Program-made: the position numbers and the translations under genes
Origin: Bacteroidota bacterium
Lineage (GTDB): Bacteria > Bacteroidota > Bacteroidia > JACPRZ01
DNA: 64,000 nucleotides
Assembly (NCBI GenBank): GCA_016193485.1
Contig: JACPRZ010000063.1
Span: 128,156-192,155 of the forward strand
Reading direction: 5' to 3'
In this document: positions 1 to 64,000 of the stretch, piece after piece
Layout of the letters: every line of letters starts with the position of its first letter
Numbering within the stretch: the first letter of the stretch is position 1
The notes under the pieces: generated by a model
The model's input: only the letters and a program-made list of their open reading frames with translations
What the model was told of the DNA's origin: nothing
The model's database searches: none

Positions 1-231
1 ATCGCTGATAATACAGCCAATTCTGCCAACGCATTTACCGTCCCTGAACGCCAGCCAGAATTTTGCTTTGCAGAAATTAAATGCCGGATTGGTTCCGGGT
101 GAAAGCGCTTTTACCTCATCGGCTTTTATGGGCGGGACCCAGAAACGGTTTTCCCTGTAAATTTCAAAAGGAAGATTGACAAACCGCCTTGCTTCTGATT
201 TTGTAGTGACTTCCCGGATTTGTATGGACAT
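1..231 (-). CDS. GNAT-type N-acetyltransferase, N-terminal 77 aa. The gene starts at 231 and continues past the left edge of the window.
   Basis: Reverse-strand translation from the ATG at 231 reads MSIQIREVTTKSEARRFVNLPFEIYRENRFWVPPIKADEVKALSPGTNPAFNFCKAKFWLAFRDGKCVGRIGCIISD without a stop. This is the conserved N-terminus of a Bacteroidota acetyltransferase family. It is absent from the ORF track because it is truncated at the window edge. Confidence 0.5.
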   Translation of the reverse strand, partial: MSIQIREVTTKSEARRFVNLPFEIYRENRFWVPPIKADEVKALSPGTNPAFNFCKAKFWLAFRDGKCVGRIGCIISD

Positions 232-367
232 GCCGCGCTGTTTTACGAAGCAAACTTACTCTATTTAATGGTTTCTATCTTATTGAATGACAAGTATCAA
301 GTATCCAGCATCAAGTATCCGGAAATCGGTAAATACAAAAATTCAAAATCCAACTTTTAAAACGCTC

Positions 368-1615
368 TTACTCTAATGAATGAATAACCAATCCGCTTCT
401 CAGTTTCGGTTCAAACCAGGTTGTTTTCGGAGGCATAATATTTCCGGTATCGGCAATAGCGATCAGTTGGTTCATGGTTACCGGTGCAAGAGAAAAGGCA
501 ATGCGCATTTCCCTGTTGTTTACCCGCTTTTCCAGCTCAGCGGTTCCCCGTATCCCGCCAACAAAATCAATCCTCTTATCGGTACGCTGGTCTTTTATAC
601 CGAGGAGTGGGTTTAGAATTTTTTTATCAAGAATGGTTACATCCAGGACTTCTACAGGGTCAGCATCATTCCATGTTCCCGGTTTTGCAATAAGCGAAAA
701 CCATTTGCCTTCAAGATAGATACCGAAGGTATGATGGTCAGCCGGGTGCACGGATTTACCACCCATTGCTGTAATGATGAAACTTTCAGAAACCCTTTTC
801 AGAAATTCCTCCGCGGTCATCCCGTTGAGGTCTTTCACTACCCGGTTATAATCAAATATTTTAAGTTGGTCATCCGGGAAAAGCACGGCAAGGAAAAAAT
901 TATATTCTTCATTGCCGGTATGGTGAGGATTGGCATCTCTGCGCTCTTTTCCTACCAGCGCGGCAGCAGCGGTCCGGTGGTGCCCGTCAGCGACATAGGT
1001 ATAAGGTATATGCAAAAAAAGTTTCTGTATTTTTTGAATGGTAGTTTTATCCCGCACGATCCAAAACCTGTGGGCAATGGTATCATCCGCAGTAAAATCG
1101 TATTCCGGATTTTCTGATAAGATAATTTTATTGACCAGGCCATCAATTTCACCGGATGCGCGGTAAGAAAAAAATACGGGCTCATAATTCATCCCGCTCA
1201 CGCGGATATGGTTTTTCCGGTCTTCCTCCTTATCGGGACGGGTGAGTTCATGCTTCCGGATCACATTATTGAGATAATCATCCACCGAAGCGCATCCGAC
1301 AATGCCGGTCTGCCTGCGGCCATCCATTTCCTGCCGGTAAATATAAAAACATTCTTCCGGATCCTGAAAAAAAATTCCTTCCGATATCATTCTGTCCATG
1401 TTTTCCTTTCCTTTTTTATATACTTCAGGAGAATAAGGATTAAAGCCAGAAGGAAAATCAATCTCAGGTTTTATTACATGGTAGAAAGAGAGATGGTTTT
1501 CTCCGGCTTCTTCTTTTGCTTCAGAAGAGGACAATACATCATACGGCCGGGAAGCGACTAACCTGACGTTGTCTTTCAACGGACGTATTCCCCGGAATGA
1601 GTTCAGAACAGCCAT
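368..1615 (-). CDS. DUF1015 domain-containing protein
   Basis: 415-aa ORF with the YVADGHHR motif and the overall architecture typical of DUF1015. Confidence 0.7.
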   Translation of the reverse strand: MAVLNSFRGIRPLKDNVRLVASRPYDVLSSSEAKEEAGENHLSFYHVIKPEIDFPSGFNPYSPEVYKKGKENMDRMISEGIFFQDPEECFYIYRQEMDGRRQTGIVGCASVDDYLNNVIRKHELTRPDKEEDRKNHIRVSGMNYEPVFFSYRASGEIDGLVNKIILSENPEYDFTADDTIAHRFWIVRDKTTIQKIQKLFLHIPYTYVADGHHRTAAAALVGKERRDANPHHTGNEEYNFFLAVLFPDDQLKIFDYNRVVKDLNGMTAEEFLKRVSESFIITAMGGKSVHPADHHTFGIYLEGKWFSLIAKPGTWNDADPVEVLDVTILDKKILNPLLGIKDQRTDKRIDFVGGIRGTAELEKRVNNREMRIAFSLAPVTMNQLIAIADTGNIMPPKTTWFEPKLRSGLVIHSLE

Positions 1616-1617
1616 AC

Positions 1618-2205
1618 TTAGAAAGCGGTTATCCTTGCATCCGGCTGGTCAAGCACCTGTTCGATAATGACAGGGTAGTACCGGTGTTCAAGTTTATGAA
1701 TTTTTTGTGCGAGCGTTTCAGGCGTATCGCCCGGATCTACCCGGCATTTTGCCTGGAAAATAATTGAACCGTGATCGTATTTTTCATCTACATAATGAAT
1801 GGTGAGACCGCTCTCCGCATCTCCGGTTTCTATCACTGCGGTATGCACTTTCTGACCATACATACCTTTTCCCCCGTGTTTCGGTAAAAGAGCGGGATGA
1901 ATATTGATGATTTTATTGGGAAATGCCGCTATCAGCGTTTTTGGAATGAGCCATAAAAATCCAGCCAATACAATCAGGTCGGGATTTTTGATAACTAATT
2001 CATCAGTTATTATCCCGGATATGAATTCATCTCTGGCAAAGACCCTGACATCTACACCAAGATTTTTTGCGCGGGTGACTACACCTGCTTCCGGGCGGTT
2101 GCAATATACGGCTGCAATGCGCGCATTTGTTCCGCCATGAAAATACTCAATTATCCTTTGCGTATTTGTTCCGCTGCCGGAAGCGAATATGATTATTTGT
2201 TTCAT
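1618..2205 (-). CDS. purN: phosphoribosylglycinamide formyltransferase
   Basis: 195 aa with the GSGTN N-terminus, NIHPALLP...G motif and HYVDEKYDHG, all characteristic of PurN. Confidence 0.9.
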   Translation of the reverse strand: MKQIIIFASGSGTNTQRIIEYFHGGTNARIAAVYCNRPEAGVVTRAKNLGVDVRVFARDEFISGIITDELVIKNPDLIVLAGFLWLIPKTLIAAFPNKIINIHPALLPKHGGKGMYGQKVHTAVIETGDAESGLTIHYVDEKYDHGSIIFQAKCRVDPGDTPETLAQKIHKLEHRYYPVIIEQVLDQPDARITAF

Positions 2206-2225
2206 AAATTGATCTGCGGGACCCG

Positions 2226-4480
2226 TCAGAAATCGAAACTTTCTCCTGCATCTTCGACTTTATCTTTTTTTGTATAATTCCAGCAATCGGTATCAATAGT
2301 TACAGGAACAGATGGCGGTTCAAAATCCTCCTTTGAAATATTTATTGTTTTGTCATCATAAACGCTTTTCATATAGTAAGCCCAAACCGGCAGGGCAAGC
2401 GTAGCGCCCTGCCCCCAAAACATACTACGGAAATGGACGCTACGATCCTCACAACCCACCCATACACCTGATACAAGATCAGGGGTAATACCAATAAACC
2501 ATCCGTCAGAATAATTCTGAGTTGTACCGGTTTTTCCGGCTACGGGGTTGCGAATATCGTATTTAAACCTAAGGCGCACTCCGGTACCGATTCTTTTATT
2601 GACTGATTTGGAATAGACCCCATCCACTACCCCTTTTAGCATTCTGAGCATCACCCATGCAGTTTCCTCGCTCATTGCTTCGCTGGTTTTTGGTGTAAAT
2701 TCTTCCAGGATATTTCCATGGTGGTCTTCTATCTTCAATAGATATGTGGGTTCAGTCCATATTCCCTTATTGGCATAAGTACTGAATGCACCGGTCATTT
2801 CATAAACAGAAATATCAGCCACGCCAAGGCATAAAGCAGGGTACGGATCAAGATGACTGGTTATACCCATCCTGCGCGACAGGTCAATTACGGCTTGTGG
2901 TCCGAATTTACTGATTACATAAGCCGTTATCGTATTGATGGAATTAGCAAGGGCGAATTCGATTGCCAGCATTTTCCCGTCAAACTCATCATCTGAATTT
3001 TTTGGAGACCATTTTTCACCTTTTTCATCAATGAAAATGACCGGTACGTTCGGGACTTCTTCACAGGGCGACCATTTTTCCTGTATGGCAAGGGTATAAA
3101 CAAAGGGTTTAAATGCCGAACCCACCTGCCTTTTACCCTGTTTTACGTGATCATACTGAAAGTGCTTGTAATTTACCCCCCCCACCCATGCTTTGATGTG
3201 ACCGGTGTGAGGGTCCATGGAAAGAAATCCTGCCTGAAGGAAGTGTTTATAATACCGGATTGAATCCATCGGGCTCATAAAAGTATCTTTTTCACCTTCC
3301 CATGTGAATATCGTAATCGTATCGGGGGTATTGAATATTTTCAGGACAGAGTCCCTTGAAATACCGGCTTCTTTAAGAAGAGCATAGCGTTCCGACCGGT
3401 TTACGGCTTGCATCAGGATTGTGTTTATTTCCTGCTGTGTAAGATTTCTGTCAAAGGGTGCGTTTTTTGCATCCTTCCAATGCTTAAAAAATTCTTTCTG
3501 AAGGTCTTTCATGTGCCGGGTTACTGCCTGTTCGGCATACCGCTGCATCCGCGTATCAATGGTAGTATAAATTTTTAAACCGTCTTTATACAAATTATAG
3601 GGCGTTTTATTGTCGGGCTTAAGATGATTGGAGCACCACTTATCCAATTCCAGCCGGATATGCTCCCTGAAATATGTAGCGAGTCCGGCAGTATGATCTT
3701 CGGGCCGGAATACAAGTTTTACAGGCAATATTGATAAGGAATCATATTCCTGTCGGGATAAAAAAGAATACCGTTTCATCTGGCTCAGAACAACATTTCG
3801 TCTTGCTTGCGCCCGCTCCGGGTGCTTTACCGGGTTAAACCAACTGGGTGCTTTCAGAATGCCTATCAGAAGCGCTGCCTGCTCGGGTCGCAACGAATCG
3901 GGGGTAGTGCTGAAAAATATTCTCGATGCCGATTTTATACCGTAGGCGTTATTGCCGAAAGGAACGGTGTTAAAATACATGGCGATTATCTCATCTTTCG
4001 TGTAATTGCGTTCCAGTTTTACGGCCGTAAGCCATTCCCGTATTTTTGTAGCAGCGATTTGAAGAGGGGAAGAAAATTTTTCCCTGGGGAAAAGATTTTT
4101 TGCCAGTTGCTGGGTAATGGTGCTTCCCCCCTAAAGAATACCCTGGTTAATCCCTTGAAGTCCACACCGGAATGGCCGGCAAAACGGATATCCTCCGTAG
4201 CAAGAAGCGCATGTACCAGCCGTGGCGATAACTCGGAAAAGTCAGTATTCGTGCGGTTCTGGTAATAGTATTTGCCGATTATGCGGTGATCGGAGGAATA
4301 AATTTCCGAAGCCAGCTGGCTCCGGGGATTTTCGAGTTCTTTAAAATCGGGCAGCGGCCCGAAATATTCAAGCGAAACAAGCCAGATAAATCCGGCCGCC
4401 AGCAATAAAAAAATTGTAAACAGAATCCAGAAACCTGCTATGAAGGGAACGTGAGAAGACCTGTGGGATGAGGGGGACAT
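2226..4480 (-). pseudogene. mrcA: Penicillin-binding protein 1A (transglycosylase/transpeptidase), interrupted by a single-base frameshift in a C6 run at 4126..4131. This may be a sequencing error.
   Basis: Two adjacent minus-strand ORFs (4019..4627 and 2226..3980) together encode the PBP1a N-terminal TM anchor, the EDIRFxxHxGxD transglycosylase motif and the transpeptidase domain. Reading the -1 frame across the C-run restores ...GLTRVFFRGGSTITQQLAKNLFPREKF...IIAMYFNTVPFGNN, the canonical GGSTITQQ glycosyltransferase motif joining both ORFs. The likely start is MSPSS at 4480. Confidence 0.8.
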
Positions 4481-4494
4481 TTTAAAAGATAAAA

Positions 4495-4606
4495 GGACAA
4501 AGATGCTGACGATTACTGTCAGCACCATGACCAAATGCGTTATGATGCAAGGACAAAGATACTGACGATTACCGTCAGCATTATGACCAAATGCGACATG
4601 ATATAC
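4495..4606. repeat. 2 x 56-bp tandem direct repeat, each unit carrying a CTGACGATTAC(T/C)GTCAG palindrome, with a third partial copy at 4607..4660
   Basis: aaggacaaagatgctgacgattactgtcagcaccatgaccaaatgcgttatgatgc is followed by aaggacaaagatactgacgattaccgtcagcattatgaccaaatgcgacatgatat. It lies directly upstream of the PBP1a start. Confidence 0.85.
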
Positions 4607-4702
4607 TGACGGAATTTGATTTTGCAAGTTTACAAAATCAAATTCGTCAGTATAAAAGTGAGATCGTAATAGAAAGAAAGGAATTTGTTCCGGGAACCCG
4701 GA

Positions 4703-5674
4703 TTATTGTTCCTTTTCAAGGGGAGCATCGCCCACGTAAACACCGTTTTTATAAACTGCAACAGATTGAATTATTCCGTTTTCATCATATTTATACCATT
4801 TACCGTCAATAAGTTTTCCGCTTTTAAAATAACCATCCTTTGAAATCTGCTTATTCTTATTGTATAGTTTATGGTACCCGTTACCGTCAAATATACCAAG
4901 ATTCGGTTGTTCATCTTTTTCCACTTTTACCATCTGGGATGGAGGAGGAGGAGGGGGTGGCGGTGGCGGTGGTTCCTTCCGTTCAAATTCTTTTGATTTG
5001 CCGGCATCCATGACTCCATCGGCAAAAGCACGTTCGGCCTTGAGTTCACCGGATTCATAATATTCTTTAATCACACCGCTCTCTTTACCGTTTGCCCATT
5101 CACCCTCAATCATCAATTGTCCGTTTTCATGAAAATATTTTTGCGCGCCTTCCCTTTTACCCAACTGGCTGAAGTTAAAATTCTGGTACAATTGTCCGTT
5201 TTCGTAGTAAAATTTGTATTCACCCGCCCATTTATTGATTTTCCAGAGACCCTCTTCTTTCAAATTTCCATTCTCGTAATACATTTTAGCAGGGCCATCC
5301 GGTCGGTTATTGGTATAGGTGATCTCACTTTCGGTTTTTCCGTTCGGATATAATTTTTTCCAAATCCCGGTTTTTTTGCCGTCTGTATAATTACCCTCTT
5401 CCACAATTTGTTCATCAGTGTAACCGGGAAGTTTTTTTATCTTGTTAAAAACAATCCAGTGTCCCTGTTTGAGATTTCCCGCATCAACAACATTGATGGT
5501 ATCCCCGTTATTAATTTCAAACGACTGGGCGGTGGAAAACAGTACCATTCCGGTCGTAAATCCGGCAATAAAAAGAAAATATGTTAACGCAGATAATTTC
5601 AACGTAAAGCGATTAAAATTATTCCCGGTAAAAAGGCGGCAAAGATATAATTTAATAATGATAATGCAGGTCAT
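4703..5674 (-). CDS. MORN-repeat (YwqK-like) protein with an N-terminal signal/anchor and a 12-proline linker
   Basis: Repeated G(x)WKxYYENGQL-type motifs, a PPPPPPPPPPPP tract encoded by GGN repeats on the plus strand, and a hydrophobic N-terminus. Confidence 0.65.
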   Translation of the reverse strand: MTCIIIIKLYLCRLFTGNNFNRFTLKLSALTYFLFIAGFTTGMVLFSTAQSFEINNGDTINVVDAGNLKQGHWIVFNKIKKLPGYTDEQIVEEGNYTDGKKTGIWKKLYPNGKTESEITYTNNRPDGPAKMYYENGNLKEEGLWKINKWAGEYKFYYENGQLYQNFNFSQLGKREGAQKYFHENGQLMIEGEWANGKESGVIKEYYESGELKAERAFADGVMDAGKSKEFERKEPPPPPPPPPPPSQMVKVEKDEQPNLGIFDGNGYHKLYNKNKQISKDGYFKSGKLIDGKWYKYDENGIIQSVAVYKNGVYVGDAPLEKEQ

Positions 5675-5768
5675 ATATTATTCCATGATTAAACGCGCAT
5701 TTTATACGGTTTCCGGATGATAAATGTTACATTTTTTCCTGTATACTTTTTTTGCCGTCTGTAAATAG

Positions 5769-6716
5769 TTAATTCATAAGATTTTCCAGCATATCTGAAG
5801 TCATTGTTTTAATGTTGTATTCTGCCTTCCATCCCCACTCTTTACGGGCACTGGTATCATTTATTGATCTCGGCCAGGAATCAGCATACTGCTGACGGTG
5901 GTCAGGTGAGTACAGGCATTCAAATGCCGGAAGATGTTTTTTTATTTCAGCGGCAAGGGTATCCGGTGAAAAACTCATACCGGAAAAATTATAAGATGAA
6001 CGAATTTTTATCTTCTCAAATTTGGCGTTCATCAGTTCAATGGTCCCCCGGATGGCATCAGGCATATACATCATCGGGAGAACGGTATCTTTTTTCAGAT
6101 AGCAGATATACTTTTTTTTCCTGATCGCCTCGTAAAAAATCTGAACCGCATAATCGGTAGTGCCGCCACCGGGAGCCGATTTATATCCGACCAGACCCGG
6201 GTACCTTATGCTTCGGGAATCAACACGGTATTTCATGAAATAATATTCGCACCAGCGTTCACCGGTCAATTTACTGATGCCGTAAATGGTAGCGGGATTC
6301 ATAATGCACTTCTGCGGGGTTTTATCTTTAGGAGTGTCAGGCCCGAAAACGGCTATGGAACTGGGCCAGAAAATTTTTGAAATTCTTTTTTCCCTTGCGA
6401 GATGTAAAACATTAAACAATCCTTCCACATTCAGTTTCCAGGCATAGGCCTGATTTTGTTCGGCTGTAGCGGAAAGCAGGGCGGCAAGCATATACACTTC
6501 TTTAATATTGAAATTCCTGACAATTTCATCCAGACGCACCTTGTCAAGCACATCAAGAATTTCAAAAGGCCCGCCTTCCAGAACTTCGTATCCTGGTACT
6601 TTTATGTCGGATGCGATAATCCGGGCACTCCCGAATTGTTTTCTCAGTTCAAGAATCAGTTCGGTGCCTATTTGCCCCGAAGCCCCGATGACAAGTATGG
6701 ATGCCCTGCCCGGCAT
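5769..6716 (-). CDS. tdh: NAD-dependent epimerase/dehydratase family protein, likely L-threonine 3-dehydrogenase (short SDR type)
   Basis: ILVIGASGQIGTEL Rossmann motif and a YGISK catalytic Tyr-x3-Lys. Overall similarity to UDP-glucose-4-epimerase-like Tdh. Start taken at MPGRAS. Confidence 0.6.
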   Translation of the reverse strand: MPGRASILVIGASGQIGTELILELRKQFGSARIIASDIKVPGYEVLEGGPFEILDVLDKVRLDEIVRNFNIKEVYMLAALLSATAEQNQAYAWKLNVEGLFNVLHLAREKRISKIFWPSSIAVFGPDTPKDKTPQKCIMNPATIYGISKLTGERWCEYYFMKYRVDSRSIRYPGLVGYKSAPGGGTTDYAVQIFYEAIRKKKYICYLKKDTVLPMMYMPDAIRGTIELMNAKFEKIKIRSSYNFSGMSFSPDTLAAEIKKHLPAFECLYSPDHRQQYADSWPRSINDTSARKEWGWKAEYNIKTMTSDMLENLMN

Positions 6717-6915
6717 TAAATATTCATTGATAAGACAAATGTAAAAAATCACCGGAATCGGTCATTATTTTATTTTTTAAATCCGTATAAAATGTTACAG
6801 ATGTAAGATTTATGGGAAATATGTATCAGAAAGATATAATGTACCGCAAAGCACAAATTAATTATCTTTGCACTACTGATTATTGGCAGTAATTCTTTAC
6901 ATCTCTTTTCAGGAA

Positions 6916-8073
6916 ATGCCTTTTTACCATAAACTCGGGAAAATACCCCATAAGCGTCATACCGTTTTTAAGTCAGGAGACGGCAATCATTATTACGAGC
7001 AATTATTCGGTACGGAAGGATTTTCAGGCGTTTCTTCGCTTCTCTATCATGTGCACAGGCCTACCATGATCAATACAATTGGTAAGCCGGTTCCTGCAAC
7101 TCCGGTCATTGCCGACTCCAATAATATCACGCCCCTGATGCTGCACGCCCTCAAAGCGGAACCTGTTGCCGATTTCCTGGATAGCCGGAAGCCGCTGATG
7201 GTTAACCAGGATGCGATACTCGGTATTGCCGCCCCTATGGATTCAATGACAGGTTATTTTTACAAAAACAGCGATGCCGATGAAATACTCTTTATCCACA
7301 GGGGCAAGGGGCTATTGAAAACCCTTCTCGGCATAATCGGATTTTCAGAAGGAGATTACCTGGTAATTCCAAGGGGCATGATTTACCAGATCGGATTCAC
7401 CGGGAAAGAAAACCGAATTTTTTATATTGAATCCTTTCATCCCGTTGGATTTCCCGGAAGATATATGAATGAGCAGGGACAGTTGCTCGAACATTCGCCT
7501 TTCTGTGAACGAGACATTAAACTTCCTTCTGATCTTGAAACCTATGACGAAAAGGGGGAATTCCTGATTAAAATCAAAAAAAGCGGAATGATCCATCCGT
7601 TATTGTACGCTGCACATCCCTTTGATGTTGTGGGCTGGGACGGTTGCAACTACCCTTTCGGGTTTTCCATATTTGATTTTGAACCCATAACGGGCAGGGT
7701 GCATCAACCCCCCCCCGTGCACCAGACCTTTGAAACGAAACAATTTGTAGTATGTTCATTCTGCCCGCGTCTTTACGATTATCACCCTGAAGCCGTTCCC
7801 GCACCCTATAATCACAGCAATATTGATTCGGATGAAGTGATTTATTATGTTGCCGGTGAATTTATGAGCCGCAAAGATATCGGTGAAGGATATATTTCGC
7901 TTCACCCGAAGGGTATTCCTCACGGACCCGCACCCGGTGCCATGGAAAAAAGCATCGGGCAGAAAGAAACAAAAGAACTGGCGGTAATGGTCGATACATT
8001 CCGCCCCCTGATGGTGACCGAAGAAGCGATGAAAATCTCTGACGGGAAATATTATAAATCTTGGTTAGAATAA
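6916..8073 (+). CDS. hmgA: homogentisate 1,2-dioxygenase
   Basis: MPFYHKLGKIPHKRHT N-terminus and conserved HmgA blocks along the length. Confidence 0.85.
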   Translation: MPFYHKLGKIPHKRHTVFKSGDGNHYYEQLFGTEGFSGVSSLLYHVHRPTMINTIGKPVPATPVIADSNNITPLMLHALKAEPVADFLDSRKPLMVNQDAILGIAAPMDSMTGYFYKNSDADEILFIHRGKGLLKTLLGIIGFSEGDYLVIPRGMIYQIGFTGKENRIFYIESFHPVGFPGRYMNEQGQLLEHSPFCERDIKLPSDLETYDEKGEFLIKIKKSGMIHPLLYAAHPFDVVGWDGCNYPFGFSIFDFEPITGRVHQPPPVHQTFETKQFVVCSFCPRLYDYHPEAVPAPYNHSNIDSDEVIYYVAGEFMSRKDIGEGYISLHPKGIPHGPAPGAMEKSIGQKETKELAVMVDTFRPLMVTEEAMKISDGKYYKSWLE

Positions 8074-8123
8074 GATGTGTTGTCAGATGTTTCCACCTCA
8101 AAAAACTAAAAACACATTCAATT

Positions 8124-9275
8124 ATGGAAACAAAAACAATGAACATTAAACAACCTGAACCTGTGTCTGCCGGGCAGGCAGGCGAAACGGATTTTCTGCC
8201 GCTTACAGGCACCGACCACATTGAACTGTATGTCGGCAATGCTAAACAGGCCGCATTTTATTATCAGAATTGCTTTGGGTTTCAACCGGTAGCGTATGCC
8301 GGTCTGGAAACCGGGCTGAAGGACCGCGCTTCGTATGTATTGCAACAGGGTAAAATTCGCATGGTGCTTACCACATCGTTCGACCCGGGCAGTGAAATTT
8401 CCCGCCATGTTCAGAAACATGGCGATGGAGTAAAAGTCCTTGCCCTTGAAGTGGACGATGCAGTAAAAGCATTCACCGAAACGGTTACCCGGGGAGCGGT
8501 ACCGGTAAAGGAACCCGTCACACTGAAAGATGAATACGGCACGGTAAAAACGGCTGTGATAAAAACGTATGGAGAAACCATTCACAAATTTGTGGAACGA
8601 AAAAAATATACAGGCCCGTTCTTACCCGGGTACCAGAAAATTATTACACCGTCATCTGTTCATCCTGTCGGTTTTAAGGTAGTGGATCATTGTGTAGGCA
8701 ATGTTGAAAGAGGTGAAATGAACCGTTGGGTTGAATTTTACCGCAATGTCATGGGATTTCAACTGCTGGTGACCTTTGACGATACGGATATTTCCACTGA
8801 GTATTCAGCCCTGATGAGCAAGGTGGTTTCAAACGGGAACGGCTATGTTAAATTTCCCATCAACGAACCCGCAAAAGGGAGAAAAAAATCGCAGATTGAA
8901 GAGTACCTTGATTTTTACCGTGGTCCCGGGGTGCAACACATTGCATTGCTTACGGATGATATTATTTTCACCGTCTCGGAACTGCGCAAGAGGGGGGTGG
9001 AGTTTTTGTTTGTACCCGATTCCTACTATGATGACCTGTTCAGCCGCGTTGGAAAAATTGATGAAGATATTCGGATGATCAGGGAACTGAACATTCTGGT
9101 TGACAGGGATGACGAAGGGTACCTTCTGCAACTCTTCACCAAACCGGTTTCCGACAGGCCTACCCTGTTTTTTGAAATTATTCAGCGAAAAGGCGCCCGC
9201 TCTTTCGGGAAGGGAAATTTTAAGGCGCTCTTTGAGTCAATTGAAAGGGAGCAGGAAAGAAGAGGGACGCTGTAA
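8124..9275 (+). CDS. hppD: 4-hydroxyphenylpyruvate dioxygenase
   Basis: Two VOC/glyoxalase-like domains. HIELYVGNAKQAAFYYQNCFGF and the C-terminal GxGNFKALFESIEREQ are typical of HPPD. Confidence 0.85.
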   Translation: METKTMNIKQPEPVSAGQAGETDFLPLTGTDHIELYVGNAKQAAFYYQNCFGFQPVAYAGLETGLKDRASYVLQQGKIRMVLTTSFDPGSEISRHVQKHGDGVKVLALEVDDAVKAFTETVTRGAVPVKEPVTLKDEYGTVKTAVIKTYGETIHKFVERKKYTGPFLPGYQKIITPSSVHPVGFKVVDHCVGNVERGEMNRWVEFYRNVMGFQLLVTFDDTDISTEYSALMSKVVSNGNGYVKFPINEPAKGRKKSQIEEYLDFYRGPGVQHIALLTDDIIFTVSELRKRGVEFLFVPDSYYDDLFSRVGKIDEDIRMIRELNILVDRDDEGYLLQLFTKPVSDRPTLFFEIIQRKGARSFGKGNFKALFESIEREQERRGTL

Positions 9276-9279
9276 TCCG

Positions 9280-10350
9280 TTAATTGACCTTCGCGGAATA
9301 AACTATCGCGTCCACCTGCCGCAGGTACTCCCGCTTATCATATTTTGGAGCGAAAACGAAACCTTCAATGCAGATAAGACGCTTCTTTTGCCGGTCCGAA
9401 AGAAATAGGGCAACAAACGGTCCCCCCATAAAATCGTTCTGAACCTGCCATAAGCCGCGTATTTCAAGTGCCGGAAAACGACCGTGATGTATTTCTGTTT
9501 TTACCAGTGGGAAATCCGACATCGTCATCATATAAGAACCGGCAGATGGACCCGGTACATTTATTTTACAAACCGAATCGCGTATGGATCGCAGGCGGTT
9601 ATCGCCAGTGAAAACAGAATCGGTATAGGGAACGGAATAAATTAAAATTCCCTGGATGGTTTCTTCCGTTTCCCGCTGCAGCCAGGTAAAATTATTTGTG
9701 TTACGCATTGATTTATATCCTTTCGGAACCGTAAGCGAAATTCCCTGCGTTGATGAGATTTCCTGCATTACGGTTTTATCTGCAAGTTTTGAATAATTGG
9801 CGATCATCCTGCTTCTTTCGGATTTGCGGAAGAAATCAGTGATCAGGGAACAATTGTTTTTAAGAAAGCGGTCCATATCCTGATTTCTGCTAAGCGTAAG
9901 TTCCATTGAGACCTGTTCTTTCGACCAGGCGCCATGCCGGCTTATAAATGAATCCTTGCCGGACGTATCGCTGGAACGGATAATAAAAACATTCCTGTGG
10001 GTCTTAAATATACCTTTAAAAGCAGGGGGGGGAATTTGCACCAGCGTAAACATTGGCTCCGGCTGCGGCAAGGCAGGATGTTCTGCAGCAAGACATAAAC
10101 GCAGAGCATTGCCCGGTTTTCCAGTCCAGCCGTTTTCCGGCATCACAATAATAATTTCACCCGTTTTACCTGTGCTGCCGGGTAAAGCAATCCTGTTGCC
10201 GGAATCATTGCAGGAGGCGAACAGCGTCAGGAGTAAAATGCACAGCGATATGAGAATTTTATTAAATCCTCTCTCCCCCTCCCCCCGATAGATATCGGGG
10301 CTATCGGGATCAAAGGGGGAACAAAACCGGTTTTCATCTTTTTGCTTCAT
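9280..10350 (-). CDS. DUF4837-like lipoprotein. Its N-terminal region contains a translated copy of the CCCCGATAGATATCGGGG palindrome.
   Basis: Lipoprotein-type signal (...ILISLCILLLTLFASC). The ATG at 10350 overlaps the ispG stop in an ATGA arrangement. Residues DPDSPDIYRGEGE are encoded by the palindromic element at 10283..10311. Confidence 0.5.
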   Translation of the reverse strand: MKQKDENRFCSPFDPDSPDIYRGEGERGFNKILISLCILLLTLFASCNDSGNRIALPGSTGKTGEIIIVMPENGWTGKPGNALRLCLAAEHPALPQPEPMFTLVQIPPPAFKGIFKTHRNVFIIRSSDTSGKDSFISRHGAWSKEQVSMELTLSRNQDMDRFLKNNCSLITDFFRKSERSRMIANYSKLADKTVMQEISSTQGISLTVPKGYKSMRNTNNFTWLQRETEETIQGILIYSVPYTDSVFTGDNRLRSIRDSVCKINVPGPSAGSYMMTMSDFPLVKTEIHHGRFPALEIRGLWQVQNDFMGGPFVALFLSDRQKKRLICIEGFVFAPKYDKREYLRQVDAIVYSAKVN

Positions 10351-12314
10351 TCCTGCGGTTCTTTCCAATCGCCATGTTTTTTTATCAGTTCAATCAAAGC
10401 AGGTAACGCATCATCCTCGTTTATGTTTCTCTCAACGATTTCCTTTCCTTTATACAGCGTTATTTTTCCCGGGCCAGTTCCCACATATCCGTAATCGGCA
10501 TCGGCCATTTCACCGGGACCGTTTACAATACATCCCATCACTGCAATTTTAACGCCTTTCAGGTGCGAGGTACGCAGTTTAATTATTTGGGTTGTCTCCT
10601 GCAGGTTGAAAAGGGTTCTGCCGCAGGATGGACAAGCAATATAATCGGTTCGGGATATACGGGTTCGCGTTGCCTGTAATATTGAAAAAGAGAGGGCTGT
10701 AATATCCTGCAACGGATAATTGCCGGTTAACCAAACTCCGTCACTTAACCCGTCCAGCAATAAACCGCCAGCATCGGTTGAAGCATGCAGGCAGAAAACA
10801 TCAACGGTAATTTCCGGGTAATTCCTTTTAAGGATGACCGGTGCGCAGCATTTGTTTTCAGTCAGCAGTGCGAACATCGTTCTCATAGCCGTCAGCGGAA
10901 ATTCGCTTTTACTTACAAAAACCAAAATCGCTGATGGAACCAATTTGATTTTCCGGATAAAATCCTCATTCATATCATCAACAGAAACCGAAATAAAATT
11001 CATTTTATCAGAAATTTGCCCTGCCCACATAAAATCACCCGCTGAAAAAAGCGGGAAAACATTCTGTTTATCAAATTCTTTTATCCAGGAAGGCGCATCA
11101 ATCATAAACCCTGCACCGGAAGGGGGGGGAAAATCAATTTTATTTTTACCCAGGTAAATGTAATCGCAGGCGGCTTCCGCTGCTTTCCATTTTCTATCAT
11201 TCACTGACCATACATGTCCTGCGCTGAACAGGGATTTTTCTGTAATTTTTCCTATCCGGCTGAAATCGGCAACTACCACCGGGACATTCTTCCCACCGAT
11301 ATTTTTCACCTGGCCGCTCACCCGCTTTTCTTTACAGCGCTCACCTCCTCCTGAAATAGTTACTTTGCCGTTATCCTGCGAACCTGAATTATTCCTGCCT
11401 TCCTTACACGCAGGGAATATCGCATTTCTCCTGTTTTCGTATCTTTTTGCGAGCGCAATTGCCGCAGGGATTTCGGCTTCCGGCTCTTCCGCCAGCGAAA
11501 TCCGGATAGTATCACCGATACCTTCTTCAAGAAGTGTTCCGATACCTGCTGCAGATTTTACACGGGCGTCAAGCCCTTCGCCTGCTTCGGTAACGCCAAG
11601 GTGAACCGGATAGTTTCGGTTTGTTTTTATCATCTCATCAACAAGCAGCCGGTACGCCTGAACCATCACGATGGGATTGCTCGCTTTCATGGAAAGAACG
11701 ATGCTGTCGTATCCTTCGTTTTCGCAGATGCGCACAAATTCCATTGCCGATTCAACCATCCCTGCGGGTGTATCGCCATAGCGGTTCATGATGCGGTCGG
11801 AAAGAGAACCATGATTGGTTCCGATGCGCATGGCCGTGCCGTATTCTTTGCAGATTTTTACTAGCGGAAGGAATTTTTCACGGATGCGGTCCAGTTCAGC
11901 AGCGTATTCGGAATCGGAATATTCCCGCTGAGCGAATTTTTTCTTATCGGCAAAATTGCCGGGATTGATGCGTACTTTTTCAACAATACGGGCAGCGGCT
12001 TCTGCCGCATTTGGTGTAAAATGAATATCGGCTATCAGGGGGGCGGTAAAGCCGCGCGCATGAAGTTCTTTCCGGATGATTGCAAGGTTTTCGGCTTCTT
12101 TTATGCTTGGAGCCGTGATGCGCACATAGTCGGCACCGGCTTTTATTATCCGTATTGCCTGTTCCACCGTTCCCTTTGCATCCATTGTATCCGTAGTAGT
12201 CATTGACTGTATGCGGATGGGGTTATCACCACCTAAAGGAACATCGCCTACCGCTACGACACGTGTCCGGAAACGGTAAAGGGTTTTAGTGTCAAAGGAA
12301 ACGGTTTTTTCCAT
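10347..12314 (-). CDS. ispG: 4-hydroxy-3-methylbut-2-en-1-yl diphosphate synthase (flavodoxin), long Bacteroidota-type form with an inserted domain
   Basis: 655 aa. N-terminal TIM-barrel motifs (RITAPS, GVTEAGEG) and the C-terminal CPSCGRT 4Fe-4S motif. Confidence 0.9.
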   Translation of the reverse strand: MEKTVSFDTKTLYRFRTRVVAVGDVPLGGDNPIRIQSMTTTDTMDAKGTVEQAIRIIKAGADYVRITAPSIKEAENLAIIRKELHARGFTAPLIADIHFTPNAAEAAARIVEKVRINPGNFADKKKFAQREYSDSEYAAELDRIREKFLPLVKICKEYGTAMRIGTNHGSLSDRIMNRYGDTPAGMVESAMEFVRICENEGYDSIVLSMKASNPIVMVQAYRLLVDEMIKTNRNYPVHLGVTEAGEGLDARVKSAAGIGTLLEEGIGDTIRISLAEEPEAEIPAAIALAKRYENRRNAIFPACKEGRNNSGSQDNGKVTISGGGERCKEKRVSGQVKNIGGKNVPVVVADFSRIGKITEKSLFSAGHVWSVNDRKWKAAEAACDYIYLGKNKIDFPPPSGAGFMIDAPSWIKEFDKQNVFPLFSAGDFMWAGQISDKMNFISVSVDDMNEDFIRKIKLVPSAILVFVSKSEFPLTAMRTMFALLTENKCCAPVILKRNYPEITVDVFCLHASTDAGGLLLDGLSDGVWLTGNYPLQDITALSFSILQATRTRISRTDYIACPSCGRTLFNLQETTQIIKLRTSHLKGVKIAVMGCIVNGPGEMADADYGYVGTGPGKITLYKGKEIVERNINEDDALPALIELIKKHGDWKEPQE

Positions 12315-12359
12315 CGGGACAGGTTACAATGCACAGGGAGAATACCTGATCTGAATTTG

Positions 12360-12432
12360 TGGGCCCACAGGGATTTGAACCCCGGACCAACGGATTATGA
12401 GTCCGCTGCTCTGACCGCTGAGCTATGGGCCC
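12360..12432 (-). tRNA. tRNA with CAT anticodon, elongator Met-type, or possibly Ile2 after lysidine modification
   Basis: Reverse complement GGGCCCATAGCTCAGCGGTCAGAGCAGCGGACTCATAATCCGTTGGTCCGGGGTTCAAATCCCTGTGGGCCC folds as a cloverleaf with a 7-bp acceptor stem, D, anticodon (loop CTCATAA) and T arms, and discriminator A. G1-C72 is paired and there is no GGG/CCC anticodon stem, so it is not an initiator tRNA. Confidence 0.85.
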
Positions 12433-12656
12433 GTTTCAAATATGGTAATTTATTTATATCTTTCTTTGAGTAAATCAGAAATATCAGGAAAAAGTTTCAG
12501 ATTCCTGATATATTTTGTGCTCTTCATGTTTTTAATGTGTTTTTCTATTGCCCTTGCCTGTAATATAGTACTGCACCTGATTATGAAATAAATATTCCAG
12601 TCGTTTACTAATGAAGTAAAATGTTTTGTTACTACTCAGCATCCCAGGAATTTCAT

Positions 12657-12729
12657 GCCACAAAATCACTAAAACACAAAATTTCACTAAATTTTTTTGT
12701 GTTTTTTGGTGCTTTTGTGACTTTGTGGC
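12657..12729. repeat. 73-bp imperfect palindrome (long hairpin)
   Basis: gccacaaaatcactaaaacacaaaatttcac...gtgttttttggtgcttttgtgactttgtggc has arms that are reverse complements with a few mismatches. Confidence 0.7.
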
Positions 12730-12854
12730 AGAAATTTTTATGTTTTCGGATACCCACCTGAATAGGTTTCAGTTGTGCTTCCCACATAATATTTGTTGAG
12801 GTGTTTGCTAAATAATATGTAACAATACGCCATTTATTCAAAACGTCTTTTAAT

Positions 12855-12950
12855 GAACCCCGGACCAACGGCCCCGATAGATATCGGGGGAGTCCGCTGC
12901 TATGACCGTCCCGATGGCCCCGATGGCTATCGGGGGGACTATGGGCCCCT
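12855..12950 (-). pseudogene. Decayed second copy of the tRNA(CAT) gene, 5' two-thirds, disrupted by two insertions of CCCCGAT..ATCGGGG palindromes
   Basis: tgaaccccggaccaacgg / gagtccgctgct / tgaccg / ctatgggccc blocks are collinear and identical to the intact tRNA at 12360..12432. They are interrupted at 12872..12889 (ccccgatagatatcgggg, replacing the anticodon-loop bases) and at 12911..12937 (tcccgatggccccgatggctatcgggggg). Confidence 0.7.
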
Positions 12951-12997
12951 GGTGATAAGTAACGATTTCTACATTTGCCCCTGCAAATTTAACAACC

Positions 12998-13609
12998 TTG
13001 TGCATACCGCCCGATACCCGTAATATTATCTTCGACCTTGGTGTGGTTCTTATGGATATTCATCCTGAAAGAACCGAAAGCGCTTTCAGAACGCTCGGAT
13101 TGAAAAATTCCGGTTCCTTTCTTTTTCAACCGGGTAAAGAAAACCTCTTTACGGAGATGGAACTCGGCAGGGTTTCACCCGCTGGATTCCGCAACCAATT
13201 AAAAAAGTTTCTGCCGGCAAGTGTATTCGGTTTGGAAATTGACAGTGCGTGGAATGCAATGCTCGGAGAAATACCTGCTGAAAAGATGAAAATGCTTATT
13301 ACATTTTCCGCTCATTACCGCCTTTTTTTATTGAGCAACACCAACGAGATACACCTTAACGCAATCTCAATTTACCTGGACCAGCGATATGGCGTAAAAA
13401 ACCTTCATCATATTTTTGAGAAAGAATACTACTCCTGCCGCCTCGGTTTGCGTAAACCCGATGAAAAAATATTTAACTATGTTTTATCCGTAAACCACCT
13501 CAACCCGGCCGAGACGCTCTTTATTGACGATTCACCGGAAAATGTTGCTGCAGCGGCCAGAGTTGGAATTAAAGCGATCCGCTATTCCTTCGGGATGGTA
13601 TTTGATTAA
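12998..13609 (+). CDS. HAD-family hydrolase
   Basis: N-terminal IIFDLGVVL (DxG motif I) and C-terminal LFIDDSPENVAAA (motif IV). Confidence 0.7.
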   Translation: MCIPPDTRNIIFDLGVVLMDIHPERTESAFRTLGLKNSGSFLFQPGKENLFTEMELGRVSPAGFRNQLKKFLPASVFGLEIDSAWNAMLGEIPAEKMKMLITFSAHYRLFLLSNTNEIHLNAISIYLDQRYGVKNLHHIFEKEYYSCRLGLRKPDEKIFNYVLSVNHLNPAETLFIDDSPENVAAAARVGIKAIRYSFGMVFD

Positions 13610-13681
13610 AGTTGGCAAAGATTGTTGTGTTCTTTGCAATAAACAAATTCAAGCCGATCCTTATTCCCTATTCCTTATACC

Positions 13682-15448
13682 TTACTTCCCCTCCTCAATA
13701 TGTTTTACCTTCAACTGTATTTCATCATATCCCTGCCAGTTGTTTACATCAATGTAATAGGTAATATTAAAGGGCTGGCCCGATTTTACTATGTTAAATG
13801 ATCCGGCCTGGTCAAAGGCGATACAGTCAAACCGCAGTGCCGGACGGACTGGCTCAAAGACCTTTAATTTCAGGTGACCGTTGCCGACAATACGTGAATA
13901 CCCGGTATCAAATACACCTTTTGTTTCAAATACAGGTCGCATGTTGCCGGGCCCGTAAGGAGCAAACAAATCAATCCACCGGAATAGTTCAGTTGATATT
14001 TCAGCGTAAGAAATTTCAGCATCAATATCAATCCTTGGAACGAGCATCTCATCTGAGATCAACCCGGTTACAATCTCATCGAATTTTTTACGGAATTCAT
14101 CAATATTTTCCGTTTTGATAGTAAGTCCTGCTGCATATTTATGACCTCCGAACTGTTCCAGAAGGTTGCTGCATGATTCAATAGCGGAATATATATCGAA
14201 GTCGCGTACCGACCTGGCCGATCCTGCGGCAATTCCGTTTGATTTAGTAAGCAGAATTGTGGGGCGGTAGAATTTCTCCTGGATTCGCGATGCCACGATA
14301 CCGATTACCCCTTTATGCCATCCCGGATTAAACAGAACCGTTGACTTTGCATTGAGCAGCCAATCATCCGATTCTATCATGCCGATGGCTTCAATGGTGG
14401 TACGTGCGTCAATATCCTTTCGCGTGGAATTGTCATCGTTAAGTTCTTTTGCAAGCGGTGCAGCATCTTCATAAGTTACTGCCGTAAGGAGTTCAACGGA
14501 TTTGCGGCCTGAATCAATCCGTCCGGCAGCATTGATCCTTGGCGCTATCACAAAAACAATTTCACCGGTAGATACTTTCCGGTTCAGCCCGCCAACATCC
14601 ATCAGCGCTTTGATACCGGGACGCGGCTTCGTATTGATCCGGTTGATTCCTTCGGCAAGAAGAATACGGTTTTCACCGGTAACCGGGACAATATCTGCCG
14701 CTACGCTGAGGGCTACAAGGTCAAGTGCCGGATCGAGCAGGGAAAGAGGGAGGTTCTGCTTTGCAAGGATGGCTTGAGCAAATTTATAGGCGATTCCGCA
14801 ACCCGTAAGTTCTTTATAGGGATATAAACAGTTTTTCTGCTTCGGGTCAAGTATGGCCGATGCGGCAGGGATATCATCTCCGGGTAAATGGTGATCGCAG
14901 ATAATAAAGTCAATCCCTTTTGACCGGGCATATTTTATTTTATCGGCTGATTTAATTCCGCAGTCAATCGCAATTATAAGAGAAAATCTGTTTTCAGCGG
15001 CATAATCAATTCCTTTAATTGAAATGCCATAGCCCTCGCTGTAGCGATCAGGTATATAAAAACTGCAATCGGGCTTTTTACCGTCCGCATTAGGAAAATG
15101 ATTTTTTAAAAAAGAATAAAAGAGTGAGACCCCGGTGGTACCATCCACATCATAATCACCGAAGACCATGATCTTTTCCCCGGCTGAAACAGCCAGATCA
15201 ATCCGTGCAACGGCTTTTTCCATATCCTTCATAAGGAAAGGATTATGGAGATTTTCAAGGGAAGGATTAATGAATTTTTCAACTTCGCCCGGAGTTGATA
15301 TACCCCGCTGTAAAAGCAGGCGGGCTACCAACGGTTCGGTAGAAATCTCTCTTGCCAGGGAGATAATTGCGTTGGAGCCGGCATCGGGCTTAATGTATTT
15401 GCGGATATTCATAAATGCTGGTAATGAAAAAATTGAGGTAACGGGCAA
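13682..15448 (-). CDS. recJ: single-stranded-DNA-specific exonuclease RecJ
   Basis: 588 aa with DHH motifs (FGDYDVDG, ICDHH) and a DHHA1 domain. Confidence 0.9.
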   Translation of the reverse strand: MPVTSIFSLPAFMNIRKYIKPDAGSNAIISLAREISTEPLVARLLLQRGISTPGEVEKFINPSLENLHNPFLMKDMEKAVARIDLAVSAGEKIMVFGDYDVDGTTGVSLFYSFLKNHFPNADGKKPDCSFYIPDRYSEGYGISIKGIDYAAENRFSLIIAIDCGIKSADKIKYARSKGIDFIICDHHLPGDDIPAASAILDPKQKNCLYPYKELTGCGIAYKFAQAILAKQNLPLSLLDPALDLVALSVAADIVPVTGENRILLAEGINRINTKPRPGIKALMDVGGLNRKVSTGEIVFVIAPRINAAGRIDSGRKSVELLTAVTYEDAAPLAKELNDDNSTRKDIDARTTIEAIGMIESDDWLLNAKSTVLFNPGWHKGVIGIVASRIQEKFYRPTILLTKSNGIAAGSARSVRDFDIYSAIESCSNLLEQFGGHKYAAGLTIKTENIDEFRKKFDEIVTGLISDEMLVPRIDIDAEISYAEISTELFRWIDLFAPYGPGNMRPVFETKGVFDTGYSRIVGNGHLKLKVFEPVRPALRFDCIAFDQAGSFNIVKSGQPFNITYYIDVNNWQGYDEIQLKVKHIEEGK

Positions 15449-15549
15449 AGATGAGAAAAAAATAGCGGTCGTATAATAATTTTTCTTTTCTTTGCACCGT
15501 AAATAAAAATAGGGATATGAAAACGCGGTTCATAGGTTGAATTCAACAG

Positions 15550-15580
15550 TTTGTTCTGTTTATCATATCTTTGCTAAATT
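15550..15580 (+). promoter_or_regulatory. Candidate Bacteroidota sigma-A promoter for acpP, with a -7 TAtcTTTG box at 15566..15573
   Basis: The TAnnTTTG consensus lies about 28 nt upstream of the acpP ATG. The -33 TTTG spacing is imperfect. Confidence 0.25.
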
Positions 15581-15601
15581 ATTAACCTTAATTTTTCTTT
15601 T

Positions 15602-15841
15602 ATGTCAGACATAGCATCCCGTGTAAAAGCCATTATCGTGGATAAACTTGGAGTAAGCGAAAAAGAGGTGACCAACGAAGCCAGTTTCACCAACGACCTG
15701 GGAGCCGATTCGCTCGATACGGTGGAATTAATCATGGAATTTGAGAAGGAATTCAACATTGCTATTCCTGACGACCAGGCCGAAAAAATCCGCACCGTTG
15801 GGGAAGCCATCGCCTACATTGAACAGCAAGCCAGCAAGTAA
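15602..15841 (+). CDS. acpP: acyl carrier protein
   Basis: 79 aa with the [12 protein letters not shown] phosphopantetheine-attachment motif. Confidence 0.95.
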
Positions 15842-15959
15842 CCGGACAATCTATTATTTTTCTTCTAATCCAAACCACATTGGGTTTTGGGTATACGCTC
15901 CCTATGGAAAGGGACTGCAAAATCATTCAGTATAAGTATAATTCACAAACCCCACGTAC

Positions 15960-17216
15960 ATGGAGCTAAGGCGTGTTGTAGTCACCGGTCTTGGCGCCAT
16001 TACCCCGGTCGGCAATAGTGCAAAAGATTTTTTTGATAATCTCCTTTCCGGGATAAGCGGAGCGGGTCCCATTACTGCATTTGACAGTTCAAAGTTTAAA
16101 ACGAAATTTGCCTGTGAAGTAAAAAACTTCAACCCGGAAGATCATTTTGACCGGAAGGAAGCGCGCAAACTGGATCGCTATGCCCACTTTGCCCTGGTCG
16201 CTGCTGACGATGCGATAAAGGACTCCGCCATTGATTGCAAAGCGGTAAATACCGACAGGGTCGGAGTGATTATGGGAGTCGGTATTGGAGGCCTTAACAC
16301 ATTCTATTCTGAAGTTGCCGATTTTGCACGCGGGGATGGAACTCCCAGGTTTAACCCGTTTTTTATACCGAAAATGATTGCGGATATTGCCGCAGGACAT
16401 ATATCCATCAAATACGGTTTCAGGGGTCCTAACTATACAACGGTATCGGCATGCGCATCTTCAACACATGCCATCATAGATGCTTTTAATGCAATCCGGC
16501 TGGGCAAGGCGGATATTATTATTGCAGGTGGAGCGGAAGCGGCAGTTACCCAGGCAGGGCTCGGGGGCTTTAACGCCATGAAAGCGCTATCGGAAAGAAA
16601 TGACGATCCGCAAACGGCATCACGTCCCTTTGACAAAGACCGTGACGGATTTGTTCTTGGTGAAGGTGCCGGAATGCTTGTGCTTGAAGAAAAGGAACAC
16701 GCCATCCGCAGAAATGCGCGCATTTATGCGGAACTTTCAGGAGGAGGTATGTCGGCCGATGCGCACCATATTACCGCACCTCACCCCGATGGACTGGGCG
16801 CTGTTTTATCCATGAAAGTTGCCATGGAAGATGCAGTGATGAACCCTTCCGATATCGCTTACATTAATGTTCACGGAACCTCTACGCCTCTTGGAGATGT
16901 TTCTGAACTGAAAGCGATACAACAATATTTTGGAGAACATGCTTTCCGGATGAACATCAGTTCAACTAAATCCATGACCGGGCACCTGCTTGGCGCTGCT
17001 GGCGCAATTGAAGCCATCGCTTCAATTTTCGCTGTTTACAAAGATGTCATTCCGCCAACCATAAACCATTTCACCGATGACCCGGAAATTGATCCACGGT
17101 TTAATCTCACCTTTAACAAAAAACAAAACCGGACGGTAGAAGCAGCCCTCAGCAACACATTCGGTTTCGGAGGACATAACGCCACGGTCATCTTTAAAAA
17201 ATTTTCAACTACTTAA
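15960..17216 (+). CDS. fabF: beta-ketoacyl-ACP synthase II
   Basis: 418 aa with the active-site Cys in VSACASS, HxTxP and NxHGTST motifs, and a GHxxGAAG C-terminal block. Confidence 0.9.
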   Translation: MELRRVVVTGLGAITPVGNSAKDFFDNLLSGISGAGPITAFDSSKFKTKFACEVKNFNPEDHFDRKEARKLDRYAHFALVAADDAIKDSAIDCKAVNTDRVGVIMGVGIGGLNTFYSEVADFARGDGTPRFNPFFIPKMIADIAAGHISIKYGFRGPNYTTVSACASSTHAIIDAFNAIRLGKADIIIAGGAEAAVTQAGLGGFNAMKALSERNDDPQTASRPFDKDRDGFVLGEGAGMLVLEEKEHAIRRNARIYAELSGGGMSADAHHITAPHPDGLGAVLSMKVAMEDAVMNPSDIAYINVHGTSTPLGDVSELKAIQQYFGEHAFRMNISSTKSMTGHLLGAAGAIEAIASIFAVYKDVIPPTINHFTDDPEIDPRFNLTFNKKQNRTVEAALSNTFGFGGHNATVIFKKFSTT

Positions 17217-17233
17217 CAACTATCAAAAATGGC

Positions 17234-17675
17234 ATCTCGCAAAGTCGCAAAGTCCGCAAAGTATGAGAACTGAAAATGAAATTTCAAAAATTTTAGTGAA
17301 TATCTTTCTCAAAGTTCACCGGACACCTGGACCTGGTTTGCTTGAATCTGTTTATGAAGCCGCTATATGCTATGAATTGGAAAAATTGGGAATTCCATTC
17401 AAAAGACAACAGGGCATTGAAGTGTACTATGACCATGTGAAAATGGAGTTGGGTTTCAGGGCAGATATTGTGGTTGATGGAAAAGTAATTGTAGAAATAA
17501 AATCTGTTGATACTCTTACGGATGTCCATTATAAAGTATTGCTGACTTATTTAAGATTAACTAATTTGAAATTAGGATTGCTTGTCAATTTTAATGTCAC
17601 TTTAATAAAGAATGGAATAACAAGAATCGTTAATAATCTGTAATTCTTCGCGTGCTTTGCGTCTTTGCGAGAGAA
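17234..17675 (+). mobile_element. MITE-like cassette consisting of the GxxExxY gene bounded by ~19-bp terminal inverted repeats built from CGCAAAG units
   Basis: Left end tctcgcaaagtcgcaaagtccgcaaag (17234..). Right end ctttgcgtctttgcgagag (17657..17675), whose reverse complement is ctctcgcaaagacgcaaag. A further copy, atttgcgagaca, lies at 17680. The cassette sits between fabF and rnc. Confidence 0.4.
17263..17643 (+). CDS. GxxExxY protein (PD-(D/E)xK nuclease-like)
   Basis: 126 aa with the GLLESVYEAAICYEL and DIVVDGKVIVEIKSV motifs that define the GxxExxY family. Confidence 0.8.
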   Translation: MRTENEISKILVNIFLKVHRTPGPGLLESVYEAAICYELEKLGIPFKRQQGIEVYYDHVKMELGFRADIVVDGKVIVEIKSVDTLTDVHYKVLLTYLRLTNLKLGLLVNFNVTLIKNGITRIVNNL

Positions 17676-17732
17676 AATATTTGCGAGACATAATGCGCAC
17701 CTGAGTAACAAAAATTTAAAGGGTAGTTTTTT

Positions 17733-18470
17733 ATGTCCGTCATCCCGCTTGGAGGTTATTTCAGGCACTTTTTCTCATCCGATAAAGATTTTACCAGAAC
17801 CATAAAGCATATTACGGGTTTTTATCCTTCCAATATTCATGTATACAAACTCGCTTTCATTCATAAATCGTCAGCCGGTGAAGCGAAGGAAGGATATTTT
17901 CATTGCAACGAGCGGCTTGAATTTTTAGGCGATGCGGTTCTGAATACCGTCATTGCGGCATTCCTTTTTAAAAAATTTCCCTATGAAAGCGAGGGATTTC
18001 TCACCCAGGCGCGGTCAAAGATTGTCAGCCGGAACAGTTTAAACGAAATCGCACGGCTTCTCGATATTGTACAGATTATCCGGTATAATCCCGGCAGCAC
18101 CGGAGACACTGAAACGATTCTTGGAAACGCATTTGAAGCCCTTATAGGAGCCATTTATATTGATAAGGGATTTGAAATGACAAAGAAATTTATTGTCAAC
18201 CGTCTTTTGGGGGAGTTTATAGACCTCGATGAAGTCCTTGCCCGCGAGACCGACTTCAAAAGCAAACTGATCAACTGGGCCCAGAAGGAAAGGAAACCCG
18301 TTGTTTTTACGGTACTTAAAGAAACCGATAAAGGACCCCGCAGGGAATTTATAATAGAAGTAAGAGTAGATAATACAGTGGCGGGAAAAGGCATCGCGTT
18401 TTCAAAAAAAGCCGCTGAACAGAAAGCATCTGAAGAAGCGTGTGCAAAGTTGAAACACTTGATGGAGTAG
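17733..18470 (+). CDS. rnc: ribonuclease III
   Basis: RNase III signature ERLEFLGDAVL and a C-terminal dsRBD. Confidence 0.9.
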   Translation: MSVIPLGGYFRHFFSSDKDFTRTIKHITGFYPSNIHVYKLAFIHKSSAGEAKEGYFHCNERLEFLGDAVLNTVIAAFLFKKFPYESEGFLTQARSKIVSRNSLNEIARLLDIVQIIRYNPGSTGDTETILGNAFEALIGAIYIDKGFEMTKKFIVNRLLGEFIDLDEVLARETDFKSKLINWAQKERKPVVFTVLKETDKGPRREFIIEVRVDNTVAGKGIAFSKKAAEQKASEEACAKLKHLME

Positions 18471-18586
18471 GAAGGAGACGGGGAGACAGGGTGCAGTTGG
18501 CAATGGGCAGAAGACAGCAGACAATAAACAATAGCAACAGGAAGTATTATACTGTGCATGGTGTAAATTTCCACATTCATTACCCC

Positions 18587-18663
18587 ATCGAAGTACGAAC
18601 AAAATACGAACATGCGAAGTACGAATTCGTAGTTCGTAACTTCGTAACAAATTCGTACTTCGG
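18587..18663. repeat. Dense array of TACGAA/TTCGTA hexamers, at least 8 copies in both orientations, forming nested hairpins
   Basis: cgaagtacgaacaaaatacgaacatgcgaagtacgaattcgtagttcgtaacttcgtaacaaattcgtacttcgg. A second hairpin, ccaaaggcagatccgtctttgg, lies at 18697..18718. Both are between rnc and the IPExxxVDY gene. Confidence 0.7.
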
Positions 18664-18766
18664 TGGAATAATTTGCAATTAATTAGCCGACATTTCATGC
18701 CAAAGGCAGATCCGTCTTTGGCGGAAAAATGCGACAATAGATCCCGTTAATAGTATAATTGCACTA

Positions 18767-19189
18767 ATGGCAACAAAAAAACTTAAAACAACAACCGATT
18801 ACGATTTCCTGCTGGTCGCCATTGTTTGCCCGGAAAACGATTACCGGTTGTGCCGTGAAATCAATATTAAACTTAGAATACCCATGAAAAGGGCGAAAAC
18901 GGATATTGAACACTTCCCCCCCGGGAAAAAACTCTCTGTCTTCTCCCTTTTTGAATACCTGCCGGGCGATAACGAACCTCAGTATAACCTTATATCCAAC
19001 AAAAGTTCAGGGGAGTTGCTCGTACCCGCATTTAAAAGAGTTGATTATTTTTTGAGAATTAAAGGACCTTCATCCCTCATTCAGAGGGAAAAAATTCTTT
19101 TATCCCTTTCTGAAATTCCCTTTGTACTTTCCGCTTTTGAAGCGCCACCGGAGAAAATTAAATCCAAAGAGATATTATTGTTGTCGTAA
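18767..19189 (+). CDS. IPExxxVDY family protein
   Basis: 140 aa with the LVPAFKRVDYF motif, in the conserved Bacteroidota position between rnc and pyk. Confidence 0.6.
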   Translation: MATKKLKTTTDYDFLLVAIVCPENDYRLCREINIKLRIPMKRAKTDIEHFPPGKKLSVFSLFEYLPGDNEPQYNLISNKSSGELLVPAFKRVDYFLRIKGPSSLIQREKILLSLSEIPFVLSAFEAPPEKIKSKEILLLS

Positions 19190-19190
19190 A

Positions 19191-20618
19191 ATGTCTTCCA
19201 AAACCAAAATCATCGCCACCCTCGGTCCTGCATCTTCGTCACGCAAGGTTCTCAAAGAATTAATCATTGCGGGTGTTGATCTCTGCCGCATTAACTTTTC
19301 ACACGGAACGCATGACGATTGCGCTAAAATTATTGGCGATATACGCGCCATAAATTCTGAATGTGGGACCAATGTCGCCATCCTTGCCGACCTGCAGGGG
19401 CCTAAAATCCGAATCGGTGAGGCAAAAGAAAAAACCAAACTGAAAACCGGAAGTGAAGTCCTCGTCACAGACAAACCGGGCGTCACTACCTACGAAGTTA
19501 TCCGCATCAATCATCCGGGAATCATGAAAGATCTAAAAGAAAACGATACAATCCTTATTGATGACGGCAATATTATTTTACATGTCAAAGAAAAAATAAA
19601 AAAGAACTACCGCAAAGCAATTGTAGTCAGCGGAGGTGCGCTGCTTTCCAACAAGGGAGTCAATCTGCCGCAAAGCCGGCTCTCCATGCCGTCTCTCACC
19701 CAAAAAGACAGGGCAGACCTTGAATTTGCGCTGGAACATAAAATTGAATGGATAGGGCTTTCCTTTGTGAGGCGGGCTGAAGATATTTCGGAATTAAAAA
19801 GCCGTGTACGGGAGCGTTCACCGCATACGAAGATAATAGCCAAGATTGAAAAGCCCGAAGCGGTGAAAAACATAGATGCGGTCATAAATGCTTCCGATGG
19901 CATCATGGTGGCGCGTGGCGACCTGGGCGTTGAGATGCCCATGCAGGATGTTCCGCTCATTCAGAAAATGCTGGTAAAAAAATGCCTCCTCGCATCGCGT
20001 CCCGTCATCATCGCAACGCAAATGATGGAAAGCATGGTGAATAACCTGTTTCCCACCCGTGCCGAAGTCAACGATGTGGCGAATGCGATCATGGACGGGG
20101 CGGATGCCGTCATGCTGAGCGCTGAAACATCCATCGGGAAACACCCGGTAAAAGTCATTGATGCGGTACAGAAGATCATCGCCCGTACGGAGACATACGA
20201 GGGTATATACAACCGCCATTACCCCCCCTCTGCGCCTGAAGATCCCCGCTTTATTTCCGACTCGGTATGCTACAACGCCTGTCTCCTCTCCGAAAGAATA
20301 GGCGCAAAAGCGATAATCACCATGACACACTCCGGGTACACGGCATTCAAAATATCCGCATTCCGCCCGAATGCTGATATCTTTGTCTTTACCTACAACA
20401 CCGCCATACTGAACACCATGAATCTGCTCTGGGGAGTGAAATGCTTTTATTATGATAAGTTCGCTTCAACCGACCAGACCATTGATGAGATTAAAAAGAT
20501 TCTAAAACAGCAGGGATTGGTAAAACCGGGAGATACGGTGATAAATATCGCCAGTATACCGATTGCCGAAAAAGGAATGTCAAATATGCTGAAGGTCAGC
20601 AGGGTGGAGGCAGGATAA
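19191..20618 (+). CDS. pyk: pyruvate kinase
   Basis: MSSKTKIIATLGPAS N-terminus and the MVARGDLGVE active-site block. Total length 476 aa. Confidence 0.9.
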   Translation: MSSKTKIIATLGPASSSRKVLKELIIAGVDLCRINFSHGTHDDCAKIIGDIRAINSECGTNVAILADLQGPKIRIGEAKEKTKLKTGSEVLVTDKPGVTTYEVIRINHPGIMKDLKENDTILIDDGNIILHVKEKIKKNYRKAIVVSGGALLSNKGVNLPQSRLSMPSLTQKDRADLEFALEHKIEWIGLSFVRRAEDISELKSRVRERSPHTKIIAKIEKPEAVKNIDAVINASDGIMVARGDLGVEMPMQDVPLIQKMLVKKCLLASRPVIIATQMMESMVNNLFPTRAEVNDVANAIMDGADAVMLSAETSIGKHPVKVIDAVQKIIARTETYEGIYNRHYPPSAPEDPRFISDSVCYNACLLSERIGAKAIITMTHSGYTAFKISAFRPNADIFVFTYNTAILNTMNLLWGVKCFYYDKFASTDQTIDEIKKILKQQGLVKPGDTVINIASIPIAEKGMSNMLKVSRVEAG

Positions 20619-20684
20619 AACCGGGCATACCGTTGCACCCATTCGGTTTATGCGGATCTGCCATTAGCAACAGAGATTTAAAAT

Positions 20685-21734
20685 ATGTACTTTTGTGGTT
20701 TGACTTACTTTAGTGTGAAACAGCAACTTCTCTGTTTTTTGTTGATTTTGTCATGGGCTCACTCCTTATCCCAGCACACTTTTTCGATATGTGCTGTGGA
20801 TACCGTTACAGGTGAGGTTGGCAGTGCCGGGGCTTCCTGCATTGACGATATCGGTTGCGGTGGTTGCGGGGGAGTTGTGATTATCAGTGGTATTATTCCC
20901 GGTAAAGGGGCGGTCAATGCCCAGGCATCGGTATGTATACCTAATTACAACCTGCAGAATGCTCTTGGCTGGATGCAGCAAGGTTTTTCACCCCAGGCAA
21001 TTCTTGATTCGTTGCAGGCGAACGATGCTTGCGCCTGGTATGACTGGTCGCGCAGGCAATACGGCATTGTGGATCTGTATAATGGTTCTGCCCGCAGCGC
21101 AGGATATACCGGGATCAACTGTCTTGATTACAAAAATCATATTACGGGTTCCAATTATTCCATTCAGGGAAATATTCTGCTGGGGCAGGAGATACTTGAT
21201 TCAATGGAAGCGCGCTTTCTTAATTCCAATGGTGATCTTGCCTGCAAATTGATGGCTGCCCTGCAGGGAGCCAAAGTCCCGGGTGCAGATACACGATGTC
21301 TTAGTTCAGGGAATTCCTCCTTATCTTCATACCTGCGTGTAGCCCGGTCAACCGACACCGCTTCTTCATTTTATCTTGACATTGTCATAAAAAGCGGACC
21401 CTACGGTTATGAACCCATTGATTCGCTTCAGGAACTGTTTGACTCAATGCACAGTTGTACTGCATCTTCTATAGAAAAAATAAAAGGAACGTCACCGGTC
21501 AACCTTTTACGCAATCCTTCTGTGGGAACGCTTTCAGTTGTGGTCAGCCGGCAGGGAAACTCTCTTTACCGGCTGGAAACTTACGATAATCTGGGCCGGA
21601 GAATTTCTGTGCACGAGTTCAGGAAAAGTGTTACATGGGAGATAAATGCAATCTCTCCGGGAAATTATTACTACACGATAACGGATGTTCAGGAAAATAA
21701 AACCATAAAAACCGGGATCCTGCATATTGAATAG
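20685..21734 (+). CDS. DUF1028 (Ntn-hydrolase-like) protein with a C-terminal T9SS sorting domain
   Basis: Signal peptide followed by TFSICAVD (putative N-terminal nucleophile Thr). The ~80-aa C-terminal Por/T9SS-type beta-sandwich tail reads ...GNYYYTITDVQENKTIKTGILHIE. Confidence 0.6.
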   Translation: MYFCGLTYFSVKQQLLCFLLILSWAHSLSQHTFSICAVDTVTGEVGSAGASCIDDIGCGGCGGVVIISGIIPGKGAVNAQASVCIPNYNLQNALGWMQQGFSPQAILDSLQANDACAWYDWSRRQYGIVDLYNGSARSAGYTGINCLDYKNHITGSNYSIQGNILLGQEILDSMEARFLNSNGDLACKLMAALQGAKVPGADTRCLSSGNSSLSSYLRVARSTDTASSFYLDIVIKSGPYGYEPIDSLQELFDSMHSCTASSIEKIKGTSPVNLLRNPSVGTLSVVVSRQGNSLYRLETYDNLGRRISVHEFRKSVTWEINAISPGNYYYTITDVQENKTIKTGILHIE

Positions 21735-21759
21735 AATTAATTGAATTTCCTGGAAATCA

Positions 21760-22839
21760 TCAAAAATAAATACATCCCCCCACGCTGTCCCTTTCCGCAC
21801 CGGTAACCGATTTCAGGCAGTTTTTTTCTCCCCGCCACCTTAAAACACCGAGAAAACCGAAAATCAGCGCCTCTTTAAAATCAATAATTTTCTTTTCGGG
21901 TAGAATTATTTCTGCGGTACAGAGAGATCCAATGCGCTCAACCAGAAACCGGTTATGTGCTCCGCCACCCGTCATCAAAATTTTTTTCTTTTCTGAATCG
22001 CCATAGCGGGTTATTGCCCGGGCAATCTGTTGGGCAATATGCTCTGCAGCTGTACGTAATTTACCTTCCGGAGAACATCGGTTCCGGACAAAGAGCGGGA
22101 AAACGGCATTCTCCGCCCACTCCCTGCCAAGTGATTTAGGGGGGGGTAAACGATAATAATTGATCCTGTTAAGTTTTTTCAACAAAGGAATATTCACGTT
22201 GCCTTTTCGTGCAAGGGATCCGTTGCGATCAAATTCTTTTCCGGTCATACCGCTGAGGCGGTTAAGAAGGATATTGCACGGACAGATGTCAAAGGCGATG
22301 CGTTTTTTATTTTCCCTGAATGAAATATTGGCAAACCCGCCCAGGTTCAGGCAGTAATCATATTGAGGGAAAAGCAGTTCATCGCCAACCGGAACCAGCG
22401 GTGCGCCTTCACCGCCACGAACGACATCACCGGAGCGGAAATCCGTTATTGCCGGAATTCCGGTTACAGCAGCCATGACCGCACCATCCCCAATCTGAAA
22501 TGTCACTCCTCTTCCGGGTTGATGAAAGACAGTATGACCATGCGAGGAAATGAAATTAACCAGTGAAATATGGTTCCGGGAAATAAATTTTTTTAAGAGT
22601 ATAGCGCAATATTTTCCATAATCCCTATGCAACATTATCAGCGGTTCTCCATTCAGGAGAGAAGCGCCTGAAAGGCGTTTTTTCCATGGGAGGGAATAAT
22701 GCTCCGTTTTTGCCATGACCAGACAGAAAAACCATTTTCTTTTCTTTCTGATGAAGCGGCAGTACGCCATGTCCAGCCCGTCAAGGGAGGTACCCGACAT
22801 CAACCCGATAACCGAAAATTTATTTTGATTTTTGAACAT
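21760..22839 (-). CDS. anmK: anhydro-N-acetylmuramic acid kinase
   Basis: VIGLMSGTSLDGLD N-terminus and ASKHD-type fold blocks (LMTGGGAHN). Confidence 0.85.
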   Translation of the reverse strand: MFKNQNKFSVIGLMSGTSLDGLDMAYCRFIRKKRKWFFCLVMAKTEHYSLPWKKRLSGASLLNGEPLIMLHRDYGKYCAILLKKFISRNHISLVNFISSHGHTVFHQPGRGVTFQIGDGAVMAAVTGIPAITDFRSGDVVRGGEGAPLVPVGDELLFPQYDYCLNLGGFANISFRENKKRIAFDICPCNILLNRLSGMTGKEFDRNGSLARKGNVNIPLLKKLNRINYYRLPPPKSLGREWAENAVFPLFVRNRCSPEGKLRTAAEHIAQQIARAITRYGDSEKKKILMTGGGAHNRFLVERIGSLCTAEIILPEKKIIDFKEALIFGFLGVLRWRGEKNCLKSVTGAERDSVGGCIYF

Positions 22840-22902
22840 ATCTGAAAGTATCTGGTTTTTTTGCTTAATTTTGCAAAAAAACATAAAAAAAATCAATTAC
22901 TA

Positions 22903-23376
22903 ATGTTCTTCAAAAAAGAAGGAATAATGGTAAAACCAAACGAACCCGAATCCAATGCTGTCAATCTGATAGGTCAGGGAACGACCATCCAGGGCGACAT
23001 TACTTCTAATGGCGATGTACGGATAGACGGTACATTAAAAGGAACGTTAACTTCAAAGGGCAAAGTTGTTGTGGGAACCACCGGGGTGGTAGAGGGACAG
23101 GTCAACTGCCAGAATGCCGATGTATCAGGATCGGTGCAGGCGAAAGTGATGATTTCAGAATTGCTTACGCTGAAGCCATCCGCCCGGCTGAACGGTGATA
23201 TCATCACCAATAAACTTGCCATTGAGCCGGGTGCAGTATTTTCCGGGTCATGCAAGATGGGCGAGGCCGTAAATGAACGCACATCTTCCTGGTCATCCGG
23301 AAAACCCAATACTTTCGCAGGTGACGGAAAAACCGAAAAAGAATTCCAGCACCGAGCAGCCGAAAAGGTCGCTTAA
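22903..23376 (+). CDS. bactofilin family cytoskeletal protein
   Basis: Repetitive beta-helical DUF583 pattern (GDITSNGDVRIDGTLKGTL..., VVGTTGVVEGQV...) with a disordered C-terminal tail. Confidence 0.7.
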   Translation: MFFKKEGIMVKPNEPESNAVNLIGQGTTIQGDITSNGDVRIDGTLKGTLTSKGKVVVGTTGVVEGQVNCQNADVSGSVQAKVMISELLTLKPSARLNGDIITNKLAIEPGAVFSGSCKMGEAVNERTSSWSSGKPNTFAGDGKTEKEFQHRAAEKVA

Positions 23377-23554
23377 CCCGTATGTAAAATATTCCGGCAT
23401 CGCCTTTCAGATGATCGTCATCATCCTGCTTGGACTTTTTGCCGGTATTAAAAGCGATGCTTTTTTTAAACTGGAATTTCCCGCCTTTACTCTTGCGTTA
23501 ACCCTTCTTGCGCTGGGAGTTGCGCTTTATATACTTTTTAGAGATGTGAAGTGA
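23273..23554 (+). CDS. AtpZ/AtpI-like small membrane protein. The start is uncertain (possibly the GTG near 23319) and it overlaps the bactofilin 3' end.
   Basis: KKNSSTEQPKRSLNPYVKYSGIAFQMIVIILLGLFAG matches the conserved core of the AtpZ family. There are two predicted TM helices. Confidence 0.5.
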   Translation: MNAHLPGHPENPILSQVTEKPKKNSSTEQPKRSLNPYVKYSGIAFQMIVIILLGLFAGIKSDAFFKLEFPAFTLALTLLALGVALYILFRDVK

Positions 23555-23557
23555 AAT

Positions 23558-24082
23558 TTACTCCGGACTGATTTCCACTTTTACGGTTTCGTTTACCTCA
23601 TCACCTTTAAAATCACTTCTTGTGCAACGCACCTTATAGCGCGCTCCGTCAACGGTCGCATATTGCCATGAGTCGGAAGATGCGATATTAAGTTTTTTGC
23701 TGTAGTGATCATATATAGTATGCATGAATTTGCGTATGGTGACCGCATTTTCACCCGTACCCCGCACCCGGAACTCTATTTCCCTGATTATTTTATTCCC
23801 GTCCAGATTAAAAGTCAAATGCATGGTGTTATCATGCTCATCCCACCGTTTCCAGAGTTGATAAATGGTATTACCATCTATATTTTCTTCCCTGATTTCC
23901 CATTCCGGATTGTGATTGATCTTTATTGTTTCCCATGAATCACCGATATCAACGCCTGCGATGATTCCTTTTTCCGGCTTGAGAATCATCTCATTCAGGA
24001 ATGATTCTTCTATTTTGACGCTGCATGAAAACAGCATTGAACAAAGCGGGAGAATCAAAAGATTCTTTAATGAATCAGCCAT
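23558..24082 (-). CDS. hypothetical lipoprotein
   Basis: 174-aa ORF with the lipobox LFSCS. No recognisable domain. Confidence 0.5.
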   Translation of the reverse strand: MADSLKNLLILPLCSMLFSCSVKIEESFLNEMILKPEKGIIAGVDIGDSWETIKINHNPEWEIREENIDGNTIYQLWKRWDEHDNTMHLTFNLDGNKIIREIEFRVRGTGENAVTIRKFMHTIYDHYSKKLNIASSDSWQYATVDGARYKVRCTRSDFKGDEVNETVKVEISPE

Positions 24083-24270
24083 AACGATTTTTGTTTTTTG
24101 ATATAATAAACAAGAGAAGGATTAAGCGCAAATTTAATAATATTGAACTAATGACAAATTGATGATAAAACCAATAAAATGCGAATATGCGAATTCCGAT
24201 GACTATCGGGACTCATGATACGAATCCTTTACCTGCAATAATTCACAACAAGATTCGTTAGTTTATCAGG

Positions 24271-25695
24271 ATGATAAATACAGAAAATATAAAACCGCTG
24301 GTCATCATTCTTCTGGCATTTTCCTGCAACAGCATCCAGGTCAAAAAATCCGGTGATGGGGCGGGAAAAGATAGTGCTATTGAACAATCAGGTTTTAATG
24401 ACAGTTCACCTATCCCTGTTCAGAACACTACGGTGGCCGAACCATCCGCTTATTCAACGGACACTTCAATCATTGCTGACAGGACACATTATTTTGGACC
24501 ACCATCCCTGAAAGAGTTTTACAATAAACTTACAAAGACAAAACAAAACTTTCTTCTGCCTGACGATAAAGATACGACCGTAGTTTTTAAGGAGGGGACT
24601 TCCGTTGAATTCAAGGCAGGATCATTCATCTCCGAAAAAACCGGGAAAGAAATTACGGGCAACATACAGGTATCGGTTCAGGAATATTATAAACTATCAG
24701 ATATCATTCTTGCAAAGTTATCTGCTACATCAAACGGCAACCTTCTTGAAACCGGAGGAATGATTTATATAAGTGCATCATCGGGCAGTGAAAAATGTAT
24801 TTTAAAAGAGGGAGAAACAATAAGAATAGGTTTTCCCGCAATTGAGATGAAAGAGGGAATGCAACTTTACAACGGTGAATGGACAGACGATTTCAGGATC
24901 AACTGGAATAAATCAAATCCGATAATAACAGAAGAGATAATTACAGCCGTTGACCAGGTGCCGGTTTTTCCCGGAGGATATTCAAAATTCCGGGAATACA
25001 TAAACAAAACGGTTTACTATCCTAAAAATGCAATGGCTGATGGGCTACAGGGAAAGGTTTACATTTATTTTGTTATAGATAAAGAAGGAAACATCACTAA
25101 AGCAAAAATTAAAAGCGGTATTGACCCTGGATGCGACCGTGTTGCTCTTGAAGCGGTGAAGATGATGCCTAAATGGATTCCTGGCTGTTTGAATGGCATC
25201 CCTGTAAATGTCAGTTATATTTTACCCGTATTATTTTCATTGGGAAGCCCGGCAGTAGGGTTGGATTATAATGTGGACTTCGGTACTGTTTTTAATGATA
25301 CATCAATAAGCAGTGCAGGCGCTTTTCAGATAAACAGGTACTTTTTCAGTTCATCTCAACTGGGTTGGATTAATTGTGACCGGCTGTGGAAAGATAATAA
25401 TGCGGCAAGGGTTGACTACATTGTTCATCTAGGGAATGAAGAGGAATGTATTTCAACGGTTGTTTTTCACCGGTTTAAGGCAGTAATGACCGGAGCACAG
25501 GTGGGTACAATGTCTGTATACGAGAATTTACCATCAGGAGAAAAAATTACACTGGTCGCAATAAAATATATCAACGGAAAACCGTACCTGGCGGTAAAAG
25601 GAACTAAAATTTCTGCCAGGACCGAAAACGATCTGGAATTTCATCCGGTCACCATGGAAATGCTTAAATCGGAGATGAAAAAAATTGACATTTGA
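24271..25695 (+). CDS. TonB C-terminal domain-containing lipoprotein (energy transducer TonB family)
   Basis: Lipobox (LAFSCNS). The PVFPGGYSKFREYINKTVYYPKNAMADGLQGKVYIYFVIDKEGNI segment is a TonB_C fold. Confidence 0.6.
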   Translation: MINTENIKPLVIILLAFSCNSIQVKKSGDGAGKDSAIEQSGFNDSSPIPVQNTTVAEPSAYSTDTSIIADRTHYFGPPSLKEFYNKLTKTKQNFLLPDDKDTTVVFKEGTSVEFKAGSFISEKTGKEITGNIQVSVQEYYKLSDIILAKLSATSNGNLLETGGMIYISASSGSEKCILKEGETIRIGFPAIEMKEGMQLYNGEWTDDFRINWNKSNPIITEEIITAVDQVPVFPGGYSKFREYINKTVYYPKNAMADGLQGKVYIYFVIDKEGNITKAKIKSGIDPGCDRVALEAVKMMPKWIPGCLNGIPVNVSYILPVLFSLGSPAVGLDYNVDFGTVFNDTSISSAGAFQINRYFFSSSQLGWINCDRLWKDNNAARVDYIVHLGNEEECISTVVFHRFKAVMTGAQVGTMSVYENLPSGEKITLVAIKYINGKPYLAVKGTKISARTENDLEFHPVTMEMLKSEMKKIDI

Positions 25696-25717
25696 TATCC
25701 CGTATCTTCGCATCATG

Positions 25718-27073
25718 GCGGTTACCCTGATTCAAAACGCTACAGTAGTCAACGAAGGCAAAATCTTTCCGGCTGATGTGGTTATTAACAACGAAACCAT
25801 CAGCGCCATTACCGCACCGAAAAGCGCTCATGTAGAACGGCTGTCTTCAACTGTTCTTGACGCGACAGGTTTGTACATGTTACCTGGCGTCATTGACTGC
25901 CAGGTGCACTTCCGCGAACCGGGGCTGACACATAAAGGAGACATCTATACCGAGTCGAGGGCGGCAGTTGCGGGGGGGATAACTTCATTTATGGAGATGC
26001 CTAATACGGTTCCCCCGGTTCTGACGCAGGACCTTCTTGAAGAGAAATACGCAATCGCTTCGGAGAAATCGCTGGCGAATTTTTCCTTTTACATGGGCTT
26101 TTCCGATGATAACCTTGATGAGGTCTTACGAACCGATCCGGCAACGGTATGCGGAGTAAAGGCATTTCTCGGTTCAACAACAGGTGAAATGCTTATCCGG
26201 AATCCCCGCGCACTGGAAGAACTTTTCAGTAAATGCCGGTTGCCGGTTGCCGTTCATTGCGAGGATGATGATATAATCCGGAAAAACAGCGAAGAATACC
26301 GGAAAAAGTTCGGAGCAGATGTGCCGGTTGAATATCATCCGGCAATCCGCAGTGCCGAGGCATGTTACAAATCTTCAAGTTTTGCGGTTGACCTTGCCCG
26401 CAAATACAATACGCGCCTTCATGTGATCCATGTATCAACGGCAAAGGAGACCTCTCTTTTTGATAACGACATACCTCTCAGCAAAAAACACATTACCGCA
26501 GAGGTTTGCGTACATCATTTATGGTTCAGCAATGAGGATTACAAATCAAAAGGTTCGTTGATAAAATGGAACCCGGCCATAAAAACCAAAGAAGACCGCG
26601 AAGGCCTTTTCCTGGCATTGCTTGACAACCGGCTTGATATAATAGCCACCGACCATGCACCGCATACGCTTGAGGAAAAAGAACACCCGTATTTTCAATG
26701 TCCGTCAGGCGCTCCTATGGTGCAACATTCGCTTGCCGTCATGCTCGAATTTTATCACCGGGAAAAAATTACTGTGGAAAAAATAGTTGAAAAGATGTGC
26801 CATACACCTGCAATTTGTTTCGGTATTGAAAAACGGGGTTTTATCCGGAAGGGTTACTATGCCGATTTTATCCTCGTTGATCTCAACGCTCCCTGGACGG
26901 TTGATAAAACAAACATCCATTATAAATGCGGATGGTCGCCACTGGAGGGAGAAACTTTTCGATCTACCGTTACGCACACTTTTGTAAACGGCTATCCGGT
27001 TTATGAAAACGGCAGGTTCAATGAAACAAAGCAGGGTAAAAGGATTATTTTCAGGAGGCAAACAAGATCCTGA
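25718..27073 (+). CDS. pyrC: dihydroorotase / cyclic amidohydrolase (DHOase type I-like)
   Basis: DCQVHFREPG metal-binding motif and GGITSFMEMPNT, with the amidohydrolase fold throughout. Confidence 0.75.
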   Translation, partial: AVTLIQNATVVNEGKIFPADVVINNETISAITAPKSAHVERLSSTVLDATGLYMLPGVIDCQVHFREPGLTHKGDIYTESRAAVAGGITSFMEMPNTVPPVLTQDLLEEKYAIASEKSLANFSFYMGFSDDNLDEVLRTDPATVCGVKAFLGSTTGEMLIRNPRALEELFSKCRLPVAVHCEDDDIIRKNSEEYRKKFGADVPVEYHPAIRSAEACYKSSSFAVDLARKYNTRLHVIHVSTAKETSLFDNDIPLSKKHITAEVCVHHLWFSNEDYKSKGSLIKWNPAIKTKEDREGLFLALLDNRLDIIATDHAPHTLEEKEHPYFQCPSGAPMVQHSLAVMLEFYHREKITVEKIVEKMCHTPAICFGIEKRGFIRKGYYADFILVDLNAPWTVDKTNIHYKCGWSPLEGETFRSTVTHTFVNGYPVYENGRFNETKQGKRIIFRRQTRS

Positions 27074-27152
27074 TCATTTATCCTGAAGGGAATGCGGTAC
27101 CATGTACCGAATCTTATTGTAAGTTTGTAACATCATTCAATATAAGCAGGGT

Positions 27153-27683
27153 ATGATTTCAAAAAAAATTGAAGCAGCGCTCAACAAACAGGTTGAGTCG
27201 GAGGCAATTTCATCGCAGATTTACCTGGCAATGGCTTCTTGGGTGGAAACACAAGGACTTACCGGAACATGCCAATTTCTGTATAAACATTCCGATGAAG
27301 AACGGCTTCACATGTTAAAACTAATCCGCTTTTTAAACGAGCGTGGCAGACACGGTATTGTTCCGCAAGTGAAGCAACCGTTTAAAACTTTTGAATCCCT
27401 GAGTGCGGTTTTCAGACAAATCCTTGAGCACGAAATCCATGTTACGCAGGAAATAAACAATATCATCTCCTTGTGCTTGCAGGAAAAGGACTACACCACG
27501 CATAACTTCATGCAGTATTATGTTGCAGAGCAGATTGAAGAAGAGCGGGTGGCAAAATCGATTCTTGACAAACTCAACCTGATAGGCGATGACAAAGGCG
27601 GTTTATACCTTTTTGACCGGGATATGCAGAATTTTCCCCTGCAGGATGGAAATCAGGCGGAACAGGGAACAAAAGCGGGATGA
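27153..27683 (+). CDS. ftnA: non-heme ferritin
   Basis: 176 aa with ferritin-like di-iron motifs (ExxH pairs: EERLHMLKLIRF, EHEIHVTQEINN). Confidence 0.85.
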   Translation: MISKKIEAALNKQVESEAISSQIYLAMASWVETQGLTGTCQFLYKHSDEERLHMLKLIRFLNERGRHGIVPQVKQPFKTFESLSAVFRQILEHEIHVTQEINNIISLCLQEKDYTTHNFMQYYVAEQIEEERVAKSILDKLNLIGDDKGGLYLFDRDMQNFPLQDGNQAEQGTKAG

Positions 27684-27789
27684 TTCTATTCTGTACCCAT
27701 CGGTATACATATATTGCTTTTGATTTTTTTTCTTATTATTGCTCATTATTTGCTGAAAAGATCACCTTGTAATACCCCTGCCTGCCCTC

Positions 27790-29445
27790 ATGCAATCAAA
27801 AATTTTTATCCCACTTCTCATACTTCCCCTGCAATTAATTTCAGGATCCAATGAGACGGTACAGGAAGTCAGCACCCAGGTGAAGTCGGTGATCATTTAC
27901 CTTGACGGAGCCGAACTGGCACATTCGGCCCAGGTAAATCTTGAAGTTGGCAGGAACCGCGTTATTTTTACGGGACTTTCGCCAAAATTAGTTTCAAAAA
28001 GCGTACAGGTAACAGCGCCCGAAGCGGTTACTGTTTTGTCAGTTTCAGACCGCATCAATTACCTTGCAAAGCAACTGGAAAACCAGCGGATCAAACAACT
28101 GAAGGATTCGGTGAACTTTCTTAAAGAAAATCTCGTTCAACTGAAAGATGACCGCGATGCGTATGAGACCGAAAAAAAAATGCTTATCGTTAACCAGTCC
28201 ATTGGCGGGCAGGATAAAGGGGTAGCGATGGCGGAACTGAAAATTGCTGCCGATTTCTACCGTTCGCGTATTAAAGAGATCAACAGCGCGGTTTCAAAAA
28301 TAGAAACCCAGGAGAAAAAACAGAGAGAAATTCTCGATAAAGTAACCAGCCAGTTGTATGAATTGAACGCGAAATATAATCCGCCAACTGCCGAGGTATC
28401 TATCCTGCTTGCCGTCACTTCGAAAACTGCAGCCACGCTTGAAATCAAATATCTTATCACCGGAGCCGGATGGTCGCCTCTCTACGATCTGCGTGCGGAA
28501 GATGTTGACAAACCCATCGAACTTAAATACCGCGCTAATGTTTTCAATAATTCGGGTTTTGACTGGAATAATGTAAAATTCAAACTCTCTACGGCTGATC
28601 CTATGCAATCCGCTGCACAGCCGCGGCTGGAACCCTGGTATCTTGATTATGAACAACCGGTTTACGGTTACAGTAAAGGCCAATATGACATACAACAGAA
28701 AGAAGGGTATACTCAAAATGTAATCATACCGCAGCAACAATTATTGTATGAAGGAAAAAGCGTAATCATGAAGGATTCTGTAGAATTTGCCGAAATCATG
28801 GTATCGGAACTGAGCGCTGAGTTTGACATTAAAGAACCCTATACCATTCCGTCCGATGCAAAACCATATATTGTGGATATTACCACGCACACTCTTCCTG
28901 CTTCTTACCAGCATTTCAGCGTGCCGAAAATTGACCGCGATGCATTTTTGCTTGCCCGCATAACCGGCTGGGAAGACCTCGACCTGGTAGAAGGTCCGGC
29001 AAAAGTTTACTACGGAAATACATTTGTGGGTAATTCTTACATTTATACACGAAGCGTTGATGATACCTTAAATCTATCTCTTGGCCGTGACGGGAAAATA
29101 CTTGTTACCCGATCCAAACTGAAGGATTTCAGCAGTACAAAATTCATCGGGTCAACAAAAAAAGAGACCTATGCGTATGAAATCGGAGTGAAGAATAACC
29201 GGAAAGGAAATATCAATATTGAAATACAGGACCAGATCCCGATTTCAAAACAAGGTGATATTTCGGTAGAGGTGCTTGAGACATCAGGCGCCAAAACGGA
29301 TGCCGTAACGGGACAACTGACATGGAATTTCAACCTTGCGCCCGGTGAGGCAAAAAAGATAACTTTATCCTTTTCTATAAAATATCCGAAAAATAAAACC
29401 GTTAATACTAAAAGATACAAAAGAAAGATGCGGGCTAATTTTTAA
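27790..29445 (+). CDS. DUF4139/DUF4140 (MuiA-like) protein
   Basis: 551 aa with a signal peptide and the N-terminal YLDGAEL block. The coiled-coil middle and C-terminal beta-rich region match this family's layout. Confidence 0.5.
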   Translation: MQSKIFIPLLILPLQLISGSNETVQEVSTQVKSVIIYLDGAELAHSAQVNLEVGRNRVIFTGLSPKLVSKSVQVTAPEAVTVLSVSDRINYLAKQLENQRIKQLKDSVNFLKENLVQLKDDRDAYETEKKMLIVNQSIGGQDKGVAMAELKIAADFYRSRIKEINSAVSKIETQEKKQREILDKVTSQLYELNAKYNPPTAEVSILLAVTSKTAATLEIKYLITGAGWSPLYDLRAEDVDKPIELKYRANVFNNSGFDWNNVKFKLSTADPMQSAAQPRLEPWYLDYEQPVYGYSKGQYDIQQKEGYTQNVIIPQQQLLYEGKSVIMKDSVEFAEIMVSELSAEFDIKEPYTIPSDAKPYIVDITTHTLPASYQHFSVPKIDRDAFLLARITGWEDLDLVEGPAKVYYGNTFVGNSYIYTRSVDDTLNLSLGRDGKILVTRSKLKDFSSTKFIGSTKKETYAYEIGVKNNRKGNINIEIQDQIPISKQGDISVEVLETSGAKTDAVTGQLTWNFNLAPGEAKKITLSFSIKYPKNKTVNTKRYKRKMRANF

Positions 29446-29507
29446 TTGTTGTTACTGTTATTCAGAATCCATGAAATTTTGGTATGCTCAAATTGAATTC
29501 AGAAAAG

Positions 29508-29568
29508 AGGTATAAGGAATAAGGTATATGGTATATGGGTTCCCTATACCTTATACCCTATACCCTAA
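29508..29568. repeat. GGTATA-based palindromic repeat that forms a hairpin
   Basis: aggtataaggaataaggtatatggtatatggg is followed by its near reverse complement ccctataccttataccctataccc. Confidence 0.6.
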
Positions 29569-29644
29569 ATTTTTGTGCCTTATCCTGAAATCAGTTTGAA
29601 CTTACGATATCTCATAAAGAATCTTACTTAATAATTTAAATCTT

Positions 29645-29893
29645 ATGATTCTCACATTTGAAGAACTCCGCCAGTTAAAAGACAAACTGCCCTCCGGCAG
29701 CATGCAGAAAATTGCCGATGAATTAAAGATTGACGTTCAGCACGTCAGGAATTATTTCGGGGCAGACCACTACTCGCAGAAAAACATTCCGGGCGTACAC
29801 TATGAAAAGGGCGGTCCTGGTGGCGGGATAGTAAAATTGTACGATACTACAATTTATGACTGTGCGCAGAAGATGCTGAAGAACAGGAACTGA
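29645..29893 (+). CDS. hypothetical small protein (82 aa)
   Basis: Intergenic ORF with a good start context and no overlap. No recognisable domain. Confidence 0.4.
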   Translation: MILTFEELRQLKDKLPSGSMQKIADELKIDVQHVRNYFGADHYSQKNIPGVHYEKGGPGGGIVKLYDTTIYDCAQKMLKNRN

Positions 29894-29908
29894 AACTACT
29901 ACATCATT

Positions 29909-32038
29909 TCACTCTTCCACCTTTTCCTGCTTCTTATATTCATCCAGCAGTTTTTCCTGTATTTCGAAAGGAACGGCAGCGTAATGCGAAAACTTTAATG
30001 TGTGGTATGCCCTTCCTTTTGATAGCGATCTCAGCGTTGTGGAATATTTATACAATTCGGCAAGCGGCACCCGCGATTTTATGATCTGGTAACTGCCGTC
30101 AGTATCCATTCCCTGGATGATGGACCTGCGTGTCTGCAGGTCGCGCATCACTTCGCCTATCACATCTTCAGGGGCGAATACTTCCACATCATAAATGGGT
30201 TCGAGGATTTTCGGGTTTGCTTCAAAGAATGCGCCTTTAAACGCTTTCATGCCTGCAATTTTAAAGGAGATATCGTTGGAGTCAACATCATGCATACTTC
30301 CGTCATGAATGCTGACGCGTACATCGCGCACATAAGATCCGGTAAGCGGTCCGACCTCCATTTTTTCCATAATTCCTTTGAGGATGGCAGGCATGAACCG
30401 GGCGTCAATGACCCCGCCAACGATGCAGTTGTTGAAAACTAATTTCCCCCCCCACTGGAGGTCTATGATTTCGGTAGCGCGGACGCTCATACCGGCCGGG
30501 GGAGGCATATTTTCTTTATAGGGTTCCACCAGGAGGTAAACCTCACCGTATTGCCCGGCACCACCGCTCTGTTTCTTGTGGCGGTGATGGCCCTGTGCCT
30601 GCTTCTGGATGGTCTCGCGATAGGGTATGCGCGGTTTAATGTACTCCGGCATAACCTTATTGATATTTTCAAGTTTCCATTTTGCTACCGCAAGGTGCAG
30701 TTCTCCCTGTGCGTTGAGTATGGTTTGCCGCAATTCGCGCGATTGCTCGACAACAAGAGTAGGATCCTCAATACCCATCTGTTTCAGACCGGCAAATATT
30801 TTTTCTTCATCGCCCTGTTTAACCGGGATAATGGCGGTCTGTATTTTATGCAGCGGGAATTGAATCAATTCATATTCCACCGGGAATGGTTTTTCATGGA
30901 GCGTCTGGTTGGTATGGGTGTTTTTCAGTTTTACCGTGGCGCCAATATCACCTGCCAGAAGGGAAGGTACCTCAATGCGCTCTTTTCCGTTCACGATGAA
31001 AATTTTATTCAGATGTTCCGATGAGTAGGTCTTTTCGTTTATCAGGTCCATGCCTACTTTTATTTCGCCCGTGCAGGCCCTGAAAAAGACCATGTCGCCA
31101 AGGTGGGGTTCTACAAGGGTCTTAAAAACAAAAAATGAGCCGGGTTTTTTCTGGTCGCAGGGTATTGTGTCTCCACCTGTGGTTTTTTGCGGCACATCGG
31201 AAGGGATTATTCCGGCATTGCAGAAAAATCCCATCAGCCGGCCGCTTCCCATGTTCCGTTTTGCAGAGAGAGAGAAAACCGGGAAGATATTTCTTGAAGA
31301 AAACGCCTTTTTTAATCCGTTCGCCATTTCATCCTCGCTGAGTTCGCCTTTTTCAAAGTAGAGTTCCATCAGTTTTTCATCGCTTTCGGCCACTGCCTCA
31401 ACCAGGATGCGGTGAAGTTCTTCCGCTTTTTCTTTTTCTGAGGAGGGAATAGCGGTCTTTTCGGGCTTGCCGCCATCGGCAGGGAATTTATACATCGTCA
31501 TGCGCAGCACATCAACAATAGAGTTAAAACCGATGCCCGGATTTACGGGATACTGTATGACCGTTACTTTATTCCCGAACCGGTTCTTCAGTTGTTCAAC
31601 GTTCTTGTCATAATTGCATTTTTCGTGGTCGCACTGGTTTACGGCAAACGCCACGGGCAATCCCGCTTTTACGGTTTTAGGCCAGATGATTTCGGTTCCC
31701 GTTTCAACACCGCTCTGGCTGTTGATGACGATAATACCCTGGTCGCAAACCCGCATGGCGGCCGTGGGTTCACCGGTGAAATCATCGCTGCCGGGCGTAT
31801 CAATAATATTGAGTTTTGTGCCGCGCCAGTCGGTATGCAATATGGACATGGAAACCGAGTACCCGCGCACGTGTTCAATTTCATGGTAATCGGATACCGT
31901 ATTTTTATCTTCAACGGTTCCCCTGCGCTTTATGGCGCCCGATTCGAAAAGCATGGACTCGGCAAGGGTTGTTTTACCCGAATAAGCATGTCCGAGCAAG
32001 ACAATATTGCGTATATCCCGGATAGTATAGGATTTCAT
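29909..32038 (-). CDS. elongation factor G family GTPase (paralog)
   Basis: 709 aa with the G1 GHAYSGKTT and G3 DTPGSDDF motifs. EF-G domains II-V are present, but the sequence is divergent from canonical fusA. Confidence 0.8.
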   Translation of the reverse strand: MKSYTIRDIRNIVLLGHAYSGKTTLAESMLFESGAIKRRGTVEDKNTVSDYHEIEHVRGYSVSMSILHTDWRGTKLNIIDTPGSDDFTGEPTAAMRVCDQGIIVINSQSGVETGTEIIWPKTVKAGLPVAFAVNQCDHEKCNYDKNVEQLKNRFGNKVTVIQYPVNPGIGFNSIVDVLRMTMYKFPADGGKPEKTAIPSSEKEKAEELHRILVEAVAESDEKLMELYFEKGELSEDEMANGLKKAFSSRNIFPVFSLSAKRNMGSGRLMGFFCNAGIIPSDVPQKTTGGDTIPCDQKKPGSFFVFKTLVEPHLGDMVFFRACTGEIKVGMDLINEKTYSSEHLNKIFIVNGKERIEVPSLLAGDIGATVKLKNTHTNQTLHEKPFPVEYELIQFPLHKIQTAIIPVKQGDEEKIFAGLKQMGIEDPTLVVEQSRELRQTILNAQGELHLAVAKWKLENINKVMPEYIKPRIPYRETIQKQAQGHHRHKKQSGGAGQYGEVYLLVEPYKENMPPPAGMSVRATEIIDLQWGGKLVFNNCIVGGVIDARFMPAILKGIMEKMEVGPLTGSYVRDVRVSIHDGSMHDVDSNDISFKIAGMKAFKGAFFEANPKILEPIYDVEVFAPEDVIGEVMRDLQTRRSIIQGMDTDGSYQIIKSRVPLAELYKYSTTLRSLSKGRAYHTLKFSHYAAVPFEIQEKLLDEYKKQEKVEE

Positions 32039-32136
32039 ATAAGAATGATGTTTATCAGGTTAAAGAGAAAATAAGCCATAAAGTTAGAAAAAAAAGAGGC
32101 GCTGGCGTTCCGGATTGAGTAACCTCTTTACTTACC

Positions 32137-32913
32137 CTACCCGAAAATATCATCACCATTTTTTGTTGTAATGCGCGCAACTTCATCAACCGGCATATTT
32201 AAAACTTCCGCTACTTTATTTATCACAAGCACAAGGTATGCACTCTCATTTCTTTTCCCGCGGTAAGGAACCGGTGTGAGATAAGGCGAATCAGTCTCAA
32301 GAACAATATGTTCAATCCCTATTTTCCGTACAACATCAGGCAGAGCAGAATTTTTATAGGTAATAACTCCCCCGATGCCGAATTTAAAATTTCCAAGTGA
32401 AAGAATCCGGGCAGCATCCTCGTATGTACCGGGAAAGCAATGAAAAATACCAAAAATTGAAGGATCGTGTAACGCTTCAAGTATCTCAATGATTTTATGC
32501 AGCGAAGCACGGGAATGAATAATCACCGGCAGTGAATAACGTTTTGCGACATCGCATTGTATTTTGAACGCATCAACCTGCTCATTTATGAATGTTTTAT
32601 CCCAGTAAAAATCCAGCCCAATCTCCCCTACTCCGTAAAATTTTCCACCGGCAAGGTTTTTTTCAACTTCAGCAAGTTCCTCCCTGTAATTTTCTTTCAC
32701 CGAGCATGGGTGCAACCCCATCAAAGGAAAACAGGTCCCGGGATATTTTTTGCAAACATCAAGCAGCGGCACAACGGTAGCGTTGTCAATGTTCGGGAGA
32801 AAAACCCTATTAACTCCCGCAGAAACGGCTCTCTTTATGACTTCATCCCGGTCATTTTTGAAATCCTCAAGGTAGATGTGGGCGTGGGTATCAATAAGCA
32901 TAGATTTTTTCAA
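32137..32913 (-). CDS. TatD family hydrolase
   Basis: 258 aa with the TIM-barrel metal-binding motifs HAH (IDTHAHI) and an IGLD-type block (EIGLDFYWDK). Confidence 0.85.
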   Translation of the reverse strand: MKKSMLIDTHAHIYLEDFKNDRDEVIKRAVSAGVNRVFLPNIDNATVVPLLDVCKKYPGTCFPLMGLHPCSVKENYREELAEVEKNLAGGKFYGVGEIGLDFYWDKTFINEQVDAFKIQCDVAKRYSLPVIIHSRASLHKIIEILEALHDPSIFGIFHCFPGTYEDAARILSLGNFKFGIGGVITYKNSALPDVVRKIGIEHIVLETDSPYLTPVPYRGKRNESAYLVLVINKVAEVLNMPVDEVARITTKNGDDIFG

Positions 32914-33286
32914 TCAGTTGGTTTACTTTTTCTTCAATCAAATCCCTTACTTTAATCCAATCCCGAATTTCCATATTTTTCGGGTCGGGAATATTCCATT
33001 CTTCTCTGTGATTTGCGGGAATATGCGGACAAGCATCACCGCATCCCATAGTAATCACATAATCAAAAAGCAATTCGCGGTATTCTTCAACTGATTTGGA
33101 CTGATGGAGAGACAAATCATACCTTTTCGTTTTCATCGCTTCAATGGCTTTCGGATTTATTTGTCCCGATGGCTTTGAACCTGCACTGAAGGCAACCACT
33201 TTTCCTTTGCCGGTGATCTTTGCAAATGCCTCCGCCATCTGGCTGCGGCAGGAATTTTCAATGCAAACGAATAATATTTTTTTCAC
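32891..33286 (-). CDS. arsC: arsenate reductase (thioredoxin-coupled, LMW-phosphatase fold)
   Basis: P-loop CIENSCRS (Cx5R) and the downstream GCGDACP redox cysteine pair. The likely start is the GTG giving MKKILFVC. Confidence 0.65.
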   Translation of the reverse strand: MKKILFVCIENSCRSQMAEAFAKITGKGKVVAFSAGSKPSGQINPKAIEAMKTKRYDLSLHQSKSVEEYRELLFDYVITMGCGDACPHIPANHREEWNIPDPKNMEIRDWIKVRDLIEEKVNQLIEKIYAY

Positions 33287-33297
33287 GGCACGTTTTA

Positions 33298-33798
33298 TTA
33301 TTTCCTGATTGGCGATTGCCGTTGAAATGGCACCCTCACAGTAAAAAACGATACCTTTTCCAGGATATGGCAACTGTTGCAACTTGCCGCTAACACATTA
33401 AATTCTTTATTAAAGGCAACTGTATCCATGTTCTCAACTGCCTTTTGCATTTCAGGTAAAACACCGGTCAAAAAGTACTCCGCTGATTTTGTCCTCTTTG
33501 GTCTGCGCTGGAGACCATTTTCGATAGTGAGTTTTATTTTCTCCAACTGATATTTTGCGCATTCCCAGTTTTCGTCTTGCCCGGCCCAATAAAGTTCCTG
33601 GTAGCGATACCCTGTCTCAATCATTGCGATGTCAAGTCCGCGAAATTGTCTCTCAATGGTCTTTAATTTTTCTTCATCTGTTCCTGTTATCCAGTCCCCT
33701 TGTATTGAATCCCTGTCCAGATGGCTGCATGACCGAACAATTATCGCAGCCAGCGCCAGGGTGCATAATCCGGTTACAATTAAATATTTTATTTTCAT
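33298..33798 (-). CDS. periplasmic class-II c-type cytochrome (cytochrome c-prime/c556-like four-helix bundle)
   Basis: Signal peptide and a single CxxCH heme motif (ASCNSCH) about 25 aa from the C-terminus, within a ~140-aa predicted helical protein. Its ATG overlaps the upstream stop in an ATGA arrangement. Confidence 0.5.
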   Translation of the reverse strand: MKIKYLIVTGLCTLALAAIIVRSCSHLDRDSIQGDWITGTDEEKLKTIERQFRGLDIAMIETGYRYQELYWAGQDENWECAKYQLEKIKLTIENGLQRRPKRTKSAEYFLTGVLPEMQKAVENMDTVAFNKEFNVLAASCNSCHILEKVSFFTVRVPFQRQSPIRK

Positions 33799-34544
33799 CG
33801 TTTGCGTATCAATTCAAGAATTCCGGTAATAAACGTCAACGGATGAACGGGATTACCGGGAACAAATAAATCAATTTTGTGCATAGTTAAAAAATTCCTG
33901 TTCAGGGCCGGACTGCCGTCAAAAATTCCCCCGCTGATGGCATCTGTTCCCGCAAGAATGATGATTTTCGGTTCGGGAATCGCATCGTAACAGATCTGCA
34001 GCGGCACCGCCATATTCTCTGTGATGGGTCCCGTGATTACAATTCCGTCTGAATGGCGCGGAGAAGCCACAAACTCAATTCCATATCGGCCCATATCGAA
34101 GTTCACATTTCCGCAGGCATTTAATTCCAGTTCACAACTGTTGTCTCCACCTGCCGAAACCTGTCTTAACTTTATTGAGCCGCTGAAGTACTTTGAGATC
34201 TCTGTCCGGATAATATCAGGATTTAACTCAATGGTTTTATCTTCACCATCCTTAGTGATCAGCCGTTCTCTTTCGTTGGTAGAAATTTTATAGTCAGTTG
34301 TAAATTTGATTTTATCGGGAAAAGCAAATGCACATTCTCCGCAAAAAGCGCACCTGCCCAGATCAATGCACACCGGGCTTCCCGTAATGGCCTCAGTCGG
34401 ACATAACTCAACCAGCGCATTTTCATCTATTGTTTCTTTTGAAATGACAGGCCTTCCCCTGAAAATTCCCGGAACTTTGGCATGAGTTACATCCGGGATA
34501 TATTGCTTTCCCTGGCGGAGAAGTATTTTTATATTATCAATCAT
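33795..34544 (-). CDS. Group-4 hydrogenase/complex-I-like fusion of a ferredoxin domain (HycF/NuoI-like) with a small subunit (HycG/NuoB-like). Canonical Fe-S ligands are mostly missing.
   Basis: FVASPRHSDGIVITGPIT and ILAGTDAISGGIF align to the NuoB/HycG core. The N-terminal domain keeps one CxxCxxC plus a CP. Confidence 0.6.
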   Translation of the reverse strand: MIDNIKILLRQGKQYIPDVTHAKVPGIFRGRPVISKETIDENALVELCPTEAITGSPVCIDLGRCAFCGECAFAFPDKIKFTTDYKISTNERERLITKDGEDKTIELNPDIIRTEISKYFSGSIKLRQVSAGGDNSCELELNACGNVNFDMGRYGIEFVASPRHSDGIVITGPITENMAVPLQICYDAIPEPKIIILAGTDAISGGIFDGSPALNRNFLTMHKIDLFVPGNPVHPLTFITGILELIRKR

Positions 34545-34558
34545 GCTTCCGGGTTAAT

Positions 34559-34927
34559 TTATTTTTTAAACATGAAATATACCGCCAGAACCAGGAAAAT
34601 AAATCCGATGAAATGGTTCATCTTCAATGTTTCATTGTTAAAAAACACCAGGGAGAATAAAACAAAAACCATCAATGTAATTACTTCCTGGATTACCTTT
34701 AGTTCCACAAGAGAAAATGGCCCTCCGAATTCCTTATAACCCAGTCGGTTTGCCGGAATCTGAAAACAGTATTCAAAAAAGGCGATTCCCCAACTGATGG
34801 CAATGACACCTGCAATACTCATGTTCTCAAACCAATTCATTTCCCGGAATTTTAAATGACCATACCACGCTAAAGTCATGAAGGAGTTGGACAGAAGCAG
34901 CAAAAGAATAGTCAGAAGTGGTTTCAT
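34559..34927 (-). CDS. small 4-TM membrane protein (DUF486/DMT-like)
   Basis: 122-aa hydrophobic ORF embedded between the large- and small-subunit genes. Confidence 0.45.
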   Translation of the reverse strand: MKPLLTILLLLLSNSFMTLAWYGHLKFREMNWFENMSIAGVIAISWGIAFFEYCFQIPANRLGYKEFGGPFSLVELKVIQEVITLMVFVLFSLVFFNNETLKMNHFIGFIFLVLAVYFMFKK

Positions 34928-34939
34928 AAATTTTATTTA

Positions 34940-36439
34940 TTAAAGGTCATGTCCGCAATAACTCAGATTAAAACTCTTGTTGCATACCGGGAAGTCGGAA
35001 ATTTCATTGTTGCGCACCGCCAATGCAAGCGCCAGCCAGTTATGAAAGGAAGGGTCTTTTACCTTGTAGTGTACAAGGTTCCCGTTTTCACCGGTGATTG
35101 CGCAATGACAAATTTCCCCTCTCCATCCTTCCACTAATGAAATGCCGAACAAATCGGGAGCGGGAAATGATAATTCTTTTCTTTTTTTATTTTCAGGTGG
35201 AATACTTTTTATCATGTTCCTTATAATCTCTATGGATTGTAATATCTCTTCTTTACGGATCTGCGTACGCGAATAAACATCACCATAATGTTTAATTACC
35301 GGTTCGTGATTCATTCTTTCGTACCAATCGTGCGGATGTGATACCCGTATATCCCTGGGTATTCCCGACATCTTTGCCGCCATGCCGACAGTCCCGATAG
35401 AAGCCGCCTGTTCTTTTGTCACCGTTCCGGTTTTTTCCAGGCGCGCCAATACGCTGGGGAGCGTCTTGAATTCGTCATACATTTCTATAAAATCCCGTTC
35501 GTATTCATCAAACAAACGTTTCAATGGGTCTCCCAATTGTTTTGTGAACGGGTAATTATTTTTTCCCGCCCTGATTAATCCTTTGCCCAATCGGTTTCCG
35601 CACCAACGCTGAAAATAATTGATAACCGGTGTGCGCAGTCGTCCAAAAACAGCGCTTCCGAGTTGATACGCAATATCGGTGCAAAGTGCGCTTAAGTCGC
35701 CCGTATGAATCGCTATTCGCTCCAGTTCCAATGCCAGCGTCCGTGAAAATTGCAAGTGATCCTCCGCGTCATAGTTGCATAAACTTTCCCAAAGGTTTAC
35801 GAAAGCAGTAGTATGCCCGGCTACGGTATCTCCTGCAATGGATTCTGCAAAGTGGGTACGTTGTAAAAGATTATTCTTTTTCAAAAATAATTGCTCGGTT
35901 CCTCTGTGCTGGTAGCCCAATTGAATTTCAAGGTGAAGAATCTGCTCTCCATCGCAGATAAACCGGAAATGTCCCGGCTCTATGATTCCCGCATGAATGG
36001 GACCAACGCCCACTTCATGCACTTCCTCGCTTTCTATGGCATAGAAAGGATAATTCTCGATGCGGGAATTTTTATCTGCACGGCTGAAAGGATAACGCAC
36101 GGGCTTAAGCCAGGGGTGGTCGGAATATTTTATTCCGAAGTTTTCATGGATTTCTCTTTCAAAAAGATGAAATGCAAGATGGTGATGTGTGAAAGAAGGG
36201 AGAACAGAATTGAAATTTATGACAGAGGAAGAAATGGTTATCAAATGTTCCCGGTCATTCGCTATGCAACAGATTAGTATTAACTGATCGCGGTGAGGAT
36301 ATCCGAAATAATTAACGCAATGACAACTTTCATCCTGAAGCAAGGAAATACTCTGCTCCAGCAAATCCTCGTAATTCAGAAGCGGAATATCCCAAAGGGA
36401 AACGGTACTGTTATTTTTTATGCGTATATGTTTTATCAT
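34940..36439 (-). CDS. Group-4 hydrogenase large-subunit / NuoC-NuoD-like fusion that lacks [NiFe]-binding cysteines
   Basis: GPIHAGIIEPGHFRF...LGYQHRGTEQ and a NuoC-like N-terminal domain. AESIAGDTVAGH occupies the position of ERICGICxxxH, and there is no C-terminal DPCxxC. Confidence 0.65.
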   Translation of the reverse strand: MIKHIRIKNNSTVSLWDIPLLNYEDLLEQSISLLQDESCHCVNYFGYPHRDQLILICCIANDREHLITISSSVINFNSVLPSFTHHHLAFHLFEREIHENFGIKYSDHPWLKPVRYPFSRADKNSRIENYPFYAIESEEVHEVGVGPIHAGIIEPGHFRFICDGEQILHLEIQLGYQHRGTEQLFLKKNNLLQRTHFAESIAGDTVAGHTTAFVNLWESLCNYDAEDHLQFSRTLALELERIAIHTGDLSALCTDIAYQLGSAVFGRLRTPVINYFQRWCGNRLGKGLIRAGKNNYPFTKQLGDPLKRLFDEYERDFIEMYDEFKTLPSVLARLEKTGTVTKEQAASIGTVGMAAKMSGIPRDIRVSHPHDWYERMNHEPVIKHYGDVYSRTQIRKEEILQSIEIIRNMIKSIPPENKKRKELSFPAPDLFGISLVEGWRGEICHCAITGENGNLVHYKVKDPSFHNWLALALAVRNNEISDFPVCNKSFNLSYCGHDL

Positions 36440-36441
36440 AT

Positions 36442-37875
36442 TTAATGCGGCAGAGTAATGATTGCCGCATGAATAAGATTGACCAACTCAACAGGAGGAT
36501 AAATACCAAGATAGAATACCATTCCCAAAAGAGCCCATTGTGAAAGCGATTCTGCCGGTTTGATTTTTTCCTCCGGAACATTTCCATAGGGGGGGGAGAA
36601 TATCAGGCGAAAAAAATTTTTTCCCAGAGCCCACACTGAAAAAGTGAGAAGCACGAGTAAAAGAATCAACAGCATGAAATATCCTTTTTCTGCCATTGCC
36701 TTAAGGATCATGAATTCGCTGACGAACAAGCCCGATGGGGGCATTGCGGTAATGCAGACAAAAAGGAGCAGCATAATTATTGCCCCGGAATTATAATAAT
36801 GAAAATATCCACCCGTCCTTCTGATAAGATAATTATTAAAGATGCGATAGACCTGTTGTATCTGGTAGAACATCCCCGCTTTCGTGAACGAATGGAATAT
36901 TAAATGGAGAAATGCCGCATAATATCCAATGCCCCCGGTGCCAAGACCGATCGCGACAATCCCCATATTTTCCAAACTGGAATAAGCAAACATTCTCTTA
37001 AAATGCCTGACACGGATAAGATATACAACGGCAACAAAAACAGATAAAATGCCTGCAACGAGCAGAATGTAATTTGCCCAGGTGGCAATGGATGTCGGAG
37101 CAATCACGGAATAGAATCGGAAGATCGCCATAAATCCTACATTCATCAGCGTAGTTGAAATAAACGCGCTGATGGGTGGAGGGGCAACGGTATGCGCATC
37201 CACGCAAACGGTATGCATGGGAAATAATCCCATTTTGGCGCTGTAACCAATCAGCACGAAAAGAAATGCCAGTTTGAGCCAAAAGGGATTGAACGCAACC
37301 GCGTTGTGAATAAGGGATGAATAGGTAAGATTTATGGTAGCGGCTTCTTGTGCTGCTATGCTCAGAAGGAGAATCCCGATGAACGAAAATGCAAGCGCAA
37401 CGGAACAGACAAAAAGATACTTCCATGCCGCTTCAATGGCATATTCTGTCCGTTCATGATAAATGAGCACTGTAGCGGCAAAGGTGGTGAGTTCTACAAA
37501 TACCCAGGTAACGCCAATATGACTGGAAAGAAAAGCGCCCGTTTGCGCCACGATCAGCAGACAAAATGCGGCATAATAAATTGACTTGGCGCGGTGCGGA
37601 GTGGTATGATGCCGGTGGTGATATTCAAGGTATCCCGCGCTGTGATACGAAGAAGCGGAGGAAAGAACAGCCAGCACAAGCAACATAATCATTGCCGCTC
37701 CATCAGGGATAAAATAGCTAAGTTCTTCCCTGTTCAAATGCAGATACGCATAAACCGTTAAACCCCATTGCAGAGCATTGAAAAGCATCAGCAAAATATG
37801 ATGCAATATCTTACTCCGCGTAAAAAATAAACTCCCTATAAGAGCGATGGCGATGATAAAATAATAAATGATCAT
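36442..37875 (-). CDS. HyfF/NuoN-like proton-pumping antiporter-type membrane subunit
   Basis: 477-aa polytopic protein of the NuoL/M/N-Mrp family. Confidence 0.6.
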   Translation of the reverse strand: MIIYYFIIAIALIGSLFFTRSKILHHILLMLFNALQWGLTVYAYLHLNREELSYFIPDGAAMIMLLVLAVLSSASSYHSAGYLEYHHRHHTTPHRAKSIYYAAFCLLIVAQTGAFLSSHIGVTWVFVELTTFAATVLIYHERTEYAIEAAWKYLFVCSVALAFSFIGILLLSIAAQEAATINLTYSSLIHNAVAFNPFWLKLAFLFVLIGYSAKMGLFPMHTVCVDAHTVAPPPISAFISTTLMNVGFMAIFRFYSVIAPTSIATWANYILLVAGILSVFVAVVYLIRVRHFKRMFAYSSLENMGIVAIGLGTGGIGYYAAFLHLIFHSFTKAGMFYQIQQVYRIFNNYLIRRTGGYFHYYNSGAIIMLLLFVCITAMPPSGLFVSEFMILKAMAEKGYFMLLILLLVLLTFSVWALGKNFFRLIFSPPYGNVPEEKIKPAESLSQWALLGMVFYLGIYPPVELVNLIHAAIITLPH

Positions 37876-37937
37876 TTTTCAGGGCATGATAATCAAATGA
37901 CTCATCGTGCAAATTCAGGTTGATTTTGTTATTCGTT

Positions 37938-48100: not shown

Positions 48101-49346
48101 TGCATTAACTCCTATGGCAATCGGTTACGAAATCGGTGGCGAAGCAAATGTTCCGCTTGCAAGAGCAATCATTGGCGGAGTGCTGATGGCGACATTGCTT
48201 TCACTTTTTGTAGTTCCAATTTTATTTTATCTGTTAAACAAAAAATCTCAAAACAAAATGAAACTCAATCAAACATTAATCCCGATAGCTATCGGGATTC
48301 CGCTCGTGATGCTGCTTGCTTCCTGCGGAAATAAAAGAGAAGAACAACAAACTAAAACTGCAAGCAGAAATGTTCCGACAGTTTTGGTTGGCAATCCGCA
48401 AACACATCAATTCAATTCTTCCTTGCAAATCAGCGGGACAGCAAAACCAAATCAGCAGGTAAAATTATTTGCAATGACAAGCGGAATGTTACGGGAAATA
48501 AATGTTGACATCGGAGATTTTGTAAAACAGGGAGAAACACTTGCCACGCTTGATAATCCCGAACTCATACAGCAGAAAGCAAAAGCCGAAGCCGATTTGA
48601 ACGGAAAGAAATCTATCTACGACAGATTAAAAAGCGTGTATGACAAAACTCCGCAACTCACCACTATTGCAGAAGTGGAAAAAGCACAGGCAGAATTTGA
48701 AAGTGCGAAAGCAATATTGAGCGGTTTGCAATCGCAAATAAATTTCCTGCAAATACAATCACCGTTTTCAGGAGTAATTGTCAATCGTTTTTTTGACAAA
48801 GGAGCAACCATTCAGAGCGGGTTAAATAATTCCAACGCAATGCCTCTTTTTGAAATTCAGGATTTACAACCGATAAGATTGACTATTGATATTCCCGAAA
48901 CAGACGCAGTTCTCATTGACAAAAATACAAAAACAGAAATTACATTTCCTGAATTGCCCAATGGAAAATACACGGCAGCAGTTTCACGCATTGCTTATGG
49001 ATTGGATGAAAACACAAAAACAATGAAGGTGGAAATTGATTTACCGAATACAGATTTAAAAATTCGTTCAGGAATGTATGCGAAAGTTGAAATAAAACGG
49101 AGCGGACATAAAGATGTCTTGTCCGTTCCGAATGAAGCAATCGGAAATGTGAAAGGGCAATCGTTTATCTATGTAGTGAATGATGGAAAAGTGAAAAAAA
49201 TAGAAGTAAAAGCAGGAATACGAGATGATAAATTTTCCGAATTGCTGAATGTAGAAATAAAATCCACCGACAAAATTGTAGTGCAGGGTAAAGAATTTTG
49301 TAGTGATGGAGCAACCGTTCAAACAAAAGAATTAATCACTAAATAA
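45114..49346 (+). CDS. RND efflux permease (AcrB/CzcA superfamily, ~1045 aa) fused in-frame to a periplasmic adaptor subunit (MFP/HlyD-like, ~360 aa)
   Basis: N-terminal KLPVDILPNYK...YPGMPAEVME and 12-TM RND architecture. Three codons after the RND C-terminus (...YLLNKKSQNK), the frame continues through MKLNQTLIPIAIGIPLVMLLASCGNK (a lipoprotein signal) into a lipoyl/beta-barrel adaptor, with no stop codon. Confidence 0.75.
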   Translation: MLELAFKNKYLIIVAALLVAVISIVSIQKLPVDILPNYKTSAVQVLTLYPGMPAEVMEKDITSRIERWTGQSNGIEHQESKSLIGVSIVKDFFREEIDPNTSLSQVTSLAMSDLYYLPPGTVPPMVMPFDPTATTPLALLAVSSDSLSEKELYDIAYFQLRNLLGSVQGIIAPAVYGGKLRRIYMYVYPDKLQAYNLSQIDVMEAVQKNNVMIPTGDVNIGNMNYSVNANGMLPKVEDFNNIVIKMGRDARLPDGQGSPIFLKDIGYAKDASAIQTNMVHINGKRQVYIPIYKRTGANTIASVEAVKNKLAELKERLPKAINLDVILDQSTYVRNSINGLLKEGTLGLILVSLALFLFLGNFRSTFIVALSIPLSVMFAFIGLFFTGDTINSMTLGGIALAIGLLVDDSIVVLENIDKHLKQGKTSAQAAFDGAKEVAMPVLVTTITICIVFFPIIFLTGISKYLFTPLAIVVSFAMIGSRIFSMTLVPIAAAAFFKGHSNENKPESLPAGRQGFLGMFDRGVTNLTNRYALMMDKVIKFRWVILISVALLFIISIFGFRKIGTELFPKMDVGQISIDVRMESGTRIEKSEKTITEIEKFLQKEIGNDLNIIISNMGVLNDWPAAYTSNSGTQDATIAVQLKEGYKIKTADYVKKLRPKLKEQFPGVQFIFNTGGIVTTALNFGLPSPIDIQITGNDLHKSHEIAVKVRDIVQNIKGTEDVRIHQRYDHPEIKVDIDRTKAAQLGINADDVVKNTVSALNSSVNFKPSFWIDEKNGNHYFVGVTYPEIELDNPQSVENISLTGTNGKTTFLKNIAKTSLSSAPIEINHLNIQRVTDVFANVEERDIGSVAKEIENKLETLKKDLPEGYKIEMRGEIKSMKDSFGNLGLGLILAVLMVYLVIVPLLRSFKLPLIIITVIPLGLIGVTGMLLATNTYLNIQSMMGIIMMVGITVAYSNLLVDKMNNLLKAGKNLEDAIKEGVANRFRPIIMTAIVAVLALTPMAIGYEIGGEANVPLARAIIGGVLMATLLSLFVVPILFYLLNKKSQNKMKLNQTLIPIAIGIPLVMLLASCGNKREEQQTKTASRNVPTVLVGNPQTHQFNSSLQISGTAKPNQQVKLFAMTSGMLREINVDIGDFVKQGETLATLDNPELIQQKAKAEADLNGKKSIYDRLKSVYDKTPQLTTIAEVEKAQAEFESAKAILSGLQSQINFLQIQSPFSGVIVNRFFDKGATIQSGLNNSNAMPLFEIQDLQPIRLTIDIPETDAVLIDKNTKTEITFPELPNGKYTAAVSRIAYGLDENTKTMKVEIDLPNTDLKIRSGMYAKVEIKRSGHKDVLSVPNEAIGNVKGQSFIYVVNDGKVKKIEVKAGIRDDKFSELLNVEIKSTDKIVVQGKEFCSDGATVQTKELITK
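48281..48296. repeat. Perfect 16-bp palindrome CCCGATAGCTATCGGG inside the adaptor signal-peptide coding region
   Basis: It encodes IPIAIGI. It belongs to the same motif family as 10283, 12872, 12918 and 54143. Confidence 0.8.
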
Positions 49347-49358
49347 AAGGAACAGAAA

Positions 49359-50684
49359 ATGAAAAATAATTTCAGAAAAATTGTTGCCTCAATTTTATTG
49401 GTGAGTGCAATGTTCACCGCAAATGCACAATCCCCCTCCCCTTCGGGGAGGGATGGGGTGGGGCTTGTAAATCTTGAAACGGTTTTAAAATTAGCAGGAG
49501 CGAATAATTTAACCATTCAGGAATACCAGTTGAAATACCAACATGCATTAGCCGAACAAAGCAAAGCCAAAGAATGGTATCTGCCGAATATTTATTTCGG
49601 TGCAAGCACGCATTATCTGAATGGCGCAGCAATGAATACCGATGGGCAAATATTTACTGATGTGAACAGAAACAATCTCTGGACAGGGTTGGGTATCGGA
49701 GCGGAAATAGATTTTAGTAAAGGATTTTATTCTTCGCTTGCTGCAAAACAAAAAGCCAAAGCAATGCAATATCAAAGCACGACAGAAAAAAATAAAATGA
49801 TTTTACAAACGGTGCAGACCTATTTTGATTTGCAGGTAGAACAATTAAAATATTTTTTCTTGCAGCAATTAGTTAATCAATCCAACACGATTTCACAGCA
49901 AATAAAAATAAAAGTGGACGCAGGATTGCTATATCAATCCGATTATCTGCTCTCGCAAAGCAATTATAATCATTTGAAAATTTCAATGCTCCAAACAAAA
50001 ATAGAATGGCAGAAGAAATCCGCTGAACTTGTCAATCTTCTGAATTTAGAAAACAATATTAGTTTGGTAAGTGGCGACACTACTTTAATTCCGCTAAAAC
50101 TCATTGAGCAAAAAAATGACACGGCAACTTATAAAAACGGTTTTGAAAAACGAGCGGAATATTTAGGATTAAGTTCCGAACTCCAATCTTTTCAAACACT
50201 TCGCAAGACAGCCAATCAGGGTTTGTTATTGCCAAAGTTGAGAGCGGGTTTTGACAATGGAGCGTTCGGTGCATACACCACACCGCTTTACAACACCTAT
50301 CAATTCAACGCTTCGCTTGTTTGGAATTTGCCATTGGGAAGATTTACTTATAAAGGCGATTTGAAAAAATACGACACGCAAATTCTCATTCAGCAAAACG
50401 AAATAGAACAATTTAAAAATCAATTCCAGCAGGAAATTTCTATTGCCAATTCTCAACTTCAAATTGCCCAAGAACAAATGACTATTGCGAAACATGCTTT
50501 GCAATCATCCACCGAAGCATTGAACCAAAGCATAGAAAGGCAAAAGTTAGGAACGGCAAAACCTTTTGAAGTTTTTCAGATACAACAGTTTTTCTTGCAG
50601 GCACAAACCGATTATGTGAAAACGGTGATTGATTATAACAAGGTGCAATATGCTTTATGGGTTGCACTGGGAAATATGTTATAA
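49359..50684 (+). CDS. TolC-family outer-membrane efflux protein
   Basis: 441 aa with a signal peptide and two tandem OEP repeats. Residues SPSPSGRDGVG just after the signal are encoded by the GC-rich hairpin at 49431..49463. Confidence 0.75.
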   Translation: MKNNFRKIVASILLVSAMFTANAQSPSPSGRDGVGLVNLETVLKLAGANNLTIQEYQLKYQHALAEQSKAKEWYLPNIYFGASTHYLNGAAMNTDGQIFTDVNRNNLWTGLGIGAEIDFSKGFYSSLAAKQKAKAMQYQSTTEKNKMILQTVQTYFDLQVEQLKYFFLQQLVNQSNTISQQIKIKVDAGLLYQSDYLLSQSNYNHLKISMLQTKIEWQKKSAELVNLLNLENNISLVSGDTTLIPLKLIEQKNDTATYKNGFEKRAEYLGLSSELQSFQTLRKTANQGLLLPKLRAGFDNGAFGAYTTPLYNTYQFNASLVWNLPLGRFTYKGDLKKYDTQILIQQNEIEQFKNQFQQEISIANSQLQIAQEQMTIAKHALQSSTEALNQSIERQKLGTAKPFEVFQIQQFFLQAQTDYVKTVIDYNKVQYALWVALGNML

Positions 50685-50689
50685 GTGTA

Positions 50690-50880
50690 TTTATCCGTTT
50701 CACTATTTCTCCTTTTCCCTTCTGTTTATACACGGTATTCATCTCTTTACGTCCTACTATTCTCCCCATATCTGTTTCCCAGTATATTATGCCGCCACTC
50801 ATACCCCCTGTTTCACGTGAAACATTCCCCCTTCAACCCCTTGTCACCCCGTCCCCTGTCCTTCCTATCTTTGCCCCACC
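50690..50880. repeat. ~190-bp polypyrimidine (C/T-rich, G-poor) tract containing the perfect palindrome GTTTCACGTGAAAC
   Basis: The plus strand is almost devoid of G. The palindrome lies at ~50803..50816, directly upstream of uvrC. Confidence 0.75.
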
Positions 50881-52668
50881 ATGCTCTCCCTGCTGAAAAT
50901 AACCCTTTCCAACCTTCCTGACGACCCGGGAGTTTACCGCTTTCTTGATTCCAGCGGGATAATCCTTTATATAGGTAAAGCAAAAAACCTAAAAAAACGG
51001 GTTCTCTCCTATTTTACCAAAACCCATACGAACGGAAAAATCGCCTTCATGGTAAAAAGGACTACAGATGTTCAATACATAATCGTCAACACCGAACAGG
51101 ATGCTTTGCTCCTGGAAAATACCCTGATAAAAAAACACAAGCCAAGGTATAATGTGGCGCTTAAAGATGATAAGACGTATCCGTGGATTTGTATAAAAAA
51201 AGAACCGTTTCCAAGGGTCTTTGTTACGCGCAGAATTATCAGGGACGGTTCTTTCTATGCCGGTCCATTTACCTCTCATAATATAATGTACGCCCTGCTG
51301 GACATGATAAATAAGGTTTTTAAGCCCAGAACCTGTAATTACAATCTTTCAGATGTTAATATCAGGGCAAATAAATTCAGGGTTTGTCTTGAATATCATA
51401 TCGGGAATTGTTTTGGACCCTGTGATGGCCACCAGGGAAAGAATGAGTATGATGGGAATATGGAAAGAATAAAAGAAATTTTGAAAGGCGATACCGGTTC
51501 CGCAAAAGATACCCTGAAGAAGCAGATGAATTTTTTTGCGGAACAATTGCGTTTTGAAGAGGCGGAGAAAGTAAAAAAGCAGATTGAGTGCATCGAAAAA
51601 CATCAGAGGAAATCAACCGTAGTCAACCCTCGGCTGACAAACCTGGATGTTATCTCAATCGTGACCGATGAAAAAACAGGATACGTGAATTATCTCCGCA
51701 TTCTGAATGGTACAATAATCCAATCGCACAACCTTGAAATTAAAAAGAAACTGGATGAAACACCCGGACAACTTCTTGAAATTACTTTGACTGAATGCCG
51801 GCAACTTTTTAAGAGCGAATCGGCCGAAGTAATAGTTCCTTTAATACCTGATTTTCAGCAAAATAATCTGATCTTCACACTTCCCGTCAGGGGTGATAAA
51901 AAGAAATTACTTCTGATGTCGGAACGCAATGCGCAGCATTTCCGCCTTCTGCAATTGAGAAAATCGGTTTCAGGCAACTTATCACCAATGGGTAAAAAAC
52001 TTGTTACCAGTGTAATGGCTGATTTGCACCTGCCGGCACTTCCATTGCACATTGAATGTTTTGATAATTCGAATATCCAGGGCGACTTCCCGGTCTCTGC
52101 ATGTGTGGTTTTTAAAAACGGAGTCCCCTCAAAAAAGGATTACCGGCTTTTCAACCTCAAAACAGTTTCAGGTCCTGATGATTTCAGTTCAATGTATGAG
52201 GTTGTTTACCGGAGGTATAAACGGCTGACCGAAGAAAAACAGCCGCTTCCGCAATTGGTTGTTATTGATGGCGGAAAGGGGCAATTGAATGCTGCGGCTG
52301 AAGCGCTGGAAAAACTTTCTATCGGATCCAAAATTAAAATTATTGCTCTTGCTAAACGGATGGAAGAAATTTTCCTTCACCGGAAACAGGAACCGCTGTT
52401 GATAAATAAAAATTCCGATACGCTGAAATTACTGCAGCATCTGCGCGATGAAGCTCACCGCTTCGGAATAAAACACCACCGGGGCAGGAGAATTCGTGAA
52501 ACCGTCCGGTCAGAATTGATGAATATTAAAGGAGTGGGGGAGAAGAGCGTGAAAATTTTATTGACAAAGTTCGGTTCGGTAGAACAAATCAGGAAATGTT
52601 CGGCAGATGATCTGATTCCCCTGTTAGGAAAAAGCAAAGCGGGGAAAATATCAGCGTTTTTCAGGTAG
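50881..52668 (+). CDS. uvrC: excinuclease ABC subunit C
   Basis: 595 aa. N-terminal GIY-YIG domain (PGVYRFLDSSGIILYIGKAKNLKKR), a UvrB-binding region, an RNase-H-like endonuclease domain and a C-terminal HhH domain. Confidence 0.9.
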   Translation: MLSLLKITLSNLPDDPGVYRFLDSSGIILYIGKAKNLKKRVLSYFTKTHTNGKIAFMVKRTTDVQYIIVNTEQDALLLENTLIKKHKPRYNVALKDDKTYPWICIKKEPFPRVFVTRRIIRDGSFYAGPFTSHNIMYALLDMINKVFKPRTCNYNLSDVNIRANKFRVCLEYHIGNCFGPCDGHQGKNEYDGNMERIKEILKGDTGSAKDTLKKQMNFFAEQLRFEEAEKVKKQIECIEKHQRKSTVVNPRLTNLDVISIVTDEKTGYVNYLRILNGTIIQSHNLEIKKKLDETPGQLLEITLTECRQLFKSESAEVIVPLIPDFQQNNLIFTLPVRGDKKKLLLMSERNAQHFRLLQLRKSVSGNLSPMGKKLVTSVMADLHLPALPLHIECFDNSNIQGDFPVSACVVFKNGVPSKKDYRLFNLKTVSGPDDFSSMYEVVYRRYKRLTEEKQPLPQLVVIDGGKGQLNAAAEALEKLSIGSKIKIIALAKRMEEIFLHRKQEPLLINKNSDTLKLLQHLRDEAHRFGIKHHRGRRIRETVRSELMNIKGVGEKSVKILLTKFGSVEQIRKCSADDLIPLLGKSKAGKISAFFR

Positions 52669-52756
52669 CGGGTGGTAGAATTTATTCCAGGTGATGCCCC
52701 AATCTTCCAACCTTCCACAATTCCATCTTTCCTTTTCTTTACGATAACCATCCCCG

Positions 52757-53143
52757 TTATCGCTCCACGCTCTTCTTCTCCAGCAGTTCATTTATCCTCT
52801 TCACCATCTCATATTTTTCCTGGAGGTCGGTAATTTGCTGCTGAAGGAATTTCACTTTTTGTTCGAGGGCGGTAATTTTCTGCTCGGCCGACAGGTATTG
52901 CTTTTTGCCGTATGAAGGAGTTGGTTCTGTAAACTGGGGTAGTTTCTGATCGCGGTAATAGCAGAAAAAATCAAACTCAAGCGCTTTTGAAATTTTGCGC
53001 AGGAGGTCAGTATCCAGGGACCTGCGTTTGAAAATACCATAAACATTCTGTTTAGAGGTATTGATACTCCTCGCAAGTTCAGTGGGGCCGATGCGCAATT
53101 CCCTGGCGCGTTCCCTGATTTTTTCACCGATATGGAGAGCCAT
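52757..53143 (-). CDS. XRE-family helix-turn-helix protein with a C-terminal coiled coil
   Basis: ELRIGPTELARSINTSKQNVYGIFKRRS HTH motif. The C-terminal heptad segment reads QKITALEQKVKFLQQQITDLQEKYEM. Confidence 0.6.
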   Translation of the reverse strand: MALHIGEKIRERARELRIGPTELARSINTSKQNVYGIFKRRSLDTDLLRKISKALEFDFFCYYRDQKLPQFTEPTPSYGKKQYLSAEQKITALEQKVKFLQQQITDLQEKYEMVKRINELLEKKSVER

Positions 53144-53385
53144 GGTACAAATATCTGCATACGGCAATACACAATCAAATGTACATATTACTATTTATTA
53201 TTTACAACAGTCATTATATTATTGCCTAATTGCCCTAAATATATTTACTTTGCAGGATTATTTACGAAATACGAACCGCATACGAATAAAGAATTTCTAA
53301 AATGTTCGGATTATTTTTCCCCGCATTTGGCGGGGCAGATAGACGCGGAAATATTTTAACTATTCTTCACTCTTGACAAGTCACC

Positions 53386-54099
53386 ATGAAAAAAGAACGG
53401 TTCACAAACAAACCGCAAAATAAATCCGGTGAACATTTCATTGACCTGGTCGCCCATGACATACGCGGAATAATTACAAAGATAGACCGCATAAGCGAAC
53501 TTTTATCCGGAAAACTTCAAACAACTGGCGACAGGGAAGTATCCCTCATGTTATCCTATCTGAAAACCCTGTGCCGGCAGGGAAATAATATCACAAATGA
53601 CCTGATAGTCAGTTGTGAACTTGAATCTGGCGCTGCTGTCATTGGCAATGAACAATCCATTCCGCTGAACAAAATTATTAAAGAGCAGGCAAAGATATAC
53701 CGGCTATTGGCGGTAGAAAAAAATATTCTCCTAAGCATATCCGTTCCGCGGAAAAATATTTATTGCAACATAGACGGGTGTAAATTCATTCGGATTATTG
53801 ATAACCTTTTTTCAAATGCGTTGAAATTTACTGGCCGGAACGGACATATAACAATTACTGTTTCTGCAAAGGGAACAAACCTTACTGTTGCAGTCGGTGA
53901 TTCCGGCATAGGGATACCGGCCGGACTTCAGCCGGAAATTTTCAATAAATATACAAAGGCAAGACGTTATGGTACCGAAAATGAAAGTTGTACCGGTCTC
54001 GGACTTTACATTGTGAAGAAAATTGTTGAAATGTATGGAGGGAAAATTTGGTTTGAAAGCAAAGAGAATAAGGGGACGACATTTTATGTGGTGATATAA
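53386..54099 (+). CDS. soluble sensor histidine kinase (HisKA + HATPase_c, no TM segments)
   Basis: H-box LVAHDIRGIIT, an N-box (DNLFSNALKF) and G-boxes (GDSGIGIP, GLGLYIVKKIVEMYGG). Confidence 0.8.
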   Translation: MKKERFTNKPQNKSGEHFIDLVAHDIRGIITKIDRISELLSGKLQTTGDREVSLMLSYLKTLCRQGNNITNDLIVSCELESGAAVIGNEQSIPLNKIIKEQAKIYRLLAVEKNILLSISVPRKNIYCNIDGCKFIRIIDNLFSNALKFTGRNGHITITVSAKGTNLTVAVGDSGIGIPAGLQPEIFNKYTKARRYGTENESCTGLGLYIVKKIVEMYGGKIWFESKENKGTTFYVVI

Positions 54100-54142
54100 G
54101 AAGGAAATTGGAAAGAAAAGAGAAAAATAATAGGAATTCAGT

Positions 54143-54159
54143 CCCGATAATTATCGGAA
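54143..54159. repeat. Palindrome TCCCGATAATTATCGGA, another copy of the dispersed CCGATA..TATCGG motif
   Basis: Near-perfect 17-bp inverted repeat in an intergenic region. Confidence 0.75.
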
Positions 54160-54406
54160 TTCAATTGGCATTAACAGGCATTGATTGTAAACGCAAATAG
54201 ACGCATAAACAGTGGCATATGCTGTTTTTTAGGGCACTTTTAAAAACATAATTGTTCATTTTGAAAAATATATTACCAGAACACAAAAAACATTCATCAT
54301 TCCCGGTGATAAACGCTCTCAAATGGATTCCCCTTTGAAGTATTATTCCCTTTTTGGCCGGATTATACCGGAGATTCAGTGAATAGAAGAGAACCCGATT
54401 CTGTTT

Positions 54407-54646
54407 CTACACGGTAAGACCGCAATGTTTGCAAAATTTCGCATCTTCCTTAATAATTTCGGCACAGTGGGGGCATTTTTTTGTATATCCCCTCGATACC
54501 ATCGGTGGAAGCAGAATTATAGCAATAATAACCAACGGAACCATGGCACATAATATAAACCACAATACAGGGCTACGCCCTTTTTGCTTCGCTAATATGC
54601 TACCTACAATTCCAGCAATTAAGATCAGAATAATGTACCTGATCAT
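54407..54646 (-). CDS. small membrane protein with a C-terminal zinc ribbon
   Basis: 79 aa with two predicted TM helices followed by CPHC...CKHC. Confidence 0.5.
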   Translation of the reverse strand: MIRYIILILIAGIVGSILAKQKGRSPVLWFILCAMVPLVIIAIILLPPMVSRGYTKKCPHCAEIIKEDAKFCKHCGLTV

Positions 54647-54716
54647 TGAAGTACTTTATTGCAATTTTTGTTACTATTCACCCCAAATTACAAATTATTA
54701 TTGGTCATTGCAATTT

Positions 54717-54804
54717 AACTCTGTGTAACTCAGTGTACTCTGTGCTCTCTGTGTTGAAGAATTTTTAACACAGAGTTCACTGAGATAACAGAGTTTCACA
54801 GAGG
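54717..54804. repeat. ~88-bp imperfect inverted repeat (long hairpin) downstream of the prohibitin gene
   Basis: aactctgtgtaactcagtgtactctgtgctctctgtgtt / gaagaattttt / aacacagagttcactgagataacagagtttcacagagg. Confidence 0.7.
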
Positions 54805-54825
54805 AGGTGAATAGTAACCAATTTT

Positions 54826-55671
54826 TTATTTTTTCTCCAGACCGCCAACGCCAATAAACGGCACAGCGCCATTCCCCGTTACCTGCGGGAGGATTCCGTT
54901 CCATTTCTCTATTGCCTTGAGATTCGCCTCAATTTTTCTCAATTCAATAAGGTCAGGTGAAATATTCATTTTCTGCAACCGCAACGCCTCTGCCTGTGCC
55001 GTTGCCTGTGCAATCGTCTGCTCCGCCTCAATTTTTATCCTTTCCAGGTCCCTTTTTGCCTTTAGTGCATGCTGTTCTGCCGTCTGCTTGGCTTCAATAG
55101 CATCCATAAATACCTTTGAGAAATTGAAATTGACAATTGAAAACGCATCCACGGCTATATTAGATTCCAGTAGCCGCGATGTAAGCGCTTCTTTTATTTC
55201 TGCGCTTACCGCTGGTCTCTTGGCTATAAGTTCTTCTGCAGAATACTTGGCTGACACCGCCTTCATTACCTCCTGTATGGCAGGATCAATAATGCGCTCC
55301 CTGAATTCCACACCGATGGTTTGATAGACAACATTTGCCTTATCAGGTATGATATGGTAATTAAGTGCAACCTTTAAAGCCACATCCTGCATGTCAGACG
55401 ATGCCGATGCGGCATCCGTCTCTGCCTTCTGAATCTTCACATCCATTATGACAACCTCCTGCATTATAGGAACTCTGAAATGCATTCCTTCATTCAATAC
55501 CTTATCCTGAACAGCGCCAAAATTGAGGACAATTCCTCTTTCACCCGCGCCAATCTGAACCCATGGCTTGAAAAGAAGTAAAGCCACCAGGATCGACCCG
55601 ATTATGAGTAAGTTCCTCCATGGGCCGCTTTTCATAGCCGACCGTAATGAATCCATATCCTGATTTGCCAT
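54826..55671 (-). CDS. SPFH/band-7 (prohibitin-like) membrane protein
   Basis: N-terminal TM segment, an SPFH domain and a coiled-coil C-terminus (AEQHALKAKRDLERIKIEAEQTIAQA). Confidence 0.85.
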   Translation of the reverse strand: MANQDMDSLRSAMKSGPWRNLLIIGSILVALLLFKPWVQIGAGERGIVLNFGAVQDKVLNEGMHFRVPIMQEVVIMDVKIQKAETDAASASSDMQDVALKVALNYHIIPDKANVVYQTIGVEFRERIIDPAIQEVMKAVSAKYSAEELIAKRPAVSAEIKEALTSRLLESNIAVDAFSIVNFNFSKVFMDAIEAKQTAEQHALKAKRDLERIKIEAEQTIAQATAQAEALRLQKMNISPDLIELRKIEANLKAIEKWNGILPQVTGNGAVPFIGVGGLEKK

Positions 55672-55722
55672 AGTATTTGTTTTTTAAATGGTTTAAAAAC
55701 CGGTTATTTTCAGTTAATTATA

Positions 55723-58119
55723 TTAACCGCCAAAGTTAAAAGAAAACCGTAACGCAAAAGTTCGTGGCGATTCAATTTTAAGAGGACGCAGGGAATAACT
55801 TAAATTAAATACATTATTCACCACAAAAGATGCTTTGAGTTTTTTTGTTACATCTACACCTATCCGGACATCAAATAAGTGAATGCCTTTATTATTTTTA
55901 TTCCTGTATTTTTCAATGCCGCTGTGCATCTGCGGTTCAAACAGATAAAATACCATATCAATGTTCTGGATATAACTGTAATAACGCCAACTGCCGCCTA
56001 TTGAAATAAACCTGTAAGTTAACTGCAGGTCGGCTTTGGCATGGTGTTGAAAACGGTACTTTAAAACATTACCGGTAGTATCGGTGCTCGTAAAATTATA
56101 TGACATGGTTTGAGGAGTACTGTCTGTGGCAAATACTCCGGCAGGATTAACCGCCTGCGGCAACACATAGGTATAACCGCCTAAAATATCTATTTTAAAG
56201 TCATTGGTAATTTTTCCTTCACCAGGCAGTGATACTTCAAATCCTTTCACGCGTGTAGGTCCGGTATTGAGGTATTTGAACCCGGCAGATATACTGTCAT
56301 CGCCAAAAATGTCTTTATCCTTATCCCAAACCCCGTAGGTAAATTCAATAGTGTTTTGATATTCTTGCCAAAATGCAGCCACATCAATAAACCCTACGAA
56401 TTTTTTTATTTTAAATCCCTGTTTGATTCCGAATTCCGTATTCCAACCTGTCTCGGGTTTCAAAATGGGGTTAGGGTAAATAGCCAACCCGCCAATATCG
56501 GAGTGAATATATTTTTCGGTGATGGTCGGAAAGCGGTACCCCTGTCCGTATGAATAGCGCAGGAAAGTGGCATCTGTCAGTTGTAAATTTAATCCTGAAC
56601 GGAAAATCGGTTGAGAAGCAACTTCTTCGTCATTCACTTTAAAGAACTCGTCCCTGAAACCGGCTGACACATTTAATCTACCCCAGAATTTTTTATCTAA
56701 CTGGGTATAAATAGCATAATTTTCAAGGTAGTTTACCGGTAGTATTCCTTTGTATGGTAGTCCTGATTTGGAATTTGTCTGGTTCCTTATTATTCCGCCT
56801 GTAATATTTAAGTCATTAAGAAATTTAATATTTTTAATTACCTGGAATTCGCTATATGAAACATCAGTTTCTATTGTTTGATCGGGCATTACATTTTTCG
56901 TGGCAAAGTAACGTGTACGCATAATGTATCTGAATCCCCCGTCTGTATAATAATTAAGGAATGGTTCAATATAATAAATGACTTGATTTTGCAATGTCAA
57001 AGTATTGGGAAATGCGCGGTAGATACCTGTAGTATCATCATCCCAAATTAATGATATATTATTTTGCGATTTCATAAAATTGACATTGACACCAAGGTTC
57101 AAATGCGGAATTTTTTCCGGACGGTAGCGCAAATTACAATTCAGCCGCCTTGTTTTTTCGCCTACTTCGCTTTCCCGGATTGTTGTATCACTGGCATTAA
57201 AACCGCGATATTTTGGCGGACCGATAAAACCATGGTCGTAAATATCCATCCCTCCAAGAACCATATCGGCTTGGTCGAATTTTTCAGAAAATAAAAAACT
57301 CGTGCCGTAAAAAGTGGCTGTTCCTTTCCACCATTTAGCGCTGTCGGTGGAGGGTGAATCATAGACACCTGCATAAGTAGATACCTTAAAAACCGGTTCA
57401 TCTTTGGGATAGGCGGTACGGATATTTATACTACCACTTAATGCTGATGAACCATAAGTTACCGAAGATGCGCCCTTGATGACTTCAATTTGTTCCACAT
57501 TTTCAAGAGGGATAAAATTCCATTCCGGTCGTCCGCCATCACCCGCCAATGCGGGTAAACCGTCAATCAATATGGCAACACGACTCCCGATGCCGAAATT
57601 AAAACCGCTACCACCGCGCATCTGCGGCTCGCCATCTAAAATATTCAGGCCGGGAGTTTGTTCCAACACTCCTTTGATATTGGTTGAATTTTTGTTTTCA
57701 ATGAGCACCGGCTTTAACACCTCCATTGAAACGGTTATCTCGTTCAACTTTTGTTCAAATTTCCCTGCCGAAATAACCATGGTCTCTAATTGAATGGAAG
57801 AGGATTGCAAACGGAAATCATGCATTGTTGGCTTCAGCGAGTCAATAAAAACAACTATTGTATCGGATTTAAAACCCATGAAGGAACAAACTACGGAATG
57901 TTTCCCATGCTTCAGTTGTAACTGATATTTTCCGTCAAAATCGCTGACCGTACCGTGAGTAATATCCGAAAGGTCATAGATGTTTGCCCCGGGGATGGGC
58001 TCCTTGCCGGATGCATCTGTTACAATTCCTTTTAAAGTTCCGGAATTTTGAGCGAAAAGCAGACCGGAAGAGAAAAGGGAGCATGCAAGGTACAAAATGA
58101 CGGGAAGACGAAACAACAT
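55723..58119 (-). CDS. TonB-dependent receptor with an N-terminal carboxypeptidase-regulatory-like domain
   Basis: 798 aa with a signal peptide, a CarbopepD_reg-like domain, a plug and a beta-barrel. The C-terminal aromatic residue is consistent with the TBDR family. Confidence 0.75.
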   Translation of the reverse strand: MLFRLPVILYLACSLFSSGLLFAQNSGTLKGIVTDASGKEPIPGANIYDLSDITHGTVSDFDGKYQLQLKHGKHSVVCSFMGFKSDTIVVFIDSLKPTMHDFRLQSSSIQLETMVISAGKFEQKLNEITVSMEVLKPVLIENKNSTNIKGVLEQTPGLNILDGEPQMRGGSGFNFGIGSRVAILIDGLPALAGDGGRPEWNFIPLENVEQIEVIKGASSVTYGSSALSGSINIRTAYPKDEPVFKVSTYAGVYDSPSTDSAKWWKGTATFYGTSFLFSEKFDQADMVLGGMDIYDHGFIGPPKYRGFNASDTTIRESEVGEKTRRLNCNLRYRPEKIPHLNLGVNVNFMKSQNNISLIWDDDTTGIYRAFPNTLTLQNQVIYYIEPFLNYYTDGGFRYIMRTRYFATKNVMPDQTIETDVSYSEFQVIKNIKFLNDLNITGGIIRNQTNSKSGLPYKGILPVNYLENYAIYTQLDKKFWGRLNVSAGFRDEFFKVNDEEVASQPIFRSGLNLQLTDATFLRYSYGQGYRFPTITEKYIHSDIGGLAIYPNPILKPETGWNTEFGIKQGFKIKKFVGFIDVAAFWQEYQNTIEFTYGVWDKDKDIFGDDSISAGFKYLNTGPTRVKGFEVSLPGEGKITNDFKIDILGGYTYVLPQAVNPAGVFATDSTPQTMSYNFTSTDTTGNVLKYRFQHHAKADLQLTYRFISIGGSWRYYSYIQNIDMVFYLFEPQMHSGIEKYRNKNNKGIHLFDVRIGVDVTKKLKASFVVNNVFNLSYSLRPLKIESPRTFALRFSFNFGG

Positions 58120-58288
58120 AAAGGATAGGCAATAAAATGTATTTCAACAAATCCGAAACAAATTCAATTCAGGAAATTTTAATAATTCAAAAATTTGTTT
58201 TTATTTTTGGATTTTGAATTTGAAATTGTTTCGAATTTCGCCTGCCTGACGGACAGGCAGGGGTTTTGAGATTCGGATTTTAATACTA

Positions 58289-60799
58289 TTATTCTACCTT
58301 CAATAATGGGAACACTGAAATCCCATCATCGGAAATCATTTGCACCATCAGCAACCCGTTTGATAATCCGTGCGCAGCAACCTCTTTTTTGAAAGAACCG
58401 CCAGCATGATAAAAAGAAGATGAGCGGAGTATTTGCCCGGATGAGGCGATGATTTTAATTTCATATTTACTCGCAGTTGCATTGTCTGCTGCTATGAAAA
58501 ATATTTTCCCTGCAGGGTTTGGGTATATTTTGATGCCGGATGCTTCATTTTGCCAGCGCGATTCTATTGAGATGTAAAATGAAACCTGAACGCTGTCCGT
58601 TTCAATGCATCCATTCCCATCAGTCACGGTGACAAAATATTTACCGCTTGCCAAACCCGTTGCCGTAGTGGTGGTTTGAGAATTACTGTCACTCCACTGA
58701 TAGGTGTAGGGCGTTGTCCCGCCTGAAACAAGTACTGTTGCCGTTCCGTCAGCGCTTCCCGAATCGGCAGTTGACACCAGGGTGGTTATAATAGCAGCCG
58801 GCTCAATGATGGTTGCTGAAGCAATAGCCTTCCCTCCGCATGAATCAGTAACAGTAATGGTGTAACTGCCAACTGCCAACTGTTCACTGCCAACTGTTGT
58901 ATCACCATTACTCCAACTATAAGTATACGGGGGGGTGCCTCCTGAATATGTTGCTGTGGCGCTTCCATTATTTGTCCCATAACAGAGAACATCATTTTTT
59001 ACAACAGAGACCGAAAGCGTCTGGGGTTCGGTGATAGTTACATTTAAAAAGGATTGGCAGCCGGAGTTATCTGTTACGGTTACAACATAAGTGTTCGCGT
59101 ATAGTCCTGTTGCTGATGGCGTTGATTGGTTAAACGGATCGCTCCATAAATAAGTATAGGGGGGGGTACCACCAGTTGCGGTAATGGCGGCTTCACCGTT
59201 ATTGCCACCGTTGCACGACACATTCGTTTTGGAAGTAACAGTTAGTGTTGCGCCTCCGGTTGCATTGACCAGTGCATTGGATGATTCCATACAACCGTTT
59301 CCATCGACAACAGTAATGTAATATACTCCTGCCGCAAGTCCGGTAGTGGTTTGTGTCGTTGCTCCATTTGACCACTGGTAAGTCAACGCTCCGGTTCCAC
59401 CGCTGGCGCTGGCAGTTGCAGTTCCGTTATTGCTTCCGCACGAAGCATCAGTTGTGGTTACGGTGATTACAATTGCAACGGGCTGTGAAATGGTAACTGA
59501 ACCTGTCTGTGTGCAGGTATTAACATCAGTAACTGTTGTTGTATAGGTTCCTGCAACCAGTCCTGTTACAGTCGAACCGGTTTGCCCGTTCGACCATGAA
59601 TAGGAATAACCCGGTGTGCCGCCTGCAACAGTTATTGTCGCTGTTCCGGTACTTTCGCCATTACAGGAAACATCTGTTTTAGTTGTCGTAACCGTTAATG
59701 CTGTAGGTTGGGTAACTGATGCGGTGACAGTTGAGGTGCAGTTATTCGCATCTGTAACGGTAACTGTGTAGGTGCCGGCAGGAACATTTGTAATGTTCTG
59801 ATTTGATCCAAGTCCACCGCTCCATGAGTATGAATAACCCGCAGTGCCACCTGAACCGGTAGCCGACAGTGTACCGGTATTTGTTCCATTGCAAAGGGCA
59901 GGTGTAGCCGTTGCGGTTGCTGAAACTGCTGTTGCAGGTTGGGTAATTGTTACTGATGTTGTTGCCGTTCCGCTTATAGCGTCTGTAACGGTAACCGTGT
60001 AGGTACCTGCACATAAGCCGGTTGCAGTTGATGTTGCCTGGGCGTTGCTCCACTGGTATGTAAAAGGAGAAGTTCCGCCCGTAAGGGTTGCCGTTGCGGA
60101 ACCGGTGCAATTTCCGTTGCATAATACGTTTGTTGACGATGTAATGGTTACCGAAACCGGTGTAACAGGATTAATAATCAATTCCAAATCATCAAAGAAT
60201 GCCATGCTGTTAATTACCGGGCTGACATCATCTTTGCTTGAACTGAGCAGCCAGATTGAGTTAGCAACGGCATTTGTTGAGAAGTAAACCAATGGAGCGG
60301 AAAACCGGGTGTAAGCGCTGACTGTAGTTGATGGAGTTTCAAATCTTGCTTTTGCAACGGTATCGGCATTATTGGCGGCAGACCCGAACAACATAAATTC
60401 CGCAAAACCATTGTCTCCGCCCTGGGGAGTATATTTATACCACCCGGCAATACTGTCTGGTCTCAAGGTATAGGGAATTCCACCGGTAATGGGGTCACCG
60501 GTTGAAGTCGGTAAGGTCCCTGTGGTTACTACACCGGGTGCATCAACACTGAGAAGATTTTTCGTAATCAATTTTACCGCTGCAGTACCGCTATGAACAT
60601 CAGCACCGGTGGCTTTTACACAACCGAATTGGCCGATGATTGCAGTTTGAGAATTTGCACTTTCCCAGTCATCAGGGTCGGAATAACTGGGAAAACAGCA
60701 AGTTGTCCAGTTTTCAAATCCCGCATTGGGTGTTGCCTGGGCGAACAATCCTGTCGTGTACAGTACAGGAACAATTATCAGGGTAAAGATTTTTTTCAT
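58289..60799 (-). CDS. SprB-repeat cell-surface protein with a C-terminal T9SS type-A sorting domain
   Basis: 836 aa with at least 8 tandem ~75-aa repeats matching C.G...G....GGT.PY.Y.WSNG (for example VLCNGNCTGSATATLTGGTSPFTYQWSN), and a C-terminal KIYPNPAGKIFF...LLKVE tail. Confidence 0.8.
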   Translation of the reverse strand: MKKIFTLIIVPVLYTTGLFAQATPNAGFENWTTCCFPSYSDPDDWESANSQTAIIGQFGCVKATGADVHSGTAAVKLITKNLLSVDAPGVVTTGTLPTSTGDPITGGIPYTLRPDSIAGWYKYTPQGGDNGFAEFMLFGSAANNADTVAKARFETPSTTVSAYTRFSAPLVYFSTNAVANSIWLLSSSKDDVSPVINSMAFFDDLELIINPVTPVSVTITSSTNVLCNGNCTGSATATLTGGTSPFTYQWSNAQATSTATGLCAGTYTVTVTDAISGTATTSVTITQPATAVSATATATPALCNGTNTGTLSATGSGGTAGYSYSWSGGLGSNQNITNVPAGTYTVTVTDANNCTSTVTASVTQPTALTVTTTKTDVSCNGESTGTATITVAGGTPGYSYSWSNGQTGSTVTGLVAGTYTTTVTDVNTCTQTGSVTISQPVAIVITVTTTDASCGSNNGTATASASGGTGALTYQWSNGATTQTTTGLAAGVYYITVVDGNGCMESSNALVNATGGATLTVTSKTNVSCNGGNNGEAAITATGGTPPYTYLWSDPFNQSTPSATGLYANTYVVTVTDNSGCQSFLNVTITEPQTLSVSVVKNDVLCYGTNNGSATATYSGGTPPYTYSWSNGDTTVGSEQLAVGSYTITVTDSCGGKAIASATIIEPAAIITTLVSTADSGSADGTATVLVSGGTTPYTYQWSDSNSQTTTTATGLASGKYFVTVTDGNGCIETDSVQVSFYISIESRWQNEASGIKIYPNPAGKIFFIAADNATASKYEIKIIASSGQILRSSSFYHAGGSFKKEVAAHGLSNGLLMVQMISDDGISVFPLLKVE

Positions 60800-60885
60800 A
60801 GGATTTGATTTGGGATTTTACAGCATCAATGTGTTCATAAATTCAATGTTGTCAACAAAAGTAAACAAAATATTTAATCCGCTCC

Positions 60886-61329
60886 CTACGTCCTCTTCTT
60901 CTCAAAAAACTCCTTCAATATCCGTGCACACTCTTCCTTTAATACCCCCCCCTTGAATTTTGTTTTCGGATGCAGAATATTTTTTTTCAGCCGCATAAAC
61001 CCCCGGTCAGGATCATCAGCGCCCCAGATTACCATTCCTATCCTTGTCCAGTATGCAGCGCCTGCGCACATAACGCATGGTTCAAGTGTGACATAAAGCG
61101 TGCAGTCCTGCAGATATTTCCCACCGATATTTGCCGTTGCGGAAGTGAATGCCTGCATCTCGGCATGAGCGGTAGGATCATTCAATGTTCCGGTAAGATT
61201 ATGAGCGCGGGCAATGATTCGCTCCCTGCAGACAATTACGGCACCCACGGGAACTTCTTTTGCATCCATGGCAACCTGGGCTTCTTTCAGCGCAAGGCGC
61301 ATGAAATACGCATGATCGTATTTCAACAT
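60886..61329 (-). CDS. tadA: tRNA adenosine(34) deaminase
   Basis: CMP/dCMP deaminase zinc motifs HAEMQA and PCVMCAGA. Confidence 0.9.
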   Translation of the reverse strand: MLKYDHAYFMRLALKEAQVAMDAKEVPVGAVIVCRERIIARAHNLTGTLNDPTAHAEMQAFTSATANIGGKYLQDCTLYVTLEPCVMCAGAAYWTRIGMVIWGADDPDRGFMRLKKNILHPKTKFKGGVLKEECARILKEFFEKKRT

Positions 61330-61439
61330 ATTATTACAAACATAAGTGAATTGACCTGATAATGAACATCCTGCAGTATCTGAACGTGCATAACCTCTCT
61401 TTTGCTAAATTTGTGGTTTTACCATTCCCGAAAAAAATT

Positions 61440-63191
61440 ATGCTTCGTACCCACACCTGCGGGGAACTGACTATCCGCGATACCGGAAAAAACGTAACCC
61501 TGTGCGGGTGGGTACAGGGAACTCGCGACCTGGGGGGTATGACCTTTGTTGACCTGCGTGACAGGTATGGGATCACCCAGTTATTGTTCAACATGGATGT
61601 GAATCCCGCATTATGTGAACGGGCAAGAACGTTCGGAAGGGAATTTGTCGTAAGTGCCACGGGAAAAGTAACGGTGCGCAGTAATAAAAATCCGAAAATG
61701 GTTACCGGGGATATTGAAATTGAAGTGGAGGAACTTGAAATCCTTAACGCTTCAAAAACCCCCCCCTTTACGGTTGAAGAACAGTCGGACGGAGGGGATG
61801 ACCTGCGCATGAAATTCCGCTTCATAGACCTGCGCAGAACGCCTGTGCAGAAAAATATTATCCTCCGCCACTGTCTTGCGCAGGAAGTGCGGAATTATTT
61901 CAATAAGAACAATTTCCTTGAAATTGAAACGCCTTTCCTGATAAAATCTACACCAGAGGGTGCCCGCGATTTTATCGTTCCTTCACGGATGAACCCCGGC
62001 CAGTTTTATGCCTTGCCCCAGTCACCGCAGATTTTCAAACAACTGCTGATGGTATCGGGTTACGACCGTTATTACCAGATCGTGCGATGCTTCCGCGATG
62101 AAGACCTGCGCGCGGACCGCCAGCCCGAATTTACCCAGATTGACTGCGAAATGTCGTTTGTCACACGGGAAGATACCCTGTTCATGTTTGAAGGCATGAT
62201 GAAGCATCTCTTTCGCACCATAAAGAATATTGAACTGCCGGATTTCCCGAGAATTAATTATGATGAGGCAATGGCTTATTACGGAACCGATAAACCCGAC
62301 CTGCGGTTCGGCATGAAAATAGAAGACATTACAGAACTCGTAAAAGGCAAAGGATTTAAAATTCTTGATGAAGCTGAATTTATTGGAGGTATCTGCGCCA
62401 CCGGTTGTTCAGAGTATTCCCGGAAACAACTGGATGAACTGACGGAATATGTTAAACGTCCGCAGATCGGAGCCGGTGGACTTATTTATGTAAAATTCAC
62501 ACCCGGTGATACGGTCAAATCGTCTGTTGACAAATTTTATTCTGCTGACGACCTGAAGCGATGGGGGAAGATTGATAATGCAAAAGAGGGCGACCTGCTG
62601 CTTATTCTGGCAGGGAAAAAAGTGAAAACGCTTAAAGCGCTGTCTGAATTGCGCCTTGAAATGGGCAGGCGGCTGAATCTTATGGACCGAGAAAAATTTT
62701 CTCCTTTATGGGTTATCAATTTCCCGTTATTTGAATGGGATGAAGAGACGCAAAGATGGTATGCGGTGCATCATCCGTTCACCGCACCCAATCCGGAAGA
62801 TGCGCATTTTATTGAAGGGGATCCGGGCAGGGTAAGGGCCAATGCCTACGATATGGTTATCAACGGCATTGAACTCGGGGGGGGATCTATACGGATACAC
62901 AGCCGGAACATGCAGGAACGTATATTCAGACGCCTTGGTTTTTCGGAAACCGAAGCGCAGGAAAAATTCGGTTTTCTGATGAAAGCGTTTGAATTTGGCG
63001 CCCCTCCGCATGGCGGCATCGCGTTCGGATTCGACCGTATCTGTGCTCTTTTTGGCGGCAGCGATTCCATACGTGACTTTATCGCCTTCCCTAAGAACAA
63101 TGCGGCACGCGATATGATGACCGATGCACCCGCCCAGGTTACACATGACCAATTGAAGGAATTGTCACTTGAAATAACACATCCATGTTGA
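61440..63191 (+). CDS. aspS: aspartate--tRNA ligase
   Basis: N-terminal OB fold (VTLCGWV), class-II motifs ([26 protein letters not shown]) and a GAD insertion. Confidence 0.9.
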
Positions 63192-64000
63192 AAGGGGTAC
63201 CGCTTCTTGAAGTAAAAAACCTGGTTACAGAGTTTATCACCGAGGATGAAACGGTTCGGGCGGTAAACGGCATCAATTTTTCAGTGAACCCGGGTGAAGT
63301 TCTCGGTATTGTAGGTGAGTCAGGTTCCGGCAAATCGGTCACTGCTCTTTCCATCATGCGGCTTATTCCCAATCCTCCGGGAATTATCCGTGAAGGGGAA
63401 ATAATTTATCACAACTCCGAAAACGGACCCGTGGATCTTCTTGCGTTAAAGGAAAACGAAATGCGTAAATACAGGGGCAACCGCTTTGCCATGATCTTCC
63501 AGGAACCGATGACCTCTCTAAACCCGGTATTTACCAACGGAGAGCAGGTCACCGAAGCCATTATGCTTCACAGAAAGGTTACCCAGAAAGAAGCAAATGA
63601 ATTAACGCTTTCACTTTTCAACGAAGTAAAATTACCGCGTCCCACGGATATTTTTGACAGTTATCCCCATGAACTTTCCGGTGGACAGAAACAGCGCGTT
63701 ATGATCGCTATGGCGCTCTCCTGCAATCCATCGGTCCTTATTGCCGATGAACCCACCACCGCGCTGGATGTGACAGTACAGAAAGCCATTCTTGAACTGA
63801 TGGGCGAATTGCAGGAAAAACATAAGATGGCAATCATTTTTATCAGTCATGATCTTGGTGTTATTTCAGAAATTGCCAACCGCGTCATTGTCATGTACAA
63901 GGGGAGAATAGTTGAGCAGGGAAATATCCGTGAAGTGTTTTTTAATCCGAACCATCCCTACACCAAGGGCTTGCTTGCCTGCCGCCCTCCGCTCGACAGG
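63185..64000 (+). CDS. ABC transporter ATP-binding protein (oligopeptide/dipeptide DppD/OppD-like), 3'-truncated by the window edge
   Basis: Walker A GESGSGKS, the ABC signature LSGGQKQR and a Walker [13 protein letters not shown]. Confidence 0.85.

Follow-up and report, generated by a model that had tools for sequence, protein, structure and literature searches.

The 64,000-nt stretch of Bacteroidota DNA analysed here (hereafter the window) carries a short palindrome at dispersed positions, both between genes and within them, and this raises the question of what kind of sequence it represents. A preliminary description had counted eight or more copies and considered them a genome-specific REP-like or miniature mobile element, or a protein-binding site. 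All palindrome positions given there were verified and the palindrome is indeed repeated, although the count was slightly generous: including degenerate forms, the window holds seven full and two half copies. The arrangement CCGAT-N4-ATCGG occurs six times in the 64-kb window versus 0.35 expected, the expectation being the mean over 100 dinucleotide-preserving shuffles of the window for the pattern CCGAT-N{2,6}-ATCGG; none of the shuffles reached six matches and their maximum was two. The spacing is exactly four in all six matches, and no other arrangement of these arms is enriched in the window. This pattern was defined post hoc, from window data that had already been inspected, which would favor an artefact of chance or composition. 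However, the shuffle test, the single enriched spacing and the independent recovery of the same 16-mer in Bacteroidota genomes leave this explanation with a negligible probability, and it is rejected on the shuffle test and that recurrence. Because the same 16-mer recurs independently across the Bacteroidota, the family is real beyond doubt: the window palindrome represents a local version of a hairpin sequence of 18 bases, TCCCGATAGCTATCGGGA, which is spread across this phylum and which we call PAL.

A scan of 185,579 species genomes for the exact PAL 16-mer yielded at least 120 loci, and 118 of the 120 listed are named Bacteroidota; the palindrome is thus phylum-wide rather than genome-specific. 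Its consensus is R-TCCCGATAGCTATCGGGA-Y, in which a central dinucleotide that varies separates two 7-bp arms (CCCGATA and TATCGGG). Apart from this center, it is the outermost pair that varies; the arms hardly change, and their sequence itself, beyond mere pairing, is conserved across the phylum. A T...A flank is present in 107 of 135 copies; at position -2 the consensus is R, and T is found in just 5% of the 135. Long open frames hold 15 of the 135 copies versus 67% of random positions. In-frame copies elsewhere in the phylum reside in AroA-, SdaA- and GlnS-like proteins, an E2 linker, secretion tails and a lipoprotein signal peptide, and are always read as PIAIG or PDSYR. PAL also occurs inside heptamer arrays (loci L069, L017, and L004) and, on one phage-like contig, in every intergenic gap; a search for annotated phage relatives of this PAL-rich viral contig found none. 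Most copies adjoin ordinary housekeeping genes. Among 150 neighboring ORFs, neither a common neighbor gene nor a common transposase was found; they comprise 155 Pfam families with no shared function. A literature search on the palindrome, its halves, the encoded peptides, and GIY-YIG/tRNA associations in Bacteroidetes found no relevant description.

Two of the window copies are translated, and both readings had been correctly described before. Copy 1 (CCCCGATAGATATCGGGG, 10283..10300) lies in frame in the n-region of the signal peptide of a DUF4837 lipoprotein, where it is translated as DPDSPDIYRGEGE; the ATG of this gene overlaps the ispG stop codon (ATGA). It is adjoined by an extra half copy (CTATCGGGA, 10301..10309), a “1.5-copy” form also encountered at loci L017, L066, and L131, and is enclosed, as read from the sequence, by an outer G/C hairpin (10274..10320; TCCCCCT at 10274-10280 and AGGGGGA at 10314-10320). 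Alignment with DUF4837 orthologues revealed that none of them has the stretch of ca. 26 residues bearing copy 1, their n-regions being 3-5 residues long versus 30 in the window protein; the extra residues are accounted for by the whole nested block 10274..10320. Copy 6 (TCCCGATAGCTATCGGGA, 48280..48297) is a perfect match to the consensus and forms a perfect palindrome extending to 22 bp (48278-48299). It is in frame in the signal peptide of an RND adaptor lipoprotein, where it is translated IPIAIGI; it amounts to 18 nt or six codons, and without these the adaptor has a canonical lipoprotein signal peptide. The idea that host proteins tolerate such insertions thus holds, since the DUF4837 orthologues lack the segment and in-frame copies recur in other Bacteroidota, whereas the suggestion that the insertions are recent finds no support, the window copies being more degenerate than the phylum consensus. 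Copy 4 (TCCGATGACTATCGGG, 24195..24210) lies between divergent genes, copy 5 (TCCCGACAGTTATCGGGA, 45022..45039), a degenerate form within an outer stem TCCCG...CGGGA, between an unannotated ORF and an RND pump gene, and copy 7 (CCCGATAATTATCGGA, 54143..54158) is 44 nt downstream of a histidine-kinase-like ORF. A search of genome contigs with the DUF4837 protein found no relative of the source, and in a further search the next hit below 100% identity was at 45%. No case of a copy present in one strain and missing from a close relative was seen. DNA near-identical to the window was represented by only three short Logan contigs (100% identity).

The remaining two copies are located in a displaced tRNA gene fragment. 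An intact tRNA-Met gene (CAT; 12359..12432, minus strand), identified with Rfam, provides the parental sequence for a paralogous 5′ fragment (12855..12950, minus strand) which runs from the acceptor strand to the T-loop and in which both the anticodon loop and the D-loop have been replaced by PAL. Copy 2 (12872..12889), an 18-mer identical to copy 1, replaces ATAAT of the anticodon loop. Copy 3 (12910..12935) has a duplicated left half (CCCGATGG, 12910-12917) followed by the full palindrome (CCCCGATGGCTATCGGGG, 12918-12935); counting base 12909 and bases 12936-12938, the block measures 30 nt and stands in place of the D-loop sequence CTCAG. Adjacent, also on the minus strand, is a GIY-YIG nuclease pseudogene (12450..12833; N-terminus MAYCYILFSKHLNKYYVGSTTE..., C-terminus ...IEKHIKNMKSTKYIRNLK...) with a tblastn match of E=4e-13 to the GIY-YIG ORF of locus L206; it is split by a long hairpin insert of ca. 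110 nt (12637-12745). The preliminary description had overlooked that copies 2 and 3 reside in a tRNA-Met pseudo-copy adjoining a GIY-YIG pseudogene. At Rfam gathering thresholds, tRNA is the only family that passes in the window; the permissive matches around copies 1-3 were tRNA, plastid families over tRNA, and spurious microRNA-precursor matches to the hairpin at 12637-12745.

The same comparison of parent and remnant can be made elsewhere. A D-loop triplet GTT, AGT, or AAC has been exchanged for PAL at L155, L220, L224, L197, L131, and L074, ATAAT at L206, L219, and L222, GACTC or GTT of the T-loop at L179 and L227, and AATA at L221. These replacements span at least nine tRNA species and, therefore, represent independent events. 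In each comparison of a parental tRNA with its remnant, 3-5 nt of target have been exchanged for PAL with no target-site duplication. Relative to parental sequences PAL is, therefore, an inserted element. It is also enriched in the single-stranded loops of pre-existing stem-loops, i.e., arms of tRNA fragments, terminator hairpins, other palindromic repeats, and earlier PAL copies, the last of which explains the nested and 1.5-copy forms. Strongly pairing flanks (-10 kcal/mol or lower) were found for 24% of the copies versus 9% of mismatched-flank controls, and in six copies the palindrome extends by at least 7 bp, versus ca. 0.01 expected; direct extension past the T/A pair is at chance level. 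That PAL always caps a larger hairpin was rejected as a rule, the excess with strongly pairing flanks being only ca. 15%. Since approximately 75% of the copies do not cap a larger hairpin, loop targeting is a preference and not a rule. An origin of PAL as joined IS ends was likewise discarded: isolated half-sites are about as frequent as expected (107 and 134 vs. 85) and do not bracket IS-sized segments. Nor does PAL fit the definition of a MITE, which has terminal inverted repeats, lies between copies of a duplicated target site, and derives from a parent IS.

Taken together, we consider it probable that the window copies are members of a family of miniature palindromic insertion sequences that extends throughout the Bacteroidota. 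Lacking coding capacity, PAL must be placed by a factor acting in trans. It arrives as an 18-nt block that swaps out 3-5 nt, mostly between genes. Coding insertions survive in signal peptides, linkers, and surface loops, since the 18 nt add up to six codons and, on each strand, two of three frames can be read through (PIAIG and PDSYR). From the phylum-wide conservation of the arm sequence, we infer recognition by a conserved protein. The best candidate for this recognizer would be a nuclease of ca. 95 amino acids with a GIY-YIG domain, encoded in or beside tRNA genes with PAL-loaded tRNA fragments.

This small protein comprises little beyond its catalytic domain (PF01541 at E=2e-10 for the L206 homologue) and has a weak similarity to UPF0213 protein BH0048 (PDB 1zg2, E=0.27). 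Three of the four GIY-YIG ORFs in the window and the PAL-selected loci are at 34-45 nt from PAL, the fourth at 234 nt. At all 10 loci picked solely by GIY-YIG homology, PAL (exact or with 1-2 mismatches) occupies the loop of a tRNA remnant beside the gene. tRNA fragments flank the GIY-YIG ORF in the window and at L155, L206, and L136 as well as at these 10 homology-selected loci, and at each junction PAL is separated from the GIY-YIG cassette by exactly one stem strand (7-11 nt). As in homing cassettes, the element at 12450-12950 has, as judged from its sequence, an ORF with a GIY-YIG catalytic domain and lies in or beside its target gene, whose sequence is partly repeated at the junctions. 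GIY-YIG ORFs account for only 2 of the 150 PAL-neighbor ORFs and any nuclease would, therefore, have to act in trans; PAL-bearing tRNA remnants with no nearby GIY-YIG ORF are found at L101, L131, L179, and L197. GIY-YIG enzymes hydrolyze DNA and do not rejoin it, and alone they cannot insert DNA. We tentatively propose, as a rather doubtful possibility drawn by analogy, that PAL and the small nuclease form a partnership like that of REP and RAYT, with a different enzyme and a different logic. PAL would take over the loop of a short stem-loop, e.g., an arm of a tRNA gene, creating a long perfect palindrome capable of forming a hairpin or cruciform. A UPF0213/SLX1-like GIY-YIG protein may then recognize the PAL arms or their structure and cut at the base of the stem, after which the nuclease gene and a replacement tRNA segment would be copied into the break. 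A cut at the stem base would explain why one stem strand is kept at every junction. The same activity, acting in trans on other hairpins, could scatter PAL through the genome and into phages.

Other explanations have to be weighed against mobility. PAL may mainly act in cis, as the site of a conserved Bacteroidota protein that binds DNA or RNA (a nucleoid protein, a regulator or a processing enzyme, for instance), and owe its spread to selection for that function and not to selfish mobility. The 7-bp arms, conserved throughout the phylum around a variable center and with a variable outermost pair, are typical of a dimeric protein site, and both the strong intergenic bias and the phage-like contig with PAL in each intergenic gap fit such a role. 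The earlier proposal of a protein-binding site retains its merit to the extent that the arms are conserved in sequence and not just in pairing. However, a classical operator, to be expected in the promoters of a coherent regulon and outside ORFs, does not fit the copies in ORFs and tRNA loops. In-frame copies within housekeeping enzymes and signal peptides, copies in the loops of dead tRNA fragments and nested in one another, the lack of a common function among the neighbors (155 Pfam families, 150 ORFs), and copies demonstrably inserted relative to parental sequence all argue against selection for a site, and we regard this explanation as unlikely. It overlaps with the favored one, since the binding protein could itself move PAL.

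PAL could also belong to a REP/REPIN family whose movement depends on a RAYT (a Y1 HUH transposase) with its gene at another genomic site, as it is short, palindromic, mostly extragenic as REPs are, and of high copy number, and REPs are occasionally inserted into ORFs (PMC3733652). Yet PAL is perfectly symmetric and has neither of the end tags, GTAG or CGTC, which mark large REP superfamilies (PMC3733652). Its copies are mostly single, with multiples that are nested or of the 1.5-copy form and not the spaced inverted pairs of REPINs, and the nuclease flanked by PAL is GIY-YIG and not RAYT. Y1_Tnp had no match among the ca. 55 ORFs of the window and did not recur among the 150 PAL-neighbor ORFs. 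The suggestion of a REP-like element with a RAYT is regarded as highly improbable. We give still less credence to the view that the copies are locally selected terminators or RNA-stabilizing stem-loops that resemble each other by convergence. The RNA hairpin is stable (about -9 to -11 kcal/mol), copies at L163, L185, and L205 cap hairpins followed by T-runs, and copy 7 lies just past a stop codon. However, an identical 16-18-mer across a phylum cannot come from convergence, ORF copies would be harmful if they terminated transcription, and the window copies are without a T-tract. These window copies do not have the form of intrinsic terminators, i.e., a GC-rich hairpin plus a T/U tract at gene 3′ ends. 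A scan of 44000-55000, which includes copies 5-7, showed no enrichment of terminator-like sites, with 14 called versus 11.0 ± 3.3 expected and copies 5 and 7 uncalled.

If PAL is mobile, as we consider probable, it would, at 18 bp, be among the smallest insertion elements known while being conserved phylum-wide, and the question becomes how so short a sequence is recognized and copied. PAL also has practical consequences. It breaks assemblies, several contigs in this analysis stopping at PAL loci; it introduces spurious peptide motifs (PIAIG and PDSYR) into annotated Bacteroidota proteins and lengthens signal peptides among them; and it yields tRNA-like fragments overlooked by gene finders. 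That a minimal GIY-YIG nuclease accompanies PAL at tRNA genes offers a concrete and testable candidate enzyme, and may point to a new class of selfish cassette targeting tRNA genes in a phylum that is important in gut, soil, and marine ecosystems.

Several known systems bear comparison with PAL. The SDRs of Nostoc and related cyanobacteria are reportedly hairpin repeats of about 20-27 nt. They are non-coding, thought to be mobile, nested in other repeats and in tandem heptamer repeats, and have defined family sequences. Compared with SDRs, PAL is likewise tiny, hairpin-forming, dispersed, non-coding, nested, and present in heptamer arrays; however, it belongs to another phylum, differs in sequence, is shorter (18-20 bp) and perfectly symmetric, and is phylum-wide and not restricted to one family. 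An association with tRNA fragments and GIY-YIG genes, as in PAL, is not known for SDRs. The GC clusters of yeast mitochondria and the double-hairpin elements (DHEs) that have reportedly been described from Allomyces are GC-rich hairpins of 26-79 bp in intergenic DNA, RNA genes, and coding regions. Such fungal mitochondrial hairpins border insertions of mobile endonuclease ORFs that carry a replacement part of the target gene. The parallel with PAL is one of architecture only, the fungal hairpins being organellar, longer, and unrelated in sequence.

With REP/REPIN-RAYT systems (PMC3116915; PMC3733652), PAL shares a short palindrome, a mostly extragenic distribution, a high copy number, occasional ORF copies, and a nuclease gene flanked by the repeat. 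It differs from these in having no tag and no doublets, in the Y1 HUH enzyme not being found among the window and PAL-neighbor ORFs, in a flanked nuclease that is a GIY-YIG protein of ca. 95 amino acids, and in replacing a few target bases. The Rickettsia palindromic elements (RPEs; cited in PMC3733652), which are ca. 100-150 bp long, in frame in ORFs and confined to Rickettsia, resemble PAL in that both lie in frame in functional protein genes and are tolerated as extra peptide segments. However, PAL measures 18 bp, is exactly six codons long and spans the phylum Bacteroidota, and thus falls outside the RPEs. SegB of phage T4 is a free-standing GIY-YIG homing endonuclease in a tRNA gene cluster (PMC2330249; PMC13096335). 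The Bacteroidota GIY-YIG proteins differ from the SegB type in being chromosomal and ca. 95 amino acids long, in having a specific palindrome in the displaced tRNA loops, and in a cleavage activity that is putative; as in the SegB type, the GIY-YIG ORF of the window family lies among or within tRNA genes and the flanking tRNA sequence is duplicated or co-converted.

Re-inspection of the window sequence bore out the palindrome coordinates of the preliminary description. The pattern CCGAT-N{2,6}-ATCGG has six exact matches in the window, whereas 100 dinucleotide-preserving shuffles average 0.35 matches and never exceed 2. In all six window matches the arms are exactly four bases apart; no enrichment of other spacings or other arm arrangements was found in the window. 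With at most three mismatches to CCCGATAGCTATCGGG as the criterion for a full copy of the palindromic element, here called PAL, the preliminary count of eight or more loci becomes seven full copies (at 10284, 12873, 12919, 24195, 45023, 48281, and 54143), the remainder being two abutting half copies (10301-10309 and 12910-12917). The window (ca. 43% G+C) is a Bacteroidota-like housekeeping region with, e.g., ispG, DUF4837, RecJ, FabF, RNase III, pyruvate kinase, EF-G, a Nuo-like complex, an RND pump, UvrC, and AspRS. Copy 1 (10283-10300) falls within the signal-peptide n-region of the DUF4837 lipoprotein, whose start codon overlaps the ispG stop codon (ATGA), and copy 6 (48280-48297) within the RND adaptor's signal peptide; both had been read correctly as translated in frame. 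Copies 4, 5, and 7 (24195-24210, 45022-45039, and 54143-54158) are intergenic. Copies 2 and 3 (12872-12889 and 12918-12935), previously given as two plain loci without their tRNA setting, are within a 96-nt partial duplicate of the adjacent tRNA-Met(CAT) gene (12855-12950, minus strand).

Two other features of the window deserve mention. The AcrB-type pump and HlyD-type adaptor (45114-49346) form a single uninterrupted frame of 1410 codons, with no stop preceding the ATG and lipoprotein signal peptide that belong to the adaptor, which could represent a fused pump-adaptor or two genes that by chance have no intervening stop. A class A penicillin-binding protein gene (2226-4627, minus strand) looks split, one ORF (4019-4627) holding the N-terminal portion of the transglycosylase domain and a second in another frame (2226-3980) the remainder of that domain and the transpeptidase domain. 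A 56-nt tandem duplication (4488-4599; 86% identical) within it could have caused the frameshift; the split marks either a pseudogene or a misassembly.

PAL is not genome-specific, as had been proposed. A scan of one genome per species (185,579 species) for CCCGATAGCTATCGGG yielded at least 120 loci, of which, among the matches listed, 118 out of 120 are named Bacteroidota, with Bacteroidales, Flavobacteriales, Chitinophagales, Cytophagales, Sphingobacteriales, and Saprospiraceae all represented in that list. One locus (L206; L numbers denote loci collected from other genomes, viral or metagenome contigs) is on a contig binned as Variovorax, but is probably mis-binned because its GIY-YIG protein shares 87% identity with a protein from Flavobacteriales. 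The flanks T...A, present in 107 of 135 copies, extend the element to an 18-bp palindrome, and position -2 is A or G, T being depleted to 5%. In a set of 299 copies and variants, hardly any change affects the arms CCCGATA and TATCGGG; changes fall at the central dinucleotide and at the outermost pair, which mostly remains complementary. In viral contigs the overall number of matches was close to chance expectation, but some are nonetheless dense in PAL, e.g., a 23-kb phage-like contig with at least six copies. In L069, PAL occurs in each intergenic gap examined, amid AT-rich heptamer repeats and long inverted repeats, and a nested 2.5-copy form is found at 2645-2700. L069, L066, and L073 all derive from IMGVR_UViG_3300009870_000707; L017 and L071 are likewise phage-like contigs with PAL. 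On the phage-like contigs AT-rich tandem heptamers (GATAATT, AATTGAG) build long inverted repeats capped by PAL.

PAL is a genuine palindromic insertion of 18-20 bp that occurs across the phylum and takes the place of a few target bases. In fifteen DUF4837 orthologues (35-42% identity) the initiator Met is separated from the hydrophobic core by 3-5 residues; upon alignment the window protein has ca. 26 extra residues that include the PAL segment, and in the DNA this block is a G/C hairpin (TCCCCCT...AGGGGGA) with PAL as its loop. Copy 6 is exactly 18 nt, and without it the RND adaptor would have MKLNQTLIPLVMLLASC, a lipoprotein signal peptide of textbook form. The tRNA remnants, i.e., displaced partial copies of tRNA genes, come with a built-in control, the parental sequence lying a few hundred bases away. 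Alignment of the window's tRNA-Met with its remnant, which stops within the T-loop, revealed nearly unchanged acceptor, D-stem, anticodon-stem, and T-stem segments, while ATAAT in the anticodon loop is exchanged for an 18-mer PAL and CTCAG in the D-loop for a 30-nt nested PAL. Some 20 such before-and-after pairs were gathered: PAL replaces D-loop GTT, AGT, or AAC in L155, L220, L224, L197, L131, and L074, anticodon-loop ATAAT also in L206, L219, and L222, T-loop GACTC or GTT in L179 and L227, and AATA on the 3' side of the D-stem in L221. In every pair 3-5 nt are exchanged for an 18-nt block, and none of the ca. 20 pairs has a target-site duplication. The tRNAs hit are Met, Asn, Arg, Ser, Val, Ala, Gly, Pro, and Thr, and these are therefore independent events. 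We infer that PAL is or was mobile and that it is placed by a trans-acting protein recognizing its arms.

PAL is mostly intergenic but tolerated in frame. Only 15 of 135 copies lie in long open frames, compared with 67% of random positions, a six-fold depletion. Its in-frame hosts include AroA-like, L-serine dehydratase-like, and GlnRS-like proteins, a receiver domain, an E2 linker, type IX secretion tails, and, in L130, a lipoprotein signal peptide. Such copies read PIAIG or PDSYR without exception; these are the frames of the palindrome that are open, the third being interrupted by TAG. Since in-frame copies recur in recognizable Bacteroidota proteins, those first noted in the window reflect a recurrent property of the family, and their interpretation as tolerated insertions agrees with this and with the DUF4837 orthologues. 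PAL also favors, without requiring, the loops of stem-loops already present. Strong pairing of the flanks (-10 kcal/mol or below) is seen in 24% of copies vs. 9% of mismatched-flank controls, and perfect extensions of at least 7 bp occur in six copies vs. ca. 0.01 expected. PAL caps terminator-like stems followed by T-runs (L163, L185, L205) and is found in other repeat hairpins (GTCATTGCGAG...) and inside PAL itself, giving 1.5- and 2.5-copy forms. The majority of copies, however, do not cap a larger hairpin; the targeting of loops is a tendency rather than a rule.

The sole consistent gene association of PAL is with a small GIY-YIG nuclease gene. Between the intact tRNA-Met and its remnant (12433-12950, minus strand) lies a decayed ORF (N-terminus MAYCYILFSKHLNKYYVGSTTE..., C-terminus ...IEKHIKNMKSTKYIRNLK) matching small GIY-YIG nucleases. 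This pseudogene is broken by a near-perfect hairpin of ca. 110 nt (12637-12745; -36 kcal/mol as RNA), which may be a separate MITE-like insertion; its sub-threshold Rfam matches to microRNA precursor families are spurious. Of the four GIY-YIG homologues detected in the window and in loci selected by PAL, three are 34-45 nt from PAL and the fourth 234 nt. For a PAL-independent sample, homologues of a 93-aa GIY-YIG protein were collected by protein search and their contigs fetched. In all ten loci the gene adjoins or lies within a gene for tRNA-Met, -Asn, or -Arg, with an adjacent displaced tRNA fragment bearing PAL, or a variant with 1-2 mismatches, in a loop. Two architectures occur: a 5' remnant with PAL, GIY-YIG, and intact tRNA, or a 5' remnant with PAL, intact tRNA, terminator, GIY-YIG, and a 3' remnant with PAL. 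From PAL to the end of tRNA homology there is in every case one stem strand (7-11 nt), and the cassette boundary is therefore the base of the stem looped by PAL. The combination of remnant, GIY-YIG gene, and intact tRNA looks like a selfish cassette targeting tRNA genes; this architecture was seen across Bacteroidota with tRNA-Met, Asn, Arg, Pro, and Thr. A single case, L222, where a tRNA-Met 3' fragment beside an integrase gene kept a normal anticodon loop, suggests that some fragments stay without PAL. PAL-bearing remnants without a GIY-YIG ORF occur in L101, L131, L179, and L197, and the remnants of L136 and L074 also hold other hairpin families (e.g., CCTGCC...GGCAGG). The small GIY-YIG protein is weakly similar to UPF0213 protein BH0048 (PDB 1zg2, E = 0.27) and matched no NCBIfam equivalog. 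Short-read assemblies are probably broken by these repeats: the metagenome contigs of L220, L221, L224, and L226 stop no more than a few dozen bases from the junction of GIY-YIG gene, tRNA, and PAL, and L001 stops within the tRNA-Met of the window.

The window has three stand-alone small nuclease genes in 64 kb: GIY-YIG, DUF559, and a small PD-(D/E)XK nuclease (PDDEXK_3; 17263-17643) between fabF and the RNase III gene. The DUF559 (Vsr-like endonuclease) ORF (42593-43024) is the second one bracketed by hairpin repeats, i.e., composites of ca. 87 nt (42459-42545 and 42963-43080; ca. 79% identical) whose ends are AACACACCCC...GGGGTGTGTT and which have CCCCTCT...AGAGGGG hairpins in their interior. 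In L059, L029, and L089, PAL is found within related AACACACCCC-type composites. Another palindrome, CCCTCCCCTTCGGGGAGGG (49434-49452), reads SPSPSGRDG in frame just past the predicted signal-peptide cleavage site of an outer-membrane efflux protein, and belongs to a different G/C hairpin family, which likewise looks like a tolerated coding insertion. A third family, CCTGCCTG...CAGGCAGG, lies in frame in the AcrB-like pump (46633-46653; LPAGRQG) and between TonB-dependent receptor and SprB-repeat genes (58241-58261); it also occupies tRNA-remnant loops in L136 and L074.

Chance as the origin of the family is excluded by six matches where 0.35 are expected and by the same CCCGATAGCTATCGGG at 120 or more loci, those listed being mostly Bacteroidota. 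Terminator hairpins that arose convergently cannot explain 16-18-mers identical across a phylum, and the window copies have no T-tracts. Copies located in ORFs, in dead tRNA loops, and beside 155 unrelated gene families are at odds with a classical operator. A conserved PAL-binding protein is plausible and is in fact expected if PAL is an inserted element placed in trans.

The proposed REP-like nature, with a REP-associated (Y1/RAYT) transposase, fails as PAL has neither end tag nor doublet organization. Among ca. 55 window ORFs neither a Y1 nor another transposase was found, and none recurs among 150 ORFs that neighbor 75-odd PAL copies of other genomes; the latter ORFs represent 155 Pfam families, with no recurrent family beyond ordinary ones and GIY-YIG twice. 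Solo half-sites are about as frequent as expected, and no IS-like segments are bracketed.

The best candidate for the protein placing PAL is the small GIY-YIG nuclease, a hypothesis of low probability. GIY-YIG enzymes are hydrolases, unable to rejoin DNA, and such a mechanism would therefore need host repair. In one possible scheme, PAL would convert a 4-5-bp tRNA arm into a palindrome of at least 12 bp able to extrude, the nuclease would cut at the base of the extruded palindrome, and the cassette with its replacement tRNA segment would be copied in through homology-directed repair. The data fit the reverse order, in which the cassette is inserted first and PAL added later, equally well; PAL might then destroy the target site or, alternatively, break up direct repeats that would otherwise delete the cassette.

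In 8 million full texts, with subscription journals covered only in part, no published account of the PAL sequence, its halves, its encoded peptides, or its GIY-YIG/tRNA association was found. Of our findings, the latter link is the one most likely to be truly new. PAL falls outside every family testable here, cyanobacterial very small dispersed repeats and mitochondrial GC clusters being compared by description only. In its working it is closest to these two, to REPs, and to the Rickettsia palindromic elements.

Follow-up and report, generated by a model that had tools for sequence, protein, structure and literature searches.

Short palindromic repeats are common in bacteria; to our knowledge, little is established about how they move and choose their targets, and insertion sites seen clearly both before and after the event are rare. 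REPs (repetitive extragenic palindromes), which RAYT Y1 transposases mobilise, usually form families specific to one species; Rickettsia palindromic elements (RPEs), selfish and of ~100-150 bp, are known from Rickettsia only. Elements of the IS200/IS605 family and their miniature derivatives (PATEs) have imperfect, GC-footed subterminal hairpins of ~20 nt; their Y1 HUH transposase recognises single-stranded DNA, and insertion into single-stranded targets is precise, beside a fixed target of 4-5 nt, with no target duplication. We know of no Y1/HUH or DDE transposition that produces small target deletions. tRNA genes, for their part, are hot spots for the insertion of foreign DNA, with fragments accumulating beside them, and the integrative elements that target them normally carry the 3' part of the tRNA. 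Some REP families lie within larger 'target palindromes' and some inside ORFs (PMC3733652). The mobile GC clusters of fungal mitochondrial DNA, such as GC42 of yeast, are short GC-rich hairpins in AT-rich non-coding DNA, polymorphic between strains, that can merge or nest (PMC4478555).

Here we describe a palindromic family that resembles each of these systems in part, starting from a tRNA locus in a 64-kb stretch of Bacteroidota DNA (hereafter the window). The elements at the centre of the analysis are the following:

12360..12432, minus strand: intact tRNA gene, anticodon CAT (Rfam tRNA, 74.3 bits; ARAGORN call at 12359-12432)
12854..12948, minus strand: 3'-truncated tRNA remnant, tRNA positions 1-57 (BLAST blocks, direct repeats and gapped alignment)
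12872..12889, no strand assigned: 18-nt palindrome CCCCGATAGATATCGGGG within the remnant (sequence and alignment; same 18-mer at 10283-10300)
12909..12938, plus strand: 30-nt compound ('stuttered') palindrome TCCCGATGGCCCCGATGGCTATCGGGGGGA within the remnant (sequence and alignment)
10280..10309, minus strand: sister 30-nt compound palindrome, 29/30 to the consensus

The intact gene lies where the initial annotation had placed it. ARAGORN called a single tRNA(CAT) there on the minus strand, and this tRNA is the only Rfam match above gathering thresholds in the window. Its sequence is probably that of a tRNA-Ile2 of the lysidine type rather than a tRNA-Met: the closest matches among 5,423 E. 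coli genomes are annotated as tRNA-Ile, with 81-82% identity over 62 nt. The ispG gene follows 45 nt downstream.

The remnant, 95 nt long, is separated from the intact gene by a spacer of 421 nt and consists of three collinear blocks, identical to the intact tRNA at 47 of 48 nt. When the tRNA was compared to the window by BLAST, these blocks appeared on the minus strand as tRNA positions 1-10 at 12939-12948 (10/10), 16-34 at 12890-12908 (18/19, E = 0.003) and 40-57 at 12854-12871 (18/18, E = 5e-5); they were also found as direct repeats (D4, D5 and D12). Homology stops in the T loop after TTCA (tRNA position 57). The final 16 nt of the tRNA, comprising the 3' side of the T stem and the acceptor strand, are missing and the bases that follow, TTAAAAGACG, are unrelated, which leaves an acceptor stem devoid of its 3' strand. 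ARAGORN made no call in the remnant and Rfam returned no tRNA match there even at E <= 10, in line with the expectation that such a fragment would be missed or scored as a pseudogene. When the palindromes were excised in silico and ARAGORN was rerun, no extra full-length tRNA appeared and the remnant was still uncalled. Positions 12854-12948 are a relic of the tRNA-Ile2(CAU) gene, without function and short of its 3' end. The initial annotation had seen a second copy at 12855..12950, upstream on the same strand. That orientation is correct in the tRNA's own (minus) sense and the similarity, three collinear blocks, is far beyond chance, although the limits needed correction. It had also presented the remnant as a tandem copy; this is one possible origin, but DNA inserted into a tRNA gene fits equally well, since homology runs from position 1 to the T loop and the sole consensus promoter motif on that strand stands before the remnant and not before the intact gene.

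The two palindromes take the place of tRNA loop sequence. The 18-mer stands for ATAAT, tRNA positions 35-39 (12394-12398 in the intact gene), that is, the 3' part of the anticodon loop and the first base of the stem; the 30-mer stands for CTCAG, positions 11-15 of the D stem and loop (12418-12422 in the intact gene). Interruptions at the anticodon loop and D arm had been proposed at exactly these sites; they are, however, replacements with 5 nt lost each, not pure insertions. As also proposed, both interruptions are members of a dispersed palindromic family: the 18-mer in the anticodon loop is identical to 10283-10300 (18/18), and the D-arm 30-mer matches the reverse complement of 10280-10309 at 27/30 positions and the consensus of 94 copies across metagenomes at 28/30. 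That the family inserts stands, supported by the filled and empty sites described below; inactivation by the palindromes does not follow, because the missing 3' end alone kills this copy. The D-arm insert shares 10 nt with the start of ispG (GTCCCGATGG), a match at chance level.

The family core reads YCCCGAT-N4-ATCGGGR. It occurs in an 18-nt form and in a 30-nt form with a duplicated left arm, the consensus of which is (A)TCCCGATAGCCCCGATAGCTATCGGGGGGA(T). The exact motif CCCGATNNNNATCGGG (CCCGATN4ATCGGG) occurs four times in the window, versus 0.00 expected, and allowing up to three mismatches gives 11 matches against 2.6 expected. The sister copy at 10280-10309 lies directly past the ispG stop codon, where it occupies the loop of an outer hairpin, TCCCCCT/AGGGGGA. 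It also overlaps, in frame, the 5' end of a DUF4837 ORF, and the predicted 27-aa N-terminal extension that carries it is missing from 22 homologues. Since elements may extend or invade the 5' ends of ORFs in this way, gene calling and tRNA annotation in metagenome-assembled genomes can be misled.

Beyond the window, the 30-nt form recurs near-unchanged in 91 metagenome stretches (94 copies in about 65 distinct flank contexts); these loci were collected via the element, which gives the counts an ascertainment bias. The contigs span 31-50% GC, yet the free positions of the element are nearly invariant, and 28-29 of 30 nt agree between organisms that have no more than 50% identity in their best shared protein match. 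Several of the contigs encode T9SS sorting domains, typical of Bacteroidota. Element density is ~0.6-0.7 per 10 kb in element-bearing DNA, versus a single copy in 694 kb of other Bacteroidota loci. Viral contigs contained neither a copy of the 30-mer nor the pattern of a D arm plus palindrome. A literature search on the element sequence found no paper, and the palindromes and remnant match no RNA family described in Rfam.

Does the family insert, and if so, where? A locus with paralogous repeats of ~350 nt (L127) contains both filled and empty sites: ATT in the empty site is replaced by CCCCGATAGCTATCGGGG in the filled one, and the loop of a GGATT/AATCC hairpin is replaced by the 30-mer. The family thus inserts. 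In all filled/empty and intact/remnant comparisons, 3-5 target nt are lost and there is no target-site duplication. The sequences flanking the elements also pair with each other better than permuted flanks (0 of 100 permutations, also after trimming 5 nt). Flank pairing reaches -7.0 kcal/mol at elements versus -4.9 kcal/mol at same-locus controls (Wilcoxon p = 2e-4), a comparison of mostly intergenic elements with mostly coding control positions. Strongly pairing flanks are present at 28 of 107 copies, about a quarter, and residence in a loop is hence a tendency, not a rule. MITEs, which have terminal inverted repeats and a target-site duplication, do not fit this pattern, and DDE-type 'minimal MITEs' or abutted IS ends were set aside for the absence of target duplication. 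P-nucleotide excision footprints were set aside as well, the sequence being conserved and not derived from its flanks.

Among described systems, the REP, BIME and REPIN sequences come closest. Like them, the CCCGAT family consists of GC-rich imperfect palindromes of 18-30 nt that are dispersed, mostly intergenic, non-coding, non-autonomous and sometimes nested or clustered, and it shows the hallmark of REPs, a short (20-40 nt) imperfect palindrome in many dispersed copies. It departs from them in several respects. The GTAG or CGTC tetranucleotide is absent from the element consensus and not consistent in its flanks. RAYT (Y1 transposase) genes were found neither among the ORFs of the window nor among 103 ORFs that lie at most 500 nt from an element in other loci, more than 100 copies in all, and these 103 ORFs show no recurrent protein family; no other transposase or mobilising enzyme was found among the window ORFs. 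Finally, the family is nearly invariant over contigs of widely different GC content, its insertions delete target nucleotides, and we found no description in the literature of a REP-type association with tRNA-gene fragments. RPEs share the habit of residing within genes, one RNA gene included, as the copy at the 5' end of the DUF4837 ORF does. However, the elements described here, at 18-30 nt and in Bacteroidota, fall outside the RPE size range, and genes bearing RPEs stay functional whereas the tRNA copies hit by palindromes are already truncated. Fungal mitochondrial GC clusters are likewise short GC-rich hairpins, but they are organellar, and for GC42 of yeast a duplication of the AG target site is reported, in contrast to the loss of nucleotides with no duplication seen here. 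The IS200/IS605 elements may resemble the family in their ~20-nt GC-footed imperfect hairpins and lack of target duplication; no TnpA or TnpB gene and no longer element body was seen with the CCCGAT elements, and their targets vary and are partly deleted. In our reading, the family is REP-like, so far undescribed, and seeks out the loops of hairpins.

The recurrence of palindromes in tRNA fragments bears on this reading. The initial annotation had suggested looking for the same insertions at other tRNA arrays, and they do occur in other genomes: at three further loci, one with tRNA-Lys and two with tRNA-Phe, truncated copies lie beside the intact gene, and palindromes replace 3-5 nt of D, anticodon or T loops. 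At L169 (tRNA-Phe), the remnant has palindromes in place of AGTT in the D loop and AAATC in the anticodon loop, ends in the T arm and stands 43 nt upstream of the intact gene. At L122 (tRNA-Lys), there are two upstream remnants in which the D-loop AGTT is replaced by a palindrome, and two 3' fragments, each with a related palindrome ahead of it at the T loop. At L116 (tRNA-Phe), the anticodon loop holds a GIY-YIG cassette that restores a complete gene and pushes the former 3' part aside; in this shifted 3' fragment, the 30-mer takes the place of the T-loop GTT. Four of six tRNA genes in element-bearing DNA have such fragments, versus none of four in element-free loci, and tRNA genes in these organisms gather gene fragments on either side. 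All the tRNA sequences that we found to bear palindromes are truncated fragments, each beside an intact gene, which provides a built-in 'before' state for each hit. The signature is consistent: loop nucleotides are lost, 3 to 5 at a time, and no target is duplicated.

Truncated direct repeats beside an intact tRNA gene, with a boundary in a loop (here the T loop), also recall the attL/attR scars of integrative elements. L116 is a textbook case: its repeat is the 3' part of the tRNA, and a GIY-YIG cassette lies between the repeats. The repeat in the window, however, is the 5' part of the tRNA, and its spacer encodes nothing recognisable. The comparison bears on the origin of the fragments alone, not on the palindromes.

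How did the window remnant acquire its palindromes? We consider it probable, with some reserve, that a relic tRNA was hit by a non-autonomous, REP-like, loop-targeting family whose hits in tRNA sequence are seen only in redundant fragments. Two hairpin loops of the remnant have each lost 5 nt and gained a CCCGAT-family palindrome. The family itself behaves as a non-autonomous insertion element, dispersed in the source genome and near-unchanged in many Bacteroidota; it swaps out 3-5 nt with no target duplication and may land preferentially in the single-stranded loop of an existing hairpin. For such an element the arms of a tRNA would be ideal targets. Near-perfect conservation across distant Bacteroidota points to a conserved partner enzyme, which phylogenetic co-occurrence might reveal. 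As the enzyme we would favour a HUH/Y1 transposase of the single-strand type, supplied in trans. A hit in a functioning tRNA gene would presumably be lethal, and purifying selection would then leave only those in redundant fragments to be seen. Against this reading stand the failure to find a mobilising enzyme among the ORFs of the 64-kb window or beside copies elsewhere, the small target deletions, which Y1/HUH and DDE transposition are not known to produce, and the state of the conserved tRNA blocks, which over the four loci match the intact genes at 148 of 149 nt. Such identity suggests either that the fragments are very young, which would imply a very high local insertion rate, or that they are maintained by gene conversion or function.

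The same identity speaks for a coupled origin, in which the palindromes were laid down in the very event that made the truncated copy: the fragments look very young, yet a single one may bear two palindromes. If a homing-type nuclease or a recombinase broke the tRNA gene, for example, error-prone or templated repair might duplicate part of it and fill the loops with a templated palindrome. Such an event would account for every palindrome-bearing tRNA sequence being truncated too and for the similarity of the replaced positions across loci (D-loop 14-17, anticodon-loop 35-40 and T loop); the nuclease cassette of L116 would fit, as would an element far more conserved than its hosts, if a conserved template or enzyme supplied it. 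On the other hand, the palindromes occupy many non-tRNA sites and, with the filled and empty repeats of L127, can evidently arrive alone. The boundaries of the fragments and their spacers (11 to 421 nt) differ widely. The spacer in the window contains no nuclease gene: its ORFs have no Pfam match at E <= 1. We hold a coupled origin possible but not likely. A broader proposal along these lines, to which we give only tentative credence, is that the CCCGAT palindromes mark a hitherto unrecognised, structure-guided process of Bacteroidota, in which a conserved enzyme or template swaps 3-5 nt in the single-stranded loop of a DNA hairpin for a fixed palindrome of 18-30 nt, a swap that at tRNA genes would be coupled to partial duplication, with the intact gene regenerated and a loop-filled fragment left behind. 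If this were true, the family would be no ordinary REP but a new kind of element, either mobile or associated with repair, that chooses its targets by a logic of its own.

Alternatively, the remnant could be an old tandem duplicate that lost its 3' end and by chance received two hits from a common repeat with no target preference, its counterparts elsewhere reflecting coincidence and ascertainment. Pseudo-tRNAs are common beside tRNA genes, much of the 57 nt is loop sequence so that two loop hits in one fragment are not improbable (we estimate about 0.2), and the element-bearing loci were selected for the element. Such neutral decay is nevertheless unlikely. At a density of ~0.6 per 10 kb, two copies in 95 nt represent a several hundred-fold excess; hits in the same loops recur over four independent loci that represent three tRNA species; some of those copies, such as the simple palindromes of L169 and of the second L122 unit, lay outside the search pattern; and an old relic should carry substitutions, whereas this one is unchanged at all but one of its 48 aligned nt.

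Could the remnant instead have been kept for a function? A look at the other end of the intergenic region is useful here:

12984..12991, minus strand: promoter-like motif TAAATTTG, matching the Bacteroidota -7 motif TAnnTTTG
12970..12977, plus strand: divergent promoter-like motif TACATTTG, back-to-back with TAAATTTG

TAAATTTG precedes the 5' end of the remnant by 35 nt and is the sole TAnnTTTG match on the minus strand of the intergenic region; TACATTTG lies 21 nt upstream of the start, at 12998, of a gene assigned to HAD hydrolases by Pfam. Over the window, 10 of 14 intergenic matches to this motif face a gene start 5-57 nt away. The remnant thus looks to adjoin the original tRNA promoter, and the intact tRNA is probably read through it. 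A tRNA 5' fragment stabilised by hairpins might have been selected as the leader of a tRNA-ispG transcript, for processing or stability, or as a decoy that draws off enzymes or mobile elements aimed at the tRNA gene. The L169 remnant likewise bears a native-looking promoter and leader, the architecture recurs and the retained tRNA blocks are near-perfectly conserved. We find such a role quite improbable, as no two loci agree in the extent of the fragment, its spacer and its copy number, the palindromes are demonstrably insertions and also occupy unrelated sites, and the remnant folds no better than shuffled sequence (z = -1.1).

That the remnant and its inserts are a chimeric join of repeats is scarcely credible, even though the window comes from a metagenome-assembled genome in which short-read contigs break on either side of the spacer: the remnant is present, complete with both palindromes, in three independent short-read assemblies, each of a different run on another sample, and the shared tRNA blocks, of 10-19 nt, are too short to mislead an assembler. 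These assemblies are represented by Logan contigs from the runs SRR12113421, SRR12113385 and SRR12113425, which are identical to the window from 12766 rightwards, including the whole remnant and beyond, and join it to the HAD and recJ genes. The initial annotation had named a differing resequenced assembly as a sign of misassembly; all three carry the remnant base for base, and the one difference lies outside it:

12765..12766, no strand assigned: 57-nt indel polymorphism, 57 extra nt in all three Logan contigs

The three contigs stop at window position 12743, and those on the ispG side stop within the intact tRNA, at 12397 or 12413, so that 12414-12742, including both hairpins of the spacer described below, rests on the source assembly. 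Elements of this kind do break short-read assemblies.

Relatives of this genome are distant. Among 80 ispG loci from GTDB species representatives, identity is at most 59%, and none of the 80 has a tRNA adjoining ispG or DUF4837 nearby; in a search of 5.8 billion proteins, the closest IspG other than the query itself reached 61% identity. Look-ups of four small spacer ORFs and of the long form of the HAD protein, meant to find further support for 12414-12742, gave no matches. With no close relative, no empty ancestral site was found.

Two further hairpins lie in the spacer:

12649..12737, minus strand: AT-rich imperfect palindrome of 89 nt (inverted repeat I1, direct repeats D2)
12476..12517, no strand assigned: small hairpin with arms ATATCAGGAA / TTCCTGATAT and an 11-nt loop (inverted repeat I9)

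The long palindrome had been described as 73 bp at 12657..12729; it is real and larger, with 43-nt arms that are 74% complementary and contain 4+4 inverted CACWAAA heptads. It folds with -34.2 kcal/mol on the minus strand (z = -7.6) and -27.8 kcal/mol on the plus strand (z = -5.8), the minus-strand RNA being favoured by two G-U pairs; an RNase III that might cleave such an RNA is encoded at 17733-18470. Of the roles suggested earlier, that of a terminator did not hold up for the canonical type: the terminator scan was silent, the stem has ~30% G+C, and a T-rich tail is present on the plus strand only, where no upstream gene needs termination. Rfam gave only sub-threshold, spurious matches to eukaryotic miRNAs, the window contains no second copy, and when spacer and hairpin were compared by BLAST with all the loci retrieved, only low-complexity A/T sequence matched. 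DnaA-box and CRP-type sites were considered for this hairpin and dropped for weak motif resemblance. The small hairpin, previously placed at 12474..12516, is also real; it lies 45-85 nt upstream of the intact tRNA, its 10-nt arms (12481-12490 and 12502-12511) are perfect, and it folds with z = -3.9 on the plus strand and -3.2 on the minus strand.

The only tRNA that ARAGORN finds in the entire 64-kb window is a minus-strand gene with anticodon CAT (12359-12432; Rfam score 74.3 bits). Its closest E. coli relatives in a search of 5,423 genomes, 81-82% identical over 62 nt, are annotated as tRNA-Ile, which points to a lysidine-dependent tRNA-Ile2, and not tRNA-Met, as its most likely identity. 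A 565-nt divergent intergenic region separates this gene from a HAD-hydrolase gene, and BLAST of the tRNA against the window reveals a truncated second copy there, hereafter the remnant, in three collinear minus-strand blocks:

10347-12314, minus strand: ispG (Pfam GcpE), next to the tRNA on the left side of the intergenic region
12854-12871, minus strand: remnant block 3, tRNA positions 40-57 (18/18, E = 5e-5)
12890-12908, minus strand: remnant block 2, tRNA positions 16-34 (18/19, E = 0.003)
12939-12948, minus strand: remnant block 1, tRNA positions 1-10 (10/10)
12998-13609, plus strand: HAD hydrolase, followed by recJ, on the right side of the intergenic region

Homology covers the tRNA from position 1 exactly to a point in the T loop; the remnant thus lacks the 3' T stem and the acceptor strand. 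Within the remnant, CTCAG (tRNA positions 11-15) is swapped for 30 nt (12909-12938) and ATAAT (positions 35-39) for 18 nt (12872-12889). The initial annotation described a decayed tRNA(CAT) copy at 12855..12950 with palindromes interrupting its D arm and anticodon loop; the copy, its blocks and both sites stand, but the coordinates were off by 1-2 nt and the events are not pure insertions, each replacing 5 nt. Tools were expected to miss the fragment or score it as a pseudogene, and neither ARAGORN nor Rfam at E <= 10 detects it. The observation holds, and its interpretation, an element inserting into and inactivating genes, is supported in part only.

Both inserts belong to a family of CCCGAT palindromes with an 18-nt form (YCCCGAT-N4-ATCGGGR) and a 30-nt compound form. 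In the window, CCCGATNNNNATCGGG occurs four times against 0.00 expected, and a looser search finds 11 family matches where 2.6 are expected. At 10283-10300 lies an exact copy of the anticodon-site 18-mer. The D-arm 30-mer has a duplicated left arm (TCCCGATGG-CCCCGATGGCTATCGGGG-GGA) and agrees at 27/30 positions with the reverse complement of 10280-10309. Additional members lie at 24194, 45022, 48279 and 54142. Other GC-rich hairpin families are present too, and the ORFs of the window include no transposase, integrase or RAYT-like gene. The copy at 10280-10309 occupies the loop of an outer TCCCCCT/AGGGGGA hairpin at the start of a DUF4837 lipoprotein ORF (minus strand; region 10255-10350), whose ATG (10350-10348) overlaps the ispG stop codon (ATGA). 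The 30-nt palindrome and outer hairpin encode a predicted 27-aa N-terminal extension, MKQKDENRFCSPFDPDSPDIYRGEGERG, absent from 22/22 homologues, 19 of which begin directly downstream of it; from the element to the signal peptide there is no canonical start codon. The palindrome centre, at 12872-12889 and in the family consensus, is the self-complementary AGCT, and the left half (CCCGATAGCT) is similar to what many tRNAs have at positions 2-12, such as the GCCCATAGCTC of the adjacent gene. One idea is that the family may have been born by palindromisation of a tRNA 5' end.

The source organism is a deep-branching Bacteroidota MAG and an orphan: among 5.8 billion proteins, the closest non-self match is 61% identical for IspG, and that of DUF4837 is 45% identical. 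The family extends beyond this genome. The compound pattern CCCGATNGCCCCGATNNNTATCGGGG, run against JGI metagenome contigs, matched 91 stretches with 94 copies in about 65 flank contexts (contig GC 31-50%). The free positions of the pattern are almost invariant, giving the consensus (A)TCCCGATAGCCCCGATAGCTATCGGGGGGA(T), which the two 30-mers of the window match at 28/30 and 29/30. None of these contigs comes from a close relative, the best protein match to the window organism being 50% identical; T9SS sorting domains and SusC-type receptor domains encoded on several of them mark those as Bacteroidota. Element-bearing DNA has about 0.6-0.7 copies per 10 kb, against one copy in the 694 kb of 80 other Bacteroidota ispG loci. 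The 30-mer has 0 copies among 2.9 million viral contigs, no Rfam entry matches the family, and no paper in the literature searched contains its sequence.

The CCCGAT palindromes are insertions. Metagenome sequence L127 (1118-4645) carries four paralogous repeats of about 350 nt with inverted ends (GTCCCTGCGGATATA...TATATCCGCAGGGAC), alternating with short AT-rich segments, and the repeats differ in whether two internal sites contain a palindrome: at one, CCCCGATAGCTATCGGGG or the compound form stands in place of ATT, and at the other the 30-mer replaces the loop of a GGATT/AATCC hairpin. Copies tend to reside in hairpin loops. Across 107 non-redundant copies tested for left-right flank complementarity, real flanks pair better than permuted ones in 100/100 permutations, also with 3 or 5 element-adjacent nucleotides trimmed, and 28 of the 107 have strongly pairing flanks. 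Pairing reaches -7.0 kcal/mol against -4.9 at same-locus control positions (Wilcoxon p = 2e-4), controls that are imperfect through ascertainment and because elements are mostly intergenic and control positions mostly coding. Every comparison shows a target loss of 3-5 nt, and none a duplication:

Target nucleotides lost
Window remnant: 5 + 5
L122: 4 + 4
L169: 4 + 5
L116: 3
L127: 3 + about 3-4

A composite GC-rich hairpin element of about 80 nt (ACACACCCCCCTAACCCCCCTCT...AGAGGGGATTTAGGGGTGTGT; fold z about -7) also occurs in the window, its two copies flanking a DUF559 (Vsr-like endonuclease) gene (42593-43024):

42463-42545: first copy
42966-43080: second copy, with an extra nested hairpin AATTCCCTGCTGAAAAGCGGGGTAGGGAATT instead of 4 nt (AACA)

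The suggested check for the same insertions at other tRNA loci is borne out by palindromes in tRNA fragments of three further metagenome sequences. In L169, 43 nt upstream of an intact tRNA-Phe on the same strand, a remnant reads GGTACCTTAGCTC[TCCCGATAATTATCGGGA]GGTAGAGCAACGGACTGA[TCCCGATAGCTATCGGGA]CGTGTGTCCC; the D-loop AGTT and anticodon-loop AAATC are replaced, as in the same two loops of the window remnant, and the rest of the tRNA is absent. Two decayed copies precede an intact tRNA-Lys in L122, with the D-loop AGTT replaced by the 30-mer in one and by a simple palindrome in the other, and two 3' fragments follow it, each with a related palindrome before it at the T loop. In L116 (5140-5640, minus strand), a cassette of about 400 nt encoding a 96-aa GIY-YIG nuclease (Pfam E = 1.7e-14) sits at a tRNA-Phe anticodon loop. 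It brings a new 3' half, so that the gene is regenerated and the old 3' half displaced; in the T loop of that fragment, the 30-mer stands where GTT was. The whole resembles a small selfish cassette targeting tRNA. Downstream of the L169 tRNA-Phe (2500-2990, minus strand) lie four tandem units of about 120 nt, all of which terminate in a degenerate tRNA 3' fragment; the final one carries the 30-mer. In a related contig, L098 (1-120, 2620-2720), about 2.5 kb of other DNA separates the tRNA from the last unit; the locus is a rearrangement hot spot.

We consider it fairly probable that the family is a non-autonomous, REP-like insertion element landing in single-stranded hairpin loops. It would probably act on single-stranded DNA, mobilised in trans, with an HUH/Y1-type enzyme the favoured candidate; tRNA arms would be prime targets, and surviving hits would be confined to redundant fragments. 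Our data contain no full-length tRNA in which palindromes are the sole interruption. Retained blocks match the intact genes at 148/149 nt over four loci, and the main rival, in which the event that makes the fragment also lays down the palindromes, would explain one or two palindromes on such apparently young fragments; we regard it as quite unlikely. Such tRNA fragments accompany 4/6 tRNA genes in element-bearing sequence against 0/4 in element-free loci. Neutral coincidence appears improbable.

In its way of working, the proposed loop-targeting element comes closest to REP elements, some families of which are nested inside target palindromes, with occasional copies inside ORFs (PMC3733652). 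It carries neither the GTAG nor the CGTC tag of the two described superfamilies. It also resembles mitochondrial GC clusters (PMC4478555) and Rickettsia palindromic elements, one of them located within a tmRNA gene (PMC1458961); unlike MITEs, it shows no target duplication. The literature searched describes neither such cross-lineage conservation nor the loop-replacement signature or the recurrence in fragments of tRNA genes.

Promoter motifs bear on which copy came first. Across the window, the Bacteroidota -7 promoter motif TAnnTTTG is depleted (46 matches against 64 expected from shuffles), but between genes it is 3-fold enriched. There, 10 of 14 matches face a start codon at a distance of 5-57 nt, so the motif can serve to predict promoters in this genome. 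The intergenic region has exactly two, back to back, and none in front of the intact tRNA:

12970-12977, plus strand: promoter-like motif, 21 nt before the HAD start
12984-12991, minus strand: promoter-like motif, 35 nt before the remnant 5' end

In L169, likewise, the promoter and leader resembling those of the undisturbed tRNA-Phe of L116 belong to the remnant and not to the intact gene. From these two loci we infer that the gene originally began where the remnant now begins, in which case transcription of the working tRNA would first pass through remnant, spacer and a long hairpin. This fits insertion of DNA into the tRNA gene at least as well as tandem duplication followed by deletion. That the palindrome-bearing remnant has a selected leader or decoy function seems highly improbable.

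Misassembly, which would have made the remnant an artefact, can be virtually dismissed: exact-sequence look-ups of IspG, RecJ and a spurious 51-aa ORF that overlies the remnant led to contigs of SRR12113421, SRR12113385 and SRR12113425, which are identical to the window from 12766 to the right, across the complete remnant with its two palindromes and on into HAD and recJ. All three (L084, L085, L087) carry 57 extra nucleotides (TTACAATG...TTCCGGT) between 12765 and 12766, which look like part of a diverged tandem duplication of about 57 nt of adjacent sequence, and all end at the same base, 12743, which is 6 nt away from the base of the long hairpin. On the ispG side, contigs end within the intact tRNA, at 12397 or 12413. 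The MAG assembly is thus the only source for 12414-12742, and the population is polymorphic for the spacer.

The long hairpin is an 89-nt AT-rich palindrome (12649-12737) whose fold z-scores, -7.6 (minus strand) and -5.8 (plus strand), are exceptional. It consists of four CACWAAA heptads, at 8-10 nt spacing, plus the same heptads inverted. It has no second copy in the window and no Rfam match. Two plus-strand A-C mismatches become G-U pairs on the minus strand, weak evidence for a possible RNA-level role in the tRNA leader, for example as an RNase III substrate; rnc lies at 17733-18470. An RNA hairpin in the leader is marginally the preferred reading, though less likely than not. A relic of inserted DNA is somewhat doubtful, a protein-binding or cruciform DNA site unlikely, and a terminator, which a terminator scan did not recognise as canonical, a poor prospect. 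The small hairpin (arms 12481-12490 and 12502-12511) has a modest z of about -3.5.

Perfect GC-rich palindromes also lie in frame within ORFs of the window:

46634-46653: CCTGCCTGCCGGCAGGCAGG, RND pump, encoding LPAGRQG
48279-48298: ATCCCGATAGCTATCGGGAT, signal peptide of a membrane-fusion lipoprotein (IPIAIGI)
49434-49452: CCCTCCCCTTCGGGGAGGG, TolC-like protein, directly after the signal peptide (SPSPSGRDG)

The class A penicillin-binding protein gene (2226-4627, minus strand) is split into two ORFs with an interrupted transglycosylase domain; the frame changes near 4110-4140, at a six-G run, and some nine residues ahead of the GGSTITQQ motif are lacking. The gene is either a pseudogene or an assembly error. 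A PDDEXK_3 (small PD-(D/E)XK nuclease) gene stands alone between fabF and rnc (17263-17643) and, by analogy with DUF559 and GIY-YIG, would be the kind of small nuclease cassette wedged among housekeeping genes. The RND transporter and the next membrane-fusion lipoprotein (45114-49346) form one 1410-codon ORF without a stop codon between them, the lipoprotein having its own ATG at 48258 and a perfect lipobox.

Follow-up and report, generated by a model that had tools for sequence, protein, structure and literature searches.

How far the spacing of genes can be read as a sign of working together is the question raised by a run of ten genes in the 64-kb window analysed here (the whole stretch of 64,000 nucleotides, from a metagenome-assembled Bacteroidota genome). 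Toward its end, a gene for a putative c-type cytochrome overlaps the gene for a homologue of a hydrogenase small subunit, and genes for an ArsC-type reductase and a TatD-type hydrolase follow. The initial annotation took this pairing as a hint that the hydrogenase-like module, which resembles the Ehr complexes, is wired to a periplasmic redox partner, or to arsenate or another oxyanion. The features of the run, in the order of transcription, are as follows.

39511..41502, minus strand: HyfB/NuoL-type antiporter-like subunit, first gene of the cluster (PF00361, 181 bits)
38576..39496, minus strand: NuoH/HycD-like membrane subunit (PF00146, 108.7 bits)
37938..38570, minus strand: HyfE-like membrane subunit (NF008556, 58.7 bits; weak PF00420)
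36442..37875, minus strand: HyfF/NuoN-type antiporter-like subunit (PF00361, 128 bits; NF005044, 234 bits)
34940..36439, minus strand: fused "large subunit" of NuoC/NuoD type, without the NiFe ligands (PF00346 and PF00329)
34559..34927, minus strand: DMT_6/DUF486 membrane protein, between the large- and small-subunit genes (PF04342, 141 bits)
33795..34544, minus strand: small-subunit homologue with a NuoI-like half-ferredoxin and a NuoB-like domain (PF01058, 69 bits)
33795..33798, minus strand: ATGA stop/start overlap of the small-subunit and cytochrome genes (direct reading of the sequence)
33298..33798, minus strand: 166-aa predicted lipoprotein, probably a distant class-II-type monohaem cytochrome c (homologue alignment, sub-threshold PF01322, AF2 model)
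32891..33286, minus strand: LMW-PTP-type arsenate reductase, GTG start (PF01451, 80.5 bits)
32137..32901 (ATG; alternatively from TTG at 32913), minus strand: TatD/YchF-family metal-dependent hydrolase (PF01026, 236 bits)
32086..32129, minus strand: weak terminator-like hairpin (AAGAGG...CCUCUU) followed by U8, 3' of tatD (fold of -11 kcal/mol)

All ten genes from 41502 down to 32137 lie on the minus strand, as had been claimed, and are separated, in order, by 14, 5, 62, 2, 12, 14, -4, 11 and -11 nt. The gap of 62 nt between the hyfE-like and hyfF-like genes (37876-37937, minus strand), whose end point is the first possible start codon, is the only one above 15 nt in the run and contradicts the claim that no gap exceeds that length. 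At the end of the run, the ATG of the cytochrome gene (33798-33796) overlaps the TGA of the NuoB-like small-subunit gene (33797-33795) as ATGA, in agreement with the earlier reading; the cytochrome gene stops with TAA at 33300-33298, and arsC begins 11 nt further (12 nt had been given) with a GTG at 33286, the same point at which its homologues begin with MKKILFVC. The ATG of tatD (32901) overlaps the TGA of arsC (32893-32891) by 11 nt, or by 23 nt from the alternative TTG at 32913; the proposed overlap of these two genes stands, with one of these lengths in place of about 20 nt.

Stop and start codons thus overlap or nearly abut at all three tail junctions (-4, 11 and -11 nt). In the rest of the window, a gap of 15 nt or less is found in 5 of 25 co-directional neighbour pairs (20%), and against this background the packing of the ten-gene run is tighter than chance. 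The tight packing of the tail genes is therefore upheld, and, judged from the spacing, their co-transcription and translational coupling are likely; since the three junctions leave no room for intergenic promoters, the tail genes are most likely read through from the promoter of the hydrogenase-like cluster. Past tatD and the hairpin, a gap of 98 nt precedes an EF-G-like gene, and the hairpin is a possible end of the transcription unit, its predicted fold being not above that of shuffled sequence (z = 0.42). A scan for sigma-70 promoters and terminators, a model ill-suited to Bacteroidota, gave the same result as shuffled sequence, and Rfam and tRNA scans of the window returned a single tRNA-Met distant from this region.

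The composition of the upstream genes, including two PF00361 proteins, PF00146, PF00346 with PF00329, PF01058, and NCBIfam matches of HyfB, HyfE and HyfF type (for the first gene, NF005086, hydrogenase 4 subunit B, at 473 bits, below the equivalog cut-off), is that of an Ehr cluster. Ehr complexes are defined by the loss of the Ni/Fe-coordinating cysteines (PMC6349859), and this loss is also found here: aligned with E. coli HycE (7z0s_E), the large subunit has AGDT in place of CGIC and NLSYCG in place of DPCYSC. The window cluster therefore shares with the Ehr complexes described in PMC6349859 the subunits resembling group-4 NiFe hydrogenases and Mrp antiporters as well as the missing Ni/Fe-coordinating residues, but differs from them in that three of the four proximal-cluster cysteines of the small subunit are also lost, no conserved partner oxidoreductase adjoins the cluster, and a c-type cytochrome gene, confined to one lineage, stands at the end of the operon. 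Where MbhJ has these three cysteines of the proximal (N2) cluster, the window protein has D134, D201 and N231, residues that do not vary in the family. With both these cysteines and the NiFe ligands lost, electron wiring via this Q-module becomes less plausible. We know of no Ehr cluster described with a c-type cytochrome gene at the end of its operon.

The 166-aa protein is encoded with a predicted signal peptide (nt 33798-33730), a lipobox cysteine, Cys24 (nt 33729-33727), and one CxxCH motif (nt 33381-33367). The n-region of the signal peptide carries K2 and K4, followed by a hydrophobic core of 17 residues, and Cys24 aligns with the invariant lipobox cysteine of the family. An unusual feature is the Arg at position -2 of the lipobox. 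A search revealed 475 homologues (90% clustering) and 1205 representatives (50% clustering); C24, M59 and the single haem motif near the C terminus (C140-N-S-C143-H144 in the window protein, C140xxC143H144 in the family) are invariant in all 24 aligned sequences. In this alignment, which includes the window protein itself, all 51 invariant positions are intact in the window protein, and it departs from the family at only two of the 22 nearly invariant ones; it is therefore a working gene rather than a decaying remnant.

No family was assigned to the protein by Pfam and NCBIfam at normal thresholds (Pfam E <= 0.01), and PDB sequences searched with the single sequence and with the family profile gave nothing significant. 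The only Pfam family touched was PF01322, with a match below the gathering threshold (16.3 bits against a cut-off of 26.5, E = 0.019) of residues 115-144 to profile positions 88-117, while distant members of the same family pass this cut-off (P0438 with 39.1, P0403 with 33.1, P0414 with 30.0 and P0440 with 27.9 bits). The AF2 model (pLDDT 78, pTM 0.62) consists of the signal helix and five helices, and the top Foldseek matches in the PDB are cytochromes c' (1cpr, 2j9b and 1rcp; probability 0.95-0.98, E = 0.4-0.7, TM 0.4-0.5). The class-II cytochrome of the initial annotation is mostly right and is supported in this form, as a probable distant class-II-type cytochrome c lipoprotein with a predicted export signal and an invariant CxxCH.

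Like the class II cytochromes c (PF01322; R. capsulatus cytochrome c', 1CPR), the window protein is a predicted helical bundle with predicted periplasmic export and one CxxCH near the C terminus, where the last helix ends. Unlike these soluble proteins, it is a predicted lipoprotein with an invariant lipobox cysteine and an additional N-terminal helix; its Met59, likewise invariant, could be a sixth haem ligand. Its family also differs in being almost exclusively Bacteroidota and in its synteny with AraC, DoxX, ChrA and TauE genes, which to our knowledge has not been described for cytochrome c'. Another small helical monohaem c-type cytochrome, Kusta0087/0088 of Kuenenia stuttgartiensis (PDB 6R6M/N/O), gave the best target-normalised TM-score (0.71) and the lowest E-value among cytochromes (0.52, in the profile search against the PDB, where nothing was significant); it comes from another phylum, has no significant sequence similarity to the window protein, and is a soluble heterodimer, in contrast to the predicted lipoprotein.

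The ArsC-type reductase was named correctly as well. It is of LMW-PTP type and has three cysteines: Cys8 in the P-loop C8-X5-R14 (nt 33265-33245), which reads C8-IENSC-R14-S15, and Cys82 and Cys86 in TMGCGDACP; with the catalytic Asp of D101-P102, residues C8, R14, C82, C86 and D101 are kept in the family. The matches in the PDB are the thioredoxin-coupled ArsC proteins of Synechocystis (2L17), S. aureus pI258 (1LJL) and C. glutamicum (3T38), with which the window protein shares the LMWPc fold, the CX5R(S) P-loop and the Asp of the DP motif. TMGCGDACP aligns with GCGDVCP of C. glutamicum ArsC, placing the two further cysteines in an identical GCGDxCP motif; the spacing CX3C differs from the CX6C of pI258, and, unlike these proteins, the window ArsC has no surrounding ars operon. 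Scores stay below the NCBIfam equivalog cut-offs (TIGR02689, 89 against 157.6; TIGR02691, 78.8 against 174.3; NF010053, 81.4 against 215), and homologues at 66-67% identity bear the source name "arsenate reductase ArsC". Homologues of the window ArsC are single genes in varied operons, such as pstC-arsC-pstA, arsR-arsM-arsC and MIP-arsC. For TatD, the assignment is confirmed by TIGR00010 (234.8 bits against a cut-off of 206), with PF01026 extending over residues 3-253.

The initial annotation had itself named missing linkage in relatives as grounds for refutation, and the linkage was found on neither side. In 80 species carrying a cytochrome homologue, no Ehr, TatD or DMT_6 protein was detected by tblastn within 10 kb of it; ArsC-like matches within this distance occurred at two of the 80 loci and never directly downstream, and the closest cytochrome homologues (68-75% identity) have no Ehr-like neighbours. 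From the Ehr direction, the comparison covered 80 loci whose NuoB-like protein is 68-81% identical to that of the window; 70 of these extend 600 nt or more downstream. Cytochrome, ArsC and DMT_6 are absent from all 80, as is a downstream TatD, the single TatD match being weak and upstream (locus L139). The related clusters end at the NuoB-like gene, and no gene is conserved 3' of it: in the nearest relative (82% identity) a ferredoxin-reductase-type gene follows and in a relative on a 3.6-Mb contig a convergent gene, both without linkage to a cytochrome. The divergent NfnAB-like genes were considered as a possible conserved partner of Ehr and occur at none of the 80 Ehr-like loci, of which 27 extend at least 1.5 kb upstream. 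By these comparisons, the DMT_6 insertion and the tail linkage appear specific to one lineage, which is thinly sampled, the nearest other Ehr-like locus being the one at 82% identity.

The cytochrome family has a strongly conserved neighbourhood of its own. In 50 of 80 loci the gene for the membrane protein DoxX lies directly 3' of the cytochrome gene, and in 39 an AraC-type regulator gene precedes it by about 99 nt; 37 loci contain ChrA and about 10 contain TauE. About 12 have ars genes close by, with ArsR-DUF-LMWPTP-ACR3 directly upstream of AraC-cytochrome. Among the closest homologues, P0016 is found in AraC-cytochrome-DoxX-TauE and P0004 in cytochrome-TauE, and the neighbours of P0005 have no Pfam family. 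A conserved 16-mer upstream of the cytochrome gene in 10 loci is absent from the window, and a 13.4-kb island carrying the family is 98-99% identical across genera. None of DoxX, AraC, ChrA, PAP2, ArsR, ACR3, TauE, methyltransferase or permease genes of this kind was found in the 64-kb window; DoxX, ChrA or TauE partners may lie elsewhere in the genome. A literature search on the combination of cytochrome, DoxX and ChrA/TauE found nothing relevant. Tentatively, and at somewhat less than even odds, the family may represent an undescribed periplasmic redox module of Bacteroidota (AraC-cytochrome-DoxX-ChrA/TauE) for chromate, arsenic or sulfite stress. The hint at an oxyanion in the initial annotation therefore has some merit, because the family often lies beside ars genes and adjoins the ChrA/TauE anion exporters elsewhere; this association is independent of Ehr, so that the hint is partly right on other grounds.

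We therefore consider the tail of the operon to be most probably (about 0.7) a lineage-specific accretion of accessory genes on a self-contained Ehr-like cassette, not a functional redox partnership. The cassette of the relatives would consist of six or seven genes (antiporter-like, NuoH-like, HyfE-like, NuoCD-like and NuoB-like) and end at the NuoB-like gene, to which four genes would have been added in the source lineage: DMT_6 between the large- and small-subunit genes, and cytochrome, ArsC and TatD downstream. Within its family of Bacteroidota haem lipoproteins the cytochrome would be an orphan, whose gene has here lost its own regulatory region and come under the control of the Ehr-like operon; at the ATGA overlap, its translation is probably coupled to the end of translation of the small-subunit gene. 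The protein would be exported by Sec, lipidated at Cys24 and, once periplasmic, bind a single haem covalently at C140xxC143H144; ArsC would be cytoplasmic and use a Cys8/Cys82/Cys86 relay to reduce arsenate, and TatD would be a housekeeping hydrolase.

Cytochrome and ArsC may nevertheless make a small oxyanion-stress pair, and a more specific version of the accretion, compatible with it, is that the two genes form a two-gene cassette, a fragment of an ars/chr island that landed 3' of the Ehr-like cluster. The ars, ChrA and TauE genes around the cytochrome family and the genuine arsenic or phosphate contexts of the ArsC family elsewhere are consistent with such an origin. It is, however, unlikely, because a cytochrome gene followed directly by ArsC occurs at none of the 80 loci, the phosphatase found on the islands (204 aa) is another protein, without a significant match in the window, and the two products would work in different compartments (cytoplasm for ArsC, periplasm for the cytochrome). 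Moreover, GC content and skew across the junctions and a search for flanking repeats revealed no insertion scar and no foreign composition.

It is also rather improbable that the tail genes are transcribed from promoters inside the upstream coding sequences, with the overlaps reflecting genome compaction. Internal promoters are common in long operons, packing within the run is uneven, as the 62-nt gap further upstream shows, and TatD, as a housekeeping gene, would need steady expression. However, coupled genes typically overlap in this way (-4 and -11 nt), such tightness is seen in only 20% of the other co-directional pairs in the window, and the Bacteroidetes -7 motif TAnnTTTG, which sits just upstream of many other window genes, does not occur on the minus (coding) strand between 35881 and 29000. 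The perfect form of this motif is absent upstream of the operon too, and the motif scan is thus weakly informative.

The partnership itself, in which the Ehr-like complex would pass electrons, via quinone or directly, to the periplasmic haem lipoprotein, with an ArsC or oxyanion reaction in the same pathway, is very improbable. A 4-nt overlap without intergenic space can reflect selection for stoichiometric co-expression and would keep complex and cytochrome in step; the cytochrome is intact, conserved and provided with a predicted export signal, and the arrangement is stable in five samples. Against it stand the absence of the linkage from the 80 cytochrome and 80 Ehr-like loci and from the nearest relatives, the different partners conserved with the cytochrome family (AraC, DoxX, ChrA/TauE), and the lack of a redox role for TatD and DMT_6; since the NiFe ligands and three proximal-cluster cysteines are missing, there is also no obvious electron path to the membrane. 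The pairing thus fails as a hint of redox wiring, the linkage being unconserved and the Q-module ligands lost. That one lineage's Ehr-like complex gained the haem lipoprotein and ArsC as a working partner, with stoichiometric co-expression through ATGA, is hardly to be expected either. An assembly chimera at the small-subunit/cytochrome junction, conceivable for a unique arrangement in a metagenome-assembled genome, is effectively refuted by five independent Logan assemblies (SRR12113385/421/425/429/433), all of which carry the same 166-aa gene after an identical NuoB-like protein and three of which also carry arsC and tatD, and by the even GC content across the junctions.

As a claim on Ehr-type complexes, the finding would bear on what these complexes do and with which partners, and a true partnership would be the first link of such a complex to a c-type cytochrome and to oxyanion stress. 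With the cytochrome a passenger by the present evidence, it gives no clue to Ehr function, and a tight gene overlap by itself is a poor guide to functional partnership. The Bacteroidota Ehr-like cassette is a unit that stands on its own, with six or seven genes, strongly degraded redox cofactors and no conserved neighbour. The 166-aa protein belongs to a large family that has no family-level annotation, a very conserved AraC-cytochrome-DoxX-ChrA/TauE neighbourhood and, in some cases, mobility; since its carriers include cultured strains of Flavobacterium, Chryseobacterium and Maribacter, the family is testable.

The three genes behind the Ehr-like (energy-converting hydrogenase-related) cluster, encoding a 166-aa cytochrome (33298-33798), an ArsC-type reductase (32891-33286) and TatD (32137-32901), form an operon tail that looks like unremarkable operon accretion. 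The features considered beside the cluster are as follows.

33798 (ATG) to 33298 (TAA), minus strand: the 166-aa open reading frame, read from the sequence
34559-34927, minus strand: DMT_6/DUF486 membrane-protein gene, inserted 12 nt after the large-subunit gene and 14 nt before the small-subunit gene
41628-44551, divergent from the Ehr-like cluster: NfnA-like (FAD_binding_6 and DHODB Fe-S) and GltD/NfnB-like genes

The initial annotation is largely confirmed. The ten genes between 41502 and 32137 all read in the same direction, and the coordinates and junctions are as it gave them, including the ATGA at 33798-33795, in which the cytochrome ATG and the stop codon TGA of the 249-aa small-subunit gene have three bases in common. 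The exception is its claim of gaps of 15 nt or less: the spacings, in order, are 14, 5, 62, 2, 12, 14, -4, 11, and -11 nt, the 62 nt falling between the hyfE-like and hyfF-like genes (37876-37937). Tight packing is nevertheless not the default of this genome, because just 5 of the 25 other co-directional neighbour pairs in the window lie 15 nt or less apart. The arsC gene starts at GTG 33286, 11 nt past the cytochrome stop, as backed by an alignment of ten homologues that all start M-(K/S)-x-(I/V)-LFVC, while tatD, whose start is ATG 32901 or TTG 32913, reaches 11 or 23 nt back into arsC (stop at 32893-32891). The identical small-subunit protein is followed by the same 166-aa gene in five independently assembled sequencing runs, three of which also contain arsC and tatD; since these assemblies agree, the arrangement is real, and a chimera or mis-join at the small-subunit/cytochrome junction is excluded. 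Public gene calls contradict the homology-supported starts at 33238-33286 and 33759-33798: in the Logan calls arsC begins at an internal ATG and its product, now 115 aa, has lost the catalytic Cys8, and in the NCBI protein P0001 the cytochrome begins 13 codons after ATG 33798 and so has a shortened signal peptide.

The seven genes upstream of the tail make up an Ehr-type cluster. It encodes two Mrp/NuoL-type antiporter-like subunits, one NuoH-like and one HyfE-like subunit, a large subunit of the fused NuoC/NuoD type, and a small subunit that joins a NuoI-like half-ferredoxin to a NuoB-like domain. Ehr complexes have been described as relatives of group-4 hydrogenases without Ni/Fe ligands (PMC6349859). 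The large subunit agrees with this description: in alignment with E. coli HycE (7z0s_E), the NiFe-binding CGIC is AGDT and the C-terminal DPCYSC is NLSYCG. In the small subunit (33795-34544), aligned with MbhJ (6cfw_J), D134, D201, and N231 replace three of the four proximal [4Fe-4S] cysteines and Cys137 is the one kept. None of these four positions varies among 19 relatives, suggesting a conserved non-FeS site. The NuoI-like half at the N terminus retains C48, C65, C68, and C71, as many cysteines as one cluster needs. Because the NiFe site and the proximal cluster are both missing, the Q-module (large and small subunits) would offer no evident electron path for a cytochrome to tap.

At normal thresholds, Pfam and NCBIfam assign no family to the 166-aa protein. 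It has 475 homologues at E <= 0.001, named, where at all, "hypothetical protein" (one evidently wrong Csm2 label excepted), and a profile search of 1.84 billion representatives found 1205 relatives. Several cultured strains carry the family. A 24-sequence alignment strictly conserves lipobox Cys24, Met59, a GYRYQELYWAG block, RRPKR, and the C140xxC143H144 motif. The N terminus has Lys2 and Lys4 ahead of a hydrophobic stretch of 17 residues, with Cys24 after it, and reads as a predicted type-II signal peptide, in which Arg at position -2 is unusual. In the AlphaFold model (pLDDT 78), a signal helix precedes five helices, and the top PDB matches are cytochromes c' (1cpr, 2j9b, 1rcp, 1jaf) with probability 0.95-0.98, matches that are weak by E-value (0.4-0.7) and TM-score (0.4-0.5). 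PF01322 (cytochrome c') is the sole Pfam family touched at a lax threshold, residues 115-144 lying on profile positions 88-117 with 16.3 bits against a cut-off of 26.5, a cut-off passed by several relatives found at E <= 1e-30 (P0438, 39.1; P0403, 33.1; P0414, 30.0; P0440, 27.9 bits). Given the fold matches, the PF01322 contact, and these distant relatives, "class-II cytochrome c" is a fair description at the superfamily level; however, the protein differs from class-II cytochromes c in falling below the family sequence threshold and in being a lipoprotein. It is a divergent lipoprotein variant of them without family-level annotation. Among P0403, P0414, P0438, P0443, P0479, and P0466 are distant relatives with three tandem copies of the domain, with fusions to class-I cytochrome c domains, or, once, with the domain joined to a class-I cytochrome c and a di-haem cytochrome c peroxidase (CCP/MauG) domain, architectures that suggest a periplasmic electron-donor role.

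The other two gene identities initially proposed were also largely right. The 131-aa protein is, by its sequence features, a predicted arsenate reductase of the LMW-PTP type: it scores 80.5 bits against PF01451, under the NCBIfam equivalog cut-offs, and its best PDB matches are ArsC of Synechocystis, S. aureus pI258, and C. glutamicum. Its family keeps without exception C8-X5-R14-S of the P-loop, D101-P, and the C82/C86 pair, whose GCGDxCP motif is identical to that of 3T38. TatD exceeds the TIGR00010 cut-off (YchF/TatD-family hydrolases). ArsC homologues with 66-71% identity occur singly in other operons, inserted between pstC and pstA or following either arsR-arsM or an aquaglyceroporin gene, and they frequently overlap their neighbours by 4 nt. 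At L167-L169, a close homologue (71% identity) sits inside the pstSCAB phosphate-transporter operon as pstC-arsC-pstA, with 4-nt overlaps on both sides, a neat pairing of phosphate uptake with arsenate detoxification.

The linkage of Ehr-like genes, cytochrome, and ArsC, whose conservation the initial annotation wanted checked in related genomes, is absent from relatives on both sides (0/80 and 0/80). The Ehr-side comparison covered 80 metagenomic loci whose small subunits are 68-81% identical, at least 600 nt of downstream sequence being available in 70 and at least 1500 nt in 56. The cytochrome, ArsC, and DMT_6 were found at none of the 80 (70 with at least 600 nt downstream), nor was TatD found downstream, its sole match being weak and upstream in one locus (L139). 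Behind the small-subunit gene, no gene family is shared by more than 4 of the 80 loci. The nearest relative (GCA_016195025.1, 82% identity) has a six-gene cluster without DMT_6 followed by an FAD/NAD/2Fe-2S reductase gene, and a relative on a 3.6-Mb contig has a convergent gene after the cluster. The NfnAB-like genes, separated here by a DUF559 endonuclease-like gene (42593-43024), are likewise not linked to the Ehr-like cluster in relatives. Further along, 45114-49346 encodes a 1410-aa protein with a full AcrB-type RND transporter (residues 1-1041) and a C-terminal HlyD/CusB-type membrane-fusion domain (1103-1323).

The cytochrome-side comparison covered 80 loci, each of a different species and with 10-kb flanks, mostly Bacteroidota with two Ignavibacteria MAGs and one Myxococcota MAG. 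By tblastn, none matched any Ehr-like protein, DMT_6, TatD, or the EF-G-like neighbour, and ArsC-like matches occurred at two, never directly downstream of the cytochrome. Neighbour-ORF clustering placed a DoxX-family membrane protein directly downstream in 50/80 loci (median 12 nt); 39 have an AraC-family regulator about 99 nt upstream, 37 have the ChrA chromate transporter, and 19 have a PAP2 phosphatase. TauE/SafE and an amino-acid permease each occur in about 10, and an ArsR-DUF-phosphatase-ACR3 arsenic operon just upstream in about 12. The closest homologues have no Ehr-like neighbours: P0016 (73% identity) lies in an AraC-cyt-DoxX-TauE context, P0004 (68%) in cyt-TauE, and P0005 (75%) among neighbours without any Pfam family. 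The 64-kb window encodes no member of this usual partner set, and a literature search did not find the DoxX/AraC/ChrA/TauE neighbourhood described. An exact copy of the 16-mer TTTCAAATAGACCATA precedes the cytochrome start by about 50-65 nt at ten loci of different genera (L005, L006, L011-L014, L017, L021, L023, and L026) and is probably an operator for the adjacent AraC-type regulator.

An island of at least 13.4 kb (L013, 7047-20442) was also observed at L012, L017, L021, and L026, in the order AraC-cyt-PAP2-DoxX-PAP2-ChrA-sigma factor-heavy-metal genes. It is 98-99% nucleotide-identical among loci assigned to Kriegella, Aquimarina, Mesoflavibacter (an isolate), a Flavobacteriales MAG, and Phaeodactylibacter, the last of another class than the other carriers, which suggests recent transfer of a metal or oxyanion resistance island. 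The cytochrome family is accessory and, in some cases, mobile.

The Ehr-like cassette would be a self-contained unit usually ending at the small-subunit gene, and in this lineage accessory genes would have been packed into and behind it, much as ArsC homologues elsewhere are single genes dropped into varied operons. Neither a composition shift nor a flanking repeat marks a recent insertion at the tail; the accretion therefore appears not to be recent, or its source genome had a similar composition. The cytochrome genes of relatives have their own conserved upstream region, including the 16-mer, which is absent from the window. Since there is no intergenic room, and no Bacteroidetes -7 motif occurs on the coding strand from 35881 to 29000, the three genes are most likely transcribed by read-through from the Ehr-like promoter, with cytochrome translation probably by re-initiation at the ATGA. 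Independent internal promoters for the tail genes are unlikely. A true lineage-specific Ehr-cytochrome partnership, for which the comparison covers an arrangement sampled in one lineage only, is very improbable, and the proposed wiring of the cytochrome to the Ehr-like module is not supported, there being no conserved linkage, NiFe site, or proximal cluster.

The tail products would work in separate compartments, the haem lipoprotein in the periplasm and ArsC and TatD in the cytoplasm. Oxyanion or redox stress is the only functional theme with some support, because the normal neighbours of the cytochrome are anion exporters and ars genes and ArsC adjoins it here; the initial hint at an oxyanion survives to that extent, without the Ehr complex as a part of it. 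The part worth following up is the cytochrome family itself, which lacks family-level annotation and has a conserved DoxX/AraC/ChrA/TauE neighbourhood.
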